From Deltaproteobacteria bacterium (GTDB lineage: Bacteria > Desulfobacterota > Binatia > Bin18): a DNA stretch of 64,000 bases. The translations under genes and the position numbers were made by a program. The notes under the pieces were generated by a model. The model was not told the DNA's origin. It searched no databases and saw only the letters and a list, made by a program, of their open reading frames with translations. Where the stretch lies: positions 13,243 to 77,242 of the forward strand of contig SHZE01000001.1 in the NCBI GenBank assembly GCA_009692435.1, given 5' to 3'. Of this stretch, positions 1 through 64,000 are shown one piece after another (positions within the stretch are counted from its first letter, which is position 1; every line of letters starts with the position of its first letter).

Positions 1-2
1 TG

Positions 3-353
3 GAAAACCTGCTCAATGGGCAAGCTATCGTCGTTGATCGGTTCGACTTCGAGTATGAGATTCCCGGTTCGCGAATTGGCCTCCCCTCTCACTCGTCTTC
101 CGTAGTCGTGCGTATCAATCCCGCGGACTCCGACAGACCCACCCCTTTTGCTGCGCCCAATATCTACATCGGTCAGCCCGACGCGCAAATGATTCCAGCG
201 AATGTGATTCTCTTCCTCCGGCAAAATCGTCAGGTCCTTCCGCAATTGCCATACACGATGATTGTCCACATCACGGCGCGGGGGAGAACGGATGCTGGCC
301 AACGTGTGACGACGAATGCGATACGCTATACAGTCCAATTGACCCCGACCTGA
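3..353 (+). CDS. C-terminal fragment of a secreted repeat protein continuing from upstream of the window
   Basis: Open reading frame runs from base 3 with no stop until 353; composition resembles the following Ig-like lipoprotein. No recognisable catalytic motif. Confidence 0.3.
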   Translation, partial: ENLLNGQAIVVDRFDFEYEIPGSRIGLPSHSSSVVVRINPADSDRPTPFAAPNIYIGQPDAQMIPANVILFLRQNRQVLPQLPYTMIVHITARGRTDAGQRVTTNAIRYTVQLTPT

Positions 354-420
354 GAAAAGGTAGCCGCAGAAAAAATAGCTGAACAAGATCACAGACAGTG
401 AAAAGAAGAGTGGTGGATGG

Positions 421-1776
421 ATGAAAATTATAGCGCTTGTTCTTGTTACGTGCATGGCAAGCTGCGGAGGCACGGGCGGTGGACCCTCGAGTTCAGGAAA
501 ACCTTTTGTCTTCCAAGGACGAGGACGGCTGAATCTGATCGCTCAGCCTATCCCTAATACACCAAAAGCTTTAAAGATCACTGCGACGCTACTTGATCCA
601 CAAGGGAATCCGTTCCGTGACCAAATAATCGCTTTTTCAGCCGAGTTCGGAGACGCAACGATTGTCCCAGTCCTGGGCAACCCCACAGGCAGTCGAGGGG
701 TTGCTATCACTGATGATCTCGGACAAGCGAGGGTCACTCTTCTCGCCGGCCTCACTCTTGGTCGTATGCGACTCCTCGCTGAGACATTGCCCACTTTGAA
801 TATCGCCTCGGCTATTTCGGTGGAAATCAAGGAGCCGGGATTTATCGGTGGAACCGAGCTAGCAATCCTTCCCACTTCGGTACTATTCGTCAATCCACTC
901 GTAAGACCAGGCACCGACGGCCCCTTCACTATTTTCTCCGCAGTCGGAGGCGCTCCGCCTTTTCGCTGGGACCACACCAACCGGGATCTGGCAAAACTCG
1001 ATCCTCAAGGACTCATCCCCCCGAACATTTACCCGGAAGTCAAATACACGCTGATCGGACCTATTCCAACAGAAATTCCCCAGGTTCTAGAAGACACAGT
1101 CAGACTGACCGATTCAAGAGGAGACTTCGCTGAGGCCCCGGTAACCGTCATTTTTGCTTCATGTGAGTTAACATTCTCGGCACCCGATATTATCTTCGAC
1201 AACGCAAGACCTGGAGACAAGCTCGATATCAGAGTTACCAACAACGGTGTCCCACCGTTTACAATCAGCCACACCTTCCCTACCGCCGGAACACTGACCG
1301 TCACTGACGGTGGGATCATTACCTATACGGTCTCTGACCCAGTAGTCACGACAGCGAATGATACCGTCATCGTCCGCGATAGTCGCGGTTGTGTCGGCAC
1401 ATTCACCGTCTCGATTACTCCGGCTTCCGTCAACACGTTGACCTTAACTGCGATCCCGGCGAATCTCCCCGATGCCGTCGCTAATGTGGACATCACTGCG
1501 ATTGCCTTCGATATCGATAATCAGCCATTCGTAGGGGCAACTATCGTCTTCACCACTACCATAGGGACTCTCATAGAGGTTCCACCCGCCACTGATCCGG
1601 TTACAGCCGTCACTGATGCTAACGGAAAAGCACGTGTCATACTGCGTGTTGGGGACAATCCAGGTACAGACCCAGGCCCACCACCCACATCAGCACCCAG
1701 AACTATAACCGTAACGGCAACAGCAGCAACAGCGGGCGGTGGGAAGACTGCGACCGTGGATATCATCCAAGATTAG
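421..1776 (+). CDS. Putative lipoprotein with bacterial Ig-like (Big) repeat domains
   Basis: N-terminus MKIIALVLVTCMASCGG is a signal peptide with a lipobox-like Cys; the body is T/V/I/P-rich beta-strand repeats typical of Ig-like surface proteins. Confidence 0.4.
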   Translation: MKIIALVLVTCMASCGGTGGGPSSSGKPFVFQGRGRLNLIAQPIPNTPKALKITATLLDPQGNPFRDQIIAFSAEFGDATIVPVLGNPTGSRGVAITDDLGQARVTLLAGLTLGRMRLLAETLPTLNIASAISVEIKEPGFIGGTELAILPTSVLFVNPLVRPGTDGPFTIFSAVGGAPPFRWDHTNRDLAKLDPQGLIPPNIYPEVKYTLIGPIPTEIPQVLEDTVRLTDSRGDFAEAPVTVIFASCELTFSAPDIIFDNARPGDKLDIRVTNNGVPPFTISHTFPTAGTLTVTDGGIITYTVSDPVVTTANDTVIVRDSRGCVGTFTVSITPASVNTLTLTAIPANLPDAVANVDITAIAFDIDNQPFVGATIVFTTTIGTLIEVPPATDPVTAVTDANGKARVILRVGDNPGTDPGPPPTSAPRTITVTATAATAGGGKTATVDIIQD

Positions 1777-1940
1777 TGATCTCACTTCACTGCGCGGAGG
1801 AACGACCACCGTTCCTCCGCCCTGCTGCTCGTGTTGACGCCACATCGAGAGGTTTGTAGTGTACCCCGATGTGGCGTCATAACTCCTCCCCCGCAAAGAC
1901 CCTCAACACTGGCCAACCTCACGCTCGTCCTTCTGGCCAA

Positions 1941-3173
1941 ATGGGCCATGAGCGCGACCGTCACCAAGCAGAACTTCGTCCCCCCTGCCCTCATTACCCA
2001 GCCTGTCACGGCTGTCCTTTTCTTCAGTTTCCGTACCGAGAACAGTTGGCCAAGAAACAGGAGATTGTCGCTCGGGCTTTGCACGAGTATTCATCTCTGA
2101 CCTCTGTCGAAGTCCCGCTCCCCGTCCCTTCCGCCCGCCAGTTTGGCTATCGTGCACGGACCAAATTAGCGGTCCGCAAAGTCAAAGACAAAATTCTGAT
2201 CGGGCTCTACGTTCCCGAGTCCCATGCGGTGGTGGACATATCGGCCTGTCCGGTCCACCCGCAGCCGGTCAACCAGATCATTCAATTTCTCAAAGAGGCA
2301 ATTGAAAGGTTCGGCATCATTCCTTACGACGAGGAACATGACACCGGCCAGTTGCGCTATATCGATCTGCGCTACAGCTTCTGGCAACAGCAGGTGGTGC
2401 TGACCCTCGTCACCCGCCACATGCACTTTCCACAGGTCCGCGACCTGCTCCGCGTCCTCGAACGTCAGTTCCCATTTCTGATCGGTGTCGTCCAGAATAT
2501 CAACGACAAACCCGGCAACGTAATCTGGGGAGAGCGGTTTTCTCCGCTCCGGGGACGCGATGCGCTGTTGGAAAAGCTGGGCGAATTAAAAATGAGTATC
2601 CCCGTGGATGCCTTCTCCCAAGTGAACACGCAGGTCTCCCGCAAGCTGTATGAAAAGACCCTGGAATGGGCGGGATTGACTGGAAAAGAAATCGCCTTCG
2701 ATCTCTACTGTGGCATTGGTCCGATCTCACTCTTCCTCGCCTCTCAGGCGCAGTTAGTGATCGGGATTGATGACAACGTTGGCGCGATTAACACGGCCAA
2801 GCAGAACGCCCGCCGCAATGGCTACAATAATTGTCGCTTTTTTGCCGGGGATGCCGCCGAAAAACTTCGCGAGACCGCCATTTCGGTCGCTCATGTCGAT
2901 GTGATCGTCGCCAATCCACCCCGCAAAGGATTAAGTGTCGATGCTTTTGCCGCGATCCTCGCAACGAAAACACCGAAGATTATCTACATTTCCTGTGCCC
3001 CAGCCACTCTTGCCCGCGATCTTGATCGTTTTTCCGTTGAAGGGTATTTCGTGCAACGAGTGCAGCCCTTCGATATGTTTCCTCAGACCAGTAAAGTCGA
3101 GACCATTGCACTGCTCGAACGGACACCTCCTCTTGTTGTCTCACCTCTGACTTTTACACCGCTAGCGCAATAA
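1941..3173 (+). CDS. 23S rRNA (uracil-C5)-methyltransferase, RlmC/RlmD (RumA) family; start could instead be 1869
   Basis: N-terminal Cys cluster CPHYPACHGCPF (Fe-S site as in RlmC), SAM-methyltransferase fold, and the family signature motif VIVANPPRKG near the C-terminus. Confidence 0.7.
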   Translation: MGHERDRHQAELRPPCPHYPACHGCPFLQFPYREQLAKKQEIVARALHEYSSLTSVEVPLPVPSARQFGYRARTKLAVRKVKDKILIGLYVPESHAVVDISACPVHPQPVNQIIQFLKEAIERFGIIPYDEEHDTGQLRYIDLRYSFWQQQVVLTLVTRHMHFPQVRDLLRVLERQFPFLIGVVQNINDKPGNVIWGERFSPLRGRDALLEKLGELKMSIPVDAFSQVNTQVSRKLYEKTLEWAGLTGKEIAFDLYCGIGPISLFLASQAQLVIGIDDNVGAINTAKQNARRNGYNNCRFFAGDAAEKLRETAISVAHVDVIVANPPRKGLSVDAFAAILATKTPKIIYISCAPATLARDLDRFSVEGYFVQRVQPFDMFPQTSKVETIALLERTPPLVVSPLTFTPLAQ

Positions 3174-3208
3174 CGCTCGTCGCAGTCAGGAGGAAAGGAA
3201 CCTCACGC

Positions 3209-3955
3209 ATGGCGCTGACCTCTACGACCCTTTCGCCAGTAGCAACATCGTTGTTCCCCTCGGTTTGGTTACAGGCGAACGGATGGAACCATATCCCTCG
3301 CCTCATTCATGGATTCTCCCAGCGGATTGATGACCGGCACCTTGCGCTCGCCACGCTCAATGCGGAAACCCTTCCTCTCCACACGTTGAAACAGGTACAC
3401 GGAGACGACATTCTCATTGTCCACCAGGAAAGCGATACCAACGACCGGCCAGAGGCAGATGGCCTTATGAGTCGCGAGTCCGGCGTCCTCCTTGGTATCG
3501 CCACCGCGGATTGTGTTCCCGTGCTCATGGTTGCTCCTGAACATGGCCTCATTGCCGCTCTTCACGCCGGGTGGCGTGGAACACTCAAGGGAATCAGTCA
3601 GCGCGCGGTTACCATGCTCAATGACCGCTGGCGGATTAAGCCGGCAAGTGTCTGGGTTGCACTCGGTCCCTCTATTTCTCTCTGTTGTTACGAAGTTGGG
3701 CGCGATGTCGGAGAGGCCCTCCATGAACGCTGGCGCTCACAATCAGCCTGGCACCCTCACGGAACGGGAGACAAAGGCTTTCTTGATCTTCGTGCCGTCA
3801 ATCGTGCGCAATGTGAGGGCGTTGGAGTTCCCGCGGCACAGATTCAATCGGTCGGCCCATGTACCTTTTGCGCATCACCCGACTTTGCTTCATATCGCCG
3901 TGAAGGGGCTGGAGCTGGACGACAACTCAGTGTCATCGGTTGGCGGAAAGACTAA
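3209..3955 (+). CDS. pgeF: Peptidoglycan editing factor PgeF / YfiH (laccase-domain, DUF152) family
   Basis: Motifs QVHGDDILIV, ADCVPVLM, HAGWRGT and C..C..C are characteristic of the YfiH/PgeF family. Confidence 0.7.
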   Translation: MALTSTTLSPVATSLFPSVWLQANGWNHIPRLIHGFSQRIDDRHLALATLNAETLPLHTLKQVHGDDILIVHQESDTNDRPEADGLMSRESGVLLGIATADCVPVLMVAPEHGLIAALHAGWRGTLKGISQRAVTMLNDRWRIKPASVWVALGPSISLCCYEVGRDVGEALHERWRSQSAWHPHGTGDKGFLDLRAVNRAQCEGVGVPAAQIQSVGPCTFCASPDFASYRREGAGAGRQLSVIGWRKD

Positions 3956-3999
3956 CGCATGCTGCTGACGCTACTGGCACCTTAGGAGAGTCCACTAAA

Positions 4000-5013
4000 A
4001 TGCGTATCGCCGTTATTGGAGCTGGGGGATGGGGAACCGCGCTCGCGACACTAGTCGCCACGGCGGGACACCAGGTCCGCGTCTGGGTGCGTCGGTCCGC
4101 ACTCTACGAGCAGTTGACGAAGGAACAGCAGAATTCGGCTTATCTTCCAAATGTGCGACTGCCATCGACCTTGACCTATACGACCGCTCTTTCTGAAGCA
4201 GCCATGCAAGCCGAATTGGTGATTTTTGCTGTTCCTTCTCACGCCTTGCGGGGGGTTGCCCGTTCCCTTGCTCCGTTGCTCACCGGCACCCCACTGTTCG
4301 TCAGTGCCACCAAGGGAATCGAAGAAGAAACGCTCCAAACCATGACTACTGTTTTAAGCGAAGAACTGCCAACAACCCTGCGACATCGAATTTCCGTCCT
4401 CTCAGGTCCAAGCTTTGCCGCGGAGGTTGCGCGTGGATTACCCACTGCGGTCACGGTTGCCGCCGCTCATGAAGCTGTCGCGACCGACACCCAGAAAGTA
4501 TTTTCGTTGTCCCGTTTTCGCGTCTATACCACCACAGATGTAGTTGGGGTTGAGATTGGTGGCGCGGTCAAAAACGTTATTGCTATCGCGGCTGGCGTCA
4601 GTGATGGTCTTGGGTCGGGCTACAGCGCGCGAGCAGCGTTAATCACCCGTGGACTGGCGGAAATGACGCGCTTGGCGGTTCGTCTCGGCGCGACTCCACA
4701 AACGCTGTCCGGTCTTTCGGGAATGGGAGATCTCGTGCTCACCTGCACCAGCGATCTCAGTCGTAACCATACAGTTGGGGTACGCATTGGCCGTGGAGAA
4801 AAAATCTCGGACATTCTTCAGAGTATGACCATGGTGGCCGAAGGAGTGCGCACGTGCCGCTCTGTTCATGCCCTCGCCCAGCGATTAGGCACAGATATGC
4901 CCATCATTGAGCAAGTGTACGCTTTGTTGTACGAAGCAAAGTCGCCACACCAAGTGGTCGTGGATTTGCTGACTCGTGAATCAAAGCCGGAATTTTGGCC
5001 GGGGGAAAATTGA
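4000..5013 (+). CDS. gpsA: NAD(P)H-dependent glycerol-3-phosphate dehydrogenase
   Basis: N-terminal Rossmann motif MRIAVIGAGGWGTALA; full-length GpsA-like sequence with GAVKNVIAIAAG. The upstream ORF start at 3940 is probably an over-extension. Confidence 0.85.
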   Translation: MRIAVIGAGGWGTALATLVATAGHQVRVWVRRSALYEQLTKEQQNSAYLPNVRLPSTLTYTTALSEAAMQAELVIFAVPSHALRGVARSLAPLLTGTPLFVSATKGIEEETLQTMTTVLSEELPTTLRHRISVLSGPSFAAEVARGLPTAVTVAAAHEAVATDTQKVFSLSRFRVYTTTDVVGVEIGGAVKNVIAIAAGVSDGLGSGYSARAALITRGLAEMTRLAVRLGATPQTLSGLSGMGDLVLTCTSDLSRNHTVGVRIGRGEKISDILQSMTMVAEGVRTCRSVHALAQRLGTDMPIIEQVYALLYEAKSPHQVVVDLLTRESKPEFWPGEN

Positions 5014-5038
5014 CATCTTTTCGCCAGTGTGGTGAGAT
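5010..5038 (+). promoter_or_regulatory. Putative sigma70-type promoter for rpmH-rnpA-yidD-yidC operon (TTGACA-N17-TGAGAT)
   Basis: Consensus -35 hexamer TTGACA at 5010-5015 with 17-nt spacer to TGAGAT, about 50 nt upstream of rpmH. The -10 is weak. Confidence 0.3.
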
Positions 5039-5089
5039 GCCGCGCCTACCAGAAAGGAATCTGCGGAAACCCCGCATGGATGGATGCCA

Positions 5090-5251
5090 ATGAAAAGAAC
5101 GTATCAGCCCAGTAATGTCCGCCGCAAACGGACGCACGGTTTTCGCAAACGCATGAGCACCACAGCCGGTCGCGCCGTTCTCAAACGCCGACGGGACAAA
5201 GGACGTAGACGCCTCGTTGTCACTGTCCCCCCCAAGCCAGCACACCGGTGA
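5090..5251 (+). CDS. rpmH: 50S ribosomal protein L34 (missed by ORF track, <60 aa)
   Basis: Manual translation gives [44 protein letters not shown]..., a near-consensus L34, sitting immediately upstream of rnpA with stop/start overlap. Confidence 0.85.
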
Positions 5252-5610
5252 ACCCTGCTGTCCCATTGTTGACGTTTCCGAAAGAAGCACGGCTCCTCGC
5301 ACGTCGCGAGTTCTTGCTCTTACAACAGCGCGGAAAGAAACGGCACGGCCAGCATTTCTTAGTCATCACCGCACCGGGCCGCACCCAGCGGTCCCGTCTC
5401 GGCATAACGACCTCGCGTCGCTTCGGCAAGTCTGTGGACCGGAATCGTATGAAACGGTTGTTGCGCGAATTTTTTCGTGAACGCCAACATGGTCTCTTTC
5501 CAGCCGTCGATATTGTTATTATTCCCAAGGCCGGAGCCCAAGAGCTTTCGCTTCTCCAAATTGATGTGGAACTCGAACGGCTCCTTTCTCTGTCCAAGCG
5601 CGCTTCCTGA
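5248..5610 (+). CDS. rnpA: Ribonuclease P protein component
   Basis: 120 aa basic protein with the RnpA motif region ([16 protein letters not shown]) in the conserved position after rpmH; GTG start overlaps the rpmH stop. Confidence 0.8.
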
Positions 5611-5611
5611 C

Positions 5612-5872
5612 ATGATGGCCTTCCTACGCTCAACACTAGACAGAGTAGGTCCCCTTTCCGTGGGGACACAGATGCTCGTGAGCCTCGTACTCCTGTACCG
5701 GTGGTGTCTCGCCCCACTGCTTGGCCCCGCGTGTAGATTTTTCCCAACCTGTTCGGCCTACGCGCTTGACGCTCTCCAGAAATATGGTGCCCTCCGGGGA
5801 AGCAAACTCACACTCCTGCGTTTGGCAAAGTGCCATCCGTGGCATCCTGGAGGCGACGATCCGCTCCACTGA
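5612..5872 (+). CDS. yidD: Membrane protein insertion efficiency factor YidD
   Basis: Motif YRWCLAPLLGPACRFFPTCSAYALDALQKYG is the YidD signature. Start reset to the ATG at 5612; the ORF-track start at 5477 overlaps rnpA. Confidence 0.8.
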   Translation: MMAFLRSTLDRVGPLSVGTQMLVSLVLLYRWCLAPLLGPACRFFPTCSAYALDALQKYGALRGSKLTLLRLAKCHPWHPGGDDPLH

Positions 5873-5935
5873 CGATACTGAGAATACCGTGGAACGTACA
5901 ATGCCAAGGATTGGCAACTAAGGACCCGATTTTCC

Positions 5936-7588
5936 GTGGAAAGACAAACCATTCTTGCTGTGCTCCTCTCGCTCACCGTGCTCATTGGGTATCAGCTTCT
6001 GATCGCACACTTGTATCCGCCACCTCCGCCAGGCACCCCACCCTTTTCGGAACCGAGCGCCACAAACCCCACTGAGAGAAAGCCTCTCATTCCCACACCG
6101 ACGGAATCGCTCACACCGCCAGTGGACAATACTATTGTTCCGCCACCACCGCCGAGTGCGGTCACCAGTGCCCGCGAGTTCACGGTCGAAACCGATGTCT
6201 ATACGGCGACCCTCACCTCTCTCGGTGGAACGCTAAAAAGTCTCCGTCTCAAACAATACCCAGGGGACGAAGGACGAAACTCTCCACCGCGAGAGATGAT
6301 CCATCCGGGAGGGAACGGAGAGCTACCACTCGAAGTCCGGCTCGAAGGCAAGGGCATCGCGCTGAGCGACGCGGGAGTCTCCTATCAAACGAGCACCGGA
6401 AGTACAGTCACCGTACAAGGCGATGAACAAGCCACGATTGAGTTTCGGGGAACAGCATCGACCGGTACTACGATCACCAAGCGTCTGACCTTTACCGGGA
6501 AGACCTATGGGATCACGTTAGAAACGAAAATTGAAAACGCCCCACAGAATGTTTCTCTCCTCTCCGTGATGTGGAACCATGCGCTTGACCAGAAGAAGGC
6601 CGCCGACTCCTATGTCACGCATGGACCAGTTGCCCTGATCGGGCGAAAATTTCTTTACGAAGTCGCCACCGACCTGGTGACAAACGAACAACAGTATGGG
6701 CCCGACAACATCCGCTGGGCGGGCTACGCCGATACCTATTTTCTCTCAGCGATCATTCCACCTGAGGGGGAGACCCACGCTCTTCTCATGAGCGCCAAGG
6801 CTGGCACCGTAGCAACCAAACTCGCGATTCCCTGGAATCCACAGACCGTCACCTATACCGTGTATATTGGCCCAAAGGAGTTCTCCGCGCTGAATGCGGT
6901 CCATCCGTCACTGGACCGCGCCATTGATTTTGGCTGGTCCCATTTTATTGCTCGTCCGTTGCTGTCGTTTCTCAACCTCTTGCATTCCCTAACGGGAAAT
7001 TACGGCATTGATATCATTCTTCTCACCGTTCTCGTCAAACTCGCTTTCTTTCCGCTCAGTATTAAATCGTTTAAGTCGATGGCTGCCATGCGAGAGCTCC
7101 AGCCGCAACTTGAACAGCTCCGCGCGCAGTACCAAGATAATCGTGAGTCACTGAACCGCGAAACGATGGAGATGTATCGCCGCCATAAGATCAATCCGTT
7201 AGGAGGCTGTCTGCCGCTGCTCATCCAGCTCCCGGTGTTTATCGGTCTCTATCAAGCGCTGATGATGGCGATTGAACTCCGCCAGGCGCCGTTCTTTAGC
7301 TGGATTCAAGACTTGTCCTCACCTGATCGACTTGGGGCTTTCGTCGTTCCTTTTGTCGATCCCCCAGGAGTTCCTGTCTTGACCATCCTGATGGGGGCGA
7401 CAATGATCATGCAACAAGCCATGACACCGATGCCAGGAGATCCGATTCAACAGAAAATGATGATGATCATGCCGCTGATCTTTACTGTCATGTTTGTCAA
7501 TTTTCCCGCCGGCCTCGTCTTGTATTGGCTTGTGAACAACGTCTTGAGTATCACTCAGCAGTACGCCTATAATAAGGGCCTGGTGTAA
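5936..7588 (+). CDS. yidC: Membrane protein insertase YidC
   Basis: N-terminal TM segment, large periplasmic domain, and C-terminal 5-TM core with conserved YidC motifs (LLIQLPVFIGLYQ, NFPAGLVLYW). Confidence 0.9.
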   Translation: MERQTILAVLLSLTVLIGYQLLIAHLYPPPPPGTPPFSEPSATNPTERKPLIPTPTESLTPPVDNTIVPPPPPSAVTSAREFTVETDVYTATLTSLGGTLKSLRLKQYPGDEGRNSPPREMIHPGGNGELPLEVRLEGKGIALSDAGVSYQTSTGSTVTVQGDEQATIEFRGTASTGTTITKRLTFTGKTYGITLETKIENAPQNVSLLSVMWNHALDQKKAADSYVTHGPVALIGRKFLYEVATDLVTNEQQYGPDNIRWAGYADTYFLSAIIPPEGETHALLMSAKAGTVATKLAIPWNPQTVTYTVYIGPKEFSALNAVHPSLDRAIDFGWSHFIARPLLSFLNLLHSLTGNYGIDIILLTVLVKLAFFPLSIKSFKSMAAMRELQPQLEQLRAQYQDNRESLNRETMEMYRRHKINPLGGCLPLLIQLPVFIGLYQALMMAIELRQAPFFSWIQDLSSPDRLGAFVVPFVDPPGVPVLTILMGATMIMQQAMTPMPGDPIQQKMMMIMPLIFTVMFVNFPAGLVLYWLVNNVLSITQQYAYNKGLV

Positions 7589-7608
7589 TTGGGGAGAAGG
7601 AACAAGAG

Positions 7609-8586
7609 ATGAACACGGTTGAAGTAGAAGCAGCGACAATTGAAGAAGCGATCGTGAACGCCCTAAAACAACTGCAGGTTGAGCGGGAGCGTGCCGAGAT
7701 CGAAGTCTTGGCGCAACCGACCAAGGGGTTTTTAGGTATTGGTGGTAAAAAAGCCCGTGTTCGTGCCACTCTCCGAGTGCCGTTATCCGCTCGCATACAA
7801 GAGCCTCCCCCTCCTCCAGTGGAACCACGGCGCCCCACGGAAGCCCAACGCCCGGCGGAACCGCAGCGGGCCGCGGAACCTCGCCGTCAGGCGGAACCTC
7901 AACGCTCGACTGAACCTCGACGGCCAGCAGAACCTCAACGCTCGATTGAACCCCAACACAGGGCAGATCGCCGACCCGTAGAATCCCGACGCCCGGTCGA
8001 ACCTCCACGCCCACGTCCACGACAAGAAGAACCAGCGGGCGAGGCATCATCAGATGCCATTCCTCAGCTCTCCCCGGAAATGAGAGAAAAAGCCTCCGCT
8101 ACCCTGAAAGACATCCTCCAGCGGATGAATACGGAAGCGCGCGTCGCCCTGGAAATACGCGATGGAGAAGCGCTCCTAACCGCCACCGCCACCGGGAACA
8201 CCCCGGAAGGCTTTCTCGTTGGTCATCGCGGACAAACGCTGGATGCCCTGGAATATCTGCTCAATAGCATCATAACCAAAAGCGATGAAACCGAGACTCG
8301 CGTGACGCTCGATATCGAAGGGTATCGGGAACGCCGCTGGAAAAGCTTAGAAAGCCTGGCGTTGCGATTAGGCGAACGAGCCAAGCGGCGGCGCAAGACC
8401 ATTACCCTCAGCCCCATGAGTCCCCGTGACCGTCGCGTGATCCATCTCACACTCCAAGAAGACCCACTCGTGACCACCAAAAGCATGGGACGCGGCTATT
8501 TTCGCCAAGTGACGATCGTGCCCGAAGAAGGCGCACGCCGCGAGCGCGTGCACGGAACTGAACGAGACACAAGCAGCGATTCGTAG
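7609..8586 (+). CDS. khpB: RNA-binding protein Jag/KhpB (Jag_N + KH + R3H), with an internal Pro/Arg/Glu-rich tandem-repeat linker
   Basis: Jag_N motif (EVEAATIEEAI, GFLGIGGKKARVRA) and C-terminal KH/R3H (RRVIHLTLQED), in the conserved yidC-jag-mnmE position. The central part carries (A/T)EPQR(S/A)xEPRRP repeats. Confidence 0.8.
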   Translation: MNTVEVEAATIEEAIVNALKQLQVERERAEIEVLAQPTKGFLGIGGKKARVRATLRVPLSARIQEPPPPPVEPRRPTEAQRPAEPQRAAEPRRQAEPQRSTEPRRPAEPQRSIEPQHRADRRPVESRRPVEPPRPRPRQEEPAGEASSDAIPQLSPEMREKASATLKDILQRMNTEARVALEIRDGEALLTATATGNTPEGFLVGHRGQTLDALEYLLNSIITKSDETETRVTLDIEGYRERRWKSLESLALRLGERAKRRRKTITLSPMSPRDRRVIHLTLQEDPLVTTKSMGRGYFRQVTIVPEEGARRERVHGTERDTSSDS

Positions 8587-8606
8587 TCGCGCGGGGCGTC
8601 TGGTTT

Positions 8607-8647
8607 GAGACTTGAGGTCTGAGGTTTTTTTACGTTTTACGTTTTGA
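8607..8647 (+). terminator. Post-jag terminator region: GAGACTTGAGGTCTGAGG hairpin, T7 tract, then a half ACGTTTT element
   Basis: agacttgaggtct stem-loop followed by ttttttt, then tacgttttacgttttga (one arm of the ACGTAAA palindromic family). Confidence 0.5.
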
Positions 8648-8659
8648 TTTCTTCCCCAC

Positions 8660-10048
8660 GTGTACGCCCATGACACAATCGCCGCGATTGCTACCCCTCC
8701 TGGTCACGGTGGAGTAGCGATCATTCGCATGAGCGGTCCCCACGCAGAGACCATCGCGCGCCAAGCGTTTCTCTTTTCCCAGCCACGCGAAACCTTGCAG
8801 TCTCATTATTGCTACCTCGGCCAGGTCCGCGACCCCGAGACCGGCCACTGCTTTGACCAAGCCTTGTTGGTCGCCATGCGCGCGCCGCACAGCTATACCG
8901 GGGAAGAGGTAGTCGAGATTCATTGTCATGGCGGACAGCTCCTCTCACACCGCGTCCTTGCGGTCATGCTTCGGCAAGGGGCGCGCATGGCCGAGCCTGG
9001 GGAATTCACCAAACGCGCGTTTCTCAATAATCGGCTCGACCTCTCGCAAGCAGAAGCGGTCCTGGACCTCATCCACGCCAAATCAAACCAGGGACTCAAC
9101 CTAGCGTGGGAACAACTCTCAGGTCGCTTGTCCGATGTCTGTATGACATTGCGCGAACGACTAGTTGGGCTGACGGCCTATATCGAAGCCTTTATCGACT
9201 TTCCCGACGAAGACCTACCCGAAAAAGCTCAGCACGAATTGGACGCCGAGATGAACGTCCTGGCAACCGACATCGCCACCTTGGCCGCGACATTTACCCA
9301 AGGAAAAATCTACCGCGAAGGGTGCCGGACGGTGATTGTGGGAAAGCCGAATGTGGGGAAGTCGAGCCTATTAAATCTGCTCTCAGGAACAGAACGCGCG
9401 ATTGTGACCTCTATCCCTGGCACAACACGGGACATTCTTGAAGAAACCGTGACCCTCAACGGGATTCCGCTGGTGATATGGGATACCGCCGGGCTGCGGG
9501 AAACCAGCGATGTCGTCGAACAAATAGGAGTGGAACGCGCGAAAGCTGGAATACAAGCGGCAGAGCTCGTGCTGGCGGTTTTTGATGCTTCACAACCTCT
9601 AGACGTGCAGGATGAAGCCGTGCTCTCGACCATCCAACAGAAAAGAACCATCCCGATTCTCAACAAAGTCGATTTACCCATGGTCGTGTCCGCAGCGGAT
9701 TTGCACCCGCAACCGCACCTGATGCCCCCGGTGTTGCTCTCAACCACCACAGGTGTTGGTCTTGAGGCACTAGGCAAAAGCGTCAGACACGCCCTTTTTA
9801 CCCAGGAATCAACACTCACGGAAAACGAACCAGGAGCAACCGTGCTCCGCGTCCGTCATCATGACGCGCTGATCAAAGCGGAAGAGATGCTTCGTCAGGC
9901 TCGGCAAAACTTGCACGGCGGGATTCCGCTTGATCTGCTCGCGGTTGATCTCCGTACCGCGCTCGATCATATTGGCGAGATCACCGGTCATGTAAACACA
10001 GAAGATATTCTCGATCGCGTCTTTCGCGATTTTTGTATCGGGAAGTAA
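8660..10048 (+). CDS. mnmE: tRNA modification GTPase MnmE
   Basis: N-terminus [16 protein letters not shown]-domain [12 protein letters not shown]...DTAG, C-terminal CIGK; GTG start. Confidence 0.9.
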
Positions 10049-10055
10049 GGAAGCT

Positions 10056-11918
10056 ATGGTCTACGATATTATTGTTGTCGGGGCTGGTCATGCTGGAATC
10101 GAAGCGGCTCTCGCCGCTGCCCGGCTAGGATGCCAGACGTTGATGCTCACTCTGAATTTGGACCACATCGGCCAGATGTCCTGTAACCCTGCTATTGGCG
10201 GGATTGGCAAAAGCCATTTAGTGCGAGAAATCGACGCCCTAGGTGGAGAAATGGCGAAGGCCATAGACGAAACCGGCATCCAGTTCCGCGTGCTCAATAT
10301 GCGGAAAGGACCGGCGGTGCGCGCGACTCGCGTACAAGCGGACAAAGCCCTCTATCGACAGCGCATGAAACGCGTGGTCGAAACCACGGACAATCTCACG
10401 CTCCGCCAGGGCAGTGTCGAACGGCTCCTCGTGGAGAACGACGAAGTGCGCGGAGTCGAGACGCAGATTGGTGAAATTTTTCTGGGGCGTAAAGTCATCT
10501 TGACGACGGGGACCTTTCTGAAAGGGCTCATCCATGTGGGCCTCAAGAACTACGCCGCCGGGCGGGCGGGCGACTTCGCGGTTGAAGGCTTGAGCGAACA
10601 TCTGCGCGCGTTGGGATTTCGTGTCGGGCGTCTGAAAACTGGTACCTGTCCACGGCTCGATAGTCGCACCATCGACTACAGTGTCGTTGCCCCTCAGCCT
10701 GGTGACGACCCACCGACTCCGTTGTCGTTCTCGACCGAAAAAATCACGCAATCGCAGATTCCTTGTCATCTGACTTATACCAATGCCAACACCCACCAGG
10801 CGATTCTGGAAGGGCTCGACCGGTCACCGTTATATTCCGGGCTCATTCAGGGGCGTGGACCTCGGTATTGTCCGTCGATTGAGGACAAAGTCGTTCGTTT
10901 TAAGGACAAGCTACGCCATCAGATTTTTCTTGAGCCCGAAGGACGCGACACCGTCGAAGTGTACCCCAATGGCCTGTCGACAAGTTTACCGCTCGATATT
11001 CAGCTCCAGATGGTCCGATCAATTACCGGCTTAGAGAAGGCGGAGATCATGCGCCCTGGCTATGCCATTGAGTATGATTATGCTGACCCAACGCAACTGC
11101 TCCCCACGCTCGAAACTAAGCTGGTACGCGGCCTCCACCACGCCGGACAAATTAACGGCACCACGGGCTATGAAGAAGCGGCGGCCCAAGGACTCATGGC
11201 GGCCATCAACGCGGTGTTAAGCCTACGGGGCGAGGAGCCACTGCTGTTCTCACGTAACCAAGCCTACATCGGGGTGCTGATCGACGATTTAGTGACCAAA
11301 GGGGTCGGTGGCGAGCCCTACCGTATGTTTACCTCACGAGCTGAACACCGGCTGTTACTGCGCGAAGACAACGCTGACCTCAGACTGCGAGCCTTCGGCT
11401 ATCGGATCGGCCTGGTGAACGAAGCGGACCACCACAAAACCGAAACCAAAAATCAGCGGATCGTCAGCGAAACGAAACGGCTAGAAGAAGTCGTGCTCAC
11501 CCCAACCGAAGCGACCAACGCGGTCTTAGCATCCTTTGCCAGCGCCGCGCTGAAAAGCCCAACCTCACTGGCACAGATTCTCCGCAGACCAGAAATTTCG
11601 TTCGACACGATTCAGCGGATATCGCCTTCTCCATCCGCGCTGCTACGAGAAGCAGCGACCGAGGTCGAGGTTGCCATCAAATACTCCGGCTATATCCGTC
11701 GCCAGGAAGAGGGAGTGGAGCGCATGCGTCATCTGGAAGAACTGCGCATTCCACACACGCTAGATTACACCAGGGTGTCGAGCTTATCGGCTGAGGTCCG
11801 CGAGAAGCTGACCTCCATACGCCCAGCATCCTTGGGGCAAGCAGCGCGGATTCCGGGGATGACACCCGCCGCGCTGTCGCTGTTAGCAATTCACCTCAAA
11901 CGAGTAAGCGTCGCGTAA
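10056..11918 (+). CDS. mnmG: tRNA uridine 5-carboxymethylaminomethyl modification enzyme MnmG (GidA)
   Basis: FAD-binding N-terminus [16 protein letters not shown] and full-length GidA conservation. Confidence 0.95.
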
Positions 11919-11961
11919 TTTGCCATGCTAGAACGGTTTGATTTTGTATGAAGAAATCGTC

Positions 11962-12003
11962 TACAGGTTCCCTCTCCCAGCCGGGAGAGGGTCAGAGTGA
12001 GGG
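11962..12003. repeat. 40-bp palindrome-containing dispersed element (copy 1): CCCTCTCCCAGCCGGGAGAGGG + TCAGAGTGAGGGGGAT
   Basis: Perfect 9-bp stem with 4-nt loop. A near-identical copy lies in inverted orientation at 46670-46712. Confidence 0.6.
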
Positions 12004-12064
12004 GGATCCGGAAAGCGCTCTATTCACTCATGCGAAAAACGCTATTGATCAGGAGCAGACACGG

Positions 12065-12730
12065 ATGCGGCGCGAAGGAGCGCAGCAGTTCGCCCTCACG
12101 CTCTCCGAGGAAACCGTCTCCCAGTTCGCCACGTTCATTGCCGAAATCCAGCGCTGGTCCACAATCGCCGACCTGCTCTCACAAACCGACCCGGCAACGC
12201 TGATTCGCAAACACATTCTCGATTCTCTCGCCTTACTCCCCTGGATTCCTCAGGGAAGCCGGGTGCTTGATCTCGGCAGTGGTGCGGGATTTCCTGGCCT
12301 CCCACTGGCCATCGCCGCCCCAGGTATCAGCGTCACGCTGATTGAAGCCCGACGCAAACGCGCCAATTTCCTCAAAGCCTCCATCCGGACACTCGGCCTG
12401 CGCAACGTCAACGCCTACGAAGGACGAGCGGAGCACTTGTCACACGAAGATACCCTACAGGCAGCCTTCGACATCATCGTGACCCGTGCCACGTGGAGCA
12501 TTGCCTTATTTCTCACTCTCGCACGCCCATTTCTGCGTCCAGACGGAATCGTCATGGCCATGAAAGGACCCAAACTCCAGCAAGAGCTTGAGGAACTGCG
12601 AGATGACATCGAAAAAACCGGCTTCTCACATACTGACACCAAGGCCTACACCCTGGCCGGAAACGCGCAGCGCAATATCGCTTTCTTTAGTCGGACATCT
12701 GTACCTAAGAAGCTGTTGATAAACCTTTAA
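12065..12730 (+). CDS. rsmG: 16S rRNA (guanine527-N7)-methyltransferase RsmG (GidB); start moved downstream of the repeat element
   Basis: SAM motif VLDLGSGAGFPGLPLAIA and conserved RsmG C-terminus. The ORF-track start at 11948 would translate the palindromic repeat; the Met at 12065 gives a typical ~220 aa RsmG. Confidence 0.75.
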   Translation: MRREGAQQFALTLSEETVSQFATFIAEIQRWSTIADLLSQTDPATLIRKHILDSLALLPWIPQGSRVLDLGSGAGFPGLPLAIAAPGISVTLIEARRKRANFLKASIRTLGLRNVNAYEGRAEHLSHEDTLQAAFDIIVTRATWSIALFLTLARPFLRPDGIVMAMKGPKLQQELEELRDDIEKTGFSHTDTKAYTLAGNAQRNIAFFSRTSVPKKLLINL

Positions 12731-12779
12731 AGGGAAAAAATTGCTTGTGATATTCAGCTTTTGAGAGCAACTTTCTCCC
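12729..12779 (+). terminator. Hairpin after rsmG (AGGGAAAAAATTGCT...AGCAACTTTCTCCCT)
   Basis: 15-bp imperfect inverted repeat with a 20-nt loop immediately after the rsmG stop. Confidence 0.35.
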
Positions 12780-12883
12780 TGCTTATGGCTTACCTTGCGT
12801 GGTCGGCTACTCCGCGTAATCCAGTAGAGAATGATTGACTTGAAAAACTCAGGTTGTTACGGTTCGCCCAGGAGGATCCCGTT

Positions 12884-13327
12884 ATGGCCTCAGTCAACAA
12901 AGTTATTCTGGTCGGCAATCTCGGAAAGGACCCGGAGGTGCGTTTCACTCCAAGCGGACGAGCAGTCGCGAAGTTTCCCATCGCGACTGCTGAGTCGTGG
13001 ATGGATCAAGAAAACAGTCGACAGGAACGAACCGAGTGGCACAACATTGTGGTATGGGGAAAGCAAGCCGAGTCTTGCGGCCAATACTTGGCAAAGGGAC
13101 GGCAAGTGTTCATTGAAGGCGCCATCCGTTCTCGCAGCTACGATGACAAAGAGGGTATCAAGCGGTACGTCACCGAAATTGTTGCCCAACGTGTTCAATT
13201 TCTCGGGAGTTCTGGAGGAGGTGGTCGCGCTAGTGCAGAAGGTGGAGGCTCTGGCGGTAGCGGAGCAGGTGGAAACTTTGACGAGTTTGGCGGTGGGCAG
13301 ATTCCAGAGGACGACGTACCGTTTTAG
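12884..13327 (+). CDS. ssb: Single-stranded DNA-binding protein
   Basis: OB-fold N-terminus [25 protein letters not shown], Gly-rich tail and acidic C-terminus EDDVPF. A GGAGGA RBS sits 7 nt upstream of the ATG at 12884. Confidence 0.9.
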
Positions 13328-13336
13328 GTGAATAAA

Positions 13337-13412
13337 CCGTAAATATGTGAAACGTAAAGGGGAAGGGGCTGTTATGTTTTATGACCCTTTACGTTTTACG
13401 CTTCACGTTTTA
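13337..13412. repeat. ACGTAAA-unit palindromic element (family member 2 of 5)
   Basis: GTGAAACGTAAAGGGG ... CCCTTTACGTTTTACGCTTCACG inverted repeat between the convergent ssb and maoC genes. Confidence 0.6.
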
Positions 13413-14291
13413 TTCCCCTACTTTTACCACTCCTTCCCGGATCACATCCTTCCCCTCCGGGTTATATGTCTCGTAGATATAACTGTTCGCACCACCGTGG
13501 TCTGACACCGGCCAGACTGCGGTGGTGATCTCCTGCCCCGGAAAGACTGGGCGTGAAAATCGTGCACGTAGTCGGCGCAGCTTGCGGGGATCTCCGGCAC
13601 AGAGTTGGTCAATCATCACCTTTGAGGTGAACGCCATCGTGCACAATCCATGCACGACAATACCAGGGAGCCCCGCCATCTTCGCGACATTTTCGTCAAC
13701 ATGAATCGGGTTATGATCGCCAGACGCGGACGCATAGCGGAAGGTCTGATCGGTGTCGATTGTTTGTCGTACTCGCCACAGCGGTTCTCCCATTGGTGCC
13801 GCCTCCGCTACCGGTGTCCGTTTGCGGGCTCGTGCGCTCCGACCGCGAATGAGCGCGGTGAACAGCATCCGCTGGACAGATTCCCCACGCTGGTTGGTGC
13901 ACTGGACTTCCACCGTCAGCGATTCTCCCGCCGGTTCGTCGGTCATCGTCACAATGCTTGCCACGCTGGTGATGATGTCGCCAGGCACTAACGGACGCAC
14001 AAAATACATATCCTGCTCACTATGCAATAGACGCAGGACATCAACCCCAAGTTCGGTATCAGTCATGACCATCATAATCGACAGCCACCCCGTGACGACC
14101 CCAAACATCGGCGGGGCCATGATGCCGCCAGCTCGACTCGTGTCCACAAACCACGGGTTCTCGTCATTATAAGCACGGGTGTAGTTCAGCACGGCTTCAG
14201 CGGTGACTCCGTAGTCTTGTGGCGCATACTGCTTGCCGAGGAAACTGCGATTCAACCCCATCTGTTCTCCAATACGGGAGGTTACTCCCAA
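13410..14291 (-). CDS. MaoC-family dehydratase with N- and C-terminal hotdog domains
   Basis: C-terminal MaoC signature ASGDHNPIHVDENVAKMAGLPGIVVHG, and an N-terminal hotdog-like half. Confidence 0.6.
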   Translation of the reverse strand: MGVTSRIGEQMGLNRSFLGKQYAPQDYGVTAEAVLNYTRAYNDENPWFVDTSRAGGIMAPPMFGVVTGWLSIMMVMTDTELGVDVLRLLHSEQDMYFVRPLVPGDIITSVASIVTMTDEPAGESLTVEVQCTNQRGESVQRMLFTALIRGRSARARKRTPVAEAAPMGEPLWRVRQTIDTDQTFRYASASGDHNPIHVDENVAKMAGLPGIVVHGLCTMAFTSKVMIDQLCAGDPRKLRRLRARFSRPVFPGQEITTAVWPVSDHGGANSYIYETYNPEGKDVIREGVVKVGE

Positions 14292-14923
14292 TAGCCGTCG
14301 TCAACAAAACTGATGTATTTCCCTTTGCCGATGATGAGATGATCCAGGACACGCACGCCCATGACATCACCGACATCGCGCAGGCGACGTGTGATGTGCA
14401 AGTCTTCCTGGCTTGGAGTTGGGTCTCCACTGGGATGGTTGTGGATCAAGACGACCGCCGCGGCGGATTCGCGGATGATCGGATTGAACACCTCACGTGG
14501 ATGCACGAGAGAAGACGTCAGCGACCCTTCAGACACGCGCACATCCTTGATCTTCCGATTTTTCGCGTCCAGCAAGAGGACATGAAATTCTTCTTTTTTC
14601 AGGCTGCCGAGGTGTTCACGGTAATGGTGAAAAATGTCAGCGCTCGAGCGAAATAGTTCGCCCCGGCGCATTTCCTCTTGCGAGAAGCGTTTGGCGATTT
14701 CGAGAGCGGCTTTAATTTGCGCCGCTTTTGCCGGGCCGATGCCTTTAATGACACAGAGGTCTTGCACGCTCGCTTCTTCGAGCCGACGAAACGAGTTGTC
14801 AAAGCGCCCCATCAGCTCACGCCCATGGTCCAGCGCGCTCTGTCCCGTGCTGGCTTCCCCGGTGCGCAGGATAATCGCTAGCAGTTCGGAGGGAGAAAGC
14901 GCTTCCGGCCCTTTCTCTAGCAA
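14282..14923 (-). CDS. radC: RadC-family JAB/MPN-domain protein
   Basis: N-terminus LSPSELLAIILRTG, helix-hairpin-helix region, and JAMM motif HNHPSGDPTPSQED. Confidence 0.8.
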   Translation of the reverse strand: MLEKGPEALSPSELLAIILRTGEASTGQSALDHGRELMGRFDNSFRRLEEASVQDLCVIKGIGPAKAAQIKAALEIAKRFSQEEMRRGELFRSSADIFHHYREHLGSLKKEEFHVLLLDAKNRKIKDVRVSEGSLTSSLVHPREVFNPIIRESAAAVVLIHNHPSGDPTPSQEDLHITRRLRDVGDVMGVRVLDHLIIGKGKYISFVDDGYWE

Positions 14924-14999
14924 CTTCTCTCACGGGCGGTCCGATTCCGGCTATTCTTTGATCGGCTGCATAGATGCGAGACTACTCCAGTGTTGGTCA

Positions 15000-15389
15000 T
15001 TACTTGATCGAGACGATGACTTTCCGATCTCGTGGACCATCGAGTTCGACAAACATCACGGCCTGCCAGGTGCCAAGAGCCATGCGGCCATTGTGAATCG
15101 GGATCGTCTCGCTGGGCCCAAGCATCGCCGCTTTCAGATGGGCCGCGCCGTTACTGTCGATCGTGTCGTGCCGCCACGCGCCTTCTGGCACTAGTTTGTC
15201 GAGTGCGTCCAGCAGGTCTAAGCCGATCCGCATCTCGTCGTTTTCGTTAATCACCACGGCGGCGGTGACATGGGGCACGAACACACAACAGAGTCCGTCA
15301 GTGATCCGCGCGGCACTCACCGCGTCCGCCACTTGGCGGGTAATGTCGAGTACTTCACATTTCTTGGTGGTGCGAACCTTGAGTTCCAT
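15000..15389 (-). CDS. YjbQ/UPF0047 family protein (secondary thiamine-phosphate synthase-like)
   Basis: About 130 aa beta-rich protein matching YjbQ family conservation (motifs ITAAV-INEN and GTWQ). Confidence 0.55.
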   Translation of the reverse strand: MELKVRTTKKCEVLDITRQVADAVSAARITDGLCCVFVPHVTAAVVINENDEMRIGLDLLDALDKLVPEGAWRHDTIDSNGAAHLKAAMLGPSETIPIHNGRMALGTWQAVMFVELDGPRDRKVIVSIK

Positions 15390-15392
15390 GCC

Positions 15393-16511
15393 CTACTCTC
15401 TCGCGGCGGCAAGGTCGTCGTTGGTAAATTTTTCCACATCCACATCCTGCGGTTCGCGCGCTGGTTGTGGGTTTTGCCCTTCTTCTGATGAGTCGAATTC
15501 TCCTGACGGCGCGGGTCTACTACCTTTAGTGATCTCAGTCGGCATGCCGGTTTTCGCCATCAACACTTTCAGGAGCAGGCGCGGGTCGATCAACTCGGTC
15601 AAGCCATTGGCCTGCGCGATTTTTTGCGCTTCCTGCCACAAGTCGGGCACGATCTTGTAAATGTCTTCGTGCACTTCGGCATAGACCTTGCCGTTCAGGA
15701 TTCCGAGTTTCACTGGCTGATAGACAAACTCTCCGGCACTGCCCACCCGAACGACGTTGAAGAACTGTTGAATATCTTCAGGGTACATACGAATACAGCC
15801 GTGCGTGACTAAGCGCCCAACAGCCCAGGGATTATTCGTATCGTGGATTTTATACAGAGGCAGCGTCAGATCAATGCGATACTTGCCCATGGGATTATCC
15901 GGTGACCCCGCCGGAATAAAATCCTCGGTCCACCCTTTCTCGGCAATGCGCTCTTTCTTGATTGAGTCAGGAATCACCCACACTGGGTTTGGTGTCTTCC
16001 CATTGACTTTGAATTTCGCGACCGGCGTAGGCCAATCTTCACGGCCAAGCCCGACGGGCAACGTCACCACGGTACGCTGGGTCGCGCTCTTGTCTCGTGG
16101 CGGAAAGTAGTACAACCGCATCTCCGGGATATTAACCACAATCCCCTCGTATCCACTTTGCGGCAGAATCCAGAAGGTTGGCAGTTGAATCGTCTCACCA
16201 AAAGGGGGGAGCCACGGGTCCATGTCGGGATAGACACCAGTCACCTCGTTGTAGCCCAAGTCTAAGTAGCGAGCGATGTCGAGCAGCGTATCTTTTCTCT
16301 GCAACGTATACTGGCGTGGCGACCCAATAATGGTTTGGGCACTAAGATCCCCGGGTCTCTCTGGCAGGAAGAACGGGCGAGCGACGATGATGGTCTTGCC
16401 ATAGAAAATGTCTTCATCCCAAGCGAAGGCCGAAAAGGAACCAACCGTGAGACTCCCCAGAGCGAACAGCAGTGCCGACATGGAATGAAAGACTTTTGCC
16501 GTGATACTCAT
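15393..16511 (-). CDS. L,D-transpeptidase (YkuD domain) with signal peptide
   Basis: Catalytic motif HGCIRMYPEDI (His/Cys of YkuD) and N-terminal signal sequence MSITAKVFHSMSALLFALGSL. Start reset from 16712 to the Met that precedes the signal peptide. Confidence 0.7.
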   Translation of the reverse strand: MSITAKVFHSMSALLFALGSLTVGSFSAFAWDEDIFYGKTIIVARPFFLPERPGDLSAQTIIGSPRQYTLQRKDTLLDIARYLDLGYNEVTGVYPDMDPWLPPFGETIQLPTFWILPQSGYEGIVVNIPEMRLYYFPPRDKSATQRTVVTLPVGLGREDWPTPVAKFKVNGKTPNPVWVIPDSIKKERIAEKGWTEDFIPAGSPDNPMGKYRIDLTLPLYKIHDTNNPWAVGRLVTHGCIRMYPEDIQQFFNVVRVGSAGEFVYQPVKLGILNGKVYAEVHEDIYKIVPDLWQEAQKIAQANGLTELIDPRLLLKVLMAKTGMPTEITKGSRPAPSGEFDSSEEGQNPQPAREPQDVDVEKFTNDDLAAARE

Positions 16512-16596
16512 AAATTCTTGAACCCTCCTCCTGCATCTAGGCAGGAGTATAACATGCGAACTTCGTCCGGACAAAGGGAAGAGGCGGGAAAAACTC

Positions 16597-16992
16597 CTAC
16601 GACGACGAAGCCGCTTTAACCGGATGTGAGTCCTTCCTAAGGGCGTGGGAAGAACCAGTCCGGGAGCTTTTCTTGCGAAGCGCAGGTTTGTTGTGCTTGT
16701 GCTGTTCGGCAAGAAGCCGATCCAGCTTCATATTGACGTTGACAAGATTCCCCTGCACGGTCTCCAACTTGGCGAGCAGTTTATTATAGTCATCCTTGGA
16801 GGGGAGATTGAAAAGAAAGAGGAATGAATCGACGCCACGCCCGATCTTGCCTTTTGTCGCCGCCGCATTTTTGAGCGCTTTTTTGGCGACCTCCGTGACG
16901 GTCGGGTTCGACAGCAGTTCGGTAAGAAAGCGATTGAATCCTTCCTCGCCAGCCTCATAGAGCTTCTCAAAAAGAGAATGTTCTTCGTGCAC
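16597..16992 (-). CDS. Phasin-family (PHA granule-associated) protein, tentative
   Basis: Coiled-coil protein with the motif FNLPSKDDYNKLLAKLETVQGNL, which resembles the TIGR01837 phasin family core. Confidence 0.4.
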   Translation of the reverse strand: MHEEHSLFEKLYEAGEEGFNRFLTELLSNPTVTEVAKKALKNAAATKGKIGRGVDSFLFLFNLPSKDDYNKLLAKLETVQGNLVNVNMKLDRLLAEQHKHNKPALRKKSSRTGSSHALRKDSHPVKAASSS

Positions 16993-17063
16993 TCAGTCTC
17001 CATACAACAAGATGCCGGAAAAGAGTAGGGCGTAAACGTCCGGCGAACAGTTTCGCGTTTTGG

Positions 17064-17125
17064 GTTTCGAGTTTCGAGTTTCGAGTAGGAAGAGGGTTGC
17101 AGGTTTCGAGTTCCGATCCTACTCC
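17064..17125. repeat. GTTTCGA heptamer tandem (x3) plus GAGTAGGA/TCCTACTC inverted repeat
   Basis: gtttcgagtttcgagtttcgag followed by an 8-bp inverted repeat. The related motif ACTCGAAACTCG recurs at 40549-40572. Confidence 0.5.
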
Positions 17126-17408
17126 CTTCGATCCTCAGCCCTGAAATTCTCAGCCCTTACCTTGGACGGCAGCCAATCCAGCGATGTCGATGGCGATTCC
17201 TTAGTGTAGCAGGGATGGGGGCATGGTTAGACTCTCCTCACAAATAGGAGACATTGCAGTTTTATTGATCTCAAACACTCGTGGCATACATGGATCGACG
17301 CCCTGGGCCAGGGGCAACAGAGCGTCGGTGTGGAAACAGCGAGTAAAGTGGGCGGTCAGCCGCTTGTGGAGCGGAGTGGGCTTTGCTCCTTGGCTCAGCC
17401 CTCGGTCT

Positions 17409-17879
17409 TTACGCACATTTGCTTAAACAGTCACGGATAGGATCAAGTTCGGGGAGTTTTCCCGCGTCTTCCGAAACCCAGGCGTATTGCACCACGCCTT
17501 TCTTATCAACAACGAAGGCCGAGCGTTTCGAGACTCCTTTGAAGCCGAGTAAGCTTTCGTAAATCGATCCGTAGGCAGTCGATGCTTCTTTATTAAAATC
17601 ACTGAGCAATGGAAAGTTGTACCCTTCCTTCGCTGCCCACGCGTCAAGTGAGAAAGGACTGTCCACACTAATGCCGACGACCTGAGTGTTTTCGTTTTGT
17701 AAGGTATTGATGTTGTCTCGCACGGAGCAAAATTCCTTGGTTCAGCCACCGGTGAAGGCGAGCGGTACGAATAAAAGCACGACGTTCTGCTTTCCTTGAT
17801 ACTCACTGAGCTTGAAGTCCTTCATTTTGTTGGTCTTCAGGCTAAAATCTGGCGCTTGCTGTCCGACTTGAACACTCAT
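17409..17879 (-). CDS. bcp: Bcp/PrxQ-type peroxiredoxin with in-frame TGA (17742-17744) at the peroxidatic-Cys position; candidate selenocysteine (Sec) protein, 156 aa
   Basis: Read through the TGA, the protein is [14 protein letters not shown]...[13 protein letters not shown][U][10 protein letters not shown]... and aligns with E. coli Bcp (...[20 protein letters not shown]...). The TGA falls exactly on the peroxidatic Cys of the PxxxTxxC motif, and the resolving Cys lies 5 residues later. The ORF track splits it into 17409..17723 plus an unannotated 5' part. The ATG overlaps the gyrA stop (ATGA). Confidence 0.7.
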
Positions 17880-20389
17880 AAGTCCTCCTCTGTTGTTGTG
17901 GTTGGGTTATCTTCTTCGGCGACCGTTGCGATTGTCGCCTCTTCCGCGACTATTTCATCCTCTTTTTCGGCGAGCAAGGCAAGACTGACCACGCGCTCTT
18001 CGGAGTTCGTCGTAACCAATCGTACACCTTGGGTGTTTCGTCCGATGACGCGTAATTCAACCATTCGCAGGCGAATGATTCTACCAGTATCAGTCACGAG
18101 CATCACGTGATCGTCGTCCGTGACTTGGCGCACGCTAATCACTTCGCCACTTCTTTCAGTCGTGCGCATGGTGATAATGCCTTTACCCCCACGTGATTGC
18201 CGTCGATATTCTTCAATCTCACTGCGTTTTCCGTATCCCTTGGCGGAGACAGTGAGCAGGGTCGCTCCAGTGTTAATCGTCTCAAGAGATACAACCGCAT
18301 CTGCCTCTTCGAGCGCGATGCCTTTGACGCCATAGGTTCCCCGTCCAGTTGAGCGGACTTCTTCTTCGGCAAAGCGGATGGCTTGTCCGTTCTTGGTGGA
18401 CAGCACGATTTGGTGGGTGCCATCGGTCAGGCGCACGCCAATCACTTCGTCGTCATCTTCGAGCGCGAGTGCGATAATGCCATCGCGCCGGGGATTGGAG
18501 TAGGACATCAATTCGGTTTTCTTTACTAACCCTTTGCGCGTGGCGAAGATAATATATTTTCCCTCTTGGAATTCACGCACTGGCAAGAAGGCGGAGATTT
18601 TCTCGTTCTCCCGGAGCGGCAACAGATTGACAATGGCTTTGCCCTTTGCCGTGCGTCCACCGAGCGGGATTTCGTGTACCTTGATCCAGTACACCCGCCC
18701 AATGGTCGTGAAACACAAGAAGTATGAATGGGTCGAAGAGATAAACAGATGTTCAACGAAATCCTCTTCCCGTGTCGCCGCGCCCATGACGCCTTTTCCC
18801 CCGCGTCGTTGCGAGCGATAGAGCGTGGGGGAATTGCGCTTCACGTACCCTTCATGGGAGATCGTCACGACCATGTCCACTTCAGCAATCAGGTCTTCAT
18901 CAGAAATGTTGGTAGTGTCGGTGACAATTTCTGTCCGCCGGTCATCAGCGAAGCGGGTACGAACGTCTTTCAGCTCGTTAACAATTAGGGTATCGATTTC
19001 TTGCGCACTCGCGAGCACGGTTTGGAGCCGCTGAATCTGAGCCACCGTTTCGTTGTGCTCGTCGAGAATTTTTCCCTGCTCCAGTTGAGTCAATCGCTGC
19101 AAACGCATTTCCAGAATCGCTTGCGCTTGAGGTTCACTCAGAGAGAATGCGCTCATGAGTCCTTGCCGCACGCTGGCGGGATTCTGTCCGTTGCGAATGA
19201 GCTGAATCATCGCGTCGAGATTCTCTAACGCGATTTTCAACCCAGCCAAAATATGGAGGCGGTCTTGGGCTTTTTTCAGTTCAAACGCCGTACGGCGGCG
19301 CACCACTTCTCGGCGATGGGCTAGAAAGAAGAGCAGCGTGTCCTTGAGGGTCAGAACCTGCGGGCGGCCATCAACAATGGCCAGCATAATGACGCCGAAC
19401 GAATCCTGCATCGGCGTCATGCGGTGCAGTTGATTGACAACAATAGTGGGAACCGCGTCGCGTTTGAGTTCGATGACAATACGCATGCCATCGCGATCCG
19501 ATTCGTCGCGGAGGTCCGAGATACCGTCGATGCGTTTTTCATTGACCAGTTCGGCAATGCGCTCAATCAAGCGGGCTTTGTTCACCTGGAAAGGAATTTC
19601 GGTGACGATAATACTGTTCTTGCCACTTTTCTCGTTCGTCTCCACCAACGTTCGAGCACGCATCTGTATGATGCCTCTGCCAGTTTCGTAGGCGTCGCGA
19701 ATGCCGGAAGTGCCGTAAATGAATCCAGCCGTGGGAAAATCAGGGCCGGGAATGTACTGCATGAGGTCGGCGTTGGTGAGAGAAGGATTGGCTAAGAGGG
19801 ATAGGAGTCCGGCAACGACTTCACCAAGGTTGTGTGGCGGGATATTCGTGGACATCCCGACCGCGATGCCGGAAGAACCGTTAATAAGTAAATTGGGGAC
19901 TTTGGCTGGTAAGACGACCGGTTCGCTGAGGGTGCCGTCGTAATTTTCCAGAAAATTGACGGTGTCTTGATCAATGTCGGCGAGCATCTCACTCGCAATG
20001 CGCGTCATGCGGATTTCGGTGTACCGCATCGCGGCTGGGGGATCGCCGTCTATCGAGCCGAAGTTCCCCTGCCCGTCGATGAGCGGATAACGCAGAGAAA
20101 AATCTTGGGCCATCCGCACGATGGTGTCATAGACGGCGGTATCACCGTGTGGGTGGTATTTACCAATCACATCGCCAACGATACGCGCCGATTTCTTATA
20201 GGCGCGGTTCCAATCGTTGCCGAGGTCGGACATGGCATACAGCACCCGACGATGAACAGGCTTCAGACCGTCGCGGACATCGGGGAGCGCTCTCCCGATG
20301 ATGACGCTCATGGCGTAGTCCATGTAGGACTGGCGCATTTCCTGTTCGATATTAACGGGGGTTATTAATCCGTTAGTGTGATGTTCCAT
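17876..20389 (-). CDS. gyrA: DNA gyrase subunit A
   Basis: Motifs [24 protein letters not shown], active-site Tyr region and the GyrA-box region; 837 aa with an acidic tail. Confidence 0.95.
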
Positions 20390-20401
20390 AAATGAAAATA
20401 A

Positions 20402-20495
20402 ACCGTAAAGCGTAAAACGTAAGTCAAAAGAAGACGTAAAAAGCTGAGCGTGAACGTTAATTTTTCATGTGCGTTTTACGCTTAGCTTTTTACGT

Positions 20496-20497
<2 letters not shown>
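20402..20497. repeat. ACGTAAA-unit palindromic element (family member 3 of 5); about 25-bp stem
   Basis: AGACGTAAAAAGCTGAGCGTGAACG pairs with CGTTTTACGCTTAGCTTTTTACGTCT; flanked by further CGTAAAG/CGTAAAACGTAAG units, in the gyrB-gyrA intergenic space. Confidence 0.65.
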
Positions 20498-22937
<2,440 letters not shown>

Positions 22938-23030
22938 CTATTGAAATTTTCCTCAAAAAAGTATCACGCCATAGAGTTTAAGTAAAGGTGAACACTGAGA
23001 GAAAAATCGTTCCAAAACAGTTTTACAAAA

Positions 23031-24185
23031 TTAAAAAATACGCATGGGCATGACGACATAAGAAAAATTTTGATCTTTCTCAGCTTGGATTAGGCACGGA
23101 CTCGATTCGTCCTTGAGCAGGAACGAGATTTTTTGTTCCCCTTCGAGGACAGAAAGCATCTCGATGAGGTACCGACCATTGAACCCGACGACGAGGTTTT
23201 CGCCCGCATAATCGATAGCGATTTCCTCGACCCCTTCGCCAAGGTCCGGGGTGTTGACCGAGATTTCCATTTTGTCTTTCTCGATCTGGATTTTGACGCC
23301 ACGCGATCGTTCGGTGGTGAGAATCAAGAGACGACGAAGGGCACTTAGTAGGTCCTCGCGAGAAAAGCTGACGACGTGTTTGGTATCTATCGGGATGACC
23401 TGGTTGTAGTCGGGAAAATCCCCCTCGACCAGGCGCATGGAGAGTTCCGTCGAGTCCCTAGCAACGTTAAGTGTTGAGCCGTGAAGCACGAGTTCAGTCT
23501 TTTCGTCTCCTTTTTCGAGTAATTTGCGGGCTTCAACGAGTCCTTTCCGGGGGAGAATCGCGCTAGGCCAGTCGATGGGCACAGTGCCGAACGCTTCGCG
23601 TTCGATGAAAGAAAGTCGGTGCCCGTCACTGGCAACCATTCTGAGACGGCCGTTTTCCTGCCCCTTTGGGGCCGTGCGGCCCTCCAAATAGACTCCGCTG
23701 AGGTTGGGGCGGGATTCATCGGGAGAGGCCGCGAAAAGGGTTTTCTCGATCATTTCCCGTAACGTCTGTCCGGCAATGGCAACTGATACTAACGGTTTCT
23801 TTCCTTCGACGTCGGCGGCAGGCGTGGAAACGAGTGCTGGGAATTCTTTAGGATCGAGGCTAGCCATACGGAATCTCGACTTGCCACTGCTGACCTCGAC
23901 CCAGCCGTTCCCGGTGGATCGTAACGAGACGCGATCTGGAGAAAGCTCTCGAACGATCTCGTACAGTTTGCGTGCGTCCGTCGTGACAGCCCCTTCTTTC
24001 TTGACTGTGGCTCTGCACTGCTGACGGAGGCCGATTTCGAGATCTGTCGCTCGGAGCGAGATCGCTCCGTCTTTCGATTCGATGAGTACATGCGAGAGGA
24101 TCGGCAAAGATGAGCGTTTCTCAACTACGCCTTGCACTAAATACAAACAGTGTAACAAATCTTCCTTTTCGAGAATGCTTTCCAT
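23031..24185 (-). CDS. dnaN: DNA polymerase III beta sliding clamp
   Basis: Three-domain, ~380 aa beta-clamp; the N-terminus LPILSHVLIE and overall length are consistent; located directly downstream of dnaA/oriC. Confidence 0.9.
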   Translation of the reverse strand: MESILEKEDLLHCLYLVQGVVEKRSSLPILSHVLIESKDGAISLRATDLEIGLRQQCRATVKKEGAVTTDARKLYEIVRELSPDRVSLRSTGNGWVEVSSGKSRFRMASLDPKEFPALVSTPAADVEGKKPLVSVAIAGQTLREMIEKTLFAASPDESRPNLSGVYLEGRTAPKGQENGRLRMVASDGHRLSFIEREAFGTVPIDWPSAILPRKGLVEARKLLEKGDEKTELVLHGSTLNVARDSTELSMRLVEGDFPDYNQVIPIDTKHVVSFSREDLLSALRRLLILTTERSRGVKIQIEKDKMEISVNTPDLGEGVEEIAIDYAGENLVVGFNGRYLIEMLSVLEGEQKISFLLKDESSPCLIQAEKDQNFSYVVMPMRIF

Positions 24186-24504
24186 TCCTCTCTTCCCTTT
24201 CTTATATTCCCAATTTTTTTCCGTTCATTCGGAGTCTTCACATTTTCATGCCTCCTTTTTTCTACTGCTACTTCTTATTTTTTCATAATAGTAGCAGTAG
24301 GGGGTGTGAATATGTGGATAAGTGGCTTAACTATATAGATTCGTTAAAATAGTTATTCACACCCCCTGTGAATAACCCTGTGAATAACTTGACCGAGGCA
24401 AAAAGTTATCCACAGGTTATCCACAGGTTATCCACAGGTTATTCACAGGTTATGCACAGGGTTATGCACAGGGTTATGCACACCCTCTCAAACCCTGTTT
24501 CCAA
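24186..24504. other. oriC: Chromosomal replication origin oriC (dnaA-dnaN intergenic): AT-rich unwinding element plus a DnaA-box cluster
   Basis: AT-rich tract 24190-24300 with a perfect 10-bp inverted repeat CTACTGCTAC/GTAGCAGTAG. Consensus DnaA boxes TGTGGATAA (24313), TGTGAATAA x2 (24367, 24379) and TTATTCACA (24353). Followed by a head-to-tail array of 7 boxes. Confidence 0.85.
24406..24490 (+). repeat. Array of 7 tandem DnaA boxes with 11-12 bp period: (TTATCCACAGG)x3, TTATTCACAGG, (TTATGCACAGGG)x3
   Basis: Seen directly in the sequence. There are no spacers between the units, so this is not a CRISPR array. Three boxes are the perfect consensus TTATCCACA. Confidence 0.85.
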
Positions 24505-25866
24505 TTAATTTTCTTCTCCGAAAACTATGTTTTCAATCCGTGCGAGAACGGCCCGTAGCTCTTCATCCTGCTTGAGGCGTTTCTCAATAGAAGCACATGC
24601 GTATAACGCTGTTGTGTGATTTTTACCACCAAAGCGGACGCCAATCATGGGGTATGAAGCCCCAGCTAACTTGCGGCACAGGAACATGGCGACTTGACGC
24701 GGAAAGGCGACCATCTGTGTCCGTTTCTTAGAGGTCAGATCAATGACCCGGATAGCGAAGTATTTGCACACCGCTTTCTGGACCGTTTCGACCGAAACTT
24801 CTTTGTCCTTATCTTTTCCCCCTCTCATGAGGTTTTGTAGGACCTGCTGAGCAAGGTCAATCGTAATCGGACTGTCAGTCATGGTAGAAAAGGCCCCGAG
24901 CTTGGTGAGCCCGCCCTCAAGCTCGCGAACATTAGCGGTCACGTGGGTCGCGATAAAGAGCGAGACATCGTGAGGGAGCTGGATTTTCTTTTGTTGCGCC
25001 TTTTTTTGGAGGATGGCGACGCGAGTTTCAAGGTCTGGTGGTTGGATATCGGCGATCAATCCCCACTCGAAGCGATTTCGCAGCCGCTCTTCGAGTCCTT
25101 CAATCTCGTTGGGAAATTTATCGGACGTGAGAATGATCTGCTTGTGGGATTGGTGAAGCGTATTGAACGTATGGAAAAACTCTTCTTGGGTCCGTTCGCG
25201 GCCGGAGAGAAACTGGATGTCGTCGATGATTAAGACATCCGCCTGGCGGAACTTATTCTTAAAGTCATCCATGCGGTCACGCCGTAGATGCGCGATCAAT
25301 TCATTAGTGAAAGTTTCTGACGATAAATAGAAAACACTCTTCCCACCTTGCTTCACGATCGTTTCGTGCCCAATCGCGTTAATGAGGTGAGTTTTTCCTA
25401 ACCCGACACCACCATAGATAAAAAGCGGGTTATAGTGCTTGCCTGGATGTTCGGCGACCGCGCGTGCGGCGGCATTGGCAAATTGATTGCCAGCACCAAC
25501 GATAAAAGAGGAGAACGTATAATTGGAGACCAGCCCGTTCTTTTTCGTGCCAGTGGAGCGTGAGGACTCCCCCTTTGTGTTCTCCCGGTCGTCATATTGT
25601 TGTGACGGAAATAGCTCGCCCTGTTGTTTGGCCGCGACATGGATGACGATCTGGACCGCGAAGCCAAGAATGGTTTCGAGCGATTTCCGAATATGGGGTA
25701 GGAGATTTTCTAATAACCAGTCACGGAACAACGAATTCGGCACTTCAAGGTGCAGCGTGTCCTCGCGGAGTGCGAGGGGTTTCACTGGCTTGAGCCAGGT
25801 TTCCGTCGTGACATGACCGACCTTCTTCTCAACCTCATTAAGGACCTGCCCCCATATATGCTGCAC
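24505..25866 (-). CDS. dnaA: Chromosomal replication initiator DnaA (start trimmed to the GTG at 25866)
   Basis: AAA+ motifs GVGLGKTHL, sensor regions and C-terminal DnaA-box-binding domain. The 58 N-terminal codons of the 511-aa ORF cover a palindromic pair of DnaA boxes (GTTATTCACACCTGTGAATAAC, 25899-25920) and have no DnaA domain-I similarity, so the true start is likely downstream. Confidence 0.85.
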   Translation of the reverse strand: MQHIWGQVLNEVEKKVGHVTTETWLKPVKPLALREDTLHLEVPNSLFRDWLLENLLPHIRKSLETILGFAVQIVIHVAAKQQGELFPSQQYDDRENTKGESSRSTGTKKNGLVSNYTFSSFIVGAGNQFANAAARAVAEHPGKHYNPLFIYGGVGLGKTHLINAIGHETIVKQGGKSVFYLSSETFTNELIAHLRRDRMDDFKNKFRQADVLIIDDIQFLSGRERTQEEFFHTFNTLHQSHKQIILTSDKFPNEIEGLEERLRNRFEWGLIADIQPPDLETRVAILQKKAQQKKIQLPHDVSLFIATHVTANVRELEGGLTKLGAFSTMTDSPITIDLAQQVLQNLMRGGKDKDKEVSVETVQKAVCKYFAIRVIDLTSKKRTQMVAFPRQVAMFLCRKLAGASYPMIGVRFGGKNHTTALYACASIEKRLKQDEELRAVLARIENIVFGEEN

Positions 25867-26267
25867 GCCGCCCCCCTCCCGTTGTTTCGCGAGAAGGGAG
25901 TTATTCACACCTGTGAATAACTCTCCAACATGACCTAATGACTGAAGTTTTTCCCCTTGCACCACAAAGTTCTCCACATACTTCTCCCCCGCCTTTTCTC
26001 TCTCCATCCCAGGGAGGCCCTGGCATCCGCCAAGCATCAATGGGGAAGAGGGGGTAAGCCTTCACTATTTTTACTGTTCTGTGTCGGAAAAAAAGAGATT
26101 GAACTGAATGAGTATGGGAATGGAGTAGACTCTTTTTTTTCCCTTTGCAAGCAAAAAAATGTACTCCGGCAGAAGTGGTTGTGTTGTCTATCGTTTTGGT
26201 TTGCCTTGACTCACAAAATGTCGGATGGTAACAGGATGAAAGTCTTTCACGCGCAGGGAACATTTCT

Positions 26268-27551
26268 ATGTCCACGTCCCACAAGCTTTTTCTCGAAGCC
26301 CAACAATACATCCCCGGTGGGGTCAACAGTCCCGTACGCGCTTGGCGCGCGGTCGGCGGCGATCCCCTGTTCATTCAACGGGGACGTGGCTGTCGTGTGA
26401 TCGACGCCGATGGCAGAGAGTATCTCGATTATGTTGGGTCATGGGGGCCGTTGATTGCCGGTCATGCGCATCCGCAAATTGTGAGAGCACTAGAAGAGAG
26501 TCTGAAACGGGGCACAAGCTTTGGCGCACCCACGGCGAAGGAAATCGAACTCGCCAAAATGATCGTCGCGGCGGTGCCATCAATCGAGAAAGTCCGACTC
26601 ACCTCTTCTGGCACTGAGGCGACGATGACCGCGCTACGACTTGCACGTGGTTATACGAAGCGCACCAAGATTCTCAAATTTGCTGGCTGTTACCACGGCC
26701 ACAGTGATGCGCTCCTTGTTCGTGCTGGTTCCGGAGCACTGACGTTTAGTCAACCAGACAGCCAAGGCGTTCCTGAAGCATTCGCAAGCCAGACGTTAGT
26801 GGCGGACTACAACAACCTCGCGAGTGTTGAGGCCTACTGCAAAGCCGATCCGACTGGCATTGCCGCTGTCATTGTCGAACCGATTGCCGGCAATATGGGG
26901 CTGATTCTTCCAAAGCCAGAATTTCTTTCCGGTCTGCGCAAGATTACGCAAGAGTATGGGATCGTCTTGATTTTCGATGAGGTCATTAGCGGATTTCGTG
27001 TCGGGCTCGGTGGAGCTCAGGCGCTGTATAACATCACGCCAGACCTCACGTGTCTTGGAAAAATCGTTGGTGGCGGCATGCCTCTTGCCGCAGTTGGTGG
27101 CAAACGCGAGATTATGGATATGCTCGCGCCGCTGGGTCCCGTGTACCAAGCCGGGACCTTGTCTGGGAATCCGTTGGCAGTGACCGCGGGTGTCGAAACC
27201 CTCAAACTCGTGAGTGCGCCAGGAACGTATCACCGCCTCAATGAGCTTGGCGCCATGATGGCCGAGGGGTTACGCGTAGCGGTGAAGGACACCGGGACTC
27301 TGGCGTGCGTCAATCAAATCGGGTCGATGTTTACCTTATTCTTTGGCGTTGAACAGGTAGACGACTACGCAACCGCTACACAAAGTGACACTCAACTCTT
27401 CGCTCGTTTCTTCCAGGGTATGATTGCACGCGGTTTTTACTTACCACCGTCGCAATTTGAGACCTGTTTTATTTCTCTAGTCCATGGAGAAGCTGAAGTG
27501 CGGGAGACCGTAGCGGCGGCGAAAGACGTTCTGAAAAATCTACGGCTGTGA
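26268..27551 (+). CDS. hemL: Glutamate-1-semialdehyde 2,1-aminomutase
   Basis: Class-III aminotransferase fold with the PLP-Lys region (FDEVISGFR...GKIVGGG); full-length HemL similarity. Confidence 0.9.
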   Translation: MSTSHKLFLEAQQYIPGGVNSPVRAWRAVGGDPLFIQRGRGCRVIDADGREYLDYVGSWGPLIAGHAHPQIVRALEESLKRGTSFGAPTAKEIELAKMIVAAVPSIEKVRLTSSGTEATMTALRLARGYTKRTKILKFAGCYHGHSDALLVRAGSGALTFSQPDSQGVPEAFASQTLVADYNNLASVEAYCKADPTGIAAVIVEPIAGNMGLILPKPEFLSGLRKITQEYGIVLIFDEVISGFRVGLGGAQALYNITPDLTCLGKIVGGGMPLAAVGGKREIMDMLAPLGPVYQAGTLSGNPLAVTAGVETLKLVSAPGTYHRLNELGAMMAEGLRVAVKDTGTLACVNQIGSMFTLFFGVEQVDDYATATQSDTQLFARFFQGMIARGFYLPPSQFETCFISLVHGEAEVRETVAAAKDVLKNLRL

Positions 27552-27557
27552 GCCGCC

Positions 27558-27797
27558 ATGCCAAAAGAGCCATCTCTGTTCTCCTATGGAAAATATGCGG
27601 CTCTTGGGTTTGAGTTCGCAGGTGCCGCGCTGGGCGGAATTCTGCTAGGGAGTTATCTGGACAAATTCTTTGGGACCAGCCCGTGGGGGACACTGCTCGG
27701 CGCTCTGGGCGGTTTAGTTGGTGCGGTGTATCGTCTCATCATCGTTCTCCCCAAGATTTCGGCACACCGTGAAGTCGACAATAATCACAAAAATTGA
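27558..27797 (+). CDS. atpZ: AtpZ-like small membrane protein (putative F-ATPase assembly protein)
   Basis: 79 aa, two Gly-rich TM helices, immediately upstream of atpI-atpB-atpE. Confidence 0.45.
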   Translation: MPKEPSLFSYGKYAALGFEFAGAALGGILLGSYLDKFFGTSPWGTLLGALGGLVGAVYRLIIVLPKISAHREVDNNHKN

Positions 27798-28167
27798 ACG
27801 TCTGAACCTCCTTCTCCTGGGAGTCGGTGCGCTCATTGGATGGAGCTTGGAAATTGTCCATCCCGCCAGCTTTCTCACCGGTGGGCTCGTCATGCAGGCC
27901 AATTTTTGGTTATGGAAGCGCATCGCCGGATTTCTCCTCTTTCAAGCGCGGATGGGGACCGGGGAGAAGCGCTGGGCAGTCTTCTGGGTTCTGGTCAAAG
28001 GCATCTCCTTCCTGTTCCTGCTTGGTGCATTGTTCCTCCAATATCCGATTCGGGCGGGAAGCTTCCTGTTAGGGGTCTCTTTACTGCTTGTGACCTGCAT
28101 GATAGTCACGCTGTCCGGCGCGGGAACTGGCATTGAACACACGGTCCCCAACGAACAAAAAATCTAA
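27769..28167 (+). CDS. atpI: ATP synthase protein I (AtpI-like 4-TM protein); start uncertain (in-frame GTG at 27769 or ATG at 27718)
   Basis: Hydrophobic ~130 aa protein in the conserved slot between atpZ and atpB. Confidence 0.45.
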   Translation: MKSTIITKIERLNLLLLGVGALIGWSLEIVHPASFLTGGLVMQANFWLWKRIAGFLLFQARMGTGEKRWAVFWVLVKGISFLFLLGALFLQYPIRAGSFLLGVSLLLVTCMIVTLSGAGTGIEHTVPNEQKI

Positions 28168-28192
28168 CCCCATATTCTCTTACGGTATTTAC

Positions 28193-28909
28193 ATGGAACA
28201 TCCCTTCACTTGGGTCGCGGCTATCCCTCTGGTCAACCTCTTGCCCGGTCATTTAGTAACGTCGATTCTCGTGACGCTGCTCATCATGTGGTGTGCCTAT
28301 CGCGCGCATGAACAGATGTATGCGTCCGACGATAGCGCGATTCCTGACGACTCGATCACGCTGCGGAATATCGCTGAGCTGCTGGTTGAGGGGATTAAAA
28401 GCATGGCCGAAGGGGTACTGGGTCAGGAAGCGAAACGTTTCATTCCCCTGTACGGCACCTTCTTCATCTTTATTCTGACCGCCAACCTCATTGGTCTTCT
28501 GCCGGGATTCGCGCCACCCACGAGCAATTTTAATGTCACGTTAGCGCTTGGACTGGTGTCGTTCGTCGCATATAACGCCTACGCTTTCAAGTCGCAGGGA
28601 ATGGCTTATCTCAAGCATTTCGTGGGACCACTCGTGTGGCTTGCCCCACTGATGATTCCCTTGGAAATCATCGACAACATCGTCAGACCGTTCTCCCTCT
28701 CGCTTCGGCTTCTGGGGAACATGACTGGCGACCATGTGGTGCTAGAAATTTTTACTGACCTGACCAAGCTAATTATTCCCGTCGTGTTTTACATGCTGGG
28801 AACCTTTGTTTGCGTCGTGCAAGCCTTTGTTTTCACGTTGCTGAGCATGGTGTACGTGTCACTCGCTGGTGGGGTTGGGCACGGGCACGGCGAAGCGGCG
28901 CATCATTAA
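28193..28909 (+). CDS. atpB: F0F1 ATP synthase subunit a
   Basis: Conserved a-subunit motif SLSLRLLGNMTGDH (essential Arg) and 5-6 TM helices. Start set to MEHPFTW. Confidence 0.85.
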   Translation: MEHPFTWVAAIPLVNLLPGHLVTSILVTLLIMWCAYRAHEQMYASDDSAIPDDSITLRNIAELLVEGIKSMAEGVLGQEAKRFIPLYGTFFIFILTANLIGLLPGFAPPTSNFNVTLALGLVSFVAYNAYAFKSQGMAYLKHFVGPLVWLAPLMIPLEIIDNIVRPFSLSLRLLGNMTGDHVVLEIFTDLTKLIIPVVFYMLGTFVCVVQAFVFTLLSMVYVSLAGGVGHGHGEAAHH

Positions 28910-29026
28910 ACAACAATTGCCACATCAAACTGCTTTCGCACACGTGAGCGGGCACTGGTGGAAGAGGATAAGAGGAGAGGTGGCGCCCACGCAGCTCACG
29001 TGTTGGAGAGCACGAAAGGAGTCCGT

Positions 29027-29380
29027 ATGAAGAAGTCTGGGTTAGTTGGATCGTTCACGACGGTAGCACTGCTGACGATCGTGGGGAGTGTATTCGGGCA
29101 AGAAGGGGCCCAGGAAGCCACTGAAGCGGCAGCCGCTGCTGGCGGTGGGAATCTTGGGGTCGGGCTTGGTGCGTTGGGCGCCGGGCTTGCTCTTGGGTTA
29201 GCAGGGTTGGGTGCCGGTATTGGTCAAGGGCGCGCGGTGGGATCGGCTATGGAATCAATTGGTCGCAACCCGAACTCGGCTGACAAAGTGTTCACGCCAA
29301 TGATTATCGGCCTCGCGTTTATGGAAGCACTGGCCATCTACGCTTTGGTTATTGCGTTTATCTTCTCTGGCAAACTCTAG
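29027..29380 (+). CDS. atpE: F0F1 ATP synthase subunit c, with an N-terminal signal-like extension
   Basis: [23 protein letters not shown] ... [14 protein letters not shown] (ion-binding Glu) is a typical c-subunit hairpin; extra N-terminal hydrophobic segment. Confidence 0.8.
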
Positions 29381-29403
29381 CCTCTAAAAGGGGTCGGGTT
29401 ACG

Positions 29404-29459
29404 GGGGACGGGTTGTAGAAAACAAAAAACCGTCCCCTGTTCCCCCGTCCCCTGTTCCC
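29404..29459. terminator. GC-rich hairpin (GGGGACGG/CCGTCCCC) plus CGTCCCCTGTTCCC direct repeat between the convergent atpE and asd genes
   Basis: 8-bp perfect stem with 18-nt loop, followed by two copies of CGTCCCCTGTTCCC. No clear U-tract, so its function as an intrinsic terminator is uncertain. Confidence 0.4.
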
Positions 29460-29462
29460 GTC

Positions 29463-30542
29463 CTATACGTACCCCTTCTGCATCAGACATTCCGCCATTA
29501 ACACGGCACCCTTGGCCGCGCCCATCTTGGTGTTGTGGCTCACCAACATATATTTGATCGCGTTATCGAGTACCGTGTCCTTGCGGATACGACCGACTGA
29601 AGTCGCCATGCCGTCTTCCGCGTCACGATCAAGCCGTGGCTGAGGCCGGAACGGATCGTCGTGGACGATAATCATGTGTTGTGGAGCGGACGGAAGTCCC
29701 TGCTTCACAAAACTCTGACCAAACTCGATCATCGCCGCGCGTGCATCACCAACCGAGCAGGGTCGATCCATCGAGGCAAACACCGATTCCGTGTGTCCTT
29801 CGATCACCGCCGCGCGCGTGCACGTGGCACTAACCACGACGTCGGCTGGCGAGATGTTCCCTCCACTGAGTGTACCGAGAATCTTGCGGGTTTCCTTCTC
29901 AACTTTTTCCTCTTCACCAGAAATGAAGGGAATAATGTTGTCGATAATATCGAGCGCGATCACGCCAGGTGAGCGCCCAGCGCCGGACACCCCTTGCATC
30001 GAGGTCATAATCACTTTCTTGACCCCAAAGGTATCGAACAGCGGCTTGAGGGTAATGGCGAGCCCGACCGTCGTACAGTTCGGTTGAGTAGCGATGTATC
30101 CTTTCCAGCCACGATTCTTGCGCTGTGCGTCGATGAGATGGATATGGTCGAGATTCACCCCGGGGATGAAGATTGGTACGTCTTGCTCATAGCGGAACGC
30201 AGAGGCTGTGCTGACAACTGGAGTCGTCTTGGCATACAGCGGTTCCAGTTCACGTGCTGGGTCTGACTCGACGGCGGAGAATACCAAATCGACCCCACTC
30301 AGATTGAGGGTGGACGCCTCATAGACCGGGAGAGCAAGGGCGTCCTGCGGTGGTTCTTCCTTGCACCACCACCGTCGCGCGCCGGTCTTGGGATCACGAA
30401 TTGCCTCGGCATAACTCTTTCCTGCCGAGCGTTCCGAAGCCGCCAGCACAGCGATTTCCAACCAAGGATGATTCCGTAACGCAACCAGGAATTGTTGCCC
30501 GGTAATTCCGGTCGCACCAACAATAGCAACTCGTTTTTTCAT
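29463..30542 (-). CDS. asd: Aspartate-semialdehyde dehydrogenase
   Basis: NAD(P)-binding N-terminus MKKRVAIVGATGITGQ; catalytic Cys region NCTT; ~359 aa. Confidence 0.9.
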   Translation of the reverse strand: MKKRVAIVGATGITGQQFLVALRNHPWLEIAVLAASERSAGKSYAEAIRDPKTGARRWWCKEEPPQDALALPVYEASTLNLSGVDLVFSAVESDPARELEPLYAKTTPVVSTASAFRYEQDVPIFIPGVNLDHIHLIDAQRKNRGWKGYIATQPNCTTVGLAITLKPLFDTFGVKKVIMTSMQGVSGAGRSPGVIALDIIDNIIPFISGEEEKVEKETRKILGTLSGGNISPADVVVSATCTRAAVIEGHTESVFASMDRPCSVGDARAAMIEFGQSFVKQGLPSAPQHMIIVHDDPFRPQPRLDRDAEDGMATSVGRIRKDTVLDNAIKYMLVSHNTKMGAAKGAVLMAECLMQKGYV

Positions 30543-30576
30543 ATAGTGTTCCTAATGAATGTGACTGAGGTGATTT

Positions 30577-30600
30577 TGTCAACATCCTTGGCGGTTGACA
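30577..30600. promoter_or_regulatory. Palindrome TGTCAAC-N10-GTTGACA overlapping a TTGACA -35 hexamer upstream of maoC-glcDEF
   Basis: Perfect 7-bp inverted repeat, 47 nt upstream of the maoC start; candidate operator (GntR/FadR-type half-sites GTnnAC). Confidence 0.3.
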
Positions 30601-30646
30601 TGATCTTCAGAACCCATAACACTGCCCCGCACGAAAAGGAGCACGC

Positions 30647-31099
30647 ATGGCAGTAGAATTTTTTGAGGACTTTGTCATTGGCGCGGAGTATTCCACGCAT
30701 GCACGGACCATTACCGAAACCGACATCGTGACATTCGTGAACTTGTTCGGCTTTCATGAGCCGCTGTTCATCGACATGGAATTTGTCAAGAATAACAGTC
30801 TGTTCGGTAGCCGCATCGCTCCGGGGTCGTTCACGTTCGCGCTCTCTGAAGGGATGACCATTCAATCGGGCTTGGTGCGTGGCGGCATGGCGCTGTTAGG
30901 TGTTGACGAAATGAAGATTCCCGCACCGCTCCGTTGCGGGGATACGGTTCATATCAAAGTTAAAGTATTAGAGAAACGAGAAACCTCGAAATCTGATCGT
31001 GGAATTGTTACCTCCGAACAGCAAGTGCTTAACCAGAAGGGCGAGGTTCTGTTGCAGTACACCGTCAAACGTATGATTCGCCGGAAGCCGAAGAGCTAG
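30647..31099 (+). CDS. MaoC-family (R)-specific enoyl-CoA hydratase/dehydratase (single hotdog)
   Basis: 150-aa hotdog-fold protein with the MaoC-like region FGFHEPLFIDMEF...RIAPGSF. Confidence 0.6.
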   Translation: MAVEFFEDFVIGAEYSTHARTITETDIVTFVNLFGFHEPLFIDMEFVKNNSLFGSRIAPGSFTFALSEGMTIQSGLVRGGMALLGVDEMKIPAPLRCGDTVHIKVKVLEKRETSKSDRGIVTSEQQVLNQKGEVLLQYTVKRMIRRKPKS

Positions 31100-31128
31100 T
31101 CTCGACGAAGCAGCAAAGGTCATTCGCT

Positions 31129-32553
31129 ATGGATACCGCGTTTATTGCCCAACTCGCTGCCATTGTCGGCCCTGACGGCGTGGTCTCGAACAAGACGGCA
31201 CTTTCCGTGTATGACTGCGACGGGTACACGCTGGAAAAATCCACACCTGACCTCGTCGTTCTTCCCCGATCCACCGGGGAAGTGGTTGCCGTGGTGAAAT
31301 TGCTCCACAAAGAGAAGATCGCCTTTGTACCTCGCGGCGCAGGCACTGGTCTCAGCGGAGGCTGCTTACCGGTCGAAGCTCCGGTGATGATCGGGACGAG
31401 CAGGATGAATAAGATTCTGCACATCGACCTGGTCAATCGTTACATGGTAGCGCAAGCAGGTGTGGTCAACCTTTGGGTGAGCAACGCCGTGAAGAGCCAA
31501 GGGTTTCAGTATGCTCCTGATCCATCCAGCCAACAGGCGTGCACGATTGGTGGGAATGTCGCCGAAAACTCAGGTGGCCCGCACACGCTCAAATATGGCG
31601 TTACCACGAACCACGTGTTGGGAGTGGAACTGGTATTGCCCGACGGCGAGGTGGTTCAGCTCGGTGGTGTTGTTGACGATGTCCTAGGATACGATCTGCG
31701 GGGCATCACTATTGGTGCGGAAGGAACCTTTGGTATCGTCACCCAAGCGACACTGCGTCTCACCCGACAACCACAGGCGTATCGCACCTTTCTCGTGGTG
31801 TTCGAGACCGTTCCCCAAGCGACGCAAACGGTATCCGATGTCATCGCCGCGGGCATTATCCCCGCTGCCTTGGAGATGATGGATAACCTGATGATCCAGG
31901 CGGTCGAAGCGGCCTTTCACGTTGGTTTTCCCACGGATGCGGGCGCCGTCCTCATCATTGAGCTTGATGGGCTGGAAGCAGGACTCGATCCACAAACGAA
32001 AAAAATCATGGCGATCTGTGAACGCAATGCGGCACGGGAAGTCCGGCTTGCGCAGGATGAAGCTGAACGCACGGCATTATGGAAAAGCCGTAAACGGGCG
32101 ATTGGCGCGGCTGGCCGTCTTGCCCCAAACTATTGCACGCAGGATGGTGTCGTTCCACGGACTAAAGTGCCTGACATCTTGGCGGCCATTGCCCGGATCA
32201 GTGAAAAATATCAGCTACGCATTGGGAACGTATTTCACGCCGGTGATGGGAACATTCATCCCATTCTGTTGTTCGATGAACGCAATACCGAGGAGACCGA
32301 GCGAGTCTTGAAAGCCGGACGGGAAATCTTGCAAGCTTGCGTCGATCTTGGCGGTAGTCTTACTGGTGAGCATGGCATTGGCGTCGAGAAGATGGGACAG
32401 ATGTCGTTGATTTTTACTCCTGAAGATATGCTGGCGATGACCCAGGTCCGCGCAGTCTTTAATCCGGAGAATCGTTGTAACCCGCATAAAATTTTCCCAA
32501 CACCACACGGATGTATCGATACGCGCGTCCCACGGCGGCAAGCCTCGCTGTGA
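31129..32553 (+). CDS. glcD: Glycolate oxidase FAD-linked subunit GlcD
   Basis: FAD-binding PCMH domain (VVLPRSTGEVVAVVKL..., RGAGTGLSGG) and C-terminal FAD-oxidase domain; first gene of a glcD-E-F triad. Confidence 0.85.
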   Translation: MDTAFIAQLAAIVGPDGVVSNKTALSVYDCDGYTLEKSTPDLVVLPRSTGEVVAVVKLLHKEKIAFVPRGAGTGLSGGCLPVEAPVMIGTSRMNKILHIDLVNRYMVAQAGVVNLWVSNAVKSQGFQYAPDPSSQQACTIGGNVAENSGGPHTLKYGVTTNHVLGVELVLPDGEVVQLGGVVDDVLGYDLRGITIGAEGTFGIVTQATLRLTRQPQAYRTFLVVFETVPQATQTVSDVIAAGIIPAALEMMDNLMIQAVEAAFHVGFPTDAGAVLIIELDGLEAGLDPQTKKIMAICERNAAREVRLAQDEAERTALWKSRKRAIGAAGRLAPNYCTQDGVVPRTKVPDILAAIARISEKYQLRIGNVFHAGDGNIHPILLFDERNTEETERVLKAGREILQACVDLGGSLTGEHGIGVEKMGQMSLIFTPEDMLAMTQVRAVFNPENRCNPHKIFPTPHGCIDTRVPRRQASL

Positions 32554-32580
32554 ACAGAGCCGGGCAATGAGGACTGAGTC

Positions 32581-33825
32581 ATGAGTGGTGGCGAAAACGG
32601 GGCGCGCTTTGTTATCGACGGACGTGAACCGAAAGAGGTGATGTTTCCTGAGAGCGTCGAACAAGCCGCGGGGATGTTATATACCGCCGCTGAGCACCAG
32701 CGGGCGGTCAGCCCAGTTGGGATCGGTGCGTTTCTTCATATTGGTGGCCTTCCCCGGCGCTATGATCTCGCGCTCTGCCTGCAACGCATGAATCGGGTCC
32801 TCGATTATCAACCGACGGATATGACCGTTTCTGTTGAGGCTGGAATCCCGCTTGCCGGACTGCAACAAGTCTTAGAAGAGCAGAATCAATGGTTGCCGAT
32901 TGATCCACCGTGGCCGGAGCGAGTGACGGTCGGTGGGTTGATCGCGATGAACCTCAGTGGGCCATCGCGACTGTCGCAGGGAACCATCCGTGATTTTCTT
33001 ATTGGGATTAAGGTGATTCGCGCCGATGGGACCGTGATCAAAAGTGGCGGACGTGTGGTCAAAAATGTCGCTGGATACGATCTCGCCAAGTTGTACTGTG
33101 GTTCATTTGGGACACTCGGTGTGATTGCTGAAGCCACATTCAAGATCCGTCCACGACCAGAGGCACAGACGGTGGTGTCCTTTCTCTTTCCTTCGGCTGA
33201 GCAGGCGATGGCGGTGGTATTGGGAGTGCTCGGTACCGAACTGCAACCGACCCTGCTCGAATTGGCGAACTCTGCCGTGGGCGGTGGGCAACGGAGTGAC
33301 CGCTCTTCGTATCAGCTCTTTATTGGTTTCTCTGGAAGTGCGGAAGAAATCACTTATCAACACGGACGCCTCCAAGAAATTGCGGGAACCAGTGCCGAGA
33401 AGCACCCCACTCTGTCCGAAGCCATCCGAGACTTTCCGGTCAGTGGAGAAGCAGCACTCCGATGCAAAGTGAACTTGCTGCCTTCACAGATCGCCGCTTT
33501 CTGCAAAGCGGTAGAGGAAGAGGCCCTTGTCCGCGACCTGTCAGTGGAGATTGTCGCACACGCCGGAAACGGCATCCTTTATTGTCGGCTCCCACAGCGG
33601 GATAACCCCCCACAAGAAAAGCTCTTGTCGTTCGTTGATTGGATCCGGATTCTCGCCAAGAAACTGGGAGGGTCCGTGGTGATTGAAGCGATTGATCCGG
33701 CACTCAAAGACCGCGTCGATGTCTGGGGACATGTGGGGAGCAGTTTTCCACTGATGAAGCGACTGAAGGAAACGCTCGATCCGCAAGGGATGCTCAACCC
33801 TGGACGGTTTGTAGGGGGAATCTAA
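32581..33825 (+). CDS. glcE: Glycolate oxidase FAD-binding subunit GlcE
   Basis: FAD_binding_4-type domain (GGRVVKNVAGYDLAKL) in the conserved middle position of glcDEF. Confidence 0.7.
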   Translation: MSGGENGARFVIDGREPKEVMFPESVEQAAGMLYTAAEHQRAVSPVGIGAFLHIGGLPRRYDLALCLQRMNRVLDYQPTDMTVSVEAGIPLAGLQQVLEEQNQWLPIDPPWPERVTVGGLIAMNLSGPSRLSQGTIRDFLIGIKVIRADGTVIKSGGRVVKNVAGYDLAKLYCGSFGTLGVIAEATFKIRPRPEAQTVVSFLFPSAEQAMAVVLGVLGTELQPTLLELANSAVGGGQRSDRSSYQLFIGFSGSAEEITYQHGRLQEIAGTSAEKHPTLSEAIRDFPVSGEAALRCKVNLLPSQIAAFCKAVEEEALVRDLSVEIVAHAGNGILYCRLPQRDNPPQEKLLSFVDWIRILAKKLGGSVVIEAIDPALKDRVDVWGHVGSSFPLMKRLKETLDPQGMLNPGRFVGGI

Positions 33826-33883
33826 CGATTGCGGATTGTTGATTGCGGACTTTCGATTGAAAAGCTGACAACTGATAACGCTT

Positions 33884-35143
33884 ATGCCTCAAACCAACTT
33901 CGTCGACTACGAAAAATTCTTCGATTGTGTTCACTGTGGCCTGTGTCTGTCCTTCTGTCCTACGTATGTCGAACTCGGGACAGAGATGGACTCGCCTCGT
34001 GGCCGCATTGCCACGATGCGTTCACTGCACGAGGGAAAATTCCCGCTTGATGCCGAGGTGGTCCGTCATTTGGACCTCTGTTTAGGGTGTCGTGCCTGTG
34101 AGACCGCCTGTCCTTCCGGGGTGCACTACGGCGAGCTGATAGAAAGCGCGCGCTCGTTCATTGAGGAACAATATCGTCGCCCGTTGCTTGATCGCCTCAA
34201 ACGCTGGACCATCGACAAAGTTTTCCCTAATCCGCTCGGCGTGCGCGTGTTTGCGTCCATGCTCAAGTTAGGGTCGGCCTTGGGCCTGAGCCGTCTCGCT
34301 CGTTCAGACAAGCTTCCTCAACAACTCCGGTCCTGGTTCAGCATGGTGCCCGAGCGTGGCAGTGTGTCCTCGGCCACACTCCTCGAACACTATCCAGCGA
34401 TTGGCGAGAAACGGTACACAGTCGCGGTGCTTTCTGGGTGTGTCATGCCCGCGTTGTTTGGGGCGACGAATGAAGCCACGGTCAAAGTGCTACGCCATAA
34501 TGGTTGCGAGGTAGTGGTGCCGAAAGCACAGGGGTGTTGCGGCGCTCTGCTGCTGCACAATGGCAACAAGCCGGACGGTCTCGCGCGGGCTCGTCAGACG
34601 ATTGATGTTTTTAACGGATTGAACGTTGACGCGCTCATTATCAATGCCGCTGGCTGTGGCGCAATGATGAAAGAGTATGGCGAGCTGTTCAAAGACGATC
34701 CGGTCTACCGTGAGAAAGCTCAGCGGGTGGCGGCAAAGGTTAAGGATGTGACGGAGTTTCTCGGCGGCATTCCGCTCATACCGCCCTCGCGTGAGGTGAA
34801 GAAGAGCGTGACCTATCACGATGCTTGCCATCTCGCCCACGGCCAAAATGTGCGCTCGCAGCCACGTGCCCTGTTGCGGGCGATTCCTGGGCTTCAAATC
34901 ATGGAATTGCAAGAATCAGACTGGTGCTGCGGCAGTGCGGGGACCTACAACCTGACCGAGCCAGCAATGGCGCGTCGGCTGCTCGACAAGAAAATGGCGA
35001 ATATCGAAGCGACCGAAGCCGAACTGGTGGTGATGGGGAATCCCGGCTGTCTCATGCAAATTCGTGCCGGGTTGCAGCAACGGGGATTGTCGATAAAGGC
35101 TGTGCATACGGTAGATTTGTTGGCCGAAGCATACGAAGGGTAG
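33884..35143 (+). CDS. glcF: Glycolate oxidase iron-sulfur subunit GlcF
   Basis: Two 4Fe-4S ferredoxin motifs (CVHCGLCLSFCPTY; CLGCRACETACPSG) and two CCG cysteine-rich domains. Confidence 0.85.
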   Translation: MPQTNFVDYEKFFDCVHCGLCLSFCPTYVELGTEMDSPRGRIATMRSLHEGKFPLDAEVVRHLDLCLGCRACETACPSGVHYGELIESARSFIEEQYRRPLLDRLKRWTIDKVFPNPLGVRVFASMLKLGSALGLSRLARSDKLPQQLRSWFSMVPERGSVSSATLLEHYPAIGEKRYTVAVLSGCVMPALFGATNEATVKVLRHNGCEVVVPKAQGCCGALLLHNGNKPDGLARARQTIDVFNGLNVDALIINAAGCGAMMKEYGELFKDDPVYREKAQRVAAKVKDVTEFLGGIPLIPPSREVKKSVTYHDACHLAHGQNVRSQPRALLRAIPGLQIMELQESDWCCGSAGTYNLTEPAMARRLLDKKMANIEATEAELVVMGNPGCLMQIRAGLQQRGLSIKAVHTVDLLAEAYEG

Positions 35144-35199
35144 ACGTGAAACGTAAAACGTAACCACTCCCTTCTTTTCTTTACGTTTTACGCTTTATT
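35144..35199. repeat. ACGTAAA-unit palindromic element (family member 4 of 5)
   Basis: GACGTGAAACGTAAAACGTAA ... TTACGTTTTACGCTTTATT inverted repeat immediately after the glcF stop. Confidence 0.6.
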
Positions 35200-35215
35200 G
35201 ATAGGGCGAGAATCT

Positions 35216-36151
35216 ATGGCAACACAACGACTCTTCACCCAAGCCGAACTCGATGTTCTATGTCTTCCTGGGGAGGGACGATTTTTCCCGGCGCTCGATA
35301 GTGGAGATACAGCACACGCGAAAGCAGTCTATGCGGATGTCGAAGCTGCGTTCCGCGAATTTCACGACATCTATCATAAATGGGTGGCGACGATTCTTGA
35401 ATTTCTCTATGAGCGCCACGGTCATGAGGCGATGGCAAAATCCTTGCCTCTCGAGAAGATGCTTGCCGGTGCATTCCGGATGGGAATGACATTGGAGCAA
35501 GTGCTGACAGCGGACTCGGCTCCACAGCAACGGATGGCAGCGCTCATTGACGCTGGTGACACGACTGGAGCAAAAAAGTTCTTTCGCGAAGTTGAAAAAG
35601 CGTGCCGCGACCTGCACGACTTCTATCGAGATTGGGTGACTTCTCTGCTCTCGCATGTCTATCGTGAATATGGGGTTGATGCCTTGGAGCAGTGTCTCCG
35701 CTCTAGCAGTGAAAAAGGCTGGATGCCGTGGATGATGGAGGACATCACCCATGATACGAAAACCCGGCTACGCGATTGGACCCGTCTCTTAGCGGTTGGT
35801 AACTTCGCGACTTTCTCAATAGCAGAGGATGACGAGAAGTTTGTCATCACCCAAAACCCTTGTGGCAGTTGTGGTCGTCAGCAGCAGGATGGGCGCTACG
35901 ATCCACCGTGGCATCTCGCGGTCATCAAAGAGCCCCATCCGATTACGTTCACTCATGGTGATGTGACTGCGTATCGCACGCACATTGCGGTTATGCACAC
36001 GATCATGCCGATTGAGCGTATCGGTGCTCCATGGCCAGTGATCCAATGCCCTCGAACGAAAGAGGAGAAATGTCAGATTCTGCTCTATAAAAATCCTCGC
36101 CAAGCGGCGCCCGAACATTATGCAATGGTGGGGATGCAGAAGCCCCTATAG
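35216..36151 (+). CDS. Hypothetical protein with an internal tandem duplication and a C-terminal Cys/His-rich region
   Basis: Two homologous about 60-aa helical segments (AKAVYADVEAAFREFHDIYHKWVATILEFLYERHGHEAM vs AKKFFREVEKACRDLHDFYRDWVTSLLSHVYREYGVDAL), then CGSCGR...HGD...H...C. No family recognised. Confidence 0.35.
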   Translation: MATQRLFTQAELDVLCLPGEGRFFPALDSGDTAHAKAVYADVEAAFREFHDIYHKWVATILEFLYERHGHEAMAKSLPLEKMLAGAFRMGMTLEQVLTADSAPQQRMAALIDAGDTTGAKKFFREVEKACRDLHDFYRDWVTSLLSHVYREYGVDALEQCLRSSSEKGWMPWMMEDITHDTKTRLRDWTRLLAVGNFATFSIAEDDEKFVITQNPCGSCGRQQQDGRYDPPWHLAVIKEPHPITFTHGDVTAYRTHIAVMHTIMPIERIGAPWPVIQCPRTKEEKCQILLYKNPRQAAPEHYAMVGMQKPL

Positions 36152-36211
36152 GAAAAAAAGAATGTCGCTGCTCAGTATCACCCGTGGGTGAGAGACAGCA
36201 AGGAGTCGTTC

Positions 36212-36844
36212 ATGAAGCTCTACACCTTCCAAGTTGCTCCCAATCCGACAAAGGTTCGTCTTTACCTTGCAGAGAAAGTTGCGGGTGGAGCTGTGATCGA
36301 TATTCCCCAAGTCTCAGTCAATCTTCCCAAGGGAGAGCAGCGGAAACCGGAACACTTGGCTCGTAATCCGCTGGGCAGACTTCCAGTGTTGGAGCTGAAC
36401 GATGGGTCTTGTCTGACTGAGTCACTAACCATCATCGAATATCTGGAAGAGTGTTATCCACACCCAGCGATGATTGGACGGTCTCCGTTGGAGCGTGCCC
36501 GAGTCCGTGAGGTCGAGCGAATTGCCGAACTCGGTGTGTTGCTGCCCATTGGCCGCATTATTCATGCAACAAACTCTCCGATCGGGTTACCTCCGAATCC
36601 AGAGGTCGCTGCCCATTTTCGTAAGATACTGCCGGAGGGATTACGGCTGTTAGATACTCGACTCTCTGATGGGCGGCCATTTGTTGCAGGGGATTGTCCC
36701 ACTATTGCGGACTGTACGCTCGCGGCGGCCCTTCAGTTTGCCCGCTTTGGCAAGGTGGAGATTGATCCGACGTTCACGCACCTACTGCACTGGGATGCTC
36801 GCTATCGTGAGCGCGCAGCGGCGAAGTCGGCGCTGACGTTGTAG
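36212..36844 (+). CDS. Glutathione S-transferase
   Basis: GST N-terminal thioredoxin-like fold (MKLYTFQVAPNPTKVRLYLAEK, RNPLGRLPVLEL) and a C-terminal helical domain. Confidence 0.7.
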   Translation: MKLYTFQVAPNPTKVRLYLAEKVAGGAVIDIPQVSVNLPKGEQRKPEHLARNPLGRLPVLELNDGSCLTESLTIIEYLEECYPHPAMIGRSPLERARVREVERIAELGVLLPIGRIIHATNSPIGLPPNPEVAAHFRKILPEGLRLLDTRLSDGRPFVAGDCPTIADCTLAAALQFARFGKVEIDPTFTHLLHWDARYRERAAAKSALTL

Positions 36845-36882
36845 TGCTACGGACGTGTGGGGAGTCTGTACTGAGAAGAGGA

Positions 36883-36924
36883 TGCCCCCGGCGCGATTCG
36901 AACGCACGACCCAGGATTAGGAAT
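36883..36924 (-). repeat. Direct repeat of the 3' half of tRNA-Arg (anticodon loop to 3' end); putative att site of an integrated islet
   Basis: tgcccccggcgcgattcgaacgcacgacc(a)caggattaggaat is identical (one 1-nt indel) to 38974-39016, then the two sequences diverge. Confidence 0.7.
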
Positions 36925-37031
36925 ACGAATACCACATGAGAACCGTGTCTCTACGCTTTGAGTTTTGCGGCAAGTCCTTTCTTGAGCTTCATTCGATCAA
37001 GACGCCCAGCGTTGACAGCTCCTTGTATGAG

Positions 37032-37445
37032 CTAGGTCATTTCTTTCTCTGGAATTCGGGCGGTCTCCCCTTTTTCCGCGATAGTTCTGATGAGTGCTAT
37101 CAGTTTGGGGTCTGAAAGCTCAACAAGATCACGATGCCAACAGGTATTAGCCTCCTGGTCAGGGGTGTCCCCGACCGTTTGCTCAACCTTGATGCTGAGC
37201 GTCGTCAGCAGCGCTTCGTCAACGAGCGCATAATCGAAGTTCGAGAAAAAATCTCTTGTAGAGGCGAGAGCAATGACGACCTGTTCCAGGTTTGACCTGT
37301 CGTCCTCGATATACCAAACCGAGAGGGTTGAGTTCTCTGGCACAAAGTCTTCAAGGGGACCGTTCCGTATCTGATCATCCGTCGGAGAAGTCCCCATGAT
37401 CTCGTGCCATCTCCCCTTACGGATACTCCGTAGGAGAAACGGCAC
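37032..37445 (-). CDS. Hypothetical protein (islet gene 3 of 3)
   Basis: 137 aa, acidic, no recognisable motif; its 5' end overlaps the upstream gene by 29 nt. Confidence 0.4.
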   Translation of the reverse strand: MPFLLRSIRKGRWHEIMGTSPTDDQIRNGPLEDFVPENSTLSVWYIEDDRSNLEQVVIALASTRDFFSNFDYALVDEALLTTLSIKVEQTVGDTPDQEANTCWHRDLVELSDPKLIALIRTIAEKGETARIPEKEMT

Positions 37446-38112
37446 TACGGGTGCTCTCTAGTTGATAGTGTACTTGTTTTAAGTCTTCACGAAGCGAGGC
37501 ATACTTTTCGTGATCAATTGCCTGCCGCAGATAGGGAATTGCGTGTGGGTCATCAAGAGACGCTAGCCCTAGCGCTGCCCCGTCTCGCACCAACACCGAG
37601 GTGCTAAACAGGCTTCTTTCCAGCAACCACAAGCGATCATGATGGGACAAAGGATGATCCACACGACCAAGCCAACGTAGCGTTTCCGCTGCGACTTCTG
37701 CGTTAACGTTGTCGTTGACAGTCAAGGAAGTGATTACCGCCATTGCCGTCTTTCCGTACTGCCTTACCAGATGTACTAACTCCCTGGAGAAGTCGTTCTC
37801 CATCCCGTCCTCGAAAGTAAGGCTTCGTGCTTCCCGGAAAAGAGCCTTGAGAATTTTTCCCAATGGTTCCTCTTGGGTGATTATGTTTCCTGGTCTTTCT
37901 TGGGAGAATAGGTCGATTTCTTCTAGCAGTTCACGCTGGGTAGTCGTGTTGTCTTTACTCACGAGGCTCGTCCGAACAACCGTTAAATCCTCTTTTGAAT
38001 CTCCCGTGAGTATGAGGTAGTGAGCAGAGTCCCATACTCGTTGTGGCTTGTAAAAGCTGTGAACTGCCAAGTCCGTTCCTGCTGTTGAAGAAGGAACCAT
38101 GTCGGGTCTCAT
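37417..38112 (-). CDS. Hypothetical protein with C-terminal HEAT-like (PBS-lyase type) repeats (islet gene 2 of 3)
   Basis: Repeats of the form AAxALGxLxDPxAIPYLRQAI (AEVAAETLRWLGRVDHP; DGAALGLASLDDPHAIPYLRQAI); 4-nt ATGA overlap with the upstream gene. Confidence 0.4.
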   Translation of the reverse strand: MRPDMVPSSTAGTDLAVHSFYKPQRVWDSAHYLILTGDSKEDLTVVRTSLVSKDNTTTQRELLEEIDLFSQERPGNIITQEEPLGKILKALFREARSLTFEDGMENDFSRELVHLVRQYGKTAMAVITSLTVNDNVNAEVAAETLRWLGRVDHPLSHHDRLWLLERSLFSTSVLVRDGAALGLASLDDPHAIPYLRQAIDHEKYASLREDLKQVHYQLESTRSAVSPTEYP

Positions 38113-38894
38113 GGAATATCCCCTTCTCTAGCGATTTCCTGTCCGAGGGTCACTAACTCGTTAAAGATTTGGCCTAACTGATCTTGTGGCAAGTCCCCTG
38201 GAAAATCCGGGTGGGTGTTAATATCCAATTCTAATCGACAACCCGTACCCTTTTGATGAAACCTAAATCTCGCCTCTGGGACCAACGGAAGTTCAGCTAT
38301 TGCCCAAAAAGACACGGACCATTTGGAAAGACGATTGATCCTAAGTCCTGCAATCGCCGAACTGGAGTTTCTTGCACGATTGATTTGATAGAGAAAATCA
38401 CTTGCTCCTTCACCTTCAAGGGCGAGTTGTAGACCGGGAAGATACGCGGCAAGCTGTCGGTACCCGGTTTGCTGATCATCAACAGGCTGCCAGAGTGTTG
38501 CTCCGAAGGCTAGCCGTTGTGTAACAGGACACTCCCTAGATTCTAACCACCGGGTCATAAGCTGGGGAAAAATATTCAGTGATTCAGGGAGAGGGCCAAT
38601 CATTGTAGGTCCTCCTCTCTCTGACTCCGCATTGTCTGCTGCACGATAAAGCCAATCAACCCGAGACGGCTGAATGGTAAGGATTAGCCTTCTGTCCGCA
38701 AAAGAGCCCTCTTCGCGTCGTATTCCCAGTTTCCGCTGCGTCACTTGTGTTTCTGAAGGTTCCCCAACGAGAGACGTCCACCAGCGGGGTTCAGCCTCGA
38801 TTTGAGCAGCAGGACTGAGAAAGGCAGTCATCCTCATACTTTCCACTTCCCATGCGGAGAGTGGGGGGCGCGCTAGTGTTTTTATCGCAGTCAT
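38109..38894 (-). CDS. Hypothetical protein (islet gene 1 of 3)
   Basis: 261 aa; no ATPase, nuclease or other motif recognised. An AT-rich promoter-like region (TTGAGA-N17-TAAAAT on the - strand, about 38920-38950) lies between it and the tRNA. Confidence 0.4.
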   Translation of the reverse strand: MTAIKTLARPPLSAWEVESMRMTAFLSPAAQIEAEPRWWTSLVGEPSETQVTQRKLGIRREEGSFADRRLILTIQPSRVDWLYRAADNAESERGGPTMIGPLPESLNIFPQLMTRWLESRECPVTQRLAFGATLWQPVDDQQTGYRQLAAYLPGLQLALEGEGASDFLYQINRARNSSSAIAGLRINRLSKWSVSFWAIAELPLVPEARFRFHQKGTGCRLELDINTHPDFPGDLPQDQLGQIFNELVTLGQEIAREGDIP

Positions 38895-38973
38895 GTGTTT
38901 CTCGTGGAAACCGAAAATTAATAATTTACGAAATTTTATCGGTATTGGGGATAAGTCTCAACCTCGAAAAAAA

Positions 38974-39047
38974 TGCCCCCGGCGCGATTCGAACGCACGA
39001 CCACAGGATTAGGAATCCTGTGCTCTATCCACCTGAGCTACGGGGGC
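38974..39047 (-). tRNA. tRNA-Arg (anticodon CCT)
   Basis: Reverse complement folds as a 74-nt cloverleaf: acceptor stem GCCCCCG/CGGGGGC, D-arm GCTC..GAGC, anticodon arm CAGGA-TTCCTAA-TCCTG (anticodon CCU), T-arm GTGCG-TTCGAAT-CGCGC, discriminator A; CCA not encoded. Confidence 0.85.
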
Positions 39048-39121
39048 TCGAGGCGAGAGCTGGGGATACTATCCGAAAGGTGAGCACTCCGGCAAGCCTT
39101 GCCTCGCGCCGATAACGGCTT

Positions 39122-40066
39122 ATGCCCGCTCGCCGCACGCCAAACCTCCCACCACTACGAGGGGTGGGGAATAAATATCCACCCTTCGCGGTTGTAGAAA
39201 GCTCTCGCAAAATACTGAACATTTGGCATACGGGGCTGGTCGAAAGGCGACCTGCTCCTGGTGTCTCGTTTTGTCATTACTGCGGAACAGCGCATTGCGG
39301 AGGCATTATGCGGAGCGACATGGCGAAAGTAATTGTGGAACGCCCCCGTCGAGGTTGGGATGGTGGGCATAAAAAACCACGACAGGACCTGGACGCCTTA
39401 CCCACGAAGGTTGGGATGAAGAGAGAGATTATCGGAGAGAAATACCTCAACGAAAATCTTTCTCCGTTGCGCCGCTTTTTGGCTTCGCAAGTTGGGCGGC
39501 CGTGGAATAAAGTCTATGCGGATATCAGCGCATACTTGCGACCAGCCAATGTCGTCCAACAACATGTCCGGTCTCATCTGGAAGATTTTGTCGCCCTTAA
39601 TTTCTCCGTCAATAAAGATGGTGAACTCGAACAACCGCACAGATGGTGGTGGCGAGGAGGGCGACAATCCCTCTATGTCGATCCTCGTGATGGGATTCTC
39701 AAAGCGACCCTGAGCGAGAAAGATCGCAAACGCCGGGCACTGGCGCGGCGACAAGAGCTGGCACAAAAGAAGGCCAACGCGGACACCATTGTTGTCGATC
39801 GGATGCAGGAACTGCGACGCCTGAATGGCGTGTGGTTTTTCGTCGAGTATGCGCCACTGCCCTACCCAAGCCCGTTCCCACTCAGAAAGAAAGAGGGTGA
39901 AGTCAGTGCGGGAGCACCGAATGCGCTCACGCACTATGACGTTGTGCTTCGTGCTTACGTTGGCCCCAAGGATGCCTTTGCGTTCAAAGGGCGTTACGCG
40001 GTCAAGAAGCGACAATTGGCGAGTGACGAACTGCGGCGCTATCGCATCCAGAATGTCGCTCGATGA
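39122..40066 (+). CDS. Hypothetical basic protein (possible start at the internal Met about 39308)
   Basis: Arg/Lys-rich with CxxC..C motif CHYCGTAHCGG; no family recognised; lies between the tRNA and a transposase remnant. Confidence 0.3.
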   Translation: MPARRTPNLPPLRGVGNKYPPFAVVESSRKILNIWHTGLVERRPAPGVSFCHYCGTAHCGGIMRSDMAKVIVERPRRGWDGGHKKPRQDLDALPTKVGMKREIIGEKYLNENLSPLRRFLASQVGRPWNKVYADISAYLRPANVVQQHVRSHLEDFVALNFSVNKDGELEQPHRWWWRGGRQSLYVDPRDGILKATLSEKDRKRRALARRQELAQKKANADTIVVDRMQELRRLNGVWFFVEYAPLPYPSPFPLRKKEGEVSAGAPNALTHYDVVLRAYVGPKDAFAFKGRYAVKKRQLASDELRRYRIQNVAR

Positions 40067-40125
40067 GAGCAGGGCGTTTTCCACGTAGGGAGTCGAGACC
40101 CCACACTTACCGAAACAACAGAGGC

Positions 40126-40548
40126 TCATGTCATTGATCTGTGCTGAGTGACAAGCCGAGCGATAAACTTCGGACTGGTGCGGTTGAGATTGATCTTCTG
40201 TTCGCACATGGCCAGGTACTGGTGTAGATACTTCTTGTGAACCCCGCAAAAGGGGCGCTGGAAATTGCGCGCCGTGGGCCACAAGCCCTCAATGGTGTTG
40301 GTATAGACCTCCCGGATGCCCTCGCCATCCTCGCCCCGCGCCCATGCTTTCTGGCCGTGACACCCCGTGTGGGGAGTGCGCTTGCTTCGGGTGTCGCCCT
40401 GCCCCTCAGCAGTGTACCCCGTGGTAGCTCTGGGGGTGTCTTCATGTCCGTAGTGGTGCCACGTCTTGCCCTCGGTCTGGTGCCCCCGCGCACGCGCCAT
40501 TGCCCCCTGTAGCGCCCGACGGTCCCAACAATGGGAGAGGTCATACAA
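40126..40548 (-). mobile_element. IS1595-family (ISXO2-like) transposase, C-terminal fragment only (remnant)
   Basis: C-terminal motif YTNTIEGLWPTARNFQRPFCGVHKKYLHQYLAMCEQKINLNR matches the IS1595 DDE-transposase C-terminus (HTNTIEGFWS...H..S.KHL..Y..EF.FR.N.R). The N-terminal ~150 aa and any terminal inverted repeats are missing. Confidence 0.6.
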
Positions 40549-40572
40549 AACTCCGAACTCGAAACTCGCTAC

Positions 40573-41349
40573 TCACACCCGCGGCTTTCGCTGTTCACGA
40601 TAGACCTGCATTGATTCAGAGAACTCACCCGTGGATACCGAAGCGACGCGGGCATTGACGATCTCGCGCGTGAGTGTCTCCGTGTCGAGGTCCCAGGTGC
40701 GCGTGAGCAGATGTTTCGCGGAGGCTGCCGCTTTGCGCCCCACTTTCAGGCAGCGCTCGGCGAGTTTTTGAGTCTCCACGCCTAATTGATCGAGTTCGAT
40801 CAGACGCGACAGTAACCCTAAGCGATCCGCTTGCATCGCATCGAACCGTTCGCCAAGGATCACGAGTTCCTTGGCTTTCGCCAGACCAATCAGTTGTGGT
40901 AGCCGATAGATCGGTTCGGCATCGGGAGGTGAACCGTATAACACCTGCGGTACGGCAAAAAAGGCATTGGTGGCCGCGACACGAAAATCGCAAGCAAGAA
41001 TAAGTTCCATACCCGCCCCAAGACATGGCCCCTGCACCGAGGCGATGGTGAGTTGATCGAGATGCGTGAAGATGTTGAGTGCGCGTTGCCACGGAATCCA
41101 CGTCGCATTCATCGCTTCAGCGGTCGCTGGGCGATTGGCCGCCGCCTGGAGGTCCATTCCCGAACAAAACGCGCGTCCTTCTCCCTTGAGGATAATGACG
41201 CGCGTCTCCGTATCCGCCCGAATGGCATTGCACGCCTCCTCAAAGTCAAGAATCAGTTGACCGTTGACGGCATTCAGCGATGCTGGACGATCGAGAATCA
41301 AGAAGCCGATTGGTCCTTCCTTCTCAAAGCGCAACGTATCCCATTCCAT
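40573..41349 (-). CDS. Enoyl-CoA hydratase/isomerase (crotonase family)
   Basis: Crotonase motifs ILDRPASLNA and KGEGRAFCSGMDL, with oxyanion-hole residues. Start trimmed to MEWDTL. Confidence 0.8.
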   Translation of the reverse strand: MEWDTLRFEKEGPIGFLILDRPASLNAVNGQLILDFEEACNAIRADTETRVIILKGEGRAFCSGMDLQAAANRPATAEAMNATWIPWQRALNIFTHLDQLTIASVQGPCLGAGMELILACDFRVAATNAFFAVPQVLYGSPPDAEPIYRLPQLIGLAKAKELVILGERFDAMQADRLGLLSRLIELDQLGVETQKLAERCLKVGRKAAASAKHLLTRTWDLDTETLTREIVNARVASVSTGEFSESMQVYREQRKPRV

Positions 41350-41597
41350 AGTGCCCCCTCGGACTCCGAACTGTTTTGGACTCCGAACTTTCTTCATAGC
41401 AAACACTCGCAGCGTTGCCAGCACCTTCTTTGAGTATCCCGCCGGCCTCCCTTAAAGAAGCGCAGGTTGTCTGCTAAGCACACAGGGCACAACTTTCAGT
41501 GGCCAGTGGCCAGTTTTCGCAAGGTTCGGAAAAGGCGGCTCATAGAGCTGAACGCTGATGGCTGACTGCTGATACACAAGGAGATGCCGCAACCCGC

Positions 41598-42581
41598 ATG
41601 GCTATTACACTGACACAACTGTTGGACAAGATGTTCGCCGGTGATGAAGTGGCGTTGGCCCGCCTCATGACATTAATGGAACGGGAAGGAAAAGAAGTCG
41701 GCCCCATTCTCGAAGCGCTGGCACCACGGCTAGGGAAGGCGTTCACAATTGGTATTACCGGCCCGCCAGGAGCAGGCAAATCGAGTTTGGTGGACCACCT
41801 TGCCGCACTGATGCGTAAGGCCGGCAAAACGGTCGGTGTGGTGGCGATTGATCCATCGAGTCCATTCACCGGTGGCGCGTTATTGGGTGATCGTATCCGC
41901 ATGTCCCAACACTACCTCGACAAAGGTGTCTTCATCCGCAGCATGGCGACGCGCGGAAGCCACGGGGGACTCGCCCGCGCCACCAAGGATGTCATCAAGC
42001 TGCTTGACGTATTTGGTCGCGACTATGTGTTAGTGGAGACGGTCGGCGTCGGTCAGACCGAACTCGATGTGATGGGTACGACGGACACCGTCTTGGTCGC
42101 GGTCGTCCCTGAAGCTGGCGATGGCGTGCAGGTGATGAAAGCCGGGTTGATGGAAATCGCCGACATCTTTGTTGTCAACAAATCGGACCGCGATGGCGCG
42201 GCGCGGATGCAGACCGAGCTGAGTCTTATGCTCGAACTCAAGTATAGTAACCGCCCAGCGTCCGAAGCCAACCGTCCACTCTGGCGCATTCCGGTGCTTC
42301 CAACCCAAGCCCTCACCGGAGTTGGGCTGAAGGAACTCTTCCAAGCGATTGAAACCCATCATCAGTTCTTGATTGACAGCGGGGAACTCGAACGGCGACG
42401 GAAAGAGCGGCGACGCGAAGAGCTACTGTCTCGTGTTGAGTACGAAGTCCGGCGGCGGCTGACGATCAAATCCCGCACGGATATCGCCTTCGCGCAGTTC
42501 TTAGAGGACGTGAGCGAAGGGAAAATCGATCCGCATACCGCTTCGACAAAAATTCTGGAAAGCTCGGTTCTTCGGGAATGA
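41598..42581 (+). CDS. meaB: Methylmalonyl-CoA mutase-associated GTPase MeaB (ArgK)
   Basis: P-loop GITGPPGAGKSSLV; G-motifs VETVGVGQ and NKSD; ~327 aa. Confidence 0.85.
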   Translation: MAITLTQLLDKMFAGDEVALARLMTLMEREGKEVGPILEALAPRLGKAFTIGITGPPGAGKSSLVDHLAALMRKAGKTVGVVAIDPSSPFTGGALLGDRIRMSQHYLDKGVFIRSMATRGSHGGLARATKDVIKLLDVFGRDYVLVETVGVGQTELDVMGTTDTVLVAVVPEAGDGVQVMKAGLMEIADIFVVNKSDRDGAARMQTELSLMLELKYSNRPASEANRPLWRIPVLPTQALTGVGLKELFQAIETHHQFLIDSGELERRRKERRREELLSRVEYEVRRRLTIKSRTDIAFAQFLEDVSEGKIDPHTASTKILESSVLRE

Positions 42582-42661
42582 AGAATGAAGAATGAAGAAT
42601 GAAACGGGAAACGCATGACATGTTGCGTATTCCGTGAACAACGAAAAAGGAGGCCGTTCTT

Positions 42662-43756
42662 ATGAAAGCAGCAGTATTGTACGAACTAAAAACCCCATTA
42701 AAAGTCGAGGATGTCGATCTGGATAATCCGAAGAGTGGTGAGGTCCGCGTCAAAGTGGTCGCCAACGGGGTGTGCCACAGTGACTACTCCGTCATTCATG
42801 GTGTATTACGTTCGCCGTTGCCGGTCGTGCCTGGGCACGAGGGAGCCGGGATTGTCGAAGAAATCGGACCTGGGGTCACAATGGTTAAACCTGGCGATCA
42901 CGTCGTGTTATCGTTCGCCCCCTACTGCGGCCATTGCTTTTACTGCTCGATCGGGAGCCCGGTGCTGTGCGACAACATGCGCATGACGATGGGAAAAGGG
43001 ACGCTCCTTGATGGCACTTGCCGCCTCAAGAAGAACGGCAAGCCGATTCATCACATGGCGGGACTGTCTAGTTTCGCCCAGTATGCCGTGGTCGCGGAAT
43101 CGTCCTGCATCAAAATCGCCAACGACGTACCGCTGGAAAAAGCCTGTTTGGTGGGCTGTGCGGTAATGACCGGCGTGGGCGCGGCCATCAATACCGCCAA
43201 GGTGCAACCTGGCACGAGCTGTGTGGTCATTGGCTGCGGTGGCGTCGGGCTCAACACGATTCAAGGCTGCGCGCTGGCCGGCGCGGCGACAATCATCGGC
43301 GTCGATCTCATGGACAGCAAACTGGAGTACGCGAAACAATTTGGCGCGACGCATACGATCAATCCGAGCAAACAAGATTTAGTAAAGACTGTGCGGAGTC
43401 TCACCGAAGGACGCGGCGCCGATTACGCCTTTGAGGTGATTGGTCTTGGCAAAACCATTGAGCAAGCCTACGCCTGCTCGCGCCAAGGTGGGACGACCAT
43501 CGTGGTGGGCGCGCCGTCACGCGAGGACACGGTGACGATTCCGGCGTCGAGTCTGTTGACGGAAAAGATCATCAAGGGCTCGGTGTATGGCTCCTGCCAT
43601 CCACACGTGGACATGCCGCGACTGATTGATCTGTACATGAAGAAGAAACTCAAGATCGACGAACTCGTGTCGCGGACGTACTCGCTTGATGAAGTCAACA
43701 TCGCGATGACGGCGCTCGAAAAAGGCGAAGTCGCGCGGAGCGTGGTGGTAATGTAG
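42662..43756 (+). CDS. Zinc-dependent alcohol dehydrogenase (class III-like)
   Basis: GVCHSD catalytic-Zn motif, structural-Zn Cys cluster C..C..C..C, and Rossmann motif GCGGVG. Confidence 0.85.
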   Translation: MKAAVLYELKTPLKVEDVDLDNPKSGEVRVKVVANGVCHSDYSVIHGVLRSPLPVVPGHEGAGIVEEIGPGVTMVKPGDHVVLSFAPYCGHCFYCSIGSPVLCDNMRMTMGKGTLLDGTCRLKKNGKPIHHMAGLSSFAQYAVVAESSCIKIANDVPLEKACLVGCAVMTGVGAAINTAKVQPGTSCVVIGCGGVGLNTIQGCALAGAATIIGVDLMDSKLEYAKQFGATHTINPSKQDLVKTVRSLTEGRGADYAFEVIGLGKTIEQAYACSRQGGTTIVVGAPSREDTVTIPASSLLTEKIIKGSVYGSCHPHVDMPRLIDLYMKKKLKIDELVSRTYSLDEVNIAMTALEKGEVARSVVVM

Positions 43757-43908
43757 GCGGACGCGCCGCACCGGGCCGTCGGCGGTATGAGCAGAGGAAA
43801 ATTTCTACCAATAGACAGAACCGTCTCTTGGTAGAGCCTCTCTCTACGCGGACCATCAGCAGTTGGCCATTTTACATAAAGTGAACGGCAACGTTCAATA
43901 GGGCAACT

Positions 43909-45111
43909 ATGTTCGAAACCCGCATTTTTGAACAGATTCGCGAATATTGGATCACCGATCAAAACCGGCGGGGGACCCGAAAACAATCGATTCCATCGTT
44001 ACAAGATTTCGTCACGCTGATAGAGACCGCCTTCATTGTCAGTCTTAAAAGGGAAGAAGAGCGCTTTCCAAAATTCTCCGTCGTGCTGCTAGCAGAAAAA
44101 GACAAAGAGAAAGAACAGGAGTCTTCAGGTTTCAGGCAAGAAATCCTGATCTTGGATAGAAGACTTTCCTTTAGTCCTGACTCTCTGGCGAAACTCTCAC
44201 CTGCATGCGACCCGCAGACAGGTGCCTTCATTGTTTCCCCACCAGAGGATAGTTCAGGGAACTATGAAATTTGGGGCCTCATGTTTTTTGGTCCGGTGAC
44301 CAATCGATTCAACGAAATACCTATTTCCGACGAATTCATTACCTCTCGCCCAGATGTGCTCACAGTTACAGTGGTCTCACTCGGGTCTCTGGTAGTCAGC
44401 AGAGGCAATAGTCAGATCGGGCGTTTCGTTCTTGGTAACTTTAGTCCGGCAACTCCAACGCCTTTTGTGTCGCAAGCGATGGGCGAGTTTATGATCGCGT
44501 CAATCAGGAATAGCCAGGGATATCAGAGGTATGGAAATTTATATTGGCACATTTATCGAGATGCCTTAGAGCATTTGTTGCTGGAGGCCGGAGCCAGAGG
44601 ACATGGCGGAACTATAATTGTGATACCGGGAAACAAAGTGACCGAATGCAAGTCGAGTTTTCAAGCCAGGTATTCTCTACAAACCACACTGCGAATTATA
44701 GAGTTGATTGAGCAGACTCTTGCGTTACCGCACCCGTGTGATTTTTCTCGTTATCTTTCCTATAATCGTGCGACTATGGGCCGCTTGAATTTTTTGGCTC
44801 AGTTAGTTTGCGTGGATGGAGCCTTACTTCTTTCGGACCAGTTTGAGCCTATTGCTTTCGGGACAACACTAACGGCACAAGCGTGGCAAGGCGGTGTTGT
44901 TGTTGGGCCGGACAGTTTTAGTAGTGGAGGTCAAGAGTTTAATCTGTCGAGGCTCGGAACTCGCCACAATTCCGCGGCGAATTTCGTCGGCGCGTTTCCA
45001 TATTGTTACGGCTTCGTCTTATCACAAGATGGACCTGTTCGGGGGTTCATTAGGAGGGATGAAAACACACTGTATTGCTGGCCGGATTGTACAGTGTCCA
45101 TGTTCATATGA
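43909..45111 (+). CDS. Divergent DAC (DisA_N, diadenylate-cyclase fold) domain protein with an unknown ~200-aa N-terminal domain; lies in a low-GC islet
   Basis: The C-terminal half aligns to the DisA/CdaA DAC domain: GHGGTIIVIPG ~ (K)IGALIVFE; VDGALLLS ~ HDGAVII; LGTRHNSAANFV ~ LGTRHRAAL; FVLSQDGPVRGF ~ VVSEETGIISL. The canonical HDGA and RHR motifs are altered to VDGA and RHN. Local GC (~48%) is well below the ~60% flanks. Confidence 0.5.
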   Translation: MFETRIFEQIREYWITDQNRRGTRKQSIPSLQDFVTLIETAFIVSLKREEERFPKFSVVLLAEKDKEKEQESSGFRQEILILDRRLSFSPDSLAKLSPACDPQTGAFIVSPPEDSSGNYEIWGLMFFGPVTNRFNEIPISDEFITSRPDVLTVTVVSLGSLVVSRGNSQIGRFVLGNFSPATPTPFVSQAMGEFMIASIRNSQGYQRYGNLYWHIYRDALEHLLLEAGARGHGGTIIVIPGNKVTECKSSFQARYSLQTTLRIIELIEQTLALPHPCDFSRYLSYNRATMGRLNFLAQLVCVDGALLLSDQFEPIAFGTTLTAQAWQGGVVVGPDSFSSGGQEFNLSRLGTRHNSAANFVGAFPYCYGFVLSQDGPVRGFIRRDENTLYCWPDCTVSMFI

Positions 45112-45266
45112 TGAACAGGCGTTATTTCAATAGGACGCAGTCGGAATCCAACTTCCCAATTCATTGCACCGTATTACCGTCCAGTGGAGGTTCCTGCTTA
45201 ACCCGGACGGATACGGTTCGAGCAAACGATCTTGACGGCAACCGATAAGCCGACGACGGGAAATGC

Positions 45267-45536
45267 ATGACAAGGGTTCAAAGAATCCGGCTCAAGATCA
45301 TTGATCGGGACTATTATCTTTCCTCTCATGCGGAAGATGAGATGCTGGACGATGGATTGGAGCGGGGCGATGTCGAGAACGCCATATTGAAGGGACGCGT
45401 TCAGAAAAAATTATCTAAAGATGCGCGGGGCACTCGTTATCGCATCGAAGGTCCAACAAAAGATGGCCGGCTGATCCATGTAGTTTGTCGATTTCAGGAA
45501 GATGGTAGTCTCATTGTGGTTACAGATACGCGCTAA
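45267..45536 (+). CDS. DUF4258-family protein (putative toxin of a TA pair)
   Basis: 89 aa; motif DYYLSSHAEDEMLDDGLERGDVENAIL resembles the DUF4258 core; paired with a downstream zinc-finger gene. Confidence 0.45.
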   Translation: MTRVQRIRLKIIDRDYYLSSHAEDEMLDDGLERGDVENAILKGRVQKKLSKDARGTRYRIEGPTKDGRLIHVVCRFQEDGSLIVVTDTR

Positions 45537-45546
45537 CGGAGGAAAC

Positions 45547-45767
45547 ATGACGTGCGAATTTTGCGGAGGCGAGACAAGAAAAAGAAAGTTAAGCGACAAC
45601 ATTGGCTTCAGGGAAAGCTCTATATCGTCGAGAATGTTGAAGCCGAGGTCTGTCCGCAGTGCGGAGAACGATACTTCCACGCAACGACGCTGGACGCAAT
45701 TGACCAGTATTTGCTAGCTGACCATCACATCAAAGAGCAAATTCACGTCGAGGTCGTCAGCTTGTAG
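45547..45767 (+). pseudogene. YgiT/MqsA-type zinc-finger protein (putative antitoxin), disrupted by a 1-nt frameshift in an A-rich tract
   Basis: Frame 1 gives MTCEFCGGETRKRK and frame 0 continues VKRQHWLQGKLYIVENVEAEVCPQCGERYFHATTLDAIDQYL, together matching the TIGR03831 pattern CxxCGG...VCxxCGExY. The frames switch inside gacaagaaaaagaaagtt near 45585; adding one A restores the protein. Confidence 0.5.
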
Positions 45768-45840
45768 GATGCCAGAACGCGTAAGCAATGGGGCTTCATC
45801 TGAAAAATCTTACGCTAGACAAAACTAGGAGAATAAACCC

Positions 45841-46638
45841 ATGCTTCAACAAGCCATAGATTTTCGCGAGGAAAGCGAAGCGCTCTTCGCGCTCCTTGAT
45901 CCGTTGACAGATCAGGACTGGGAGCGGAAAACGCAGTTCAAAGAGTGGACCATCAACGACGTGATTGCCCATCTCCACTTTGGCAACTACCTCGCTGACT
46001 TGTCATTGCAAGACAGCGATGCCTTCGTGGAGTTTCTCCGTCGTTGGGGGGAAGACCGCAAACAACGGGGGAATAGAGCGGCAACTGACGCCTGGCTCAA
46101 TGGCATGAAAAATCGTGCTCTGTTGCAGCACTGGCGCGAATTCTATCTGGAGATGACACCGCGATTCATTGTCGCCGACCCGAAAAAGCGCGTCAAATGG
46201 GCGGGTCCTGATATGAGCGTCCGTTCCAGTATCACCGCTCGGCTCATGGAAACCTGGGCGCACGGGCAAGCGGTATACGACCTGCTTGGCCACGTCCGTC
46301 ATGAGGAAGACCGCATCCAAAACATCGCCGTCTTGGGGGTCAATACCTTTGGCTGGACGTTTACGAACCGGGGAGTCGCTGTACCAACAGACCCGCCTTA
46401 CCTCCGGCTCACCGCACCATCAGGGACAATCTGGGAGTGGAATCCCCCTGCTCAACAAGGGAATCGGGTTGAGGGAAACGCGGTCGAGTTCTGTCAAGTC
46501 GTGACCCAGGTCAGAAATATCGCCGATACCACACTGCAAGTGACTGGGGCAACGGCCACCACGTGGATGTCGATTGCCCAGTGTTTTGCTGGTCCGCCGG
46601 AAAATCCGCCAGCACCAGGCAAACGATTTCGGCAATAA
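45841..46638 (+). CDS. DinB/MDMPI-like (maleylpyruvate isomerase N-terminal domain family) metal-binding protein
   Basis: N-terminal four-helix DinB_2/MDMPI_N-like region with WTINDVIAHL and ETWAHGQAV His motifs; ~265 aa. Confidence 0.45.
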   Translation: MLQQAIDFREESEALFALLDPLTDQDWERKTQFKEWTINDVIAHLHFGNYLADLSLQDSDAFVEFLRRWGEDRKQRGNRAATDAWLNGMKNRALLQHWREFYLEMTPRFIVADPKKRVKWAGPDMSVRSSITARLMETWAHGQAVYDLLGHVRHEEDRIQNIAVLGVNTFGWTFTNRGVAVPTDPPYLRLTAPSGTIWEWNPPAQQGNRVEGNAVEFCQVVTQVRNIADTTLQVTGATATTWMSIAQCFAGPPENPPAPGKRFRQ

Positions 46639-46669
46639 ATAGGGAAAAGGAAGTGGTTATTTCAATCCC

Positions 46670-46712
46670 CCTCACCCTAGCCCTCTCCCAGCCGGGAGAG
46701 GGAATTGCGGAC
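46670..46712. repeat. 40-bp palindrome-containing dispersed element (copy 2, inverted relative to copy 1)
   Basis: ATCCCCCTCACCCTAGCCCTCTCCCAGCCGGGAGAGGGAA is the reverse complement of 11962-12003 with 3 mismatches. Confidence 0.6.
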
Positions 46713-46741
46713 TCCACACACTGAGTCCTGCTGACTTCTCC

Positions 46742-46793
46742 GAGACTGGTCTGAGACTGGTCCTAGACTTGGTTTGGGACTGGCCTGAGACTA
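46742..46793. repeat. GAGACTKG-unit tandem repeat (about 5 units) in the MDMPI-xerD intergenic space
   Basis: gagactggtct gagactggtcct agacttggttt gggactggcct gagact. The same unit occurs at 8607-8624 and inside kdsB at 62703-62766. Confidence 0.55.
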
Positions 46794-46800
46794 CCCCTCC

Positions 46801-47730
46801 CTATCCTCGCGGATGGAATTTTTTGTGGACTTCACGCAGCCGTTCACTGCTGAGGTGCGTATAAATCTGTGTCGTTGCGATGTCCACATGTCCCAGCATC
46901 GCTTGGACAGCACGCAAATCGGCACCCCCGTCGAGGAGGTGAGTGGCAAAGGCATGGCGCATGGCGTGCGGGTTGAATTTGCCGCCCTCTGGACTCTGGA
47001 GCGCGTAGTCCTTCAGCAATCGCCAAAAGGTCTGACGTGAAGGCGGCTTGGCCGCGCGTGTGAGAAAGAGATACGAACTGGTGCGCCCTTTCAACAACCG
47101 CGGCCTCGCCGTGGCAAGATAATGCTCCAGCTTCTCCTTTGCACTTGACCCCAGCGGCACCACCCGCTCCCGCCCCCCTTTTCCTCGCACCCGCACGAAT
47201 CCGGCTTCAAGATGTAATTGTTTGACCTCTAAGCGCACTAATTCAGAGACTCGTAACCCCGTCGCATACAGCAATTCCAACATAGCATGGTCGCGCACAC
47301 CAGTTGGAGTGGATACATCTGGACGATCCAGCACGGCATCGACTTGCTGACGCGACGGGACCTGCGGTAGGCGTCGTCCGATCTTCGGTAACAGCAAGTG
47401 AGACGTTGGATTACTCCTCGGCAGAGCCTCTTCCCGTTCGAGAAATCGGTAGAACCGCCGTAGGGTTGTCAGCACGCGCGATTGACTCCGGGCGGAGAGT
47501 CCACGGTCTCGCAATGTGCCGAGAAATCCCACCAGATGCCGAGAGCCAGCGGCCCTCAGCGTTGGCTCTTCTTGGATGGCCATATAACGACAAAACTCAG
47601 CAAGATCTCGGTGATAGGCTTCAATCGTGTTCTGCGCGAGTCCACGCTCAACGGTGAGATACGAAAGAAACTCATCGACTTGGGTATCTTGCGCCGAGAA
47701 GGAGGCCCCTGACGATTGCAGGTCACTCAT
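46801..47730 (-). CDS. xerD: Tyrosine site-specific recombinase XerD/XerC
   Basis: N-terminal core-binding domain (FLSYLTVERGLAQNTIEAYHRDL) and catalytic R..HxxR..Y motifs (HAMRHAFATHLL..., TQIYTHL). The start overlaps the glnD stop (TGATG). Confidence 0.8.
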   Translation of the reverse strand: MSDLQSSGASFSAQDTQVDEFLSYLTVERGLAQNTIEAYHRDLAEFCRYMAIQEEPTLRAAGSRHLVGFLGTLRDRGLSARSQSRVLTTLRRFYRFLEREEALPRSNPTSHLLLPKIGRRLPQVPSRQQVDAVLDRPDVSTPTGVRDHAMLELLYATGLRVSELVRLEVKQLHLEAGFVRVRGKGGRERVVPLGSSAKEKLEHYLATARPRLLKGRTSSYLFLTRAAKPPSRQTFWRLLKDYALQSPEGGKFNPHAMRHAFATHLLDGGADLRAVQAMLGHVDIATTQIYTHLSSERLREVHKKFHPRG

Positions 47731-50456
47731 CACGCTGCCCCACGAGTGACCTGCAGTTTCTCCCGCAGTTGTCCAGCAAGCTGATCGGGGTTGGCGACTT
47801 TCACGCCATTATGGTCCGTCACATAAAATACATCCAGCACATGGTCCACATTGGTATTGATCTTGGCCAGGTGAATCACCAATCCCATCGTAAATAACGT
47901 ATAGGTAACGGAGAAGAGCAGCCCCATACGATCCGGCGCGGTGATGTCGATCACGGTGTAGTTGGTGGAGCTGTGGTTATCCACCTCGACATCCGTGCCA
48001 TAGCGGGAGGAGTGCTTATGGAGAAAAGACGGGACACGGGTGGCGCGCAGGAGATCGTCAAGCGTGCGTTTGCCTCGCAGGACCTCTTCCAGTCGCGCGT
48101 AGATATGCGTCCAGGTATCGGCATCCATCACCATGTTCCCCCGGTCGGCATGGGAAATCTGGAACACATCCAAGGCCAGCCCCTCGCTACTGGTTGTGAT
48201 CCTCGCTCCGCCAATACTGAGCCCCGCCGTGGCGAGGACGCCGGTGAGCATCGCGAACAGCCCGGGGCGATCCTGGGTCGCAATGGTGAACTCACTGTAC
48301 TCGCGTTCGGGAAAATGGAGCAGGGTGGCGCGGTACGCGTCCGTGTTGCCATTCGCGGGTTGCGTGAAGCGAGTCACAAGCTGAAAATGGCGGGGAATCG
48401 CTTCCTCCGGGGTCGATAATAAATAACTTTCCGGCATCGCGGCGAGAAACGTGGAGATGGCATCCACGGGAGCCGTCGCTCGGAGAGCGTGTATCAGCCG
48501 ATCTTGACGACGAACGAGACGCGCTTCCCGGTTCTCCTCAACTGGCTCACCGGTCTCCAGCCACTCTAAAGCGCGCAGATAGAGTTCATCGAGCAGCCCC
48601 CCTTTCCACGGGTTCCAGACTTTTGGACCAACCGCTTTCATATCGGCAAAGGTCAAGAGATACAGCTTCTTGAGCAGGGCGGGGGTCTCCACCATACGAG
48701 CAAATTCCGCGATCACGGTTTCGTCGGAGAGGTCTTTCCGTTGAGCGATAGAGGACATATGCAAATGGTGCTGGACGAGGAAGTGCCATTCGTGAGTCTC
48801 GTCCTGCGGGAGCTGCCAGCGCGCGGCGGCGGCTCGGGTCATCGCGGCTCCGCGTTCATCATGGTCGTGGCCGTAGCCTTTCCCGACATCGTGGTAGAGC
48901 ATGGAGAGAAAAAGAAATTCAATCTTGTCAATTTCGCGAATGACCTGCGTGAGCAGCGGGTGGTCGGCTTTGTACTCGCCATTGCGCAACCGCTCTAATT
49001 CGACGATGCCACGGAGCGAATGCTCATCGACGGTAAAGAAATGGTACATGTCGCGTTGCGTTTGCCAGCGTAGCCGACCAAATTCCGGCAAGAGCCAGCC
49101 CAGCACGCCCAGATCGTGCATGGTCGCGAGGGAGTAAGATACGCGCTGCTTCCACGCCAACACCGCGAAAAGTTCCGCCCGCGCCTCTGGGGTATCGCCC
49201 AGAGCTGGGGGGAGCTGTTGGACGTGGTCAGCAAGGAGGCGTTGGGTGTCATGAGCGATCCGCACCTCATGCCGCTGCGCGTCGTGGAAAACGGTGATGG
49301 CATTAAGCGGGTCGGTGGTCAGGATTTTCGCATCCGACACGACCAAGGTGCCATCAAGAATGCGCACGCCCTCCCGGATTTCTCGCCCGCCTGGACGACT
49401 GAAGAAACCAGAGAATCGCGGCGTGGGCCGACACCGTTCAAGGAGCCTCTCCGAAAAGGCGGAAATGGTCGTGGCGTGGCGATAGTATTCCCGCATAAAG
49501 CTGGGGACATCGGCGAAGCCCAGCGCTGGAGCAAGCGCATCTTGTCGCTCAAAGGTCAGCAGGTCCTGCTCCGCGTGCTCGGATAAATGCAGGGCATTGC
49601 GGACCCGCCACAGAAAGTCCCGCGCGGCTTCCACTTCCTTGAGGGTGGCGGCCGCGAGCACCCCTTTGGGAATGAGTTCGCGCAGGTCGCGAATCTTGAA
49701 CTTGACTTTCGCCAACCACCCGGCGGTGTGCAGATCGCGGAGCCCGCCTTTCCCTTCCTTGAGGTGCGGCTCCAGAATATAGATCGAGTCTCCGTAGCGT
49801 CGATGCCGCTCCTGGCTTTCGTTGGCTTTCTCTTGAAAGAAACGGTCGGCATTCTTATTGACGATCTCTCGCTCCACCGCAGTGGTGAACTCTTGCACCA
49901 ATGGTTCGTCGCCGCACAAGTAACGGTAGTCGATGAGCGCGGTTTTGACTTGGAAGTCCTGATTGGCCAAGCGGACACATTCGCGGACGTTGCGCACGGC
50001 GTGCCCAATCACGAATCCGGCGTCGAGTAAGCTGTAATACAGGGTCTCACAGATAGTCTCGACGTAGGGTGAAATTTTCCAGTGGTAGAGAAAGAGGAGG
50101 TCAATGTCGGAATACGGGTTCAGTTCACCACGACCGTAGCCCCCTTGAGCCAGCACGGTGCAGCGTTGATTCAGCCGGGGATTCCGTTGGGCATAGATTT
50201 GGGAGGCGGCGGCAAAGAGGTACTGAATCAAGCGGTCGATGTACCGCGTATGGAGCGTGACAATCTCGGTGCCCGTTGCGTTCGCCGCGTGCTGGAGAGC
50301 GAGCTCGGCGAGAACGCGCGCATGATATTCCTTGCTAATCGCGCGCAGATTGAGTGGCGGTTCCGTCGCCTCATCCAAGTTGCTTGGTGGCAGTGGCGGG
50401 AGAGGGATCGGCACGGGAGTCGAGGTTGTCCGAGCAAGTGTCTTATCTGTTATCAT
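47730..50456 (-). CDS. glnD: [Protein-PII] uridylyltransferase / uridylyl-removing enzyme GlnD
   Basis: Nucleotidyltransferase domain, HD domain (HDVGKG...HDERGA) and two C-terminal ACT domains; 908 aa. Confidence 0.9.
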   Translation of the reverse strand: MITDKTLARTTSTPVPIPLPPLPPSNLDEATEPPLNLRAISKEYHARVLAELALQHAANATGTEIVTLHTRYIDRLIQYLFAAASQIYAQRNPRLNQRCTVLAQGGYGRGELNPYSDIDLLFLYHWKISPYVETICETLYYSLLDAGFVIGHAVRNVRECVRLANQDFQVKTALIDYRYLCGDEPLVQEFTTAVEREIVNKNADRFFQEKANESQERHRRYGDSIYILEPHLKEGKGGLRDLHTAGWLAKVKFKIRDLRELIPKGVLAAATLKEVEAARDFLWRVRNALHLSEHAEQDLLTFERQDALAPALGFADVPSFMREYYRHATTISAFSERLLERCRPTPRFSGFFSRPGGREIREGVRILDGTLVVSDAKILTTDPLNAITVFHDAQRHEVRIAHDTQRLLADHVQQLPPALGDTPEARAELFAVLAWKQRVSYSLATMHDLGVLGWLLPEFGRLRWQTQRDMYHFFTVDEHSLRGIVELERLRNGEYKADHPLLTQVIREIDKIEFLFLSMLYHDVGKGYGHDHDERGAAMTRAAAARWQLPQDETHEWHFLVQHHLHMSSIAQRKDLSDETVIAEFARMVETPALLKKLYLLTFADMKAVGPKVWNPWKGGLLDELYLRALEWLETGEPVEENREARLVRRQDRLIHALRATAPVDAISTFLAAMPESYLLSTPEEAIPRHFQLVTRFTQPANGNTDAYRATLLHFPEREYSEFTIATQDRPGLFAMLTGVLATAGLSIGGARITTSSEGLALDVFQISHADRGNMVMDADTWTHIYARLEEVLRGKRTLDDLLRATRVPSFLHKHSSRYGTDVEVDNHSSTNYTVIDITAPDRMGLLFSVTYTLFTMGLVIHLAKINTNVDHVLDVFYVTDHNGVKVANPDQLAGQLREKLQVTRGAA

Positions 50457-50465
50457 AGAAAACCT

Positions 50466-50548
50466 ACGGTCAAACGTAAAGCGTCAAACGTACAATATGC
50501 AATGTGATCCGCCGTGGGTTTTTCACGATTGACGTTTGACGTTTCACG
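50466..50548. repeat. ACGTAAA-unit palindromic element (family member 5 of 5)
   Basis: GTCAAACGTAAAGCGTCAAACGTA ... GATTGACGTTTGACGTTTCACGC inverted repeat between the amiC 3' end and the glnD start. Confidence 0.6.
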
Positions 50549-50552
50549 CTCC

Positions 50553-52010
50553 TCACAAATCACCGGCGGCATCGTCTCGCAAGAAACGTGCGATTCCTTG
50601 AAAGAGTCCCTCAGCAAGCTCCTCTTGATAGGTAGAGGTCCCCAGGCGTTTCCCTTCAATGGCATGCGAGAGAAACGCGGTCTCGACCAGGATACAGGGC
50701 ATGTGGGCACCAACAAGGACATAGAAGGGCCCCTTTTTCACACCAAGATCACGGGCGTCAGGATAGTGCGCGCGAGCTTGGTTGACAAGCGCGCGCTGGA
50801 CAGACCGGGCGAGCGCGATCGACTCTTCTGATTTTCCGGTTTGGATCAAATCACTGAGAATCAGCGCGAGATCATTCCCCCGTCGTCCCTGGCCTCCTCG
50901 CGCAAGATTGCGGTTTTCGAGCTTTGCTAACCGGAGGGTCGCGCGATCGTTTGTGTTGTTCAGGTAATACGTCTCAATGCCGTGGGTCTCGCTGTTCGGG
51001 CTCGCATTCGCATGAATGGAAATGAAGAGGTCTGCCTTTGCCGCATTCGCCCGAGCGGTACGCCCTGGCAGTGAAATAAACATGTCACGACCGCGGGTGA
51101 GCATGACCTCGACCGAAAGACGGTCTTGTAATTTTTTGGCAAGCCGCTTGCCGATCGCCAACACGACATGCTTTTCCCAGATGCCGTGGTGCCCGCGGGC
51201 TCCAGGATCATGACCGCCATGTCCGGGGTCGAGCATGATGCGATAGCGGCGCCCGGTTCGAGGTCGGGGCACTGGCGGTGCGGATTCTGGCGACGCTTCC
51301 GACACCTCCTCCTCCACTTCATCTGACGCCGGAGGTGTGACGGGAAGAGGAGAAGGCGTGGCAGGTGGTGACTCCTCCTCCTGGTCTTCTCGGTTTCCTT
51401 GGTCTTTCTGAGTTTGAGGTCGAGGTTCGGGGACTTGGCTGGGAGGTTCCGGTTCTTGTGGTGGAGGTTGTGGCTCGTGGCGTTGCGGTTCCAGGTCGCG
51501 GTAGGGACGAGGAGAAGACACCTTCCGCAACACAATCACCACTTGATAAGGGGATCGGAGGTCGAGCGCGTGATAGGTGCTGCTCCCCGCGAGTTCGAGA
51601 GCAATCCTCACCGTCGCGGGAAATATTTGCTCACTACGAACCGACGTGAGGAGTGCATCACCAACCCGAAGAGTCGCGGGAATGCTTGAGGCCAGTGTCG
51701 CCGATGAAAAAATAATATCGAGACGGGTCGGAGGAATATCAGCTCGTTGCTCAGATGACCCAGACTCGGCTGTGACTTGGTAACGGATTGGCCGCGAGAG
51801 GGAGATAATGACCCGTGTCGCATCATCAGTGGTCAGCGTACGAACGTTGGTGATGAGACCGATATCCTGTGCGGCGAGAGGGGTGACACTGCCCGTTATG
51901 AGAAGGAACAGCGCCAAGAGCATGGAGAGAGAAGAGCATGGGAAGGAGAGCAAACGACCTGAATCGCGCCAGAGAAAAAGAGGGGAAAGAAAGAGGTGAG
52001 AACCATTCAT
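50553..52010 (-). CDS. amiC: N-acetylmuramoyl-L-alanine amidase (AmiC-like: AMIN domain, Pro-rich linker, Amidase_3)
   Basis: C-terminal Amidase_3 motifs IMLDPGHGGHDPGA, LFISIHANA and ETAFLSH; signal peptide; PEPQPPP-rich linker. Confidence 0.8.
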   Translation of the reverse strand: MNGSHLFLSPLFLWRDSGRLLSFPCSSLSMLLALFLLITGSVTPLAAQDIGLITNVRTLTTDDATRVIISLSRPIRYQVTAESGSSEQRADIPPTRLDIIFSSATLASSIPATLRVGDALLTSVRSEQIFPATVRIALELAGSSTYHALDLRSPYQVVIVLRKVSSPRPYRDLEPQRHEPQPPPQEPEPPSQVPEPRPQTQKDQGNREDQEEESPPATPSPLPVTPPASDEVEEEVSEASPESAPPVPRPRTGRRYRIMLDPGHGGHDPGARGHHGIWEKHVVLAIGKRLAKKLQDRLSVEVMLTRGRDMFISLPGRTARANAAKADLFISIHANASPNSETHGIETYYLNNTNDRATLRLAKLENRNLARGGQGRRGNDLALILSDLIQTGKSEESIALARSVQRALVNQARAHYPDARDLGVKKGPFYVLVGAHMPCILVETAFLSHAIEGKRLGTSTYQEELAEGLFQGIARFLRDDAAGDL

Positions 52011-52092
52011 CCGCTGTACCCTACTCCTCCCTCGTATGCCTCCCCTCTTCGTTATCCGCGAGGACGGGTCGCGACCCGTCCTCGCGCGATCT

Positions 52093-53370
<1,278 letters not shown>

Positions 53371-53388
53371 TCATTTCCTCATGTACTT

Positions 53389-54567
53389 CTACTTCAGACT
53401 GGCGGATCGTTTCAGCGTGTCCACCTTGTCGATCCGCTCCCAGGTAAACAACCCGCCCTCGGCTGGTCGCCCAAAGTGACCGTAGGCCGCCGTTGGTCGA
53501 TAGATCGGGCGTTTAAGATTGAGAGACTGAATAATCGCGGCGGGGCGGAGATCAAAATTTTCACGCACCACTTGTGATAAGCGTTCATCCGGGATGACAC
53601 TGGTGCCAAAGGAATCGACCAGCACAGAGACCGGGTCCGCTATCCCAATCGCGTAGGCAAGCTGCACTTCGCAGCGTTTCGCCAAACCCGCCGCTACAAT
53701 GTTCTTAGCGATGTAGCGGGCCATATAGGCGGCTGACCGATCCACCTTGGAGGGGTCTTTGCCAGAGAACGCCCCTCCACCATGCCGTCCGTAGCCACCG
53801 TAGGTATCGACGATAATTTTGCGGCCTGTGAGGCCGCAGTCCGCGAACGGGCCTCCGTGCACGAACCGTCCCGTGGGATTGACCAGGTACACCGTCTTAC
53901 TGTCAAGAAATTCCTTCGGGACGACCCGTTTAATAATGTCTTCCACCACCGCTTCTTTGATAGTGTTGTACGAGGTATCGGGATGATGTTGCGCGGAGAT
54001 GAGCACGGTATCCGCCCGTACTGGCACACCGTCGCGATAATGGACGGTAACTTGCGATTTGGCATCGGGACGGAGGAAGGGGAGCCGTCCACTTTTCCGA
54101 GCCTTGGTCAGCTCTTCCATCAGGCGGTGCGCGGTATAGATCGGGAACGGCATGTATTCCTTGGTTTCGTCACAGGCAAAACCAAACATCATGCCTTGGT
54201 CACCAGCGCCTTGTTCCTTGTGCAGCCCTTCTCCTTCTGTCACCCCTTGAGAGATGTCGGGGGATTGTTGTCCAATGGCCGTGAGAACGGAGCAGGTTTC
54301 GGCATCAAACCCCAACTCCGAGCTGGTGTAACCAATGTCGGCGACAACCTTCCGAGTCACATCGACGTAATTGATATTCGCTCTGGTCGTAATCTCGCCA
54401 GCAATCACTACCATGCCGGTCTTGGTCAGGGTTTCACAGGCGACGCGGCTGTCAGGGTCAATCGCGAGCAAGGCATCCAGCACGCCATCAGAAATCTGAT
54501 CACACATCTTGTCAGGATGTCCTTCGGATACGGACTCCGAAGTAAATAAGAATTCTTTCGCGGCCAT
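53389..54567 (-). CDS. metK: S-adenosylmethionine synthetase
   Basis: N-terminus [22 protein letters not shown], the GGGAFSGKD loop, and the C-terminal domain. Confidence 0.95.
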
Positions 54568-54749
54568 AATAGCAGTCTCCTTCGTTCCACTCTCCTCTTC
54601 AGCGAGAGAGCAGGCGCATGTAATAGGATAGGCTGTAGAGCGTCAAGGGGTGAAACCAGCGTGTGGCAAATGGCGTATGGCAGGAACCTCCTTGCCATGG
54701 CGCGAAGCGAACGATGAGCCATTTGCCATGGAGCGAAGCGAGCTATACG

Positions 54750-55031
54750 CTATTCTTCGTAGAACCGGGCCTCAACCACTTTGCTCAAGGTAGCGAGAGC
54801 GGCATCGGCATCCATACCAGTGATTCGCACGTCGAGGACACTGCCACAGGGGGCACCCAAGGTCATCAGGTCCAGCATACTGCGTCCGTTGACCACGCGG
54901 TTCTGCCAACTGACGGAAACCTCAGACTTCAACCCGGAAAGCGACCGCACGAATACCGCCGCCGCACGCGCGTGGAGTCCTTGTTTGTTGCTCAGGGTCA
55001 ATTGCGCATGCAGGGTGGATTCGTCGGACAT
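54750..55031 (-). CDS. ptsO: Nitrogen-related phosphocarrier protein NPr (HPr-like, PtsO); true start probably a few codons downstream
   Basis: Active-site motif GLHARAAA (His), 93 aa, located after rapZ in the conserved rpoN-ptsN-rapZ-ptsO cluster. Confidence 0.7.
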   Translation of the reverse strand: MSDESTLHAQLTLSNKQGLHARAAAVFVRSLSGLKSEVSVSWQNRVVNGRSMLDLMTLGAPCGSVLDVRITGMDADAALATLSKVVEARFYEE

Positions 55032-55051
55032 ACAATATGATGTCTTCTACG

Positions 55052-55960
55052 TTACCGATGCACATCCCGGTGACGGAGCTGGACCGTATAACCCCACTCG
55101 GTCATCCGCCGCCCAAGTTCTTCCGCGATAGCGACCGAGCGGTGACGACCACCAGTGCACCCAATCGCGACAGTCAGATAACTTTTCCCCTCACGCACAT
55201 AGAGCGGGAGTGTGGTGTGGAGGAGCGTGCTCACTTGCGCGAGAAAGGTTTCTGCCTCTGGCCGTTGCAAGACATAAGCGGCAACATCCGCCTCTTTCCC
55301 TGTTTTAGGGCGGAGGTCTTCAATAAAAAAAGGGTTGGCGAGAAAGCGCATGTCAAACATAAGGTCCGCATCGACCGGCACCCCATGTTTATAGCCAAAG
55401 GATTCGACCGTCACGAGTAACGTCGGTTGTTCGTGTGGCGTGGCGAGTCGTTGCCGGAGTTGCTCCCGCAGTTCATGCACGGTGGAGGTGGAGGTGTCGA
55501 TGATCTGGTCCGCGCTCTCGCGCAAGCCCGAGAGGTGGTCCCGTTCGAACTGAATTCCTTCCGCGACACTGCCGCCCCGCACCCCTGGGTGTGGCCGTCG
55601 GGTCTCACTAAAGCGCTGGAGCAAGATGGCATCAGCGGCTTCCAGATAGAGCACTTCCACCCGCTGGCCGCGCTGGCGCAGCTCGGCCAATACGTTGGGA
55701 TAGTTGCGTAATGACATCCGCTCACGTTGGTCGATGCCGAACGCCACTCGTGTGATCGGCTCTTCGCTATTCGCACACAGTTCGAGGAAGCGTGAAATCA
55801 GCGCGACCGGGAGGTTGTCGATACAGTAGAACCCCAAATCTTCCAGCACATGGAGGGCCGTGCTTTTTCCAGCTCCTGACAACCCAGTCACGATCAAGAC
55901 TTGCCTCGTCTCGGATTGAGGCGGTGGCAACACAGGATCAGAGTTTGGCATCTTCGTCAC
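55052..55960 (-). CDS. rapZ: RNase adapter protein RapZ (YhbJ P-loop NTPase)
   Basis: Walker A motif VTGLSGAGKST, followed by the conserved RapZ C-terminal domain. Confidence 0.9.
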   Translation of the reverse strand: MTKMPNSDPVLPPPQSETRQVLIVTGLSGAGKSTALHVLEDLGFYCIDNLPVALISRFLELCANSEEPITRVAFGIDQRERMSLRNYPNVLAELRQRGQRVEVLYLEAADAILLQRFSETRRPHPGVRGGSVAEGIQFERDHLSGLRESADQIIDTSTSTVHELREQLRQRLATPHEQPTLLVTVESFGYKHGVPVDADLMFDMRFLANPFFIEDLRPKTGKEADVAAYVLQRPEAETFLAQVSTLLHTTLPLYVREGKSYLTVAIGCTGGRHRSVAIAEELGRRMTEWGYTVQLRHRDVHR

Positions 55961-56399
55961 AGATCACTTGATACAAGGTCGATCCAGTCGCCTCTTGGAG
56001 GAGCCGGTCACGAAATGCGCGCTCTTTCAGCAAGCGGGATACGCGCGCCAGCGCTTTGAGATGCAACCCAGCGGATTCGTCCGGCGCCACGAGCAGAAAA
56101 AACAGCTTGGTCGGTTGCCCATCAAGGGAATGACAATCAATCCCCATGAGGCTGCGCCCGAACACGGCCATCACCCCCTTGAGTCCTGGCAATTTGCCAT
56201 GAGGAATAGCAATGCCTTCCCCAATAGCCGTCGTCCCCAAGCGCTCGCGGTCGAGCAGTACGGTCACGAGCTGTTCGGCTTTGATCTCTGGTCGTTTGCT
56301 CGCCAGATACTGAGCGAGTTCCTGCAGCACGTCGGTTTTCGTCGTGCTGTGTAAATTCGGGATGATCAGGTCTGCTGTCAGAATATCGGCTACACGCAT
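55938..56399 (-). CDS. ptsN: PTS EIIA-Ntr (nitrogen regulatory IIA)
   Basis: PTS_EIIA_2 fold with the phospho-His motif GEGIAIPHGK. Start trimmed to MRVADIL. Confidence 0.8.
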   Translation of the reverse strand: MRVADILTADLIIPNLHSTTKTDVLQELAQYLASKRPEIKAEQLVTVLLDRERLGTTAIGEGIAIPHGKLPGLKGVMAVFGRSLMGIDCHSLDGQPTKLFFLLVAPDESAGLHLKALARVSRLLKERAFRDRLLQEATGSTLYQVICDEDAKL

Positions 56400-56432
56400 G
56401 GGGTCCTTATCCCGCAGCCACACGCACTCTGC

Positions 56433-57887
56433 TTATTGGAGTGCGTGTTTCCGCTTTGCTGAAGAGAGTATATTGAGGCTTTCTCGATATTTCGCAACCG
56501 TGCGACGGGCAATGGTCACATGGCCACGCGATAAGGCTTGGGCAATATCTTCATCGCTTAATGGATGCGCGATGTCTTCATTGGCGATCATCTCGCGAAT
56601 TTGGTTTTTGACGGTTTCGGCGGCCACATCTTCGCCCGGTTGGCCTTTGAGGCCCGTGGTGAAGAACTTCTTCATGGCCATGATCCCCCGTGGGGTCGCC
56701 ATGTATTTGTTGGCGATAGCGCGACTGACAGTGGACTCATGGACACCGACATCTCCGGCGACATCGCGTAAGACCAAGGGGTGCATCCGTGAGACCCCGT
56801 GGATCAAGAAATCCTGCTGGAATTTGACAATGCTTTCCGTCACCAAGTAGAGCGTCCGTTGGCGTCGCTGAATGCTCTTAATGAGCCAGGCCGCCGAGCG
56901 CAGTCTCTCGTTCAGATACTCCTTGGTCGTCCCCCCTTCGGCCAGCAACCGACGATACGCATTGCTGACGCGGAGGCGTGGGAGTCCTTCTTCATTCATG
57001 GTGATGACATAGTCGTCCCCGACTTTGTGGACATGGACATCGGGAATGACATAGCGAACCTCATCTTCCTCGAAGTCACGCGCGGGTTTGGGTTCGAGCG
57101 CTACGACGATTTTCATCGCCTGGGCAATCTCGTCCATCGTTACCCCTAAGGTCTTCGCCAGTCGATCAAAACGGTGACTTTCGAGGGTCTCAAGATGATT
57201 CTGCACGATGCGCGTCGCGAGCGTCAGCGCCGGGTCCTCACCGCGCGGCTTTTCTAGTGCGTGCGCGCGCAACTGCATCAATAAACATTCCCGCAGGTCA
57301 CGTGCGCCAATCCCAAGGGGATCACACGCTTGGATGAGCTGGAGGACATACGCGACCAACTCAATACTCACGCCCGCGCTGGCCGCCAGCTCCTCAAGCG
57401 GCGTTTCACAATACCCGGAGCCATTGAGGTTGCCAATAATGACAGACGCCACCCGCTCCTCGTCCTCGCTGAGATCGTGAAACCGGAGTTGTTCCGTCAA
57501 ATGGTCCGCGAGGGACTCCGCGCGCACCATGCGATTCTCCAGAGAGCGCTGCCGGTCATCCTCGTCATCATTGCCGCCACTGGAGGTTGGCAATGATGGC
57601 GTGCTTTCTTGATACGAATCGAAATACGCCTCCCAGTTCATATCTTCCTGTTGCGGGGCGTCGGTCACCGTAACGGGGGTGTCGCCATCGCCGACCATGG
57701 GCGGCTCTTCGAGAATTGGCGTTTCCCCTTCCGCGCGTTCGAGTACGGGATTCTCGGCCAGTTCCTCCTCGATCATCGTATCAAGCTCTTCGCGTTGCAG
57801 TTGGAGAATTTTAATCGCCTGACGCAATTGTGGCGTCATGACCAATTTTTGCTGTAACTTCTGAAGAAGGCGTACCTCTAGTGCCAT
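56433..57887 (-). CDS. rpoN: RNA polymerase sigma-54 factor
   Basis: N-terminal activator-interacting region, core-binding domain, and C-terminal RpoN box ARRTVAKYRE plus HTH. Confidence 0.9.
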   Translation of the reverse strand: MALEVRLLQKLQQKLVMTPQLRQAIKILQLQREELDTMIEEELAENPVLERAEGETPILEEPPMVGDGDTPVTVTDAPQQEDMNWEAYFDSYQESTPSLPTSSGGNDDEDDRQRSLENRMVRAESLADHLTEQLRFHDLSEDEERVASVIIGNLNGSGYCETPLEELAASAGVSIELVAYVLQLIQACDPLGIGARDLRECLLMQLRAHALEKPRGEDPALTLATRIVQNHLETLESHRFDRLAKTLGVTMDEIAQAMKIVVALEPKPARDFEEDEVRYVIPDVHVHKVGDDYVITMNEEGLPRLRVSNAYRRLLAEGGTTKEYLNERLRSAAWLIKSIQRRQRTLYLVTESIVKFQQDFLIHGVSRMHPLVLRDVAGDVGVHESTVSRAIANKYMATPRGIMAMKKFFTTGLKGQPGEDVAAETVKNQIREMIANEDIAHPLSDEDIAQALSRGHVTIARRTVAKYRESLNILSSAKRKHALQ

Positions 57888-57901
57888 ATCCCTATCCGTC
57901 C

Positions 57902-58654
57902 CTACCGAGAGCCCGCGAGGCTGAAGCGCTCGCCGAGATAGACTTGCCGGACGCGCTCATTGGCTGCCAATTCCGCGGGAGACCCTTCGTGAAAGATCGC
58001 CCCGTCCGTGAGGAGGTACGCGCGATCGCAAATCCGCAACGTCTCCTGAGCGTTGTGATCGGTAATCAAAATCCCGATCTGACGCTCCCGCAATTGGGCG
58101 ATAATTTCTTGAATATCAATGACCGACAATGGATCAATGCCAGCAAACGGTTCATCAAGCAACATGAAGGAGGGGGACAGCACTAACGCTCTGGTAATTT
58201 CAACCCGGCGCCGTTCCCCGCCGGACAACGATTCGGCACGGCGATCCGCGAGATGGCTGATCCGTAGTTCCGCTAACAAATGCGTCAAGCGATCCGTCCG
58301 TTCCGCGGCACTAATGGACAGCGTCTCAAGAATCGCCATGACGTTCTCCGCCACCGTCAGTTTGCGGAACACCGAGAGTTCTTGCGGGAGATAGGTCACT
58401 CCCTTTCGCGCCCGTTGGTGCATGGGGAGGTTGGTGATGTCTTCCCCATTGTAGAGCACGCTGCCTTGATCGGGACGAATAATGCCCACGATGATGGAAA
58501 ATGTCGTGGTTTTACCGGCTCCATTCGGACCCAGAAGCCCAACGACTTCGCCCCCTTTCACCTCCACCGTGACATTGCGAAGGACAGGGCGACGATTATA
58601 CGATTTGTGGAGCCCTTCCCCTCGGAGGAGTGGAAGGACCGGGGGCGTATTCAC
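57902..58654 (-). CDS. lptB: LPS export ABC transporter ATP-binding protein LptB
   Basis: Walker A GPNGAGKTT, signature LSGGERRRVEI and Walker B LLDEP; 250 aa. Confidence 0.9.
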   Translation of the reverse strand: MNTPPVLPLLRGEGLHKSYNRRPVLRNVTVEVKGGEVVGLLGPNGAGKTTTFSIIVGIIRPDQGSVLYNGEDITNLPMHQRARKGVTYLPQELSVFRKLTVAENVMAILETLSISAAERTDRLTHLLAELRISHLADRRAESLSGGERRRVEITRALVLSPSFMLLDEPFAGIDPLSVIDIQEIIAQLRERQIGILITDHNAQETLRICDRAYLLTDGAIFHEGSPAELAANERVRQVYLGERFSLAGSR

Positions 58655-59280
58655 CGTGGACTTTCTCCTTTCGCCCCTTTAGCTTCTTGTTTTGGCGTGA
58701 GAACCATTTTCGGATCGCCTTCAACCGTCGTACGCCCCTCATCGACGTAGATCGTCACTTTTTGCCCGGTCACCTCGTTGGCTTGGTCGCGCAGGGTCGC
58801 GTTGCCCGTGAGGGTAATCGTGCGTGCCGCGTCACTAAAGACGGCTTTGTCGCATGTGGCATTGCGGGTAGTCGAAACAATCTCCACGTTGTTTTCGGCG
58901 ATAATCTCCTTGATCTTTTGCCCTTGAGTCGTGTTCGTCGTTCCTTTCGTCTGGGCAGCAGGAGTAACAGTAGGCGTAGGCGCCGTGTCCTCATACGTGA
59001 CGGTCAACGTGCTGCTCTTCAGCGTCGAATCGCCTTGCGTGGCAACAACCGAGCCGCGATAAATAATGCGCTTTTGATTATAGAAAAACTCCAAGTCGTG
59101 CGAGCGGATATGAATCGGCTCTTTCCGGGAAGTAAAGTCTAAGGCTCCGAAAGGACTGGGCTGCTTGGCCGGAGCCTCCGCGGCGGCAACCCGGGGGGCG
59201 TCCCAGATCATCCGCGCGGACAGACTCACCACCGTAACGAACGCCACGAATGCCGCGCGCATTCCACCCCACCTCCTCAT
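58651..59280 (-). CDS. lptA: LPS transport periplasmic protein LptA (OstA-like)
   Basis: Signal peptide and OstA_N beta-jellyroll repeats; conserved position between lptC and lptB, with overlapping stops and starts. Confidence 0.65.
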   Translation of the reverse strand: MRRWGGMRAAFVAFVTVVSLSARMIWDAPRVAAAEAPAKQPSPFGALDFTSRKEPIHIRSHDLEFFYNQKRIIYRGSVVATQGDSTLKSSTLTVTYEDTAPTPTVTPAAQTKGTTNTTQGQKIKEIIAENNVEIVSTTRNATCDKAVFSDAARTITLTGNATLRDQANEVTGQKVTIYVDEGRTTVEGDPKMVLTPKQEAKGAKGESPR

Positions 59281-59882
59281 GAGGGTTCCCCCTTGGAGAT
59301 CGTGGTTTGCACGTCGGCATTGAGGGTCAGCCGTTTTTCAGCCACATCAACCGAATAACCCAGTCCAACCGCCGACAAGCCGGGGCCATCAATCTGAACG
59401 GTCCCGTCAGACACGATAGTATTCCGTGTACTCTCAAAAGTAGCTGTCTGCGTCTTGATGGAAAAATCGCCGACCCGCATCTCTAAATTCCCCTTCAACT
59501 CTACTCGTGAAACTTCCTGTCCTTCGCTATCCAGGTACACTCGTGCTTCCTCGCTCTTGAGGGCAATCATCTCTCCATCCTTGAGGTAAAATGAGAACTC
59601 CGGCCCTTCGACGATCACCTCTTGCCGGTCCTGCGAGTATCGCGCCCGTCGTGCGACAATTTCCCAGACTTTTTTGCCATCGCGAACTTTGGTGCGACGA
59701 AAGCCTTGCATCCGTTGTTCTGTCGTTACCGCCAGGTCCGGAGCGATCTCCCGAATTTTCTTTGTCACTTGCGCTTGTGTACGCAAGGTCACCATCAGGC
59801 GGTAGCCTACCCCCATCAGCAAAACCAGCACCACAAACATAATAGCAAAACGCAACTGCCCCCGACTCATGACGTACTCCAA
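59277..59882 (-). CDS. lptC: LPS export system protein LptC
   Basis: N-terminal TM anchor plus LptC-like beta domain; immediately upstream of lptA. Confidence 0.6.
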   Translation of the reverse strand: MEYVMSRGQLRFAIMFVVLVLLMGVGYRLMVTLRTQAQVTKKIREIAPDLAVTTEQRMQGFRRTKVRDGKKVWEIVARRARYSQDRQEVIVEGPEFSFYLKDGEMIALKSEEARVYLDSEGQEVSRVELKGNLEMRVGDFSIKTQTATFESTRNTIVSDGTVQIDGPGLSAVGLGYSVDVAEKRLTLNADVQTTISKGEPS

Positions 59883-59969
59883 GCCTGCGCCAAAATACTA
59901 TCTTTATCAGGTTGCGCAACGACAGGTGTCAGTGAAGAGGGAAGAGGGAAGAATTGCGGGGCGTGTTGT

Positions 59970-60809
59970 TTACCGTGCTTTGAGTAACGCATCAATCGAT
60001 TGCAGCGTGCGCAGGAGCGCTTCGAGCTGAGCTAGTGGAAAAACCGTGGCTTTATCGCTGAGTGCATGGTCCGGGTCTTCGTGAACTTCCATAAAGAGCC
60101 CATCGACCCCAACCGCAACGGCGGCCCGTGCCAGTGGCGCGATAAACTCTCGCTGTCCACTGGAGGCGTTTCCTTGCCCTCCGGGTAATTGCACGCTATG
60201 CGTGGCGTCGTACACCACGGGATACCCGGTTTGAGACAGGATCAGTAACGAGCGAAAGTCCGAGACGAGGTTGTTATACCCAAATGAGGCCCCGCGTTCG
60301 GTCAGCAAAATCCGTTGATTGCCGGTTGTCGCGACTTTGGCGGCCGCATGCGCCATGTCCCACGGTGCCAAAAACTGCCCCTTCTTAATGTTGACGACAC
60401 GACCCGTTTTTCCCGCGGCGACCAGCAAGTCCGTTTGCCGACAGAGAAACGCGGGGATTTGCAACACATCGGCGACTGCCCCGGCCTGCGTTGCTTCTTC
60501 CGGACTATGCACATCAGTGAGAATGAGCACGCCAAGTTCACGCTTCACGGTCTCCAGGACGGTAAGTCCTTCTTCCGTCCCTAGCCCCCGGAACGAATCA
60601 ATCGCGGTGCGGTTCGCTTTGTCGTAGGACGACTTATAAATGAAGGGAATACTCAGCTGTGCGGTTAAGGCTTGTAACGCCTCGGCATGACGTAAGGCCG
60701 ACTCACGGCTTTCGACGACGCAAGGGCCAGCGATCAAAACAAACGGCCTTCCCCCACCACACAGCAGCGAACCGATCGGCACCGCTGAGGGGGCAAATTC
60801 CCGCATCAT
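59970..60809 (-). CDS. kdsA: 2-dehydro-3-deoxyphosphooctonate aldolase (KDO8P synthase)
   Basis: Motif [12 protein letters not shown] and the DAHP/KDO8P synthase TIM barrel; 279 aa. Confidence 0.9.
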
Positions 60810-62479
60810 GAGTGTTCCGCTCCACTGGCACGCAATAACGGGGGAGCCTCATATTCCCCAAGACGGTGCCGCAAGACCGCGCGCACAAATCCTTTGAACA
60901 GTGGATGGCAATCAAACGGGCGGGACTTCAACTCAGGATGGAATTGCACACCAACAAACCACGGATGATGACGCAGTTCGATGATCTCGACCAGATGTCC
61001 ATCCGGGGACAGCCCGCTAAACGTCATCCCTTTCGCCATATATTGCTCACGATAGGCATTGTTGAATTCATACCGATGGCGATGGCGCTCGGAGATTTCC
61101 TTCTTCCCATAGAGACTGGCGGCCAGGGTGTCCTCCTGTACGATGCAGGGATAGGCACCCAACCGCATGGTCCCCCCTTTTTGTACGATCATGCGTTGTT
61201 GATCCATCATCGCAATGACGGGATGCGGGGAATGCTCGTCAACCTCGGTCGAGTTGGCATTCCCCAGTCCACAGACGTGTCGCCCAAATTCGATCACTGC
61301 CATCTGCATGCCAAAGCAAATCCCAAGGAACGGCACCCCTTCTTCCCGTGCATAGCGAACGGCGGCGATTTTGCCCTCAGTGCCCCGTTGCCCAAAGCCC
61401 ATCGGCACCAACAACCCATCGGCCTGTCGCACCGCGTCCGGCAACACCCCATTCTCCAACTGCTCCGAATCCACATGCTCAATCTCGACACGACATTCGT
61501 TCGCCAACCCGCCGTGAGTTAGTGCTTCATTCAGACTCTTATACGAGTCCACCAGATTCACATACTTGCCAATCATGGCGATACGGACACGCTCGCGCGG
61601 GTTTTTGTAGAGATGCATGATGCGTTCCCATTTGCTCAGATTGGGACCGCCGGTCCACATATTGAGTTTTTCGACGACCCGTTCATCCAGCCCTTCTTGA
61701 TGGAACACCAGCGGGACTTCGTAAATACACTCGACATCTTTCGCGGTGATGACCGCGTTCTCATCGACATTACAGAAATGCGCGATTTTGGCTTTGACTT
61801 TCGGATCGAGATAGCGGTCGGTACGACACAACAAAATATCCGGTTGAATGCCCAGGCTCGTGAGTTCCTTGACGCTATGCTGTGTCGGCTTGGTTTTCAG
61901 TTCGCCGGCGGCGGCAATATAGGGCACGAGAGTCAAATGGATGTAGATCACGTTCTCGCGGCCACAATCCCAGCGGAGCTGGCGGATCGCTTCGAGGAAC
62001 GGCAATCCTTCAATGTCACCAACGGTCCCACCTACTTCGCAGATGGCGACATCAAACCCGGCGGCGGCGGCGAGGATACGCTGCTTAATCTCGTCCGTGA
62101 TGTGCGGAATGACCTGCACGGTGCCGCCCAGATAGTCCCCACGCCGTTCGCGTGAGATCACCGCGTCATACACCTGCCCAGAAGTGAAACTATTCTTGCG
62201 CGACAGCGGGGTCGAAACGTAGCGTTCATAATGACCGAGGTCGAGGTCGGTTTCCGCACCATCGTCGGTGACATAGACCTCTCCATGCTGGAACGGGTTC
62301 ATCGTCCCAGGATCGACATTGATGTAAGGGTCCATCTTGAGCAGCGTGACCTTGAGTCCACGACTCTCCAGCAATCCACCAATGGACGCGGCGGCGATGC
62401 CTTTGCCCAACGAGGAGACAACGCCTCCCGTGACAAAAATAAATTTCGTTTTGCGATTGTTCCGGTTGGTGATGCTCAT
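60806..62479 (-). CDS. pyrG: CTP synthase
   Basis: N-terminal synthase domain [14 protein letters not shown] and C-terminal glutamine amidotransferase (GICFGMQ, catalytic Cys); 557 aa. Confidence 0.95.
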
Positions 62480-63390
62480 AACAGTGCCTCCTCTGCGCGT
62501 TGTAGGTCCTCTGGTGTGTCTACTTCGATCGTGGGTCGTTCGGTTTCACTCACGACGATGCGATACCCCCACTCCAACGCGCGTAATTGTTCCAGTTGTT
62601 CGCATTGCTCCAACGGGGTGCGTGCGAGTCGCGGGAAGGTTAGCAAAAAATCCCGACGATACACATACAAGCCGATATGGCGGTAGCCGAGCATTGTCGT
62701 TTGGGACTGACCGTCAGGTTGAGACTTGAGACTTGAGACTTGAGACCTTGGACTTTGGACTTGAGAGCGTGCCATCTGATCGCGCACGTAGGGAATCGGG
62801 CTCCGAGAGAAATATAACGCGTACCCCTCACGATCAGTCACGACTTTCACCACATTGATGTTTTGCCACTCAGCAAGGTCATGGATCGGTGTCTTCACCG
62901 TTGCCATCGCCGCCGCTGGTGCCCGTGTCAACGCGGCCACCGCATCTTCAACTAACGAGGGAGGAAAAAAGGGCAGATCGCCTTGCACATTCACGATCAC
63001 ATCGGCAGTCAGTCCGCGGGCAACCTCGGCCAGCCGGTCGGTCCCAGTCGGATGGTCGGCACGTGTCATCGCGACCTCACCACCGATAGCGCGCACCGCG
63101 TCAGCGATGCGGTCATCATCCGTCGCCACCAACACGCGCGCCAGACCACGGACACGGCATGTCTGTTCGTAGACATGTTGGATCATCGGCTTACCACGCA
63201 GCAATGCTAGCGGCTTGCCGGGAAAACGGGTGGACCCGTACCGCGACGGAATAAGAGCGACAACTTCCAGTTTCGATCTCCTATGAAGGCTATGGTTTGT
63301 TTTGTCCGGGAAGCCGATTGGCAGCAACCGAACCATACGAGAGAAGGGAAAGATCGTCAAATAAAAGAGCCGCGCCAGCACTACAAGCAC
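62476..63390 (-). CDS. kdsB: 3-deoxy-manno-octulosonate cytidylyltransferase KdsB, carrying an in-frame low-complexity insertion encoded by an octamer tandem repeat; start uncertain (likely downstream of 63390)
   Basis: Motifs [17 protein letters not shown] and NVQGDLP, and C-terminus ...[12 protein letters not shown]...[15 protein letters not shown]...[12 protein letters not shown]. Relative to E. coli KdsB it has about 16 extra residues ([16 protein letters not shown]) at the repeat. Confidence 0.8.
62703..62766. repeat. GAGACTTG octamer tandem repeat (x3-4, plus GGACTTTG x2) inside the kdsB coding sequence
   Basis: gagacttgagacttgagacttgagaccttggactttggacttgagag. The inserted length is a multiple of 3, so the frame is kept. 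The same unit is found intergenically at 8607-8624 and 46742-46793. Confidence 0.7.
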
Positions 63391-63452
63391 GAACCACTCG
63401 ATTTACTTATCCAGTCTGTTCTGTGATATTCGCGCGTCAGGAAGAGAAAAAC

Positions 63453-63893
63453 ATGCTCGAAATTTTCCAATTTATTGCGGTGTTGAGCGGCACGCTGTTC
63501 ACAGGGGCTGCCATCTACATCAATCTGGTCGAGCATCCAGCACGGATGGGGTGTGGAACAGAACTCGCCATTACGGAATGGGCTCCCAGCTACAACCGTG
63601 CGACTGGGATGCAAGTTCCACTTGCTATTGGTAGCACCATTGCAGGGGCTGGGTCGTGGTTCATAACTGGCAATCTTTTGTGGTTGCTCGGGACACTGCT
63701 CATTTTTGCCGTCATTCCCTTTACGTTTATTGCCATCATGCCAACGAACAAGCTTTTGCTTGATCCAGGAATCGATAAAACCTCGCCCACAACTCGCGCC
63801 CTTCCAGAGAAATGGGGGACACTCCATGGAGTTCGCAGCATTCTGAGTCTTGTTGCGTCAGCACTCTTTCTGATTCAGGTTCTTCGTTCATAA
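63453..63893 (+). CDS. DUF1772-like (anthrone-oxygenase-like) membrane protein
   Basis: 146-aa, 4-TM protein (MLEIFQFIAVLSGTLFTGAAIYINLVEHPAR...). Start trimmed from 63297 to the ATG at 63453. Confidence 0.45.
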   Translation: MLEIFQFIAVLSGTLFTGAAIYINLVEHPARMGCGTELAITEWAPSYNRATGMQVPLAIGSTIAGAGSWFITGNLLWLLGTLLIFAVIPFTFIAIMPTNKLLLDPGIDKTSPTTRALPEKWGTLHGVRSILSLVASALFLIQVLRS

Positions 63894-63907
63894 TAGGAGA
63901 CCCACAA

Positions 63908-64000
63908 ATGATCACCCTCCAACCTATTGGTTTTGTTCGGAATACCCGAGTTGAGGTAGAAGACGACAATTGGGGTGGCATCGTGTCGGAGATCGTTCTT
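63908..64000 (+). CDS. TsaA/YaeB (TrmO)-like methyltransferase, N-terminal fragment running off the window
   Basis: MITLQPIGFVRNTRVEVEDDNWGG resembles the TsaA N-terminus (PIG.V.S...); only 31 codons lie inside the window. Confidence 0.3.
   Translation, partial: MITLQPIGFVRNTRVEVEDDNWGGIVSEIVL

Follow-up and report, generated by a model that had tools for sequence, protein, structure and literature searches.

An in-frame TGA at the peroxidatic cysteine position marks a probable selenocysteine peroxiredoxin gene beside gyrA in Candidatus Binatia

The DNA analysed here, which we call the window, is a stretch of 64,000 nucleotides from a bacterial contig. On its minus strand, dnaA (24505-26040), dnaN (23031-24185), gyrB (20496..22895; 799 aa, with matches to PF00204, PF00986, PF01751 and PF02518) and gyrA (17876..20389; 837 aa, PF00521 at 3.5e-165 and PF03989 at 7.1e-72) follow each other in this order, gyrB lying upstream of gyrA. 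The next gene on the same strand, prx (17409..17879), encodes a Bcp/PrxQ-type peroxiredoxin of 156 codons plus a TAA stop, based on its translation and on Pfam and PDB matches. Beyond prx are found the genes of a YkuD L,D-transpeptidase, a YjbQ/UPF0047 protein, RadC and a MaoC dehydratase. The gene order of the window is syntenic with that of two of the loci that we fetched (L007 and L011).

Read on the minus strand from 17879 to 17409, prx starts with ATG, has 45 sense codons followed by TGA and a further 110 sense codons, and stops at TAA. This is exactly the reading given by a first-pass annotation made from the sequence alone, which had counted 156 codons. The TGA is codon 46 (17742..17744, minus strand) and, from the translation and the alignment to E. 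coli Bcp, is predicted to encode selenocysteine (Sec, U46). The peroxidatic motif thereby reads P39-x3-T43-x2-U46, with TGA as the codon of U46. The codon of the resolving cysteine, Cys51 (17727..17729, minus strand), follows five residues past U46 and stands opposite Cys51 of E. coli Bcp.

In a mechanical listing of open reading frames, prx appears as two ORFs, one of 45 aa (17742-17879) and one of 104 aa (17409-17723), the latter starting at an internal GTG (codon 53). Translation bears out the earlier proposal that the true gene has 156 codons and is not the 104-aa C-terminal piece of the list. In every public assembly that we examined, the TGA form of prx is annotated as the same fragments of 45 aa and 104 aa. 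Owing to this mis-annotation, a functional antioxidant enzyme goes unnoticed in the genomes of Binatia. The gene itself is real and carries an in-frame TGA at the position of the peroxidatic cysteine.

For the domain searches, a Cys was placed at codon 46. The resulting read-through protein matches PF00578 (AhpC-TSA) with 131.1 bits (cutoff 26, E = 2.8e-38) over profile positions 1-123 of 124, and PF08534 (Redoxin) at 2.9e-23. In a BLASTP comparison to Bcp of E. coli K-12 (from NC_000913), 135 residues are aligned at 36% identity (E = 1e-25), with codon 46 opposite Cys46 and Cys51 opposite Cys51. The TGA is thus located at the peroxidatic cysteine with the resolving cysteine at +5, both of which had been claimed in the first-pass annotation. 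Pro39, Thr43 and Arg119 are unchanged across all 48 orthologs examined. The best PDB matches are Bcp4 of S. solfataricus (3hjp, 3.5e-33), the S. tokodaii Prx (2ywn, 7.7e-33) and Bcp of A. pernix (2cx3, 2.2e-28), followed by AhpE of M. tuberculosis (1xxu/1xvw, about 3e-25) and by typical 2-Cys Prx at 1e-20 or weaker. Together with the PF00578 match, the finding that the nearest solved structures are Bcp-type proteins with the same C-x4-C spacing upholds the earlier assignment to the Bcp/PrxQ type. We classify prx from its sequence as an AhpC/TSA-family peroxiredoxin (PF00578) of the BCP/PrxQ subfamily, that is, an atypical 2-Cys enzyme.

E. coli Bcp and the archaeal Bcp-type proteins (3hjp, 2ywn/4g2e, 2cx3) have in common with prx a length of about 156 aa, the arrangement P-x3-T-x2-C(P)-x4-C(R) and the conserved Arg. 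They have a peroxidatic Cys where prx has the predicted Sec, and prx has an extra conserved C-terminal pair of cysteines, C151-x3-C155. M. tuberculosis AhpE and prx contain similar 'FPLAFTG-x-C' and 'FPLLSDF' motifs, but AhpE is a 1-Cys enzyme whereas prx retains the Bcp-type resolving Cys at +5. An AhpE-like identity for prx was set aside because the Bcp-type structures match better. The score of prx against the equivalog model for E. coli-type Bcp (NCBIfam NF006960) is 87.7 bits, below the cutoff of 140, and prx is, as far as its sequence tells, related to the E. coli thiol peroxidase Bcp as a subfamily member and not as an equivalog. The scores against PrxU (NF040737; 71 bits, cutoff 270) and Prx-SUH (NF045827; 61.5 bits, cutoff 298) also stay far below their cutoffs. 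Binatia prx appears to be a Sec-Prx lineage different from these two curated ones.

A protein search retrieved many full-length homologs of 156 aa (75-94% identity), all of them with Cys46, and also a series of 104-aa proteins that consist of the C-terminal part only (83-97% identity). In the DNA behind these fragments, we found the same split into 45 aa and 104 aa in independent assemblies (Logan, NCBI, ENA). Further orthologous loci were obtained from one scan each of genome and metagenome contigs, and the TGA orthologs come from independent assemblies in NCBI (MAGs), ENA, JGI and Logan. MAGs of Candidatus Binatia make up the close relatives; some are labelled Deltaproteobacteria or mislabelled otherwise. 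Complete Binatia genomes with the TGA form include OZ246887.1 and OZ241744.1, and contigs CAXXHG010000043.1 and CAYTVL010000009.1 carry it as well. Soils and sediments (for example the SRR2238xxxx samples) are among the sources of the assembled contigs.

We then counted the codon 46 variants among sequences that share 65% identity or more with the window protein across its C-terminal 101 residues (tblastn query). Codon 46 is TGA in 40 unique genes, TGC in 9 and TGT in 5; neither TAA nor TAG is found. Clustered at 90% nucleotide identity, the TGA genes fall into 25 groups; their pairwise nucleotide identity ranges from 70 to 99% (down to 70% already in the first set of 22). Before the TGA (codons 1-45) the median dN/dS among them is 0.041, and after it (codons 47-156) 0.047, the same as in the Cys genes; both parts of the gene are thus under strong purifying selection. 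With 40 distinct orthologs carrying it, the TGA at codon 46 is not a chance event.

These numbers bear directly on whether prx is a pseudogene or nonsense allele, or its TGA an error of sequencing or assembly. One base change, from TGC to TGA, would suffice for either, and in two loci (L012 and L013) an adjacent intact Cys paralog could compensate for a lost gene. Against this, the same TGA recurs in sequences that are independently assembled and as little as 70% identical, the genes contain no other stops or frameshifts, and prx is the sole copy at the gyrA locus in most genomes, including the window. With the TGA conserved and dN/dS near 0.04 on either side of it, a pseudogene, an error of sequencing and a tolerated truncation are ruled out, and we give this explanation practically no weight. 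Stops at varying positions, which had been named beforehand as the sign of decay, were not found: the TGA is fixed at codon 46 and alternates only with TGC or TGT.

That TGA has been reassigned to sense (Trp or Gly) in the organism is just as improbable, the in-frame TGA being all that speaks for it. Of the 57 long ORFs in the window, 20, including gyrA, end with TGA and encode proteins of normal length, and several prx orthologs use TGA as their own terminal stop. TGA is therefore an ordinary stop here and the code is not reassigned. Moreover, the residue aligned with codon 46 in the homologs is Cys, neither Trp nor Gly, and a search of the window for a second in-frame-TGA gene gave none that was credible among 107 mechanical candidates. 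The only two that merited a closer look, at 15393-17003 and 40126-41424, were rejected as the YkuD gene with a spurious upstream extension and as two adjacent genes, respectively.

The predicted bacterial SECIS core is a hairpin at 17713..17730 on the minus strand (RNAalifold consensus). Counting the U of the UGA as position 1, it pairs 16-31, 17-30, 18-28, 19-27 and 20-26, can be extended to 15-32, and has a bulged A29 and an apical loop C21-G22-U23-G24-C25 (17720-17724). The base of the hairpin is 11-12 nt and its apical loop 17 nt 3′ of the UGA. Published criteria for bacterial SECIS elements are an apical loop of 3-9 nt with a G among its first two nucleotides, an upper stem of 4-16 bp, a UGA-to-loop distance of 16-37 nt and an MFE of at most -7.5 kcal/mol (PMC13188914). 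The geometry of the prx hairpin falls within these ranges, with a 5-nt loop having G at position 2 followed by U, a stem of 5-6 bp with one bulge and a spacing of 17 nt. The energies in the window are -4.5 kcal/mol for the core, -5.3 for a 48-nt fold and -8.1 for a 76-nt fold, borderline to or short of the published MFE limit; in Leu50 variants the hairpin reaches -7 to -8.7 kcal/mol. The 76-nt fold after the UGA contains the hairpin but does not exceed shuffled sequence in stability (z = +1.16), which by itself would speak against a SECIS. The position of the hairpin and the G-U in its loop agree with what the first-pass annotation had suggested looking for. No SECIS match was obtained from Rfam, either at the gathering threshold over the whole window or at E <= 10 over 17600-17800.

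Because folding of a single sequence was unable to decide, we used a comparative analysis of synonymous sites, in which synonymous codon entropy was measured in sliding windows of 7 codons. The first set of 22 full-length TGA genes has a sole deep minimum of 0.29 bits at codons 49-55, compared to a mean of 1.17 bits (SD 0.25) along the gene. In the enlarged set of 32 TGA genes, the minimum is 0.41 bits at codons 51-57. The resulting stretch of suppressed synonymous variation, codons 49-57 (17709..17735, minus strand), is found in TGA-type orthologs only: the Cys genes have an entropy of 1.03 bits at codons 49-55, and the Cys and TGA sets are equally diverged (median third-position identity 0.46 vs 0.48). 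The degenerate codons without any variation in TGA genes are TGC for Cys51, CGA for Arg54 and GAC for Asp55, each used in 32 of 32 of these genes compared to 7, 8 and 8 of 13 Cys genes (Fisher p = 2e-4, 1e-3 and 1e-3, respectively). The invariant synonymous sites are exactly the paired ones (C18, A27, C30), and the synonymous sites of the loop (positions 21 and 24) vary in TGA genes. Since the stem is invariant, the main TGA group shows no classical covariation. This synonymous constraint over the hairpin, limited to the Sec form, corresponds to the signature expected of a bacterial SECIS, albeit a thermodynamically weak one.

A different pairing register (UUUUGC/GCGAGA, loop UCCGU) is the ViennaRNA MFE structure of the majority sequence. 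It was set aside as the conserved structure because it pairs the variable third position of Val53 and leaves the invariant third position of Asp55 unpaired.

A divergent sub-lineage of three loci (L023-L025, class II) has the changes C51G, R54Q and D55A within the hairpin stretch. In the RNA, these changes turn the bulged stem into a perfect 6-bp one, UUGGCU/AGCCAA, which is located where the main group has its stem and keeps G-U in the loop, and the energy is -6.3 kcal/mol for the core and -8.4 to -12.8 with flanks. L024 and L025 are complete Binatia chromosomes.

The minimal SECIS of E. coli fdhF consists of an upper stem-loop that follows the UGA by about 11 nt and has G-U in its loop and one bulged base. 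The prx hairpin is alike in the position of its base 11-12 nt and of its apical loop 17 nt past the UGA, its G-U loop and its single bulge. The two have no sequence similarity. Compared to fdhF, prx has a shorter stem of 5-6 bp, whose base is AU-rich and whose stability is much lower.

The conserved nucleotides around codon 53 could also be thought to serve an internal start, so that the locus would make two products, a 45-aa peptide ending at the TGA and a 104-aa protein initiated at GTG53. Exactly these two ORFs appear in the public gene calls of every assembly examined. Three lineages (L011, L019, L101), however, have GTT or GTA in place of GTG53, and the internal-start explanation of the conserved nucleotides therefore fails. 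No purine-rich Shine-Dalgarno sequence precedes the internal GTG, and the C-terminal fragment would have no P-x3-T-x2-C active site and only half of a thioredoxin fold. Colinearity with intact Cys homologs is conserved in both halves, at a dN/dS of 0.04. We consider two separate products to be very improbable.

The genes for Sec insertion were not found at the locus. No tblastn match to SelA, SelB or SelD was obtained with E. coli queries in the window and the fetched loci (806 kb), and no tRNA-Sec was detected in the window (ARAGORN, Rfam) or in 20 related Binatia loci (ARAGORN). The only tRNA in the window is Arg-CCT, and Rfam gives no other match. The observation that selA, selB, selD and tRNA-Sec are missing from the window had already been made from the letters and is confirmed by these searches. 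In the literature that we searched, no paper deals with selenocysteine in Binatia or Binatota, the one match being in a reference list.

Given these results, UGA46 might be read through without Sec, by a near-cognate Cys or Trp tRNA or by other recoding, with the RNA element stimulating read-through rather than binding SelB. The small and thermodynamically undistinctive hairpin would fit such a mechanism, as would the lack of Sec machinery in the window and about 800 kb of related loci and of a Sec trait in the literature searched. However, the UGA is located exactly at the catalytic redox Cys of a family with known Sec members, and the position and G-U loop of the hairpin fit the bSECIS model. 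If Cys were inserted at UGA46, TGC would serve at no cost, and TGC and TGT alleles do exist separately. TGA is, in addition, a normal stop in this genome. We therefore regard read-through without Sec as improbable, though it is the least improbable of the alternatives considered.

The explanation that we favour, and hold to be very probable, is that prx encodes a Sec-containing atypical 2-Cys peroxiredoxin of the Bcp/PrxQ type, in which UGA46 would be recoded through SelB and tRNA-Sec with the help of a small SECIS hairpin. The selenocysteine reading of the TGA, put forward in the first-pass annotation as probable, gains support from the conserved TGA, from dN/dS and from the constraint over the hairpin that is specific to the Sec form. 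In the proposed mechanism, the bacterial SelB/tRNA-Sec system would insert Sec at UGA46, directed by the hairpin inside the prx coding sequence. Sec46, within P39xxxT43xxU46 and together with Arg119, would attack the peroxide. Cys51 would resolve the selenenic acid so formed, giving a selenenylsulfide within the molecule that could then be reduced by a reductant of the thioredoxin or glutaredoxin type. We infer the actual insertion of Sec, the binding of SelB, the catalytic cycle and the identity of the reductant from this reading of the gene.

Sec-peroxiredoxins with the motif PxxxTxxU have been known since Sohling et al. 2001 and are among the experimentally supported prokaryotic selenoproteins. 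The Prx of the bacterial selenoproteome (PF00578/COG1225, PxxxTxxU) has been described repeatedly (Zhang, Fomenko & Gladyshev 2005; Zhang et al. 2006; review of 2026, PMC13188914), and Sec-peroxiredoxins are found in many anaerobes (Zhang et al. 2006). With these proteins, prx has in common the fold and family, the predicted Sec in place of the peroxidatic Cys in the T-x-x-U motif, abundant Cys homologs, a putative SECIS within the coding sequence directly after the UGA, and a gene that annotation routinely splits or truncates. It differs from them in its host, Candidatus Binatia, and in the unusually small and weak core of its SECIS. Our data extend the known Sec-Prx family to a new lineage and leave the existing picture of selenoproteins unchanged. 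New here are the lineage, the minimal SECIS, the gyrA coupling, the apparent switching between Sec and Cys, and the 1-Sec variant. The gene would imply that members of the uncultured Binatia decode Sec, which is not reported in any paper of the literature searched.

The start codon of prx (17879-17877) overlaps the stop codon of gyrA, a TGA (17878-17876), in an ATGA at 17876..17879 on the minus strand. This overlap had been noted before and is seen in the sequence. Where 400 nt or more of upstream sequence were available, 41 of 46 orthologous loci, of the Sec as well as the Cys form, have the same ATGA overlap with a long upstream ORF; wherever Pfam annotation existed, the upstream ORF was confirmed to be gyrA. 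Because both forms have it, co-expression with gyrase is a conserved feature of the lineage and is not specific to Sec. A Shine-Dalgarno-like sequence, GAGGAGGA (17883..17890, minus strand), which would presumably serve prx, lies within the last codons of gyrA (...EEDL*), and a GAGGAGG-type motif upstream of the prx ATG is conserved across loci. We propose that prx is expressed from the dnaA-dnaN-gyrB-gyrA cluster, with a Shine-Dalgarno sequence of its own within the last part of gyrA and a start codon that shares bases with the gyrA stop, and that its translation is coupled to that of gyrA. The position of the Sec gene can vary. In one locus (L009), it is located elsewhere in the genome, and in L012 and L013 the copy that overlaps gyrA is a Cys paralog, with the Sec copy 260 nt later.

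Sec and Cys forms of prx differ in their context. Gly45 precedes Sec in 35 of 35 Sec genes, and Val45 is found in 11 of 13 Cys genes. Cys51 is present in all class-I Sec forms (32/32) and in all Cys forms (13/13). In the L023-L025 sub-lineage, the loss of the resolving Cys by C51G leaves a 1-Sec variant. We built a neighbour-joining tree of both forms, which is unbootstrapped and indicative only. All Sec forms are found in this tree within one inner clade, and Cys forms with the 'GG' context (P0001, P0012, P0017, P0028, L087 and L088) are dispersed, pairing as sisters with single Sec forms. In L087 and L088, for which the DNA was examined, the hairpin sequence is still present, with TGT at Cys51 in L087. 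The scattering of GG-Cys forms among Sec forms, the retained hairpin and the Gly45 context suggest repeated single-base changes from Sec to Cys in Binatia prx. Sec-to-Cys reversion has been described as rare in bacteria (PMC13188914), and only Cys-to-Sec events were counted for Prx by Zhang et al. 2006.

A broader reading would combine an unusually minimal bacterial SECIS, frequent switching between Sec and Cys in both directions, and a link between peroxide defence and gyrase expression. We consider that all three hold jointly to be conceivable but rather unlikely. If true, frequent switching would be at odds with the rarity currently assumed for Sec-to-Cys reversion in bacteria, and the joint reading would also contradict the view that aerobes seldom retain selenoproteins. 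The fixed gyrA overlap could then tie peroxide defence functionally to the expression of gyrase; the observation at issue is the fixed translational overlap of prx with gyrA at the replication origin. As to the SECIS, the hairpin has 5-6 bp and about -4.5 kcal/mol, below the standard search threshold, and the UGA is preceded by an obligatory Gly codon. The 40 Sec and 14 Cys alleles make up a well-sampled set for the minimal size of a bacterial SECIS and for the interchange of Sec and Cys at the peroxidatic site. Switching would be reflected in GG-Cys alleles that keep the hairpin and fall among Sec alleles, in Cys and Sec paralogs found in tandem, and in the 1-Sec sub-lineage.

The residue directly before the predicted selenocysteine (Sec) of the Bcp/PrxQ-type peroxiredoxin gene (prx) differs between orthologs carrying TGA at codon 46 (Sec genes) and those carrying a Cys codon there (Cys genes). 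Codon 45 (window 17745-17747) encodes Gly in the window and in all of the Sec genes (35/35), and Val in 11 of the 13 Cys genes. We also found a few prx genes with a GG-Cys motif that fall inside the Sec genes in a neighbor-joining tree. For the two such genes whose DNA was examined (L087 and L088), the sequence of the predicted SECIS-like hairpin downstream of the UGA is still present. Based on the Gly45 pattern, the nesting of the GG-Cys genes and the retained hairpin, these data suggest that the GG-Cys genes are recent Sec-to-Cys reversions and that Sec needs a particular codon or residue context.

A second difference lies at the C-terminus, where a C151-x3-C155 pair (codons 151-156, window 17412-17429) is conserved in the Sec forms (29/32 and 31/32), and Leu replaces C155 in 7 of the 13 Cys forms. 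This pair may be a second redox pair tied to the Sec form.

Sec-type prx can also be found without the resolving Cys. In a sub-lineage of three ortholog loci (L023, L024 and L025, at about 3001-3471 in each), the latter two from the complete Binatia chromosomes OZ246887.1 and OZ241744.1, U46 is retained and Gly51 replaces the resolving Cys, together with Gln54 and Ala55. Judged from sequence, these genes encode a '1-Sec' peroxiredoxin. The same three substitutions are predicted to rebuild the hairpin 3′ of the UGA, now with a stem of 6 perfectly matched base pairs.

Both types occur as tandem paralogs in two further loci (L012, 33-3471; L013, 493-1701), in the order gyrA, Cys-type prx with an ATGA overlap, a gap of around 260 nt and Sec-type prx. 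The Sec copy is 96% identical to that of the window, making this organism a close relative.

The putative prx Shine-Dalgarno sequence GAGGAGGA (window 17883-17890) lies within the last gyrA codons (...EEDL-stop). Across loci, GyrA retains an acidic tail that ends in EED[LVI], a feature that the embedded Shine-Dalgarno may constrain. On the other side of prx, around 700 bp up to the YkuD gene (window 16713-17408) hold nothing but short overlapping ORFs, and no intrinsic terminator was found in this region on the minus strand 3′ of prx. The long 'read-through' ORF at 15393-17003 is artefactual, arising from an Arg/Ser-rich extension that looks non-coding.

The dnaA-dnaN intergenic region (window 24313-24482) contains 11 DnaA-box matches (TTATCCACA, at most one mismatch), 7 of them in tandem with a spacing of around 11 nt (24406 to 24474); the whole window has 32 matches at this threshold compared to 8.9 expected by chance. 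This region is the probable chromosomal replication origin.

Several MAGs with the Binatia-type locus (L014/L007, L020 and L021), from binchicken co-assemblies, are publicly titled 'uncultured Enterobacteriaceae bacterium'. Given their dnaA-dnaN-gyrB-gyrA-prx synteny with Binatia MAGs, this title looks like a taxonomic mislabel.

Elsewhere in the window, a TGA divides the enoyl-CoA hydratase gene (40573-41424) from a 140-aa ORF (40126-40548, minus strand) that follows directly and in frame. The ORF has no Pfam match, and the two look like distinct genes.

Follow-up and report, generated by a model that had tools for sequence, protein, structure and literature searches.

The intergenic region between gyrB and gyrA of a Binatia bacterium carries, directly behind the gyrB stop codon, a palindrome composed of repeated 7-nt units. 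The first-pass annotation described it as one of five copies of a dispersed, REP/BIME-like family. In this study, we asked whether such a family exists, what kind of element it consists of, and what it might do at the ends of genes. Throughout, the window is the whole stretch of 64,000 nucleotides (64 kb) that was analysed.

The heptamer array and its five loci

We read the sequences of the five loci and found tandem 7-nt units of the form CGTRAAN (consensus CGTAAAA) at all of them. A chain detector requiring at least two CGTNAA units at a spacing of 6–8 nt returned nine chains in the 64-kb window, compared with 0.25 expected from mononucleotide shuffles, and eight of the nine fell within the five loci, which bears out the proposed dispersed, heptamer-built family. 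TRF independently reported period-7 arrays at 8628-8645, 13388-13412, 20399-22, 35144-63, 35179-97 and 50521-48. At four loci, an A-rich array is followed by a spacer and then a T-rich array, forming hairpins of 15–28 bp, and this order means that a long hairpin can fold on either DNA strand or either transcript. The loop sequences of the window copies are unrelated, and only the 7-nt unit is common to them. The single architecture previously assigned to all five loci was thus seen at these four, whereas the T-rich array at 8628-8645 stands alone, with no A-rich counterpart, matching its description as a half element after jag. Folding energies, suggested earlier as a check, gave z-scores from -6.9 to about -2.5 at the four paired loci. 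An assembly artefact was excluded, as the elements lie inside contigs of many independent assemblies, megabase contigs included.

The gene names given to the flanks were confirmed by Pfam for Jag, MnmE, MaoC, the CCG/Fer4 GlcF-like protein, Amidase_3 and GlnD, and homology and synteny agreed on gyrB, gyrA and ssb. Two details were corrected: gyrB, gyrA, the amidase gene and glnD lie on the minus strand, and the ssb ORF spans 12854..13327. The elements had also been placed always just after stop codons. This held for gyrB, the GlcF-like gene, the amidase gene, ssb and maoC, with stops 0–4 nt from an array or inside a unit, but not for jag, whose stop (TAG 8584-86) lies 41 nt upstream of the lone array.

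The gyrB–gyrA element

The element between gyrB and gyrA contains the following parts:

20472..20497, minus strand: A-rich arm of the hairpin, mRNA strand AGACGTAAAAAGCTAAGCGTAAAACG, directly 3' of the gyrB TAG
20457..20471: loop of the hairpin, about 13–15 nt, not conserved among relatives
20432..20456, minus strand: U-rich arm of the hairpin, mRNA strand CGTTCACGCTCAGCTTTTTACGTCT
20402..20424, minus strand: second T-rich array, unpaired, mRNA strand ACTTACGTTTTACGCTTTACGG, ending 12 nt before the gyrA start (20389)

Immediately behind the gyrB stop (TAG 20496-98, minus strand), the sequence reads ACGTAAAA. The stem of about 25 bp proposed for this site is real, with arms of 23 nt (20432-20454 and 20475-20497) that are 91% complementary. 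The minimum free energy of 20395-20500 was -39 kcal/mol on the plus strand and -28.6 kcal/mol on the minus strand (z -6.9 and -4.4). The second T-rich array at 20402-20424 is kept in the relatives L004 and L005, and could serve as an alternative pairing partner of the A-rich arm; in the predicted minimum-energy structure of L004, the A-rich arm is paired with an array of this type.

We compared this site among relatives. GyrB of the window organism, an uncultured bacterium listed at NCBI as 'Deltaproteobacteria bacterium', is 76–78% identical to that of Candidatus Binatia, the nearest named relatives. The element is also present in L003, L004 (the same as L205) and L005, with a GyrB identity of 90–91%; L206 (86%) has a degenerate element, and L207 and L001 (81%) have none. 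The gyrB–gyrA intergenic region measures 93–152 nt in relatives with an element or its remnant versus 62–65 nt in those without. The units and loops at this site differ among relatives, while the neighbouring dnaN–gyrB region aligns cleanly. In a consensus hairpin from five orthologues, 8 of 25 pairs were doubly changed, and the covariation term was unfavourable (+1.08).

The other four loci and a wider period-7 habit

The remaining loci of the window are as follows:

8626..8647, plus strand: lone T-rich array between jag and mnmE, 2.6 copies of TTTTACG
13330..13415, no strand assigned: palindrome between the convergent genes ssb and maoC, arms GAATAAACCGTAAATATGTGAAACGTAAAGGG and CCCTTTACGTTTTACGCTTCACGTTTTATTC
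35144..35199, plus strand: element 3' of the GlcF-like gene, ACGTGAAACGTAAAACGTAAC, a 15-nt spacer and TTTACGTTTTACGCTTTATT
50466..50549, minus strand: element between the amidase (amiC-like) gene and glnD, with units of the CGTCAAA, CGTGAAA and CGTAAAG types

The palindrome reported between ssb and maoC is present, but it is wider than the 13337-13412 first given for it. The ssb stop (TAG 13325-27) is 2 nt from the outermost degenerate unit, and the maoC stop (TAA 13410-12, minus strand) lies within the outermost unit; the minimum free energy was -31 kcal/mol on the plus and -26.5 kcal/mol on the minus strand (z about -6). Behind the GlcF-like gene, the stop (TAG 35141-43) is directly followed by ACGTGAA, and the next ATG is at 35216; folding of 35140-35205 was modest (about -15 kcal/mol, z -2.5). 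The amidase stop (TGA 50553-55, minus strand) is 4 nt from the array and glnD starts at 50456 (minus strand), with similarly modest folding of 50460-50555 (-29 and -31 kcal/mol on the plus and minus strands, z about -2.7). The lone array precedes the mnmE start (8660) and is itself preceded by a TTGAGAC-like heptamer array.

Two regulatory readings of these units were rejected. The idea that TTTACG/TTGACG units act as -35 boxes of promoters does not hold as a general explanation, because the only site flagged, 50480-50452, has a -10 box that overlaps the glnD start codon. The resemblance of GGTCAAA at 50468 to a CtsR operator was judged a coincidence, since it occurs at one locus only and CtsR is a regulator of Firmicutes.

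Among the tandem repeats of the window, period 7 was the most frequent (12 of 33 arrays). Its density was 18.8 per 100 kb; the control loci, 789 kb in total, had 3.2 per 100 kb, and their dominant repeat periods were 9 and 12. Six period-7 unit types were found in the window, including CGTAAAA, CAGTGGC and GAAGAGG, and the arrays of other units include:

62719-62766 and 8604-8624: TTGAGAC array
42576-42603: GAATGAA array
17049-17086: AGTTTCG array

Chloroflexota loci contain still other heptamers (CTAACAC, GTGACNN and CGTGATT). CGTAAAA is one unit type amid a general excess of period 7.

Distribution beyond the window

We scanned a genome collection with one genome per species for the pattern CGTAAAACGTAA-N16-46-TTTACGNNNNRCG, a motif count of the kind first proposed for the single genome. 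At least 119 stretches beyond the window matched, compared with about 17 chance matches that we estimate for the whole collection under uniform base composition, and all matches listed bear extra units outside the scan pattern. The control loci were metagenomic gyrB loci, unselected for the motif and collected by a GyrB C-terminus scan (at most 68% identity among the matches listed); in 789 kb, they contained no hairpin and one array of at least three units. Among viral contigs, 2 of 2.9 million contained the pattern. The abundance of copies with extra units, the lack of hairpins in the controls and the scarcity in viral contigs indicate that the CGTAAAA family is real, lineage-restricted and present in several phyla.

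Hosts among the matches listed were chiefly metagenome-assembled genomes (MAGs) of Chloroflexota (Anaerolineae, Caldilineaceae, Chloroflexia, Thermoflexales, Ardenticatenales, Dehalococcoidia and Limnocylindria). Binatia/'Deltaproteobacteria' and about ten further phyla were also represented among these matches, with hosts in NC10, Rhodothermales, Acidobacteriota, Planctomycetota, Victivallales, Verrucomicrobiota, Poribacteria, Elusimicrobia and others, although some host labels may stem from binning errors. In the unit profile of the matches listed, C1, G2, T3 and A5 are fixed, position 4 is A in 79% and G in 17%, and positions 6–7 are variable. A typical element is 66 nt long and, at about 41% G+C, poorer in G+C than its host genome (about 58%); it has a median of 22 pairs with a median G–C pair fraction of 0.38. 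Loops and flanks are unrelated between copies across the at least 119 scan matches, which share the unit alone.

Position, orientation and stop codons

We classified 122 hairpin elements from the window and the scan loci, with genes called by greedy longest-ORF selection. The gene contexts were as follows:

Co-directional: 70 elements; 310 background intergenic regions
Convergent: 26 elements, about 17 expected; 84 background intergenic regions
Divergent: 7 elements; 92 background intergenic regions
Intragenic: 2 elements (2 of 105 classifiable)
Contig edge: 17 elements

The skew relative to the background was significant (p = 0.002 by count, 6e-5 by length), so that the mapping to gene ends proposed earlier places the elements next to stops and seldom between divergent genes. 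For co-directional elements, the median gap is 2.5 nt to the stop upstream and 22 nt to the start that follows. Measured from the stop to the array, distances fall preferentially at -19, -12, -5, 2, 9 and 16, in the phase of the unit, because each CGTRA holds TAA or TGA and the unit length of 7 is no multiple of 3. At 39 of 100 junctions, the array contains the stop codon, and in-phase positions remain over-represented when only distances of zero or more are counted (20 of 61, p = 2e-4).

With a stop in every CGTRA and a unit length not divisible by 3, about three units shut all reading frames to ribosomes arriving from either side. Consistent with this, 205 of 244 arms (84%) close all three frames when read from outside inward, versus 4 of 244 in the complementary reading. 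Arrays collected independently of the scan pattern have A or G at position 4 in 90% of units, versus 56% among all CGTNA pentamers, and they are ordered A-rich then T-rich rather than the reverse by 18 to 1.

The arrays also enter coding sequence. In relatives that lack the element, MaoC ends in ...AEIAPS* or ...AEISST*; it ends in ...AEIIRDA* in L004, where the tail is encoded by CGTGATGCGTGA units, and in ...VVKVGE* in the window. These differences arise because array units are translated. In the same comparison with relatives, the tails of SSB (DDVPF*) and GyrB are unaltered by the arrays.

Turnover at orthologous sites and the mobile-element reading

We compared further pairs of orthologous sites. 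L070 and L124, with flanks 93% identical, have five and seven units, a two-unit difference confined to one arm; in L043 and L088 (80%) the loop is kept and the arms are not; and the element of L120 corresponds to 440 nt of unrelated sequence in L121. Between two populations 99.5% identical, the elements were identical and no change in unit number was seen. Orthologous sites retain the architecture, but the number and type of their units change faster than nearby non-coding DNA does. This is how a simple-sequence repeat (SSR) turns over; the elements are not being replaced from a master copy.

These results bear on the first-pass assignment to REP/BIME elements. Each REP of Enterobacteria and Pseudomonas is an imperfect palindrome with a conserved tetranucleotide, and its near-identical copies are tied to a RAYT gene. 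The CGTAAAA elements resemble REPs, BIMEs and REPINs in being extragenic and hairpin-forming, in lying after genes or within operons and in being rare between divergent genes (70/26/7 versus 310/84/92 for co-directional, convergent and divergent contexts). They differ in that each arm is a tandem 7-mer array which is not a palindrome by itself: single arms fold at 0 to -3.6 kcal/mol, unlike the imperfect palindrome of 20–40 nt expected of each REP unit. Nor are the copies near-identical, since loops, lengths and unit order differ among the five window copies and the roughly 120 matches listed, and no link to a RAYT gene was seen in the element loci. With no recurrent mobility gene next to the copies and unit turnover of the SSR kind in addition, we do not retain the REP/BIME assignment.

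A more general version of this reading is that the elements are REP/REPIN- or MITE-like mobile units, copied in trans by a RAYT-type or other single-strand nuclease and spread horizontally. Besides the REP-like traits just listed, with their 3'-end bias, it could draw on the presence or absence of elements among relatives, on the recurrence of one unit in distant phyla, and on the T-rich unit, which contains TTAC, the target tetranucleotide of IS608. We nevertheless regard it as very unlikely. Clustering of neighbour proteins in about 950 kb around the copies (matches listed) revealed no recurring mobility gene; all recurring families are generic (response regulators, ABC ATPases, enoyl-CoA hydratases and dehydrogenases). 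A heuristic HUH...Y..NP search of 3878 ORF segments gave a single RAYT-like match, in L117, which scored 63 bits against the NF047646 cutoff of 80 and has no flanking heptamer arrays. Loops and flanks are unrelated even between copies of one genome, copy length changes in 7-nt steps, orthologous copies vary by unit turnover, and the pattern is nearly absent from viral contigs. A MITE in the strict sense is rejected because internal loops are unrelated between copies and no defined ends were seen.

Integron attC sites, CRISPR and DNA uptake sequences were set aside in view of the housekeeping flanks, the lack of a regular spacer array and the cross-phylum unit. At the gathering threshold, Rfam returned only tRNA matches for the window and 18 loci, and at a permissive threshold the focal locus gave just sub-threshold miRNA-like hairpin matches. 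The statement that the unit matches no REP family stands, as no named REP and no Rfam family fits.

Possible functions of the element

We lean, with moderate confidence, towards an account in which the arrays are formed by slippage in place, tolerated only in the stop-first orientation, and give a hairpin, between cistrons or at the 3' end, that contributes modestly to the processing or stability of the transcript. The arrays would arise and be remodelled through replication slippage rather than transposition, and would be kept only where the stop-bearing arm meets incoming ribosomes and the U-rich arm lies 3'. In the transcript, they would form an intercistronic or 3'-terminal hairpin that may act as a barrier to 3' exonucleases or as a processing site, possibly also as a weak or leaky terminator. 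Because the hairpin starts 0–4 nt after the stop, a terminating ribosome would be expected to melt it. By analogy with REPs, the elements could plausibly stabilise transcripts or modulate translation. The recurrence of one unit across phyla is not accounted for by slippage alone.

The hairpin itself may have no function. We compared folding in the sense and antisense directions and found them equal (39 vs 31, p = 0.89; G–U pairs 130 vs 137), which gives no indication that selection acts on the sense transcript. Arm complementarity at variable positions was 0.75 for an element's own arms versus 0.71 for arms of different elements (p = 0.02). Such weak arm-specific pairing, together with the unfavourable covariation at gyrB–gyrA, suggests that the hairpin may simply follow from the presence of two arrays of the same unit. 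These three observations fit neutral, self-propagating repeats whose stop adjacency, orientation and hairpin are by-products of purifying selection, with no positive role, because only stop-bearing arrays can touch a coding end; so do the many other heptamer unit types in the same genomes and the loss or replacement of elements at orthologous sites (L001, L207 and L121). We consider this explanation unlikely, given that the 18:1 orientation holds also where the gene's own stop lies upstream of the array, that inverted pairs rather than lone arrays are frequent in co-directional contexts, that the gyrB–gyrA architecture outlasts about 10–14% protein divergence despite sequence turnover, and that the unit is common to several phyla.

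A canonical intrinsic terminator, with a G+C-rich stem, a loop of 3–8 nt and a direct U-tract, was also rejected, and none of the five window loci passes a scan with simple intrinsic-terminator criteria. A less canonical alternative is a factor-independent bidirectional terminator in which the A-rich array, hairpin and U-rich array replace the A-tract, stem and U-tract. The order of the arrays does give a U-rich 3' side on both strands, convergent pairs are enriched and divergent ones depleted, and some copies (L052 and L112) have a G+C-rich inner stem followed by T-runs; moreover, canonical terminator-like sites occur merely at chance level in the window, so that the organism may use something else. 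However, terminator-like sites are not enriched in the elements (15 of 96 versus 30 of 217 element-free 3' intergenic regions), and the stems have just about 38% G–C pairs. Most intergenic elements are co-directional (70 of 103), and a distance of about 22 nt to the next start argues against efficient termination, which would silence the downstream gene at gyrB–gyrA, jag–mnmE and amidase–glnD, where there is no room for a promoter. This alternative therefore appears distinctly unlikely.

The arrays might instead be multivalent sites for a protein that binds single-stranded RNA or DNA, such as S1, a cold-shock protein or another factor with a 7-nt register, that recognises the CGTRA core. Across phyla, the CGT-R-A core is constant and the loops and remaining positions vary, the lone T-rich arrays at 8628-8645 and 20402-20424 precede starts without a clear Shine–Dalgarno sequence, and S1, Csp and CsrA have been proposed to bind TAACTGA arrays (PMC4679880). 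Against this, the conserved T-R-A is equally explained as a stop codon, period 7 mismatches the DNA helical repeat, the arrays are short and imperfect, and the candidate protein is still hypothetical; we think such a role highly improbable.

A bolder proposal, to which we give little credence, is a cross-phylum, bidirectional 'stop-everything' module, which would combine three-frame stops on both strands with a hairpin and be read or spread by a putative trans factor, for example a nuclease or a protein that binds single-stranded RNA or DNA. If it were true, that factor would link the end of translation to the processing of the mRNA or to how strongly the following cistron is expressed, and horizontal spread would explain one 7-mer in Chloroflexota, Binatia, NC10, Rhodothermales, Verrucomicrobiota and others.

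Whatever the function, in many bacterial genomes heptanucleotides outnumber every other class of long simple repeat, and the CGTAAAA family is a well-defined case in almost wholly uncultured lineages (Binatia-like and Chloroflexota). It offers three testable regularities: arrays flush with stops, stop-bearing units facing ribosomes from both sides, and hairpin pairing. For annotation, the arrays matter because they provide stop codons and recast protein C-termini, as in MaoC, render intergenic regions of essential operons such as gyrB–gyrA hypervariable, and could be misannotated as REPs, terminators or small RNAs.

Comparison with known heptamer repeats

A literature search with exact 12-mers returned nothing but an unrelated primer-type match. 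We compared the family with heptamer repeats of other sequence. Heptanucleotides have been described as the most abundant long SSRs, with polymerase slippage as the proposed origin (Mrazek 2007, as quoted in PMC4679880 and PMC4692102). The genomes of that survey resemble the window in that period 7 is dominant (as quoted in PMC4679880). The cyanobacterial STRR (short tandemly repeated repetitive) heptanucleotides of Calothrix PCC 7601 likewise comprise several heptamers tandemly amplified in non-coding DNA; their unit sequences differ from CGTAAAA, and the account of them in PMC4692102 mentions neither an inverted-pair architecture nor stop adjacency.

The closest parallel in architecture is found in Xanthomonas, where each genome has 70–75 convergent GGGAATC pairs capable of forming stem-loops, whose location is conserved between related species while length and sequence vary (Rehm et al. 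2015, PMC4692102). The GGGNATC repeats of Xanthomonas and Nostoc share with CGTAAAA the tandem 7-nt units, the intergenic location (89–93% there), a position nearer the upstream ORF (mean 28 nt there) than the downstream one, and rarity between divergent genes (7–8% there) (PMC4692102). In contrast, the GGGNATC unit is G-rich, quadruplex-forming and stop-free (PMC4692102), whereas CGTAAAA is A/T-rich and contains TAA or TGA. CGTAAAA arrays are also shorter (2–4 units, at most 11), are flush with the stop (median 2.5 nt), which often lies inside them, and occur in different hosts, namely Binatia-like bacteria, Chloroflexota and others.

TAACTGA repeats, known from Beggiatoaceae, Cyanobacteria and Bacteroidetes (MacGregor 2015, PMC4679880), are likewise intergenic heptamers that provide stops in all frames in the forward reading, which limits their overlap with coding ends to about 18 nt (PMC4679880). 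They also resemble CGTAAAA in that one unit occurs across distant phyla with no evident transfer mechanism, and in that they are found in operons of essential genes. However, almost all TAACTGA sets are direct repeats (169 direct, one inverted), and they lie just upstream of starts with no predicted structure (PMC4679880), whereas CGTAAAA typically forms an inverted pair and is anchored on the upstream stop.

The CGTAAAA elements thus have head-to-tail period-7 units, stand amid a period-7 excess, vary among relatives in unit number and sequence at a conserved locus and are predominantly intergenic. Since two defining features of REP/BIME elements, palindromic units and near-identical copies, are lacking and the arrays behave like SSRs, the family falls among the heptanucleotide long SSRs and is an inverted heptanucleotide-SSR pair of the LSSR/STRR-like kind. 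What is new here is the unit, the host lineages and the tighter link to the stop codon.

Heptamer units at the maoC 3' end

The maoC reading frame ends in heptamer units in both the window and L004, a relative that carries the gyrB-gyrA element:
window 13410-13440, maoC 3' end with heptamer units
L004 10430-10444, maoC 3' end with heptamer units

The final 4-6 residues of MaoC vary among the relatives, reading VVKVGE* in the window, IIRDA* in L004 and IAPS* in L001, a relative without that element. The maoC stop codon is provided by the heptamer array, and the C-terminal differences arise because heptamer units are translated.

Other repeats in the window

Among the repeat periods in the window, 7 was the most frequent, and several further arrays were found:
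42576-42603, perfect (GAATGAA)x4 array at the 3' end of the MeaB-like GTPase gene (41598..42581)
62719-62766, TTGAGAC heptamer array, x6.9
8604-8624, short TTGAGAC run adjoining the lone T-rich array between jag and mnmE
46733-46792, period-11 array of GAGACTGGTCT, related to the TTGAGAC arrays
17049-17086, AGTTTCG x5.4, period 7
41497-41514, CAGTGGC x2.6, period 7
59934-59952, GAAGAGG x2.7, period 7

The TGA stop of the GTPase gene lies within the first GAATGAA unit, and GAATGAA is a second heptamer family that closes all three frames with stops at a gene end.

Two other inverted repeats were observed:
29390-29459, inverted G-rich GGGGTCGGGTTACGGGGGACGGG and C-rich CCGTCCCCTGTTCCCCCGTCCCC arrays, period 7-8, between convergent genes
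52057-52086, perfect 30-bp G+C-rich palindrome (CGCGAGGACGGGTCG / CGACCCGTCCTCGCG) between the amidase gene and its upstream neighbour

The former is a hairpin-forming repeat distinct from the CGTAAAA type, and the latter has no relation to the heptamer family.

An oriC-like region was also present between dnaA and dnaN:
24505..26040, minus strand, dnaA
24200-24482, oriC-like region
23031..24185, minus strand, dnaN

Its parts run from an AT-rich stretch through DnaA boxes (TGTGAATAA, TGTGGATAA and TTATTCACA) to a tandem array in which an 11-bp box of TTATCCACAGG type is repeated seven times (TRF 24405-24482, 95% matches).

Elements in other genomes

L117, a locus in an Anaerolineae MAG, carries a RAYT-like reading frame:
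L117 765-1550, RAYT-like ORF

This ORF scored 63 bits against NF047646, below the cutoff of 80, and a G+C-rich palindrome lies within its frame (1098-1159). Heptamer arrays do not flank it, and a heptamer hairpin is 2.9 kb away.

In one Anaerolineae MAG, three contigs (L010, L058 and L069) hold copies of one element that are, together with their flanks, about 97% alike, and in these contigs the element belongs to a larger repeat. Another locus contains a nested element:
L099 about 5240-5380, inverted GTGACNN heptamer arrays outside, TTACG-type array inside

The GTGACNN heptamer likewise contains TGA, and these outer inverted arrays indicate that the stop-first arrangement, in which stop-bearing units face incoming ribosomes, also occurs in other heptamer families.

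Follow-up and report, generated by a model that had tools for sequence, protein, structure and literature searches.

The 2,049 bp that separate an intact tRNA-Arg(CCT) gene from a displaced copy of its 3' part, within the 64,000-nt stretch of DNA analyzed here (the window), probably represent a tripartite toxin-antitoxin (TA)-like module carried on an integrase-less mini-island that resembles a cis-mobilizable element (CIME). According to this reading, which draws on comparison of sequences and gene order across genomes, positions 36925-38973 would form a small island of foreign DNA within the 3' end of the tRNA gene, and its whole cargo would be one cassette, i.e., a sigma70-type promoter of its own and three translationally coupled genes, here called A, B, and C, with C as toxin, B as antitoxin, and A as accessory. 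An earlier note on this DNA had assigned no function to the cargo; the comparative anatomy now puts it among the TA-like modules, and it shares the layout of type II TA modules, namely small adjacent genes, tight overlaps, and one upstream promoter-like site. The features on which the discussion rests are collected in Table 1.

Table 1. Features of the islet and of its immediate surroundings, in window positions.
Feature	Position	Strand	Basis
Intact tRNA-Arg(CCT)	38974..39047	-	ARAGORN; Rfam RF00005, 65.6 bits
Proximal attL-like repeat copy (3' part of the tRNA)	38974..39016	-	Repeat comparison
Promoter-like site, TTGAGA-17-TAAAAT	38933..38961	-	Consensus scan; ATG of A ~39 nt downstream
Islet (promoter and three genes, recombinase absent)	36925..38973	-	ORF list; GC dip; cassette homology
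Gene A, 261 aa	38109..38894	-	ORF list; first gene of the module
Gene B, 231 aa	37417..38112	-	ORF list; HEAT_2
Gene C as now read, 137 aa	37032..37445	-	ORF list; ended by in-frame TAG
Continuation of C, 26 conserved codons and stop	36951..37031	-	Translation LIQGAVNAGRLDRMKLKKGLAAKLKA, then stop; aligned with 164-aa homologues
Distal attR-like copy (non-functional displaced tRNA half, 1-nt deletion)	36883..36924	-	Repeat comparison
Glutathione S-transferase (GST), flanking host gene and synteny anchor	36188..36844	+	Pfam GST_N, GST_C; syntenic in L012 and L092

The tRNA gene described in the earlier note is recovered by both ARAGORN, for which it is the sole tRNA of the window, and Rfam, where a scan of 36500-39400 returned the RF00005 tRNA match and otherwise zero RNA families. 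The duplication of its 3' half was also correctly described: 36883-36911 is identical to 38974-39002 over 29 nt, and past the single indel, where the distal copy lacks 1 nt, the match resumes for 13 further nucleotides (caggattaggaat), the duplicated segment starting at the anticodon loop, taking in the anticodon, and ending with the discriminator base. With up to three mismatches permitted, the 29-nt repeat occurs only twice in the 64 kb and in none of 100 shuffles, and a chance repeat is therefore rejected. In its anatomy, the repeat corresponds to DNA inserted into the 3' half of a tRNA gene, as implied by the attL/attR footprint proposed earlier, while the tyrosine integrase named along with it is only the presumptive author of the insertion.

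The GC content drops to 48-52% between the repeats, from 54-58% in the flanking DNA. The ORF list and the profile scans give A, B, and C alone and no integrase-sized ORF, in agreement with the earlier note. Its three minus-strand genes and their overlaps, 4 nt for A/B and 29 nt for B/C in the ORF list, also stand, with the correction that C is truncated. The promoter-like site is present as well, although its coordinates are now 38961..38933(-) and, being the one site returned by the consensus scan of the region where shuffles gave a mean of 1.3, it does not exceed the count expected by chance; its hexamers and spacing are nevertheless kept in five homologous cassettes (L012, L008, L001, and L011 among them). 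Across the aligned cassettes, the promoter region holds no conserved operator-like palindrome, and the sole palindrome that it contains in the window (9-nt, 38912-38930) falls in a stretch that varies among them. An integron cassette was considered and rejected because the 26 nt after C carry no attC-like element. The IS1595 transposase remnant reported nearby has weak support, 45 C-terminal residues matching with E 1.5e-4 and a score of 21.7 bits, where the cut-off is 75.

The same cassette is found in other genomes. Two copies, one with 88% DNA identity (L008) and one with 71% (L001), have unrelated flanks and lie in non-tRNA contexts, and their homology spans window positions 36935-38968 and 36951-38969, respectively, beginning ~5 nt from the tRNA and stopping 10-26 nt from the distal copy. 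Because this homology is limited to near the repeat-bounded DNA, it argues that the islet is a discrete foreign cassette. At the same site, a related MAG (L012) has the order GST-islet-tRNA, with 86% identity and an eroded distal repeat copy, and a further relative (L092) has the GST gene and the displaced tRNA half, with three substitutions, followed by a different cargo, an RNA ligase. The empty site that the earlier note had looked to, in which the GST gene would directly adjoin the tRNA, did not turn up: a metagenome scan with GST gave occupied loci or remoter, non-syntenic ones only, and no record was returned when the GST protein was looked up by exact sequence with such a site in view.

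Moreover, bare modules enclosed by direct repeats recur. Of 75 other loci, 10 have the module bracketed by such repeats (E<0.01 each), where about 0.75 would be expected, and the enclosed islets, 2.15-3.0 kb in length, are integrase-free. The flanking repeat is a whole tRNA-Val in one case (L039) and the 3' part of a tRNA in others, namely tRNA-Arg(ACG) in L057, tRNA-Leu in L077, and tRNA-Arg(TCG) in L023, where tandem arrays occupy one tRNA; some related islets are bounded by duplicated parts of protein-coding genes, up to 371 nt long. Across loci, the repeats are unrelated sequences of 19 to 371 nt, 65 of the 75 loci have none, and a tRNA-Val repeat sought downstream of the module in L002 was not found. 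The earlier note took the integrase to have been lost after insertion; its absence from the islet is plain, but its loss would be one account among others, since a pattern repeated in 10 of 75 other loci means that one-off decay is not the sole reading.

Gene A has at least 599 homologues in more than ten phyla, and the 80 loci with A-modules, again from more than ten phyla, are patchily distributed and have unrelated neighbours. In about 55 of these 80 loci, A, B, and C follow one another in the same order, and the co-occurrence of the triad raised in the earlier note is thus established. In about 25, A is followed by other, non-homologous pairs, usually with the same 4-nt overlap, and the two members of these pairs co-vary with each other. 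The last gene of the alternative modules matches PemK/MazF (8e-17), RES (4.2e-9), or HEPN (2.2e-5), and in further ones PIN (about 3e-4), with scores just below the Pfam gathering score; several unknown pairs also occur as partners of A. In a crude tree of A, the different partner types are mixed among one another, and B-C pairs are found without A as well (L172, L173). A Gibbs search for a motif or docking peptide shared by the position-2 proteins gave an LLR of 252.6 against 245 ± 6 for shuffles, a TD-dipeptide enrichment being the sole surviving signal. In the literature on tripartite TA systems, HEAT antitoxins, TIGR04255, and hyperpromiscuous partners, no family matching the A-B-C module was found.

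Regarding the individual proteins, A has a two-lobed alpha+beta fold with invariant Arg and Trp residues and zero matches in Pfam, NCBIfam, PHROGs, and PADLOC. Its profile found no meaningful match among PDB sequences, structure comparison gave no informative neighbour, and no DNA-binding or chaperone signature was detected, HTH and RHH domains being absent. Since A heads modules that end in MazF, RES, HEPN, or PIN, its most likely target is the position-2 protein or the control of the operon, on which it would act as a chaperone, regulator, or trigger. The role proposed for it, by analogy with the SecB-like chaperone that serves different TA pairs in toxin-antitoxin-chaperone (TAC) systems, is that of a constant accessory partner of the position-2 protein.

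Gene B joins a variable N-terminal region to a conserved HEAT-repeat domain of ~140 aa, as seen in 50 aligned homologues. The PBS-lyase-type HEAT repeats noticed earlier at its end are borne out by Pfam HEAT_2 (PF13646), which matches residues 137-210 just over the gathering threshold (E 3e-6, 27.9 bits, cut-off 27.7), and by HEAT_PBS (E 0.0015), and precomputed annotation places PF13646 on most of its homologues. As the cognate antitoxin (or an adaptor), B would sequester C through this conserved domain.

In this genome, an in-frame TAG (37034-37032) cuts short gene C, the small third gene and the proposed toxin; the downstream stop in the same frame lies at 36953-36951, its homologues measure ~164 aa, and the ancestral frame of 164 codons reaches 36951. 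A premature stop in such a gene suggests that the module may be decaying here. The family of C comprises 2,710 representatives at 50% clustering, with R6, S42, Y72, H104, and E109 invariant or near-invariant in the homologue alignment; these are candidates for the catalytic H-Y-E or R-S-E residues of an ADP-ribosyltransferase. Searches of Pfam, NCBIfam, and PADLOC gave zero matches, and PHROGs gave phrog_10743, of unknown function (E 8.6e-8); in the PDB, neither a profile search of the sequences nor Foldseek returned a meaningful match. The structural model of C bears a weak, distant resemblance to ADP-ribosyltransferase (ART)-fold toxins, while none of 29 members matched the Pfam ART families (RES, DarT, Tpt1, ART, and others) at E up to 10, and an hhalign comparison of the C profile with a RES toxin was null. 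On account of this modelled fold, C may be an ADP-ribosyltransferase-like toxin that uses NAD+. The earlier statement that none of the three proteins shows a recognisable motif agrees with the Pfam, NCBIfam, and PADLOC results for A and C.

If the module is addictive, it would resist deletion, which could explain its presence between the repeats, and it could move together with them through the integrases of other elements or through recombination between the repeats. Counting against this explanation are the lack of an informative neighbour for A, of a shared position-2 motif, of an empty site, and of a cognate integrase. Relatives of A and C, moreover, are found in none of 72,556 plasmids, 50,697 phages, and the IMG/VR pattern scans, collections that under-sample the relevant taxa, and such an absence is unusual for a TA family. 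An explanation that overlaps with the preferred one, and departs from it chiefly in the biological role assigned and in making A a sensor, holds that the triad is an abortive-infection defence against phages, in which A would sense a phage cue, B relay or restrain, and C act as the effector, addiction being incidental. We regard it as possible, yet rather unlikely. The swapping of effectors is an architecture typical of defence systems, and some copies do adjoin defence genes, i.e., a type I R-M system (L001), DUF499/SNF2/methyltransferase genes (L003), and, for a B-C pair, TIR/CHAT genes (L172), while one lies at the end of a phage-type gene run (Gam, BppU_N). Nevertheless, only about 4-6 of the 146 immediate neighbours are defence-like, housekeeping genes dominate, and no defence-island enrichment was seen. 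In PADLOC-DB v2.0.0, A and C have no match and B gives only HEAT-ARM and PtuA noise (E 0.003-0.04); with these results, and with the absence from phage and plasmid collections, the anti-phage context put forward in the earlier note finds little support.

The islet could also be the last, immobile remnant of a larger integrative element (a prophage, ICE, or IME) pared down by deletion, its recurrence reflecting repeated decay around a module that resists deletion. This has some appeal, given the missing integrase, the decay of the distal copy (an indel here, erosion in L012), the nonsense codon in the proposed toxin gene, the occupation of the site in three of the three relatives found, and the tandem accretion that L023 shows at one tRNA, and we would still call it doubtful: in eleven independent cases only the promoter and three genes lie between the repeats, and the L008/L001 homology, in non-tRNA contexts, stops no more than about 10 nt from the functional unit. 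Movement of the small unit itself explains the bare cases and the sharp homology ends more easily. Far less probable is the proposal that the A-headed cassettes of ~2 kb are autonomous minimal integrative elements of a previously unrecognised class, in which A would supply or recruit recombination, insertion into the 3' ends of tRNA or protein-coding genes would duplicate the target, and the interchangeable antitoxin-toxin pair at positions 2/3 would be an addiction cargo enforcing retention. One site-specific enzyme fits poorly with flanking repeats that are unrelated in sequence and length, most A loci lack a repeat altogether, and A shows no similarity to recombinase or HUH families at meaningful scores. 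The least credible of the explanations takes the three genes as core or housekeeping genes of the lineage and the repeat as a coincidental partial duplication of the tRNA. The related MAG L012 does carry the triad at this position, but the triad's patchy distribution across phyla among unrelated neighbours, the other cargo of L092 at this site, the GC dip of the islet, the 88%-identity cassette in another context, and a repeat far beyond chance largely refute a core operon.

Should the tripartite TA-like reading be true, it would concern a large family, two of whose three proteins have no Pfam, NCBIfam, or PADLOC coverage. Gene A would then be a new constant third TA component, a platform for a new ART-like toxin as well as for MazF, RES, HEPN, and PIN, and a HEAT-repeat antitoxin would be added to TA biology. 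Bare, recombinase-free modules between duplicated target 3' ends also bear on how very small tRNA-gene islands arise and spread, and their recurrence bears on whether addiction modules are the part that persists as integrated elements decay. Most of the family is found in soil and groundwater lineages that are uncultured, a possible reason for its having escaped description.

Several known systems invite comparison. In TAC systems, a SecB-like chaperone is found with HigBA, MqsRA, or HicAB pairs. The module described here resembles them in its three translationally linked small genes, in the constant third component that goes with varied, co-varying TA pairs, and in the extra variable segments of the position-2 proteins, a possible docking region; it differs in that A is not similar to SecB in sequence or fold, is the first gene and not the last, and is accompanied by a TD-dipeptide enrichment only, no chaperone-addiction segment having been identified. 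PMC8832971 gives a list of the third components known in TA systems. In omega-epsilon-zeta and paaR-paaA-parE, as here, a constant or regulatory gene comes first, followed by antitoxin and toxin, and the module has its own promoter; A, however, is 260 aa long, has no HTH/RHH or known DNA-binding domain, and is not preceded by a conserved operator-like palindrome. Panacea, in which a conserved, hyperpromiscuous antitoxin domain (PanA, DUF4065) pairs with numerous unrelated toxin domains (PMC8832971), offers the same picture of one conserved family, here A, with many unrelated toxin partners. PanA, in contrast, is the antitoxin of two-gene loci, whereas A is a separate third gene without sequence relation to PanA, and a variable protein stands between A and the toxin. 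The ART-fold TA toxins (Xre-RES/ParST/MbcTA, DarTG) and the polymorphic toxins (Tse2, Rhs/CDI tips) are also among the closest known systems. Finally, the islet differs from CIMEs and tRNA islands in being only 2 kb and a single operon, with no parent ICE/IME or cognate integrase identified, and some of its relatives are bounded by duplications of protein-coding genes. A CIME is defined by the retention of attL/attR and the absence of integration and transfer genes (PMC5704250), and the islet fits this definition because both att-like copies, here 3' parts of a tRNA, are present and a recombinase is absent, transfer genes likewise; the tandem arrays at one tRNA in L023 extend the likeness.

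The window holds a single tRNA gene, tRNA-Arg(CCT), located with ARAGORN and confirmed by Rfam (65.6 bits), the latter giving no other RNA family between 36500 and 39400. The part of it that begins in the anticodon loop and ends with the discriminator base is repeated on the far side of a 2,049-bp islet: a 29-mer is identical in the two copies, after which the distal copy has a one-base deletion and then 13 nt more that match. With three mismatches tolerated, the 29-mer has only these two matches in the 64 kb, and 100 shuffles gave none. The anticodon-loop segment of tRNA genes is one classical sublocation for integrase crossover. Three minus-strand ORFs (A, B, and C), with overlaps of 4 and 29 nt, occupy the space between the copies, and the GC content is 48–52% vs 54–58% in the flanks. 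The ARAGORN and Rfam hits, the 29-mer search, and the ORFs thus confirm the repeat of the tRNA 3' half around a three-gene islet, as described in the earlier note.

The sole promoter-like site, a number not above chance expectation, has its hexamers and spacing kept in five homologous cassettes. Regarding gene C, the ORF of 137 aa stands as proposed, but not as a complete gene: an in-frame TAG interrupts a frame that goes on for 26 conserved codons to 36951, and C homologues have ~164 aa, which suggests that the proposed toxin is being inactivated in the window.

Features of the window and of related loci (L numbers)
Locus	Feature	Coordinates	Strand	Remarks
Window	tRNA-Arg(CCT)	38974-39047	-	
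Window	29-mer, proximal copy	38974-39002		attL-like
Window	29-mer, distal copy	36883-36911		attR-like
Window	promoter-like site	38961..38933		TTGAGA-17-TAAAAT
Window	gene A	38894..38109	-	ORF, 261 aa
Window	gene B	38112..37417	-	ORF, 231 aa
Window	gene C	37445..37032	-	ORF, 137 aa
Window	orphan ORF	39122-40066		314 aa, no family match
Window	IS1595-like remnant	40126-40548	-	weak (E 1.5e-4)
Window	low-GC segment	43750-46000		GC 0.47-0.49 vs about 0.55 around
Window; L012	47-nt stretch	46667-46711; 384-430		87% identity
L023	tRNA-Arg(TCG) and 3'-part copies	8579-12403		copies 9274-9325, 9721-9792, 11941-11978, 12358-12403
L039	flanking repeat			complete 79-nt tRNA-Val(GAC)
L057	flanking repeat			tRNA-Arg(ACG) 3' end
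L077	flanking repeat			tRNA-Leu 3' end
L023	flanking repeat			tRNA-Arg(TCG) 3' part
L020, L028, L069	flanking repeats			19-29 nt
L017	flanking repeat			weak 22-nt match, E 0.003; chance possible
L040	flanking repeat			duplicated protein-coding gene parts, 65 + 84 nt
L090	flanking repeat	9402-9772; 12504-12874		duplicated protein-coding gene part, 371 nt, 97.6% identical

In L012, a related MAG, the glutathione S-transferase gene (GST), the islet, and the tRNA are arranged as in the window at 86% identity; the distal repeat is eroded past recognition, and the homology ends exactly at the tRNA 5' end (39047). Another relative, L092, has 82% identity over GST and retains the displaced tRNA half with the first 5 nt past it, followed (1912–3651) by an RNA ligase gene (PF09414, 1.9e-34) and two unknown ORFs, with no triad. 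L092 shares its source metagenome with L008, a soil contig where the triad sits elsewhere, at 88% DNA identity limited to window positions 36935–38968, in unrelated flanks that contain no tRNA. A further copy, L001, matches window 36951–38969 at 71% and adjoins a type I R-M system. No empty site, i.e., GST and tRNA without the islet, was found in the loci examined. With the same cassette in L012, other cargo in L092, and the cassette elsewhere in L008 and L001, the site is variable among relatives, which supports the mobile-islet interpretation. These alignments mark off the islet as a separate piece of foreign DNA, whose insertion is old enough to be common to two MAGs. Neither the orphan ORF nor the IS1595-like remnant is shared with L012, so that variable DNA borders the tRNA on either side. 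The 47-nt stretch that an unrelated part of the window shares with L012, beyond the tRNA of the latter, may be a short dispersed repeat, and the low-GC segment may be another foreign one.

Neither A nor C has a match in Pfam, NCBIfam, or PADLOC, and C matches one function-unassigned PHROG; A has at least 599 homologues, and the C family counts 2,710 representatives at 50% clustering. In B, a variable N-terminal region precedes a conserved C-terminal HEAT-repeat domain of ~140 aa. When one genome was scanned per species, 80 A loci came up, spread over Chloroflexota, Cyanobacteria, Acidobacteriota, Nitrospirota, Planctomycetota, several proteobacterial classes, and others. The order A, B, C and a similar coupling are kept in about 55 of them, and in about 25 A is followed, usually with the same 4-nt overlap, by a different pair of proteins that have no relation to B or C. 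These alternative partners form clusters, their position-2 and position-3 proteins (products of the second and third genes of the module) co-vary, and the position-3 proteins recognized by Pfam are classical toxins, namely PemK/MazF (8e-17), RES (4.2e-9), and HEPN (2.2e-5), along with PIN matches at ~3e-4, just below the gathering score. A crude neighbour-joining tree built for A has the alternative types scattered among the B-C-linked proteins, which indicates repeated partner swapping; the B-C pair also occurs without A (L172/L173). In that KSB1 bacterium the pair (5001–6091) adjoins divergently oriented TIR, CHAT, and TumE genes. Judged from gene order and homology, the architecture is that of a toxin-antitoxin module plus a constant third component, and A-B-C would be a new tripartite toxin-antitoxin-like family with putative roles for each member. 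The cargo, for which the earlier note had proposed an undefined or defence function, can be narrowed accordingly to such a family by the classical toxins at position 3.

Other members also have tRNA genes nearby: six loci (L002, L012, L039, L057, L067, and L087) have one no more than 400 nt upstream of the module and in its orientation, and two (L058 and L060) have one just downstream. For 75 loci, the 1 kb upstream of the module was compared with the 1 kb downstream; direct repeats at E<0.01 each were found around 10, vs about 0.75 by chance. The repeat-bounded islets measure 2.15–3.0 kb and hold three genes only, so the configuration of the window is not a one-off. At L023 four further partial tRNA-Arg(TCG) copies flank the module as two pairs, one per side, and the position of A-B-C between the second and third suggests tandem mini-islet accretion at one tRNA. 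At L090 a RES-type A-module stands between gene-part copies lying within ORFs on each side, an arrangement more suggestive of Campbell-type homologous integration than of a short att core. Cis-mobilizable elements are defined by retained att sites and the loss of integration genes (PMC5704250), and the window islet, with att-like copies and no integration genes, fits this definition. Such minimal units may have arisen repeatedly through deletion that stopped at an undeletable addiction module, via mobilization by foreign integrases, or via recombination between repeats, all three being candidates.

The 146 ORFs immediately neighbouring the modules are mostly housekeeping genes, with two integrases and, as defence-like members, two type I specificity subunits, two MADS components, and two PD-T4-6-type kinases; two surveyed neighbour proteins match PADLOC mad5 and mad6. 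The suggested defence-island context finds little backing, as these neighbours show no enrichment. A defence role is possible because some copies adjoin R-M, DUF499/SNF2, or TIR/CHAT genes, and neighbour enrichment gives no indication of it. At L003 (2660–9863) the triad is directly downstream of a SNF2/ResIII-family helicase, a faint methyltransferase, and DUF499, in a cluster that also holds an IS66 transposase and a serine recombinase. A pattern scan of IMG/VR and tblastn searches of the phage and plasmid collections gave no relatives of A or C.

As a mechanism, we propose that C would be the toxin, that B would bind and neutralize it through the HEAT domain, and that A would be an invariant partner that affects either the position-2 protein or expression. 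C likely has an ADP-ribosyltransferase (ART)-like fold, a prediction held at somewhat better than even confidence; the relation is weak, with no support from Foldseek, Pfam, or hhalign, and NAD+-dependent chemistry is possible. Within the N-terminal 120 residues of position-2 proteins, the dipeptide TD is the most over-represented of 400 (31 vs 15.1 expected, z 4.4), often in S/T-rich stretches such as SSTAGTD, and occurs in 24 of the 37 cluster representatives vs 12.4 expected; a motif sampler gave no significant longer motif shared by these regions. The closest functional analogue is the toxin-antitoxin-chaperone (TAC) system, where several toxin-antitoxin families share a single SecB-like chaperone, followed by the regulator-first omega-epsilon-zeta and paaR-paaA-parE systems (general background and PMC8832971).

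Follow-up and report, generated by a model that had tools for sequence, protein, structure and literature searches.

What is the low-GC stretch between an alcohol dehydrogenase gene and a xerD-like gene in this Binatia contig, and do the genes on it belong together? A preliminary description of the window, by which we mean the whole stretch of DNA analysed here (64,000 nt), had noted an islet of low GC content and altered codon usage, with genes for a protein carrying a diadenylate-cyclase (DAC) fold, a DUF4258 protein and a frameshifted YgiT/MqsA-type zinc finger, and had likened it to a small signalling or defence island. It proposed a GC and codon profile, a comparison of adh...xerD synteny and a PADLOC run as checks, and held that relatives with the same gene set at the same composition would speak against acquisition.

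The profile was computed, and a deviation was seen. The GC content of positions 43757-45770 was 48.5%, against a mean of 54.6% for the window (sd 2.4 among segments of equal length). No 2-kb segment of the 64 kb had a lower GC content, and <1% were as low. The GC drop was therefore confirmed, although the flanks were at about 56-59% and not at about 60% as first given. Other low-GC stretches of the window, at dnaA-dnaN-gyrB (20-26 kb) and at 37-39 kb, were at about 49-51%. The shift in codon composition held for two genes: relative to the 48 other genes of the window (average GC3 0.603 +/- 0.052), the DAC gene had a GC3 of 0.477 (z -2.4) and the DUF4258 gene one of 0.461 (z -2.75), while the YgiT gene, at 0.59, showed no deviation. 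As determined by blastn, homology to the sister Binatia genome L033 was lost at 43760 and came back at 45840, and homology to L002 was lost at 43785 and came back at 45809. The low-GC variable islet (43757..45808, no strand assigned), which extends from the stop codon of the alcohol dehydrogenase (ADH) gene to the 5' region of the TIGR03084 gene, coincided exactly with the segment that has no DNA homology to these two genomes. Deviant composition together with presence/absence polymorphism between conserved flanks is the mark of a genomic island, and both were found here. No Rfam match was obtained in the islet, and a promoter/terminator scan of it stayed at background level.

The islet lies between two core anchors. 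On the left, a Zn-dependent ADH (42662..43756, + strand; Pfam ADH_N and ADH_zinc_N) has syntenic orthologs in 20+ Binatia loci. On the right, the xerD-like tyrosine recombinase (46801..47733, - strand; Pfam Phage_integrase and SAM_1) is a housekeeping gene always adjoining glnD, and the XerD-GlnD pair was kept in all syntenic relatives. Since xerD-glnD was present in every relative, empty sites included, xerD was ruled out as the integrase of the island. The DinB/MDMPI-like gene previously noted 3' of the islet was identified as a TIGR03084 metal-binding protein gene (45841..46638, + strand; E 1.4e-90). This gene has a normal GC3 (0.62), is common to L002, L033 and L171 and is missing from more distant Binatia; it lies outside the islet and settled in this ADH/xerD hotspot earlier.

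We compared the ADH-xerD gap among the relatives. In 12 Binatia loci the gap was empty, with 67-71 bp only. The closest genome relatives, L033 and L002, carried a type II restriction-modification (R-M) system in it (MTase_II E 4e-124, REase_II E 1e-71), accompanied by BrnT in L033. The L009 gap held DUF433/DUF5615 and amidohydrolases, and the L003 gap a CAP protein. In L171 a DAC(3' end)-DUF4258-YgiT block occupied the gap, 87.8% identical in nucleotides and at 48.7% GC; its toxin-antitoxin (TA) pair is intact, and a HicB-like pair is present in addition. As relatives carry R-M and BrnT there, the site does collect defence and addiction modules. The ADH/xerD gap is thus a genuine hotspot for accessory genes, if one of a fairly ordinary kind, and the islet is an acquired accessory islet built of new members of known families, so that the reading as acquired DNA held in the synteny comparison. 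As in defence and accessory hotspots between core genes elsewhere, fixed flanks (ADH, xerD-glnD) enclose alternative cargo or nothing; compared with known integration hotspots, this one is very small (0-3.7 kb) and lacks an integrase, a tRNA and an att site. Repeats at the two islet ends that might mark att sites or a target-site duplication were looked for, and the only ones seen were 10-11-mers at chance level; at the islet there was no integrase besides the housekeeping xerD and no tRNA at the site.

The first gene of the islet (43909..45111, + strand) is intact and encodes a protein of 400 aa. Its N-terminal approximately 200 aa include a match to PF21751, DACNV, at aa 25-125 (60.8 bits, cut-off 27; E 1.5e-16), and its C-terminal approximately 195 aa form a DAC fold. 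The AF2 model of the whole protein had a pLDDT of 88, and in a Foldseek search against the PDB the best 50 matches (E 8e-5 to 2e-3, 38 of them at E<=0.001) were all DisA, CdaA, DacA or CdaM, with TM-scores of 0.5-0.66 (normalised to CdaA chains), which bore out the DAC-fold C-terminal half of the preliminary description. The identity of the window protein to solved DACs was only 11-16%. Pfam DAC (PF02457) gave no match for it at E<=0.1 (gathering score 27 bits); 24 of the 35 aligned homologs matched PF02457 at E<=0.01 (best 4e-08), and all 35 matched PF21751. PDB chains were also searched by the family profile and by the single relative P0292, and no DAC was returned; only the fold search found them.

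The active-site motifs were examined in the family alignment (35 sequences, identity down to 33%). Residues D303-G304-A305, G350, R352-H353, S355, S372 and D374-G375-P376 were invariant, with the DGA codons at 44815-44823 and the RHN codons, canonically RHR, at 44962-44970. The equivalence of this DGA to the canonical motif is drawn from the fold and the Pfam matches rather than from a structural alignment at residue level. G350-T-R352-H353 was conserved, and the third RHR position, N in the window protein, was N, R, K or S across the family; given this N and its variability, the activity could differ from that of canonical enzymes, or the product from c-di-AMP. Where canonical DACs have the motif SEE(T)G, the window protein has SQDGP. 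Compared with DisA, CdaA, CdaS and CdaM (PF02457), the protein is alike in the DAC fold, DGA and the R-H of RHR; it differs from them in falling below Pfam detection, in having RHN for RHR and SQDGP for SEE(T)G, and in having an N-terminal module of approximately 200 aa with DACNV in place of a transmembrane segment, HhH or CdaS-type N-terminus. With the DACNV-DAC architecture (PF21751, 'Probable sensor domain DACNV') it matches over its full length and differs in nothing essential; this architecture was reportedly defined by Galperin in 2023. A separate model of the N-terminal 205 aa (pLDDT 81.5) had no structural match in the PDB by Foldseek (best E 0.43). Going by the Pfam name and its position only, this module may be a sensor.

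We then considered the DACNV-DAC family as a whole, for which a cut-off of E<=1e-30 gave 591 clusters formed at 50% identity. GAF-DACNV-DAC and REC-PAS-DACNV-DAC fusions were present, pointing to classical signal transduction and an ordinary second-messenger role. The DAC gene had a GC content 6-18 points below its surroundings in L082, L083, L084, L086, L166, L167 and L168, and its phyletic spread was patchy. Homologs at 76-79% identity occupied other contexts. The proximal upstream region (43860..43908, + strand) was conserved with the L086 and L082 homologs (76-79% identical), in L082 within a different context, and is likely to be the gene's own promoter/RBS region. The surroundings of the homologs varied: L169 was inside an integrase/PolB/ParA/Phd-PIN element, L166 among MNT/HEPN pairs, a GIY-YIG gene and an S24-MTase, and L167, L168 and L170 in plain housekeeping contexts. 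No relative of the protein was found in viral contigs, plasmids or PHROGs, and no conserved partner gene across the 84 other DAC-homolog loci. Among 150 neighbours in about 60 loci, the commonest families were PAS/HATPase_c, acetyl-CoA hydrolase, transpeptidase and GNAT, with no TA or defence enrichment; the PAS and histidine-kinase domains also favour a signalling role. Effectors such as phospholipase or S2TM-beta were seen neither beside the window cyclase nor in the 25 commonest neighbour Pfam/PADLOC families. In the 64-kb window no c-di-AMP receptor, phosphodiesterase or riboswitch was seen, an RNA scan giving only a tRNA, and a regex scan of all the collected loci gave no canonical CdaA or DisA.

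Downstream of the DAC gene are a DUF4258 (BECR-fold) toxin gene with a truncated C-terminus (45267..45536, + strand; PF14076 57.9 bits, cut-off 25) and a frameshifted YgiT-type zinc-ribbon antitoxin gene (45547..45767, + strand; TIGR03831). Both genes and the YgiT frameshift had been described before; that the DUF4258 gene is frameshifted too is new. A 1-nt deletion (T) between 45525 and 45526 leaves a DUF4258 protein of 89 aa with an altered C-terminus, compared with 94 aa in the intact L171 copy. In the YgiT gene, the run 45579-45583 has lost one A (A6 to A5 relative to L171), and the resulting -1 frameshift puts the first CxxC in another frame, apart from the rest. The GTG-start ORF as encoded scored 41.6 bits against TIGR03831 (cut-off 20.2), rising to 54.6 bits after repair, and the intact 73-aa homolog P0121 was 96% identical to the antitoxin. 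Programmed -1 frameshifting was ruled out, since L171 has A6 and nearly all of the homologs listed are single ORFs of 73-74 aa. The two deletions recurred in an independent Logan assembly, where a shared assembly error is conceivable if the same reads underlie the contig. As each gene carries a 1-nt deletion, the pair in the window is decaying.

The intact pairs of L171 and L172 showed toxin-first order and a 4-bp overlap, and the adjacent, co-oriented small genes recur as a pair in these two loci, as expected of a type II TA module. The DUF4258 family has been placed among the type II TA toxins, DUF4258-MqsA fusions are known, and none of its members has yet been studied by experiment (Gerdes 2025, PMC11980606). 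The window module resembles the DUF4258/MqsA-like modules of that study (PMC11980606) in gene order, in the overlap of its intact copies and in its above-cut-off matches, and differs in that its antitoxin is a zinc ribbon only and both genes are frameshifted. The matches to MqsA proper were below threshold (TIGR03830 26.9 bits, cut-off 61.8; PF15731 18.2, cut-off 30); at 73 aa the antitoxin lacks an HTH and is not MqsA proper. The module was >75% identical across phyla, which indicates horizontal spread.

Taken together, the islet is probably a horizontally acquired composite of two independent mobile units in the gap between convergent core genes. The gap would be recombination-prone, and its cargo would be swapped by homologous recombination through the conserved flanks, a route we infer because no integrase, att site or target-site duplication was found. 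The first unit would be a stand-alone DACNV-DAC gene moving with its own upstream region. Its protein most likely dimerises via the C-terminal DAC domain, which, going by the modelled fold and the motifs, would condense two NTPs to c-di-AMP or a related cyclic dinucleotide, under the probable control of the approximately 200-aa N-terminal module, and it may act as an accessory second-messenger synthase, the output module of signal transduction. The second unit would be the DUF4258/YgiT type II TA pair with a putative BECR RNase-type toxin, which probably once stabilised the insert and is now decaying. Against this reading stand the missing Pfam DAC match of the window protein, the failure of the family profile to find a PDB DAC, the variable third RHR residue and the lack of a c-di-AMP receptor, phosphodiesterase or riboswitch in the window, and the R-M and TA genes at the slot in relatives give some room to a function in conflict.

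Other explanations were weighed against this one. If the block were ancestral to the Binatia clade and had been lost or replaced in relatives, its low GC being a gene-intrinsic bias, then its presence at the same site in L171 would be expected, at a divergence much like that of the core genes (block 87.8%, flanking core genes 86.6%), and so would the lack of mobility genes, att sites and target-site duplications. L171 does carry the same set at the same composition, the finding that was to count against acquisition, and the insertion is therefore not recent; other equally distant relatives do not carry it but have other cargo, which leaves 'ancestral to the group' unsupported. The 12 more distant syntenic loci with a 67-71 bp gap, the DAC homologs at 76-79% identity in other contexts, the low GC of the DAC gene against many different hosts and the identity of the TA module across phyla also argue against this explanation, which we regard as very unlikely. 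A single system made of the DAC, DUF4258 and YgiT genes, with a CBASS-like logic by which the signal from the cyclase would free or switch on the BECR toxin, would fit their adjacency, common orientation and shared low GC in the window and L171. DUF4258/YgiT was, however, beside none of the DAC homologs at the 84 other loci, and the TA pair is self-contained, occurring without DAC in L172 and having >1000 clusters of antitoxin homologs; a 155-nt spacer separates it from the DAC gene. The DAC gene is intact while both TA genes are frameshifted, which further argues against functional coupling. Cyclase and TA pair do not make up one system, and a three-gene unit is highly improbable. A catalytically dead DAC-like domain, serving as nucleotide-binding receptor or scaffold, would fit the failure of Pfam DAC to detect the window protein, the changes of RHR to RHN and of SEE(T)G to SQDGP, and the 11-16% identity to solved DACs. 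Against it, DGA, G-T-R-H and S-x-D-G-P were (near-)invariant in 35 sequences down to 33% identity, the pattern that purifying selection on an active site should leave, and divergent defence DACs with about 25% identity to DisA keep the DGA/RHR residues and are active enzymes (bioRxiv 10.64898/2026.08.10.743927), so that loss of catalysis seems decidedly unlikely.

The same recent work bears on a role in defence, as DAC domains have been shown to act in anti-phage systems (PMC13092281; bioRxiv 10.64898/2026.08.10.743927): DS-2C, a DACNG-DACNH-DAC protein in a CBASS variant, and PanS, the minimal DAC of Panoptoo. Like these, the window protein is a divergent DAC with DGA/RHR-type residues in a variable genome region. 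DS-2C and PanS have N-terminal domains different from DACNV or none, and they need partners (cGAS and phospholipase, or an S2TM-beta effector), whereas DACNV-DAC has no conserved partner or defence enrichment. DACNV-DAC could still be a conflict or defence enzyme of a third defence-DAC class, with its effector elsewhere or self-acting and with the R-M/TA slot being meaningful. The type II R-M systems in the identical slot of the sister genomes (one also with BrnT), the L166 and L169 contexts, the GC below that of the hosts and the patchy spread favour this; the missing effector partner, the neighbours without enrichment, the housekeeping contexts, the REC-PAS and GAF fusions typical of physiological signalling and the absence from viral contigs, plasmids and PHROGs do not, and we consider it unlikely. 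Nor did PADLOC-DB v2 match the islet proteins, bar one marginal match (E 0.012, zinc finger), and the run found no islet system. A related idea, that these are partner-less, mobile, low-GC, conflict-associated DACs that land in defence/TA hotspots and act through a host- or trans-encoded receptor, for example by a decoy or guard signal like that of PanS, with the novel-fold N-terminal module sensing infection, is also quite unlikely. What stands of the comparison to a signalling or defence island is the site, which hosts R-M and BrnT in sister genomes; the view of cyclase and TA genes as a defence unit is not upheld, given the 0/84 loci, the PADLOC result, the lack of defence enrichment and the decay of the TA pair.

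As it stands, the islet overturns no expectations. It does show cleanly, in nature, how a tiny hotspot between core genes swaps R-M systems, at least 5 kinds of TA module and accessory enzymes, and it does so in Binatota, a phylum that has been little studied. For the DACNV-DAC family, so far uncharacterised, the analysis adds an intact active-site signature, an N-terminal module without a PDB fold relative, strong signs of horizontal mobility, low GC among them, fusions to GAF and to REC-PAS, the lack of any conserved partner and a setting in a hotspot. Because DAC domains have newly been shown to make non-canonical phage-defence signals, a mobile DAC class with RH(N) is a reasonable candidate for product profiling.

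Several small elements were also located. An extended imperfect hairpin lies in the ADH-DAC spacer (43785..43847, + strand), as found by repeat search and folding. A hairpin had been reported there at 43809-43842; it exists, but its inner arms are at 43804-43816 and 43823-43835 (13 nt, 1 mismatch), within the longer stem, and it has no U-tract. The folding energy of the spacer 43757-43908 was -59 kcal/mol (z -4.9). The hairpin had no Rfam match and no second copy in the window, and neither L086 nor L082 keeps it ahead of its DAC homolog. The palindromic element and the tandem repeat noted before xerD were both found, outside the islet: the former at 46681-46702, with one further window copy at 11970, and the latter, GAGACTGGTCT, an 11-nt unit in 4.5 copies, at 46742-46792.

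The preliminary description had proposed an acquired low-GC islet downstream of an ADH gene (42662-43756, forward strand), and the base composition confirmed the GC dip. The stretch 43757-45770 had a GC content of 48.5%, compared with a window mean of 54.6%, and was the GC minimum among 2-kb stretches of the 64 kb, fewer than 1% of which were as low; the flanks measured 56-59% and not about 60% as described. The codon-usage shift was found in the diadenylate-cyclase (DAC) gene (43909-45111; GC3 0.477, z -2.4) and the DUF4258 gene (45267-45536; GC3 0.461, z -2.75), but not in the short zinc-finger gene (45547-45767), whose GC3 showed no deviation; all three lie on the forward strand. Low GC by itself was not diagnostic here, because the dnaA-dnaN-gyrB region was equally low. 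The genes gyrB, dnaN and dnaA were consecutive on the reverse strand (20496-26040; GC about 49-51%), and the window therefore probably spans the chromosomal replication origin region.

The acquired reading was supported by the synteny comparison that the preliminary description had called for, which showed a homology gap as well as empty or alternatively filled sites in Binatia relatives. The window belongs to a Candidatus Binatia (Binatota) genome. Orthologs of its ADH were 96-98% identical in Binatia-type MAG contigs; those in numerous further Binatia loci, including some on complete chromosomes, were 75-90% identical. The order enoyl-CoA hydratase, MeaB and ADH was kept in 20 fetched Binatia loci, while the content 3' of ADH varied. 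DNA homology to the two closest genome relatives was lost at 43760 (L033) and 43785 (L002) and returned at 45840 and 45809, respectively, an interval that bracketed the low-GC stretch almost exactly. In 12 Binatia loci (including L011-L013, L015-L019, L021, L022 and L032), only 67-71 bp separated the ADH stop from the convergent xerD-glnD pair. The same gap held TIGR03084 preceded by a type II restriction-modification system, comprising a methyltransferase (PADLOC MTase_II, E 4e-124) and a restriction enzyme (REase_II, E 1e-71), in L033 and L002, with an additional BrnT toxin in L033; a DUF433/DUF5615 pair with two amidohydrolases in L009; the two amidohydrolases in L006 and L007; and a CAP-family protein in L003. 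With its cargo differing from locus to locus, the ADH/xerD gap is a genuine though small hotspot.

The JGI contig L171 shared the window block (DAC 3' end, DUF4258 and YgiT) at 87.8% nucleotide identity, with a block GC of 48.7%. As the flanks have diverged to a matching degree (86.6%), the gain of the block predates the separation of the window and L171 lineages; an origin ancestral to the group was not supported. A 76-aa ORF and a HicB-like gene were inserted in the 5' end of TIGR03084 in L171 (1107-2798), leaving a duplicated 78-aa MDMPI_N fragment, and this pair is a further insertion event at the same hotspot. The islet ends carried no integrase, tRNA, att site or target-site duplication. 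The neighbouring xerD (46801-47733, reverse strand) was ruled out as an islet integrase, being a housekeeping gene that is found at empty sites too. Because the ends bear no mobility mark and xerD is housekeeping, the cargo is inferred to have been exchanged via homologous recombination in the conserved flanking sequences.

The 400-aa product of the DAC gene matched Pfam DACNV (PF21751) with 60.8 bits over residues 25-125 and had no Pfam DAC match of its own, while 24 of 35 aligned family members matched PF02457. An AlphaFold2 model (pLDDT 88, pTM 0.83) retrieved only DisA, CdaA/DacA and CdaM among the structural matches listed, so the DAC (DisA_N) fold proposed for the C-terminal half holds. 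A separate model of the N-terminal 205 aa (pLDDT 81.5) had no fold relative in the PDB. In the family alignment, D303-G304-A305 was invariant, and G350-T-R352-H353-x-S355-A, S372-Q-D374-G375-P376, an R-G-H-G-G strand motif and a C-terminal W-P-D-C were conserved; in the RHR motif, the final Arg was replaced by N in the window protein, and the position varied across the family. Members were uniformly about 400 aa. One search gave 172 clusters (90% identity), and an exhaustive search gave 591 (50% identity, E<=1e-30). Longer variants of about 600 aa (P0276, P0294, P0304, P0311) and about 670 aa (P0296, P0306, P0315) fused an N-terminal GAF or REC-PAS to DACNV-DAC, which is the classic arrangement of a cyclase unit as the output of a signalling protein.

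No neighbour gene was conserved throughout 84 loci with DAC homologs, where recurrent neighbours, notably a PAS histidine kinase, were clade-specific only. In a Pfam and PADLOC census of the 150 nearest neighbours, PAS/HATPase_c was the commonest and neither TA nor defence genes were enriched. Individual contexts were housekeeping (L167, L168, L170), TA-rich with MNT/HEPN, GIY-YIG and MTase (L166), or marked by an adjacent tyrosine integrase and family-B DNA polymerase, followed downstream by ParA and Phd/PIN (L169, 4455-7826), a setting that resembles a pipolin-type self-replicating mobile element. In seven of the nine long loci the GC of the DAC gene was 6-18 points lower than that of the DNA around it, and in a different genomic context (L082) the gene retained about 50 nt of the sequence upstream of it. 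We conclude that DACNV-DAC is a horizontally mobile, stand-alone predicted second-messenger synthase, whose product is most likely c-di-AMP or a related cyclic dinucleotide. Two other DAC classes, DS-2C (with DACNG/DACNH) and minimal PanS, act in phage defence (PMC13092281; bioRxiv 10.64898/2026.08.10.743927), but both need obligatory partners whereas the DACNV-DAC family has none, and no PADLOC model matched the protein; a role as a partner-less conflict enzyme appears quite improbable.

The DUF4258 gene product scored 57.9 bits to DUF4258, a family classed as BECR-fold type II toxins, for which fusions to MqsA are known (PMC11980606). The downstream gene encoded a YgiT-type zinc ribbon (TIGR03831), and is not MqsA proper, since it has no HTH and falls short of the cut-off for TIGR03830; the GTG-start reading of its ORF (first residue M) equals P0131, the NCBI entry [quoted passage not shown]. 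Intact copies of the pair in L171 and L172 encoded 94 and 73 aa with a 4-bp overlap. Compared with L171, one T was absent between 45525 and 45526, shortening the toxin to 89 aa, a deletion missed by the preliminary description, and one A was absent in the run 45579-45583, splitting the antitoxin in keeping with the frameshift reported there. As both genes are 1 nt short and an independent Logan assembly was 100% identical to the window over 4765 bp, the module is most likely decaying; programmed frameshifting in the antitoxin was not supported. Antitoxin homologs formed more than 1000 clusters, of which the best 120 (P0121-P0240) were 71-98% identical over the matched length and represented several phyla. 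The 73-aa antitoxin is unusually well conserved, which suggests that the module has spread horizontally, rapidly and recently.

The idea that cyclase and TA pair form one signalling or defence island was not borne out. They occurred together only in the window and L171, the pair was next to none of the other DAC homologs (0/84 loci), and it stood without the DAC gene in L172. The two are units joined by happenstance in this lineage, and the islet components are new members of known families with predicted functions.

The hairpin reported upstream of the DAC gene was present at 43804-43835 rather than 43809-43842, where it forms part of a longer, stable stem (z -4.9). It occurred once in the window and was not conserved with other DAC genes. 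Rfam gave no matches in the islet. The palindromic element and tandem repeat were both located beyond the islet, in the spacer between TIGR03084 and xerD. The 22-nt palindrome CCCTCTCCCAGCCGGGAGAGGG is a REP-like element with exactly two copies in the window (11970-11991 and 46681-46702; 0 expected by chance), and the 11-nt tandem repeat spans 46742-46792. ORF translations suggest similar elements in the same spacer of L033 and L002, with a palindrome-like sequence in L033. Elsewhere in the window, a tRNA-Arg(CCT) gene (38974-39047, reverse strand) adjoined three low-GC3 ORFs (37032-38894), one of which had a GC3 of 0.43 (z -3.4) and among which HEAT_2 was the sole Pfam match; the region 37032-39047 may be a second, tRNA-associated islet.
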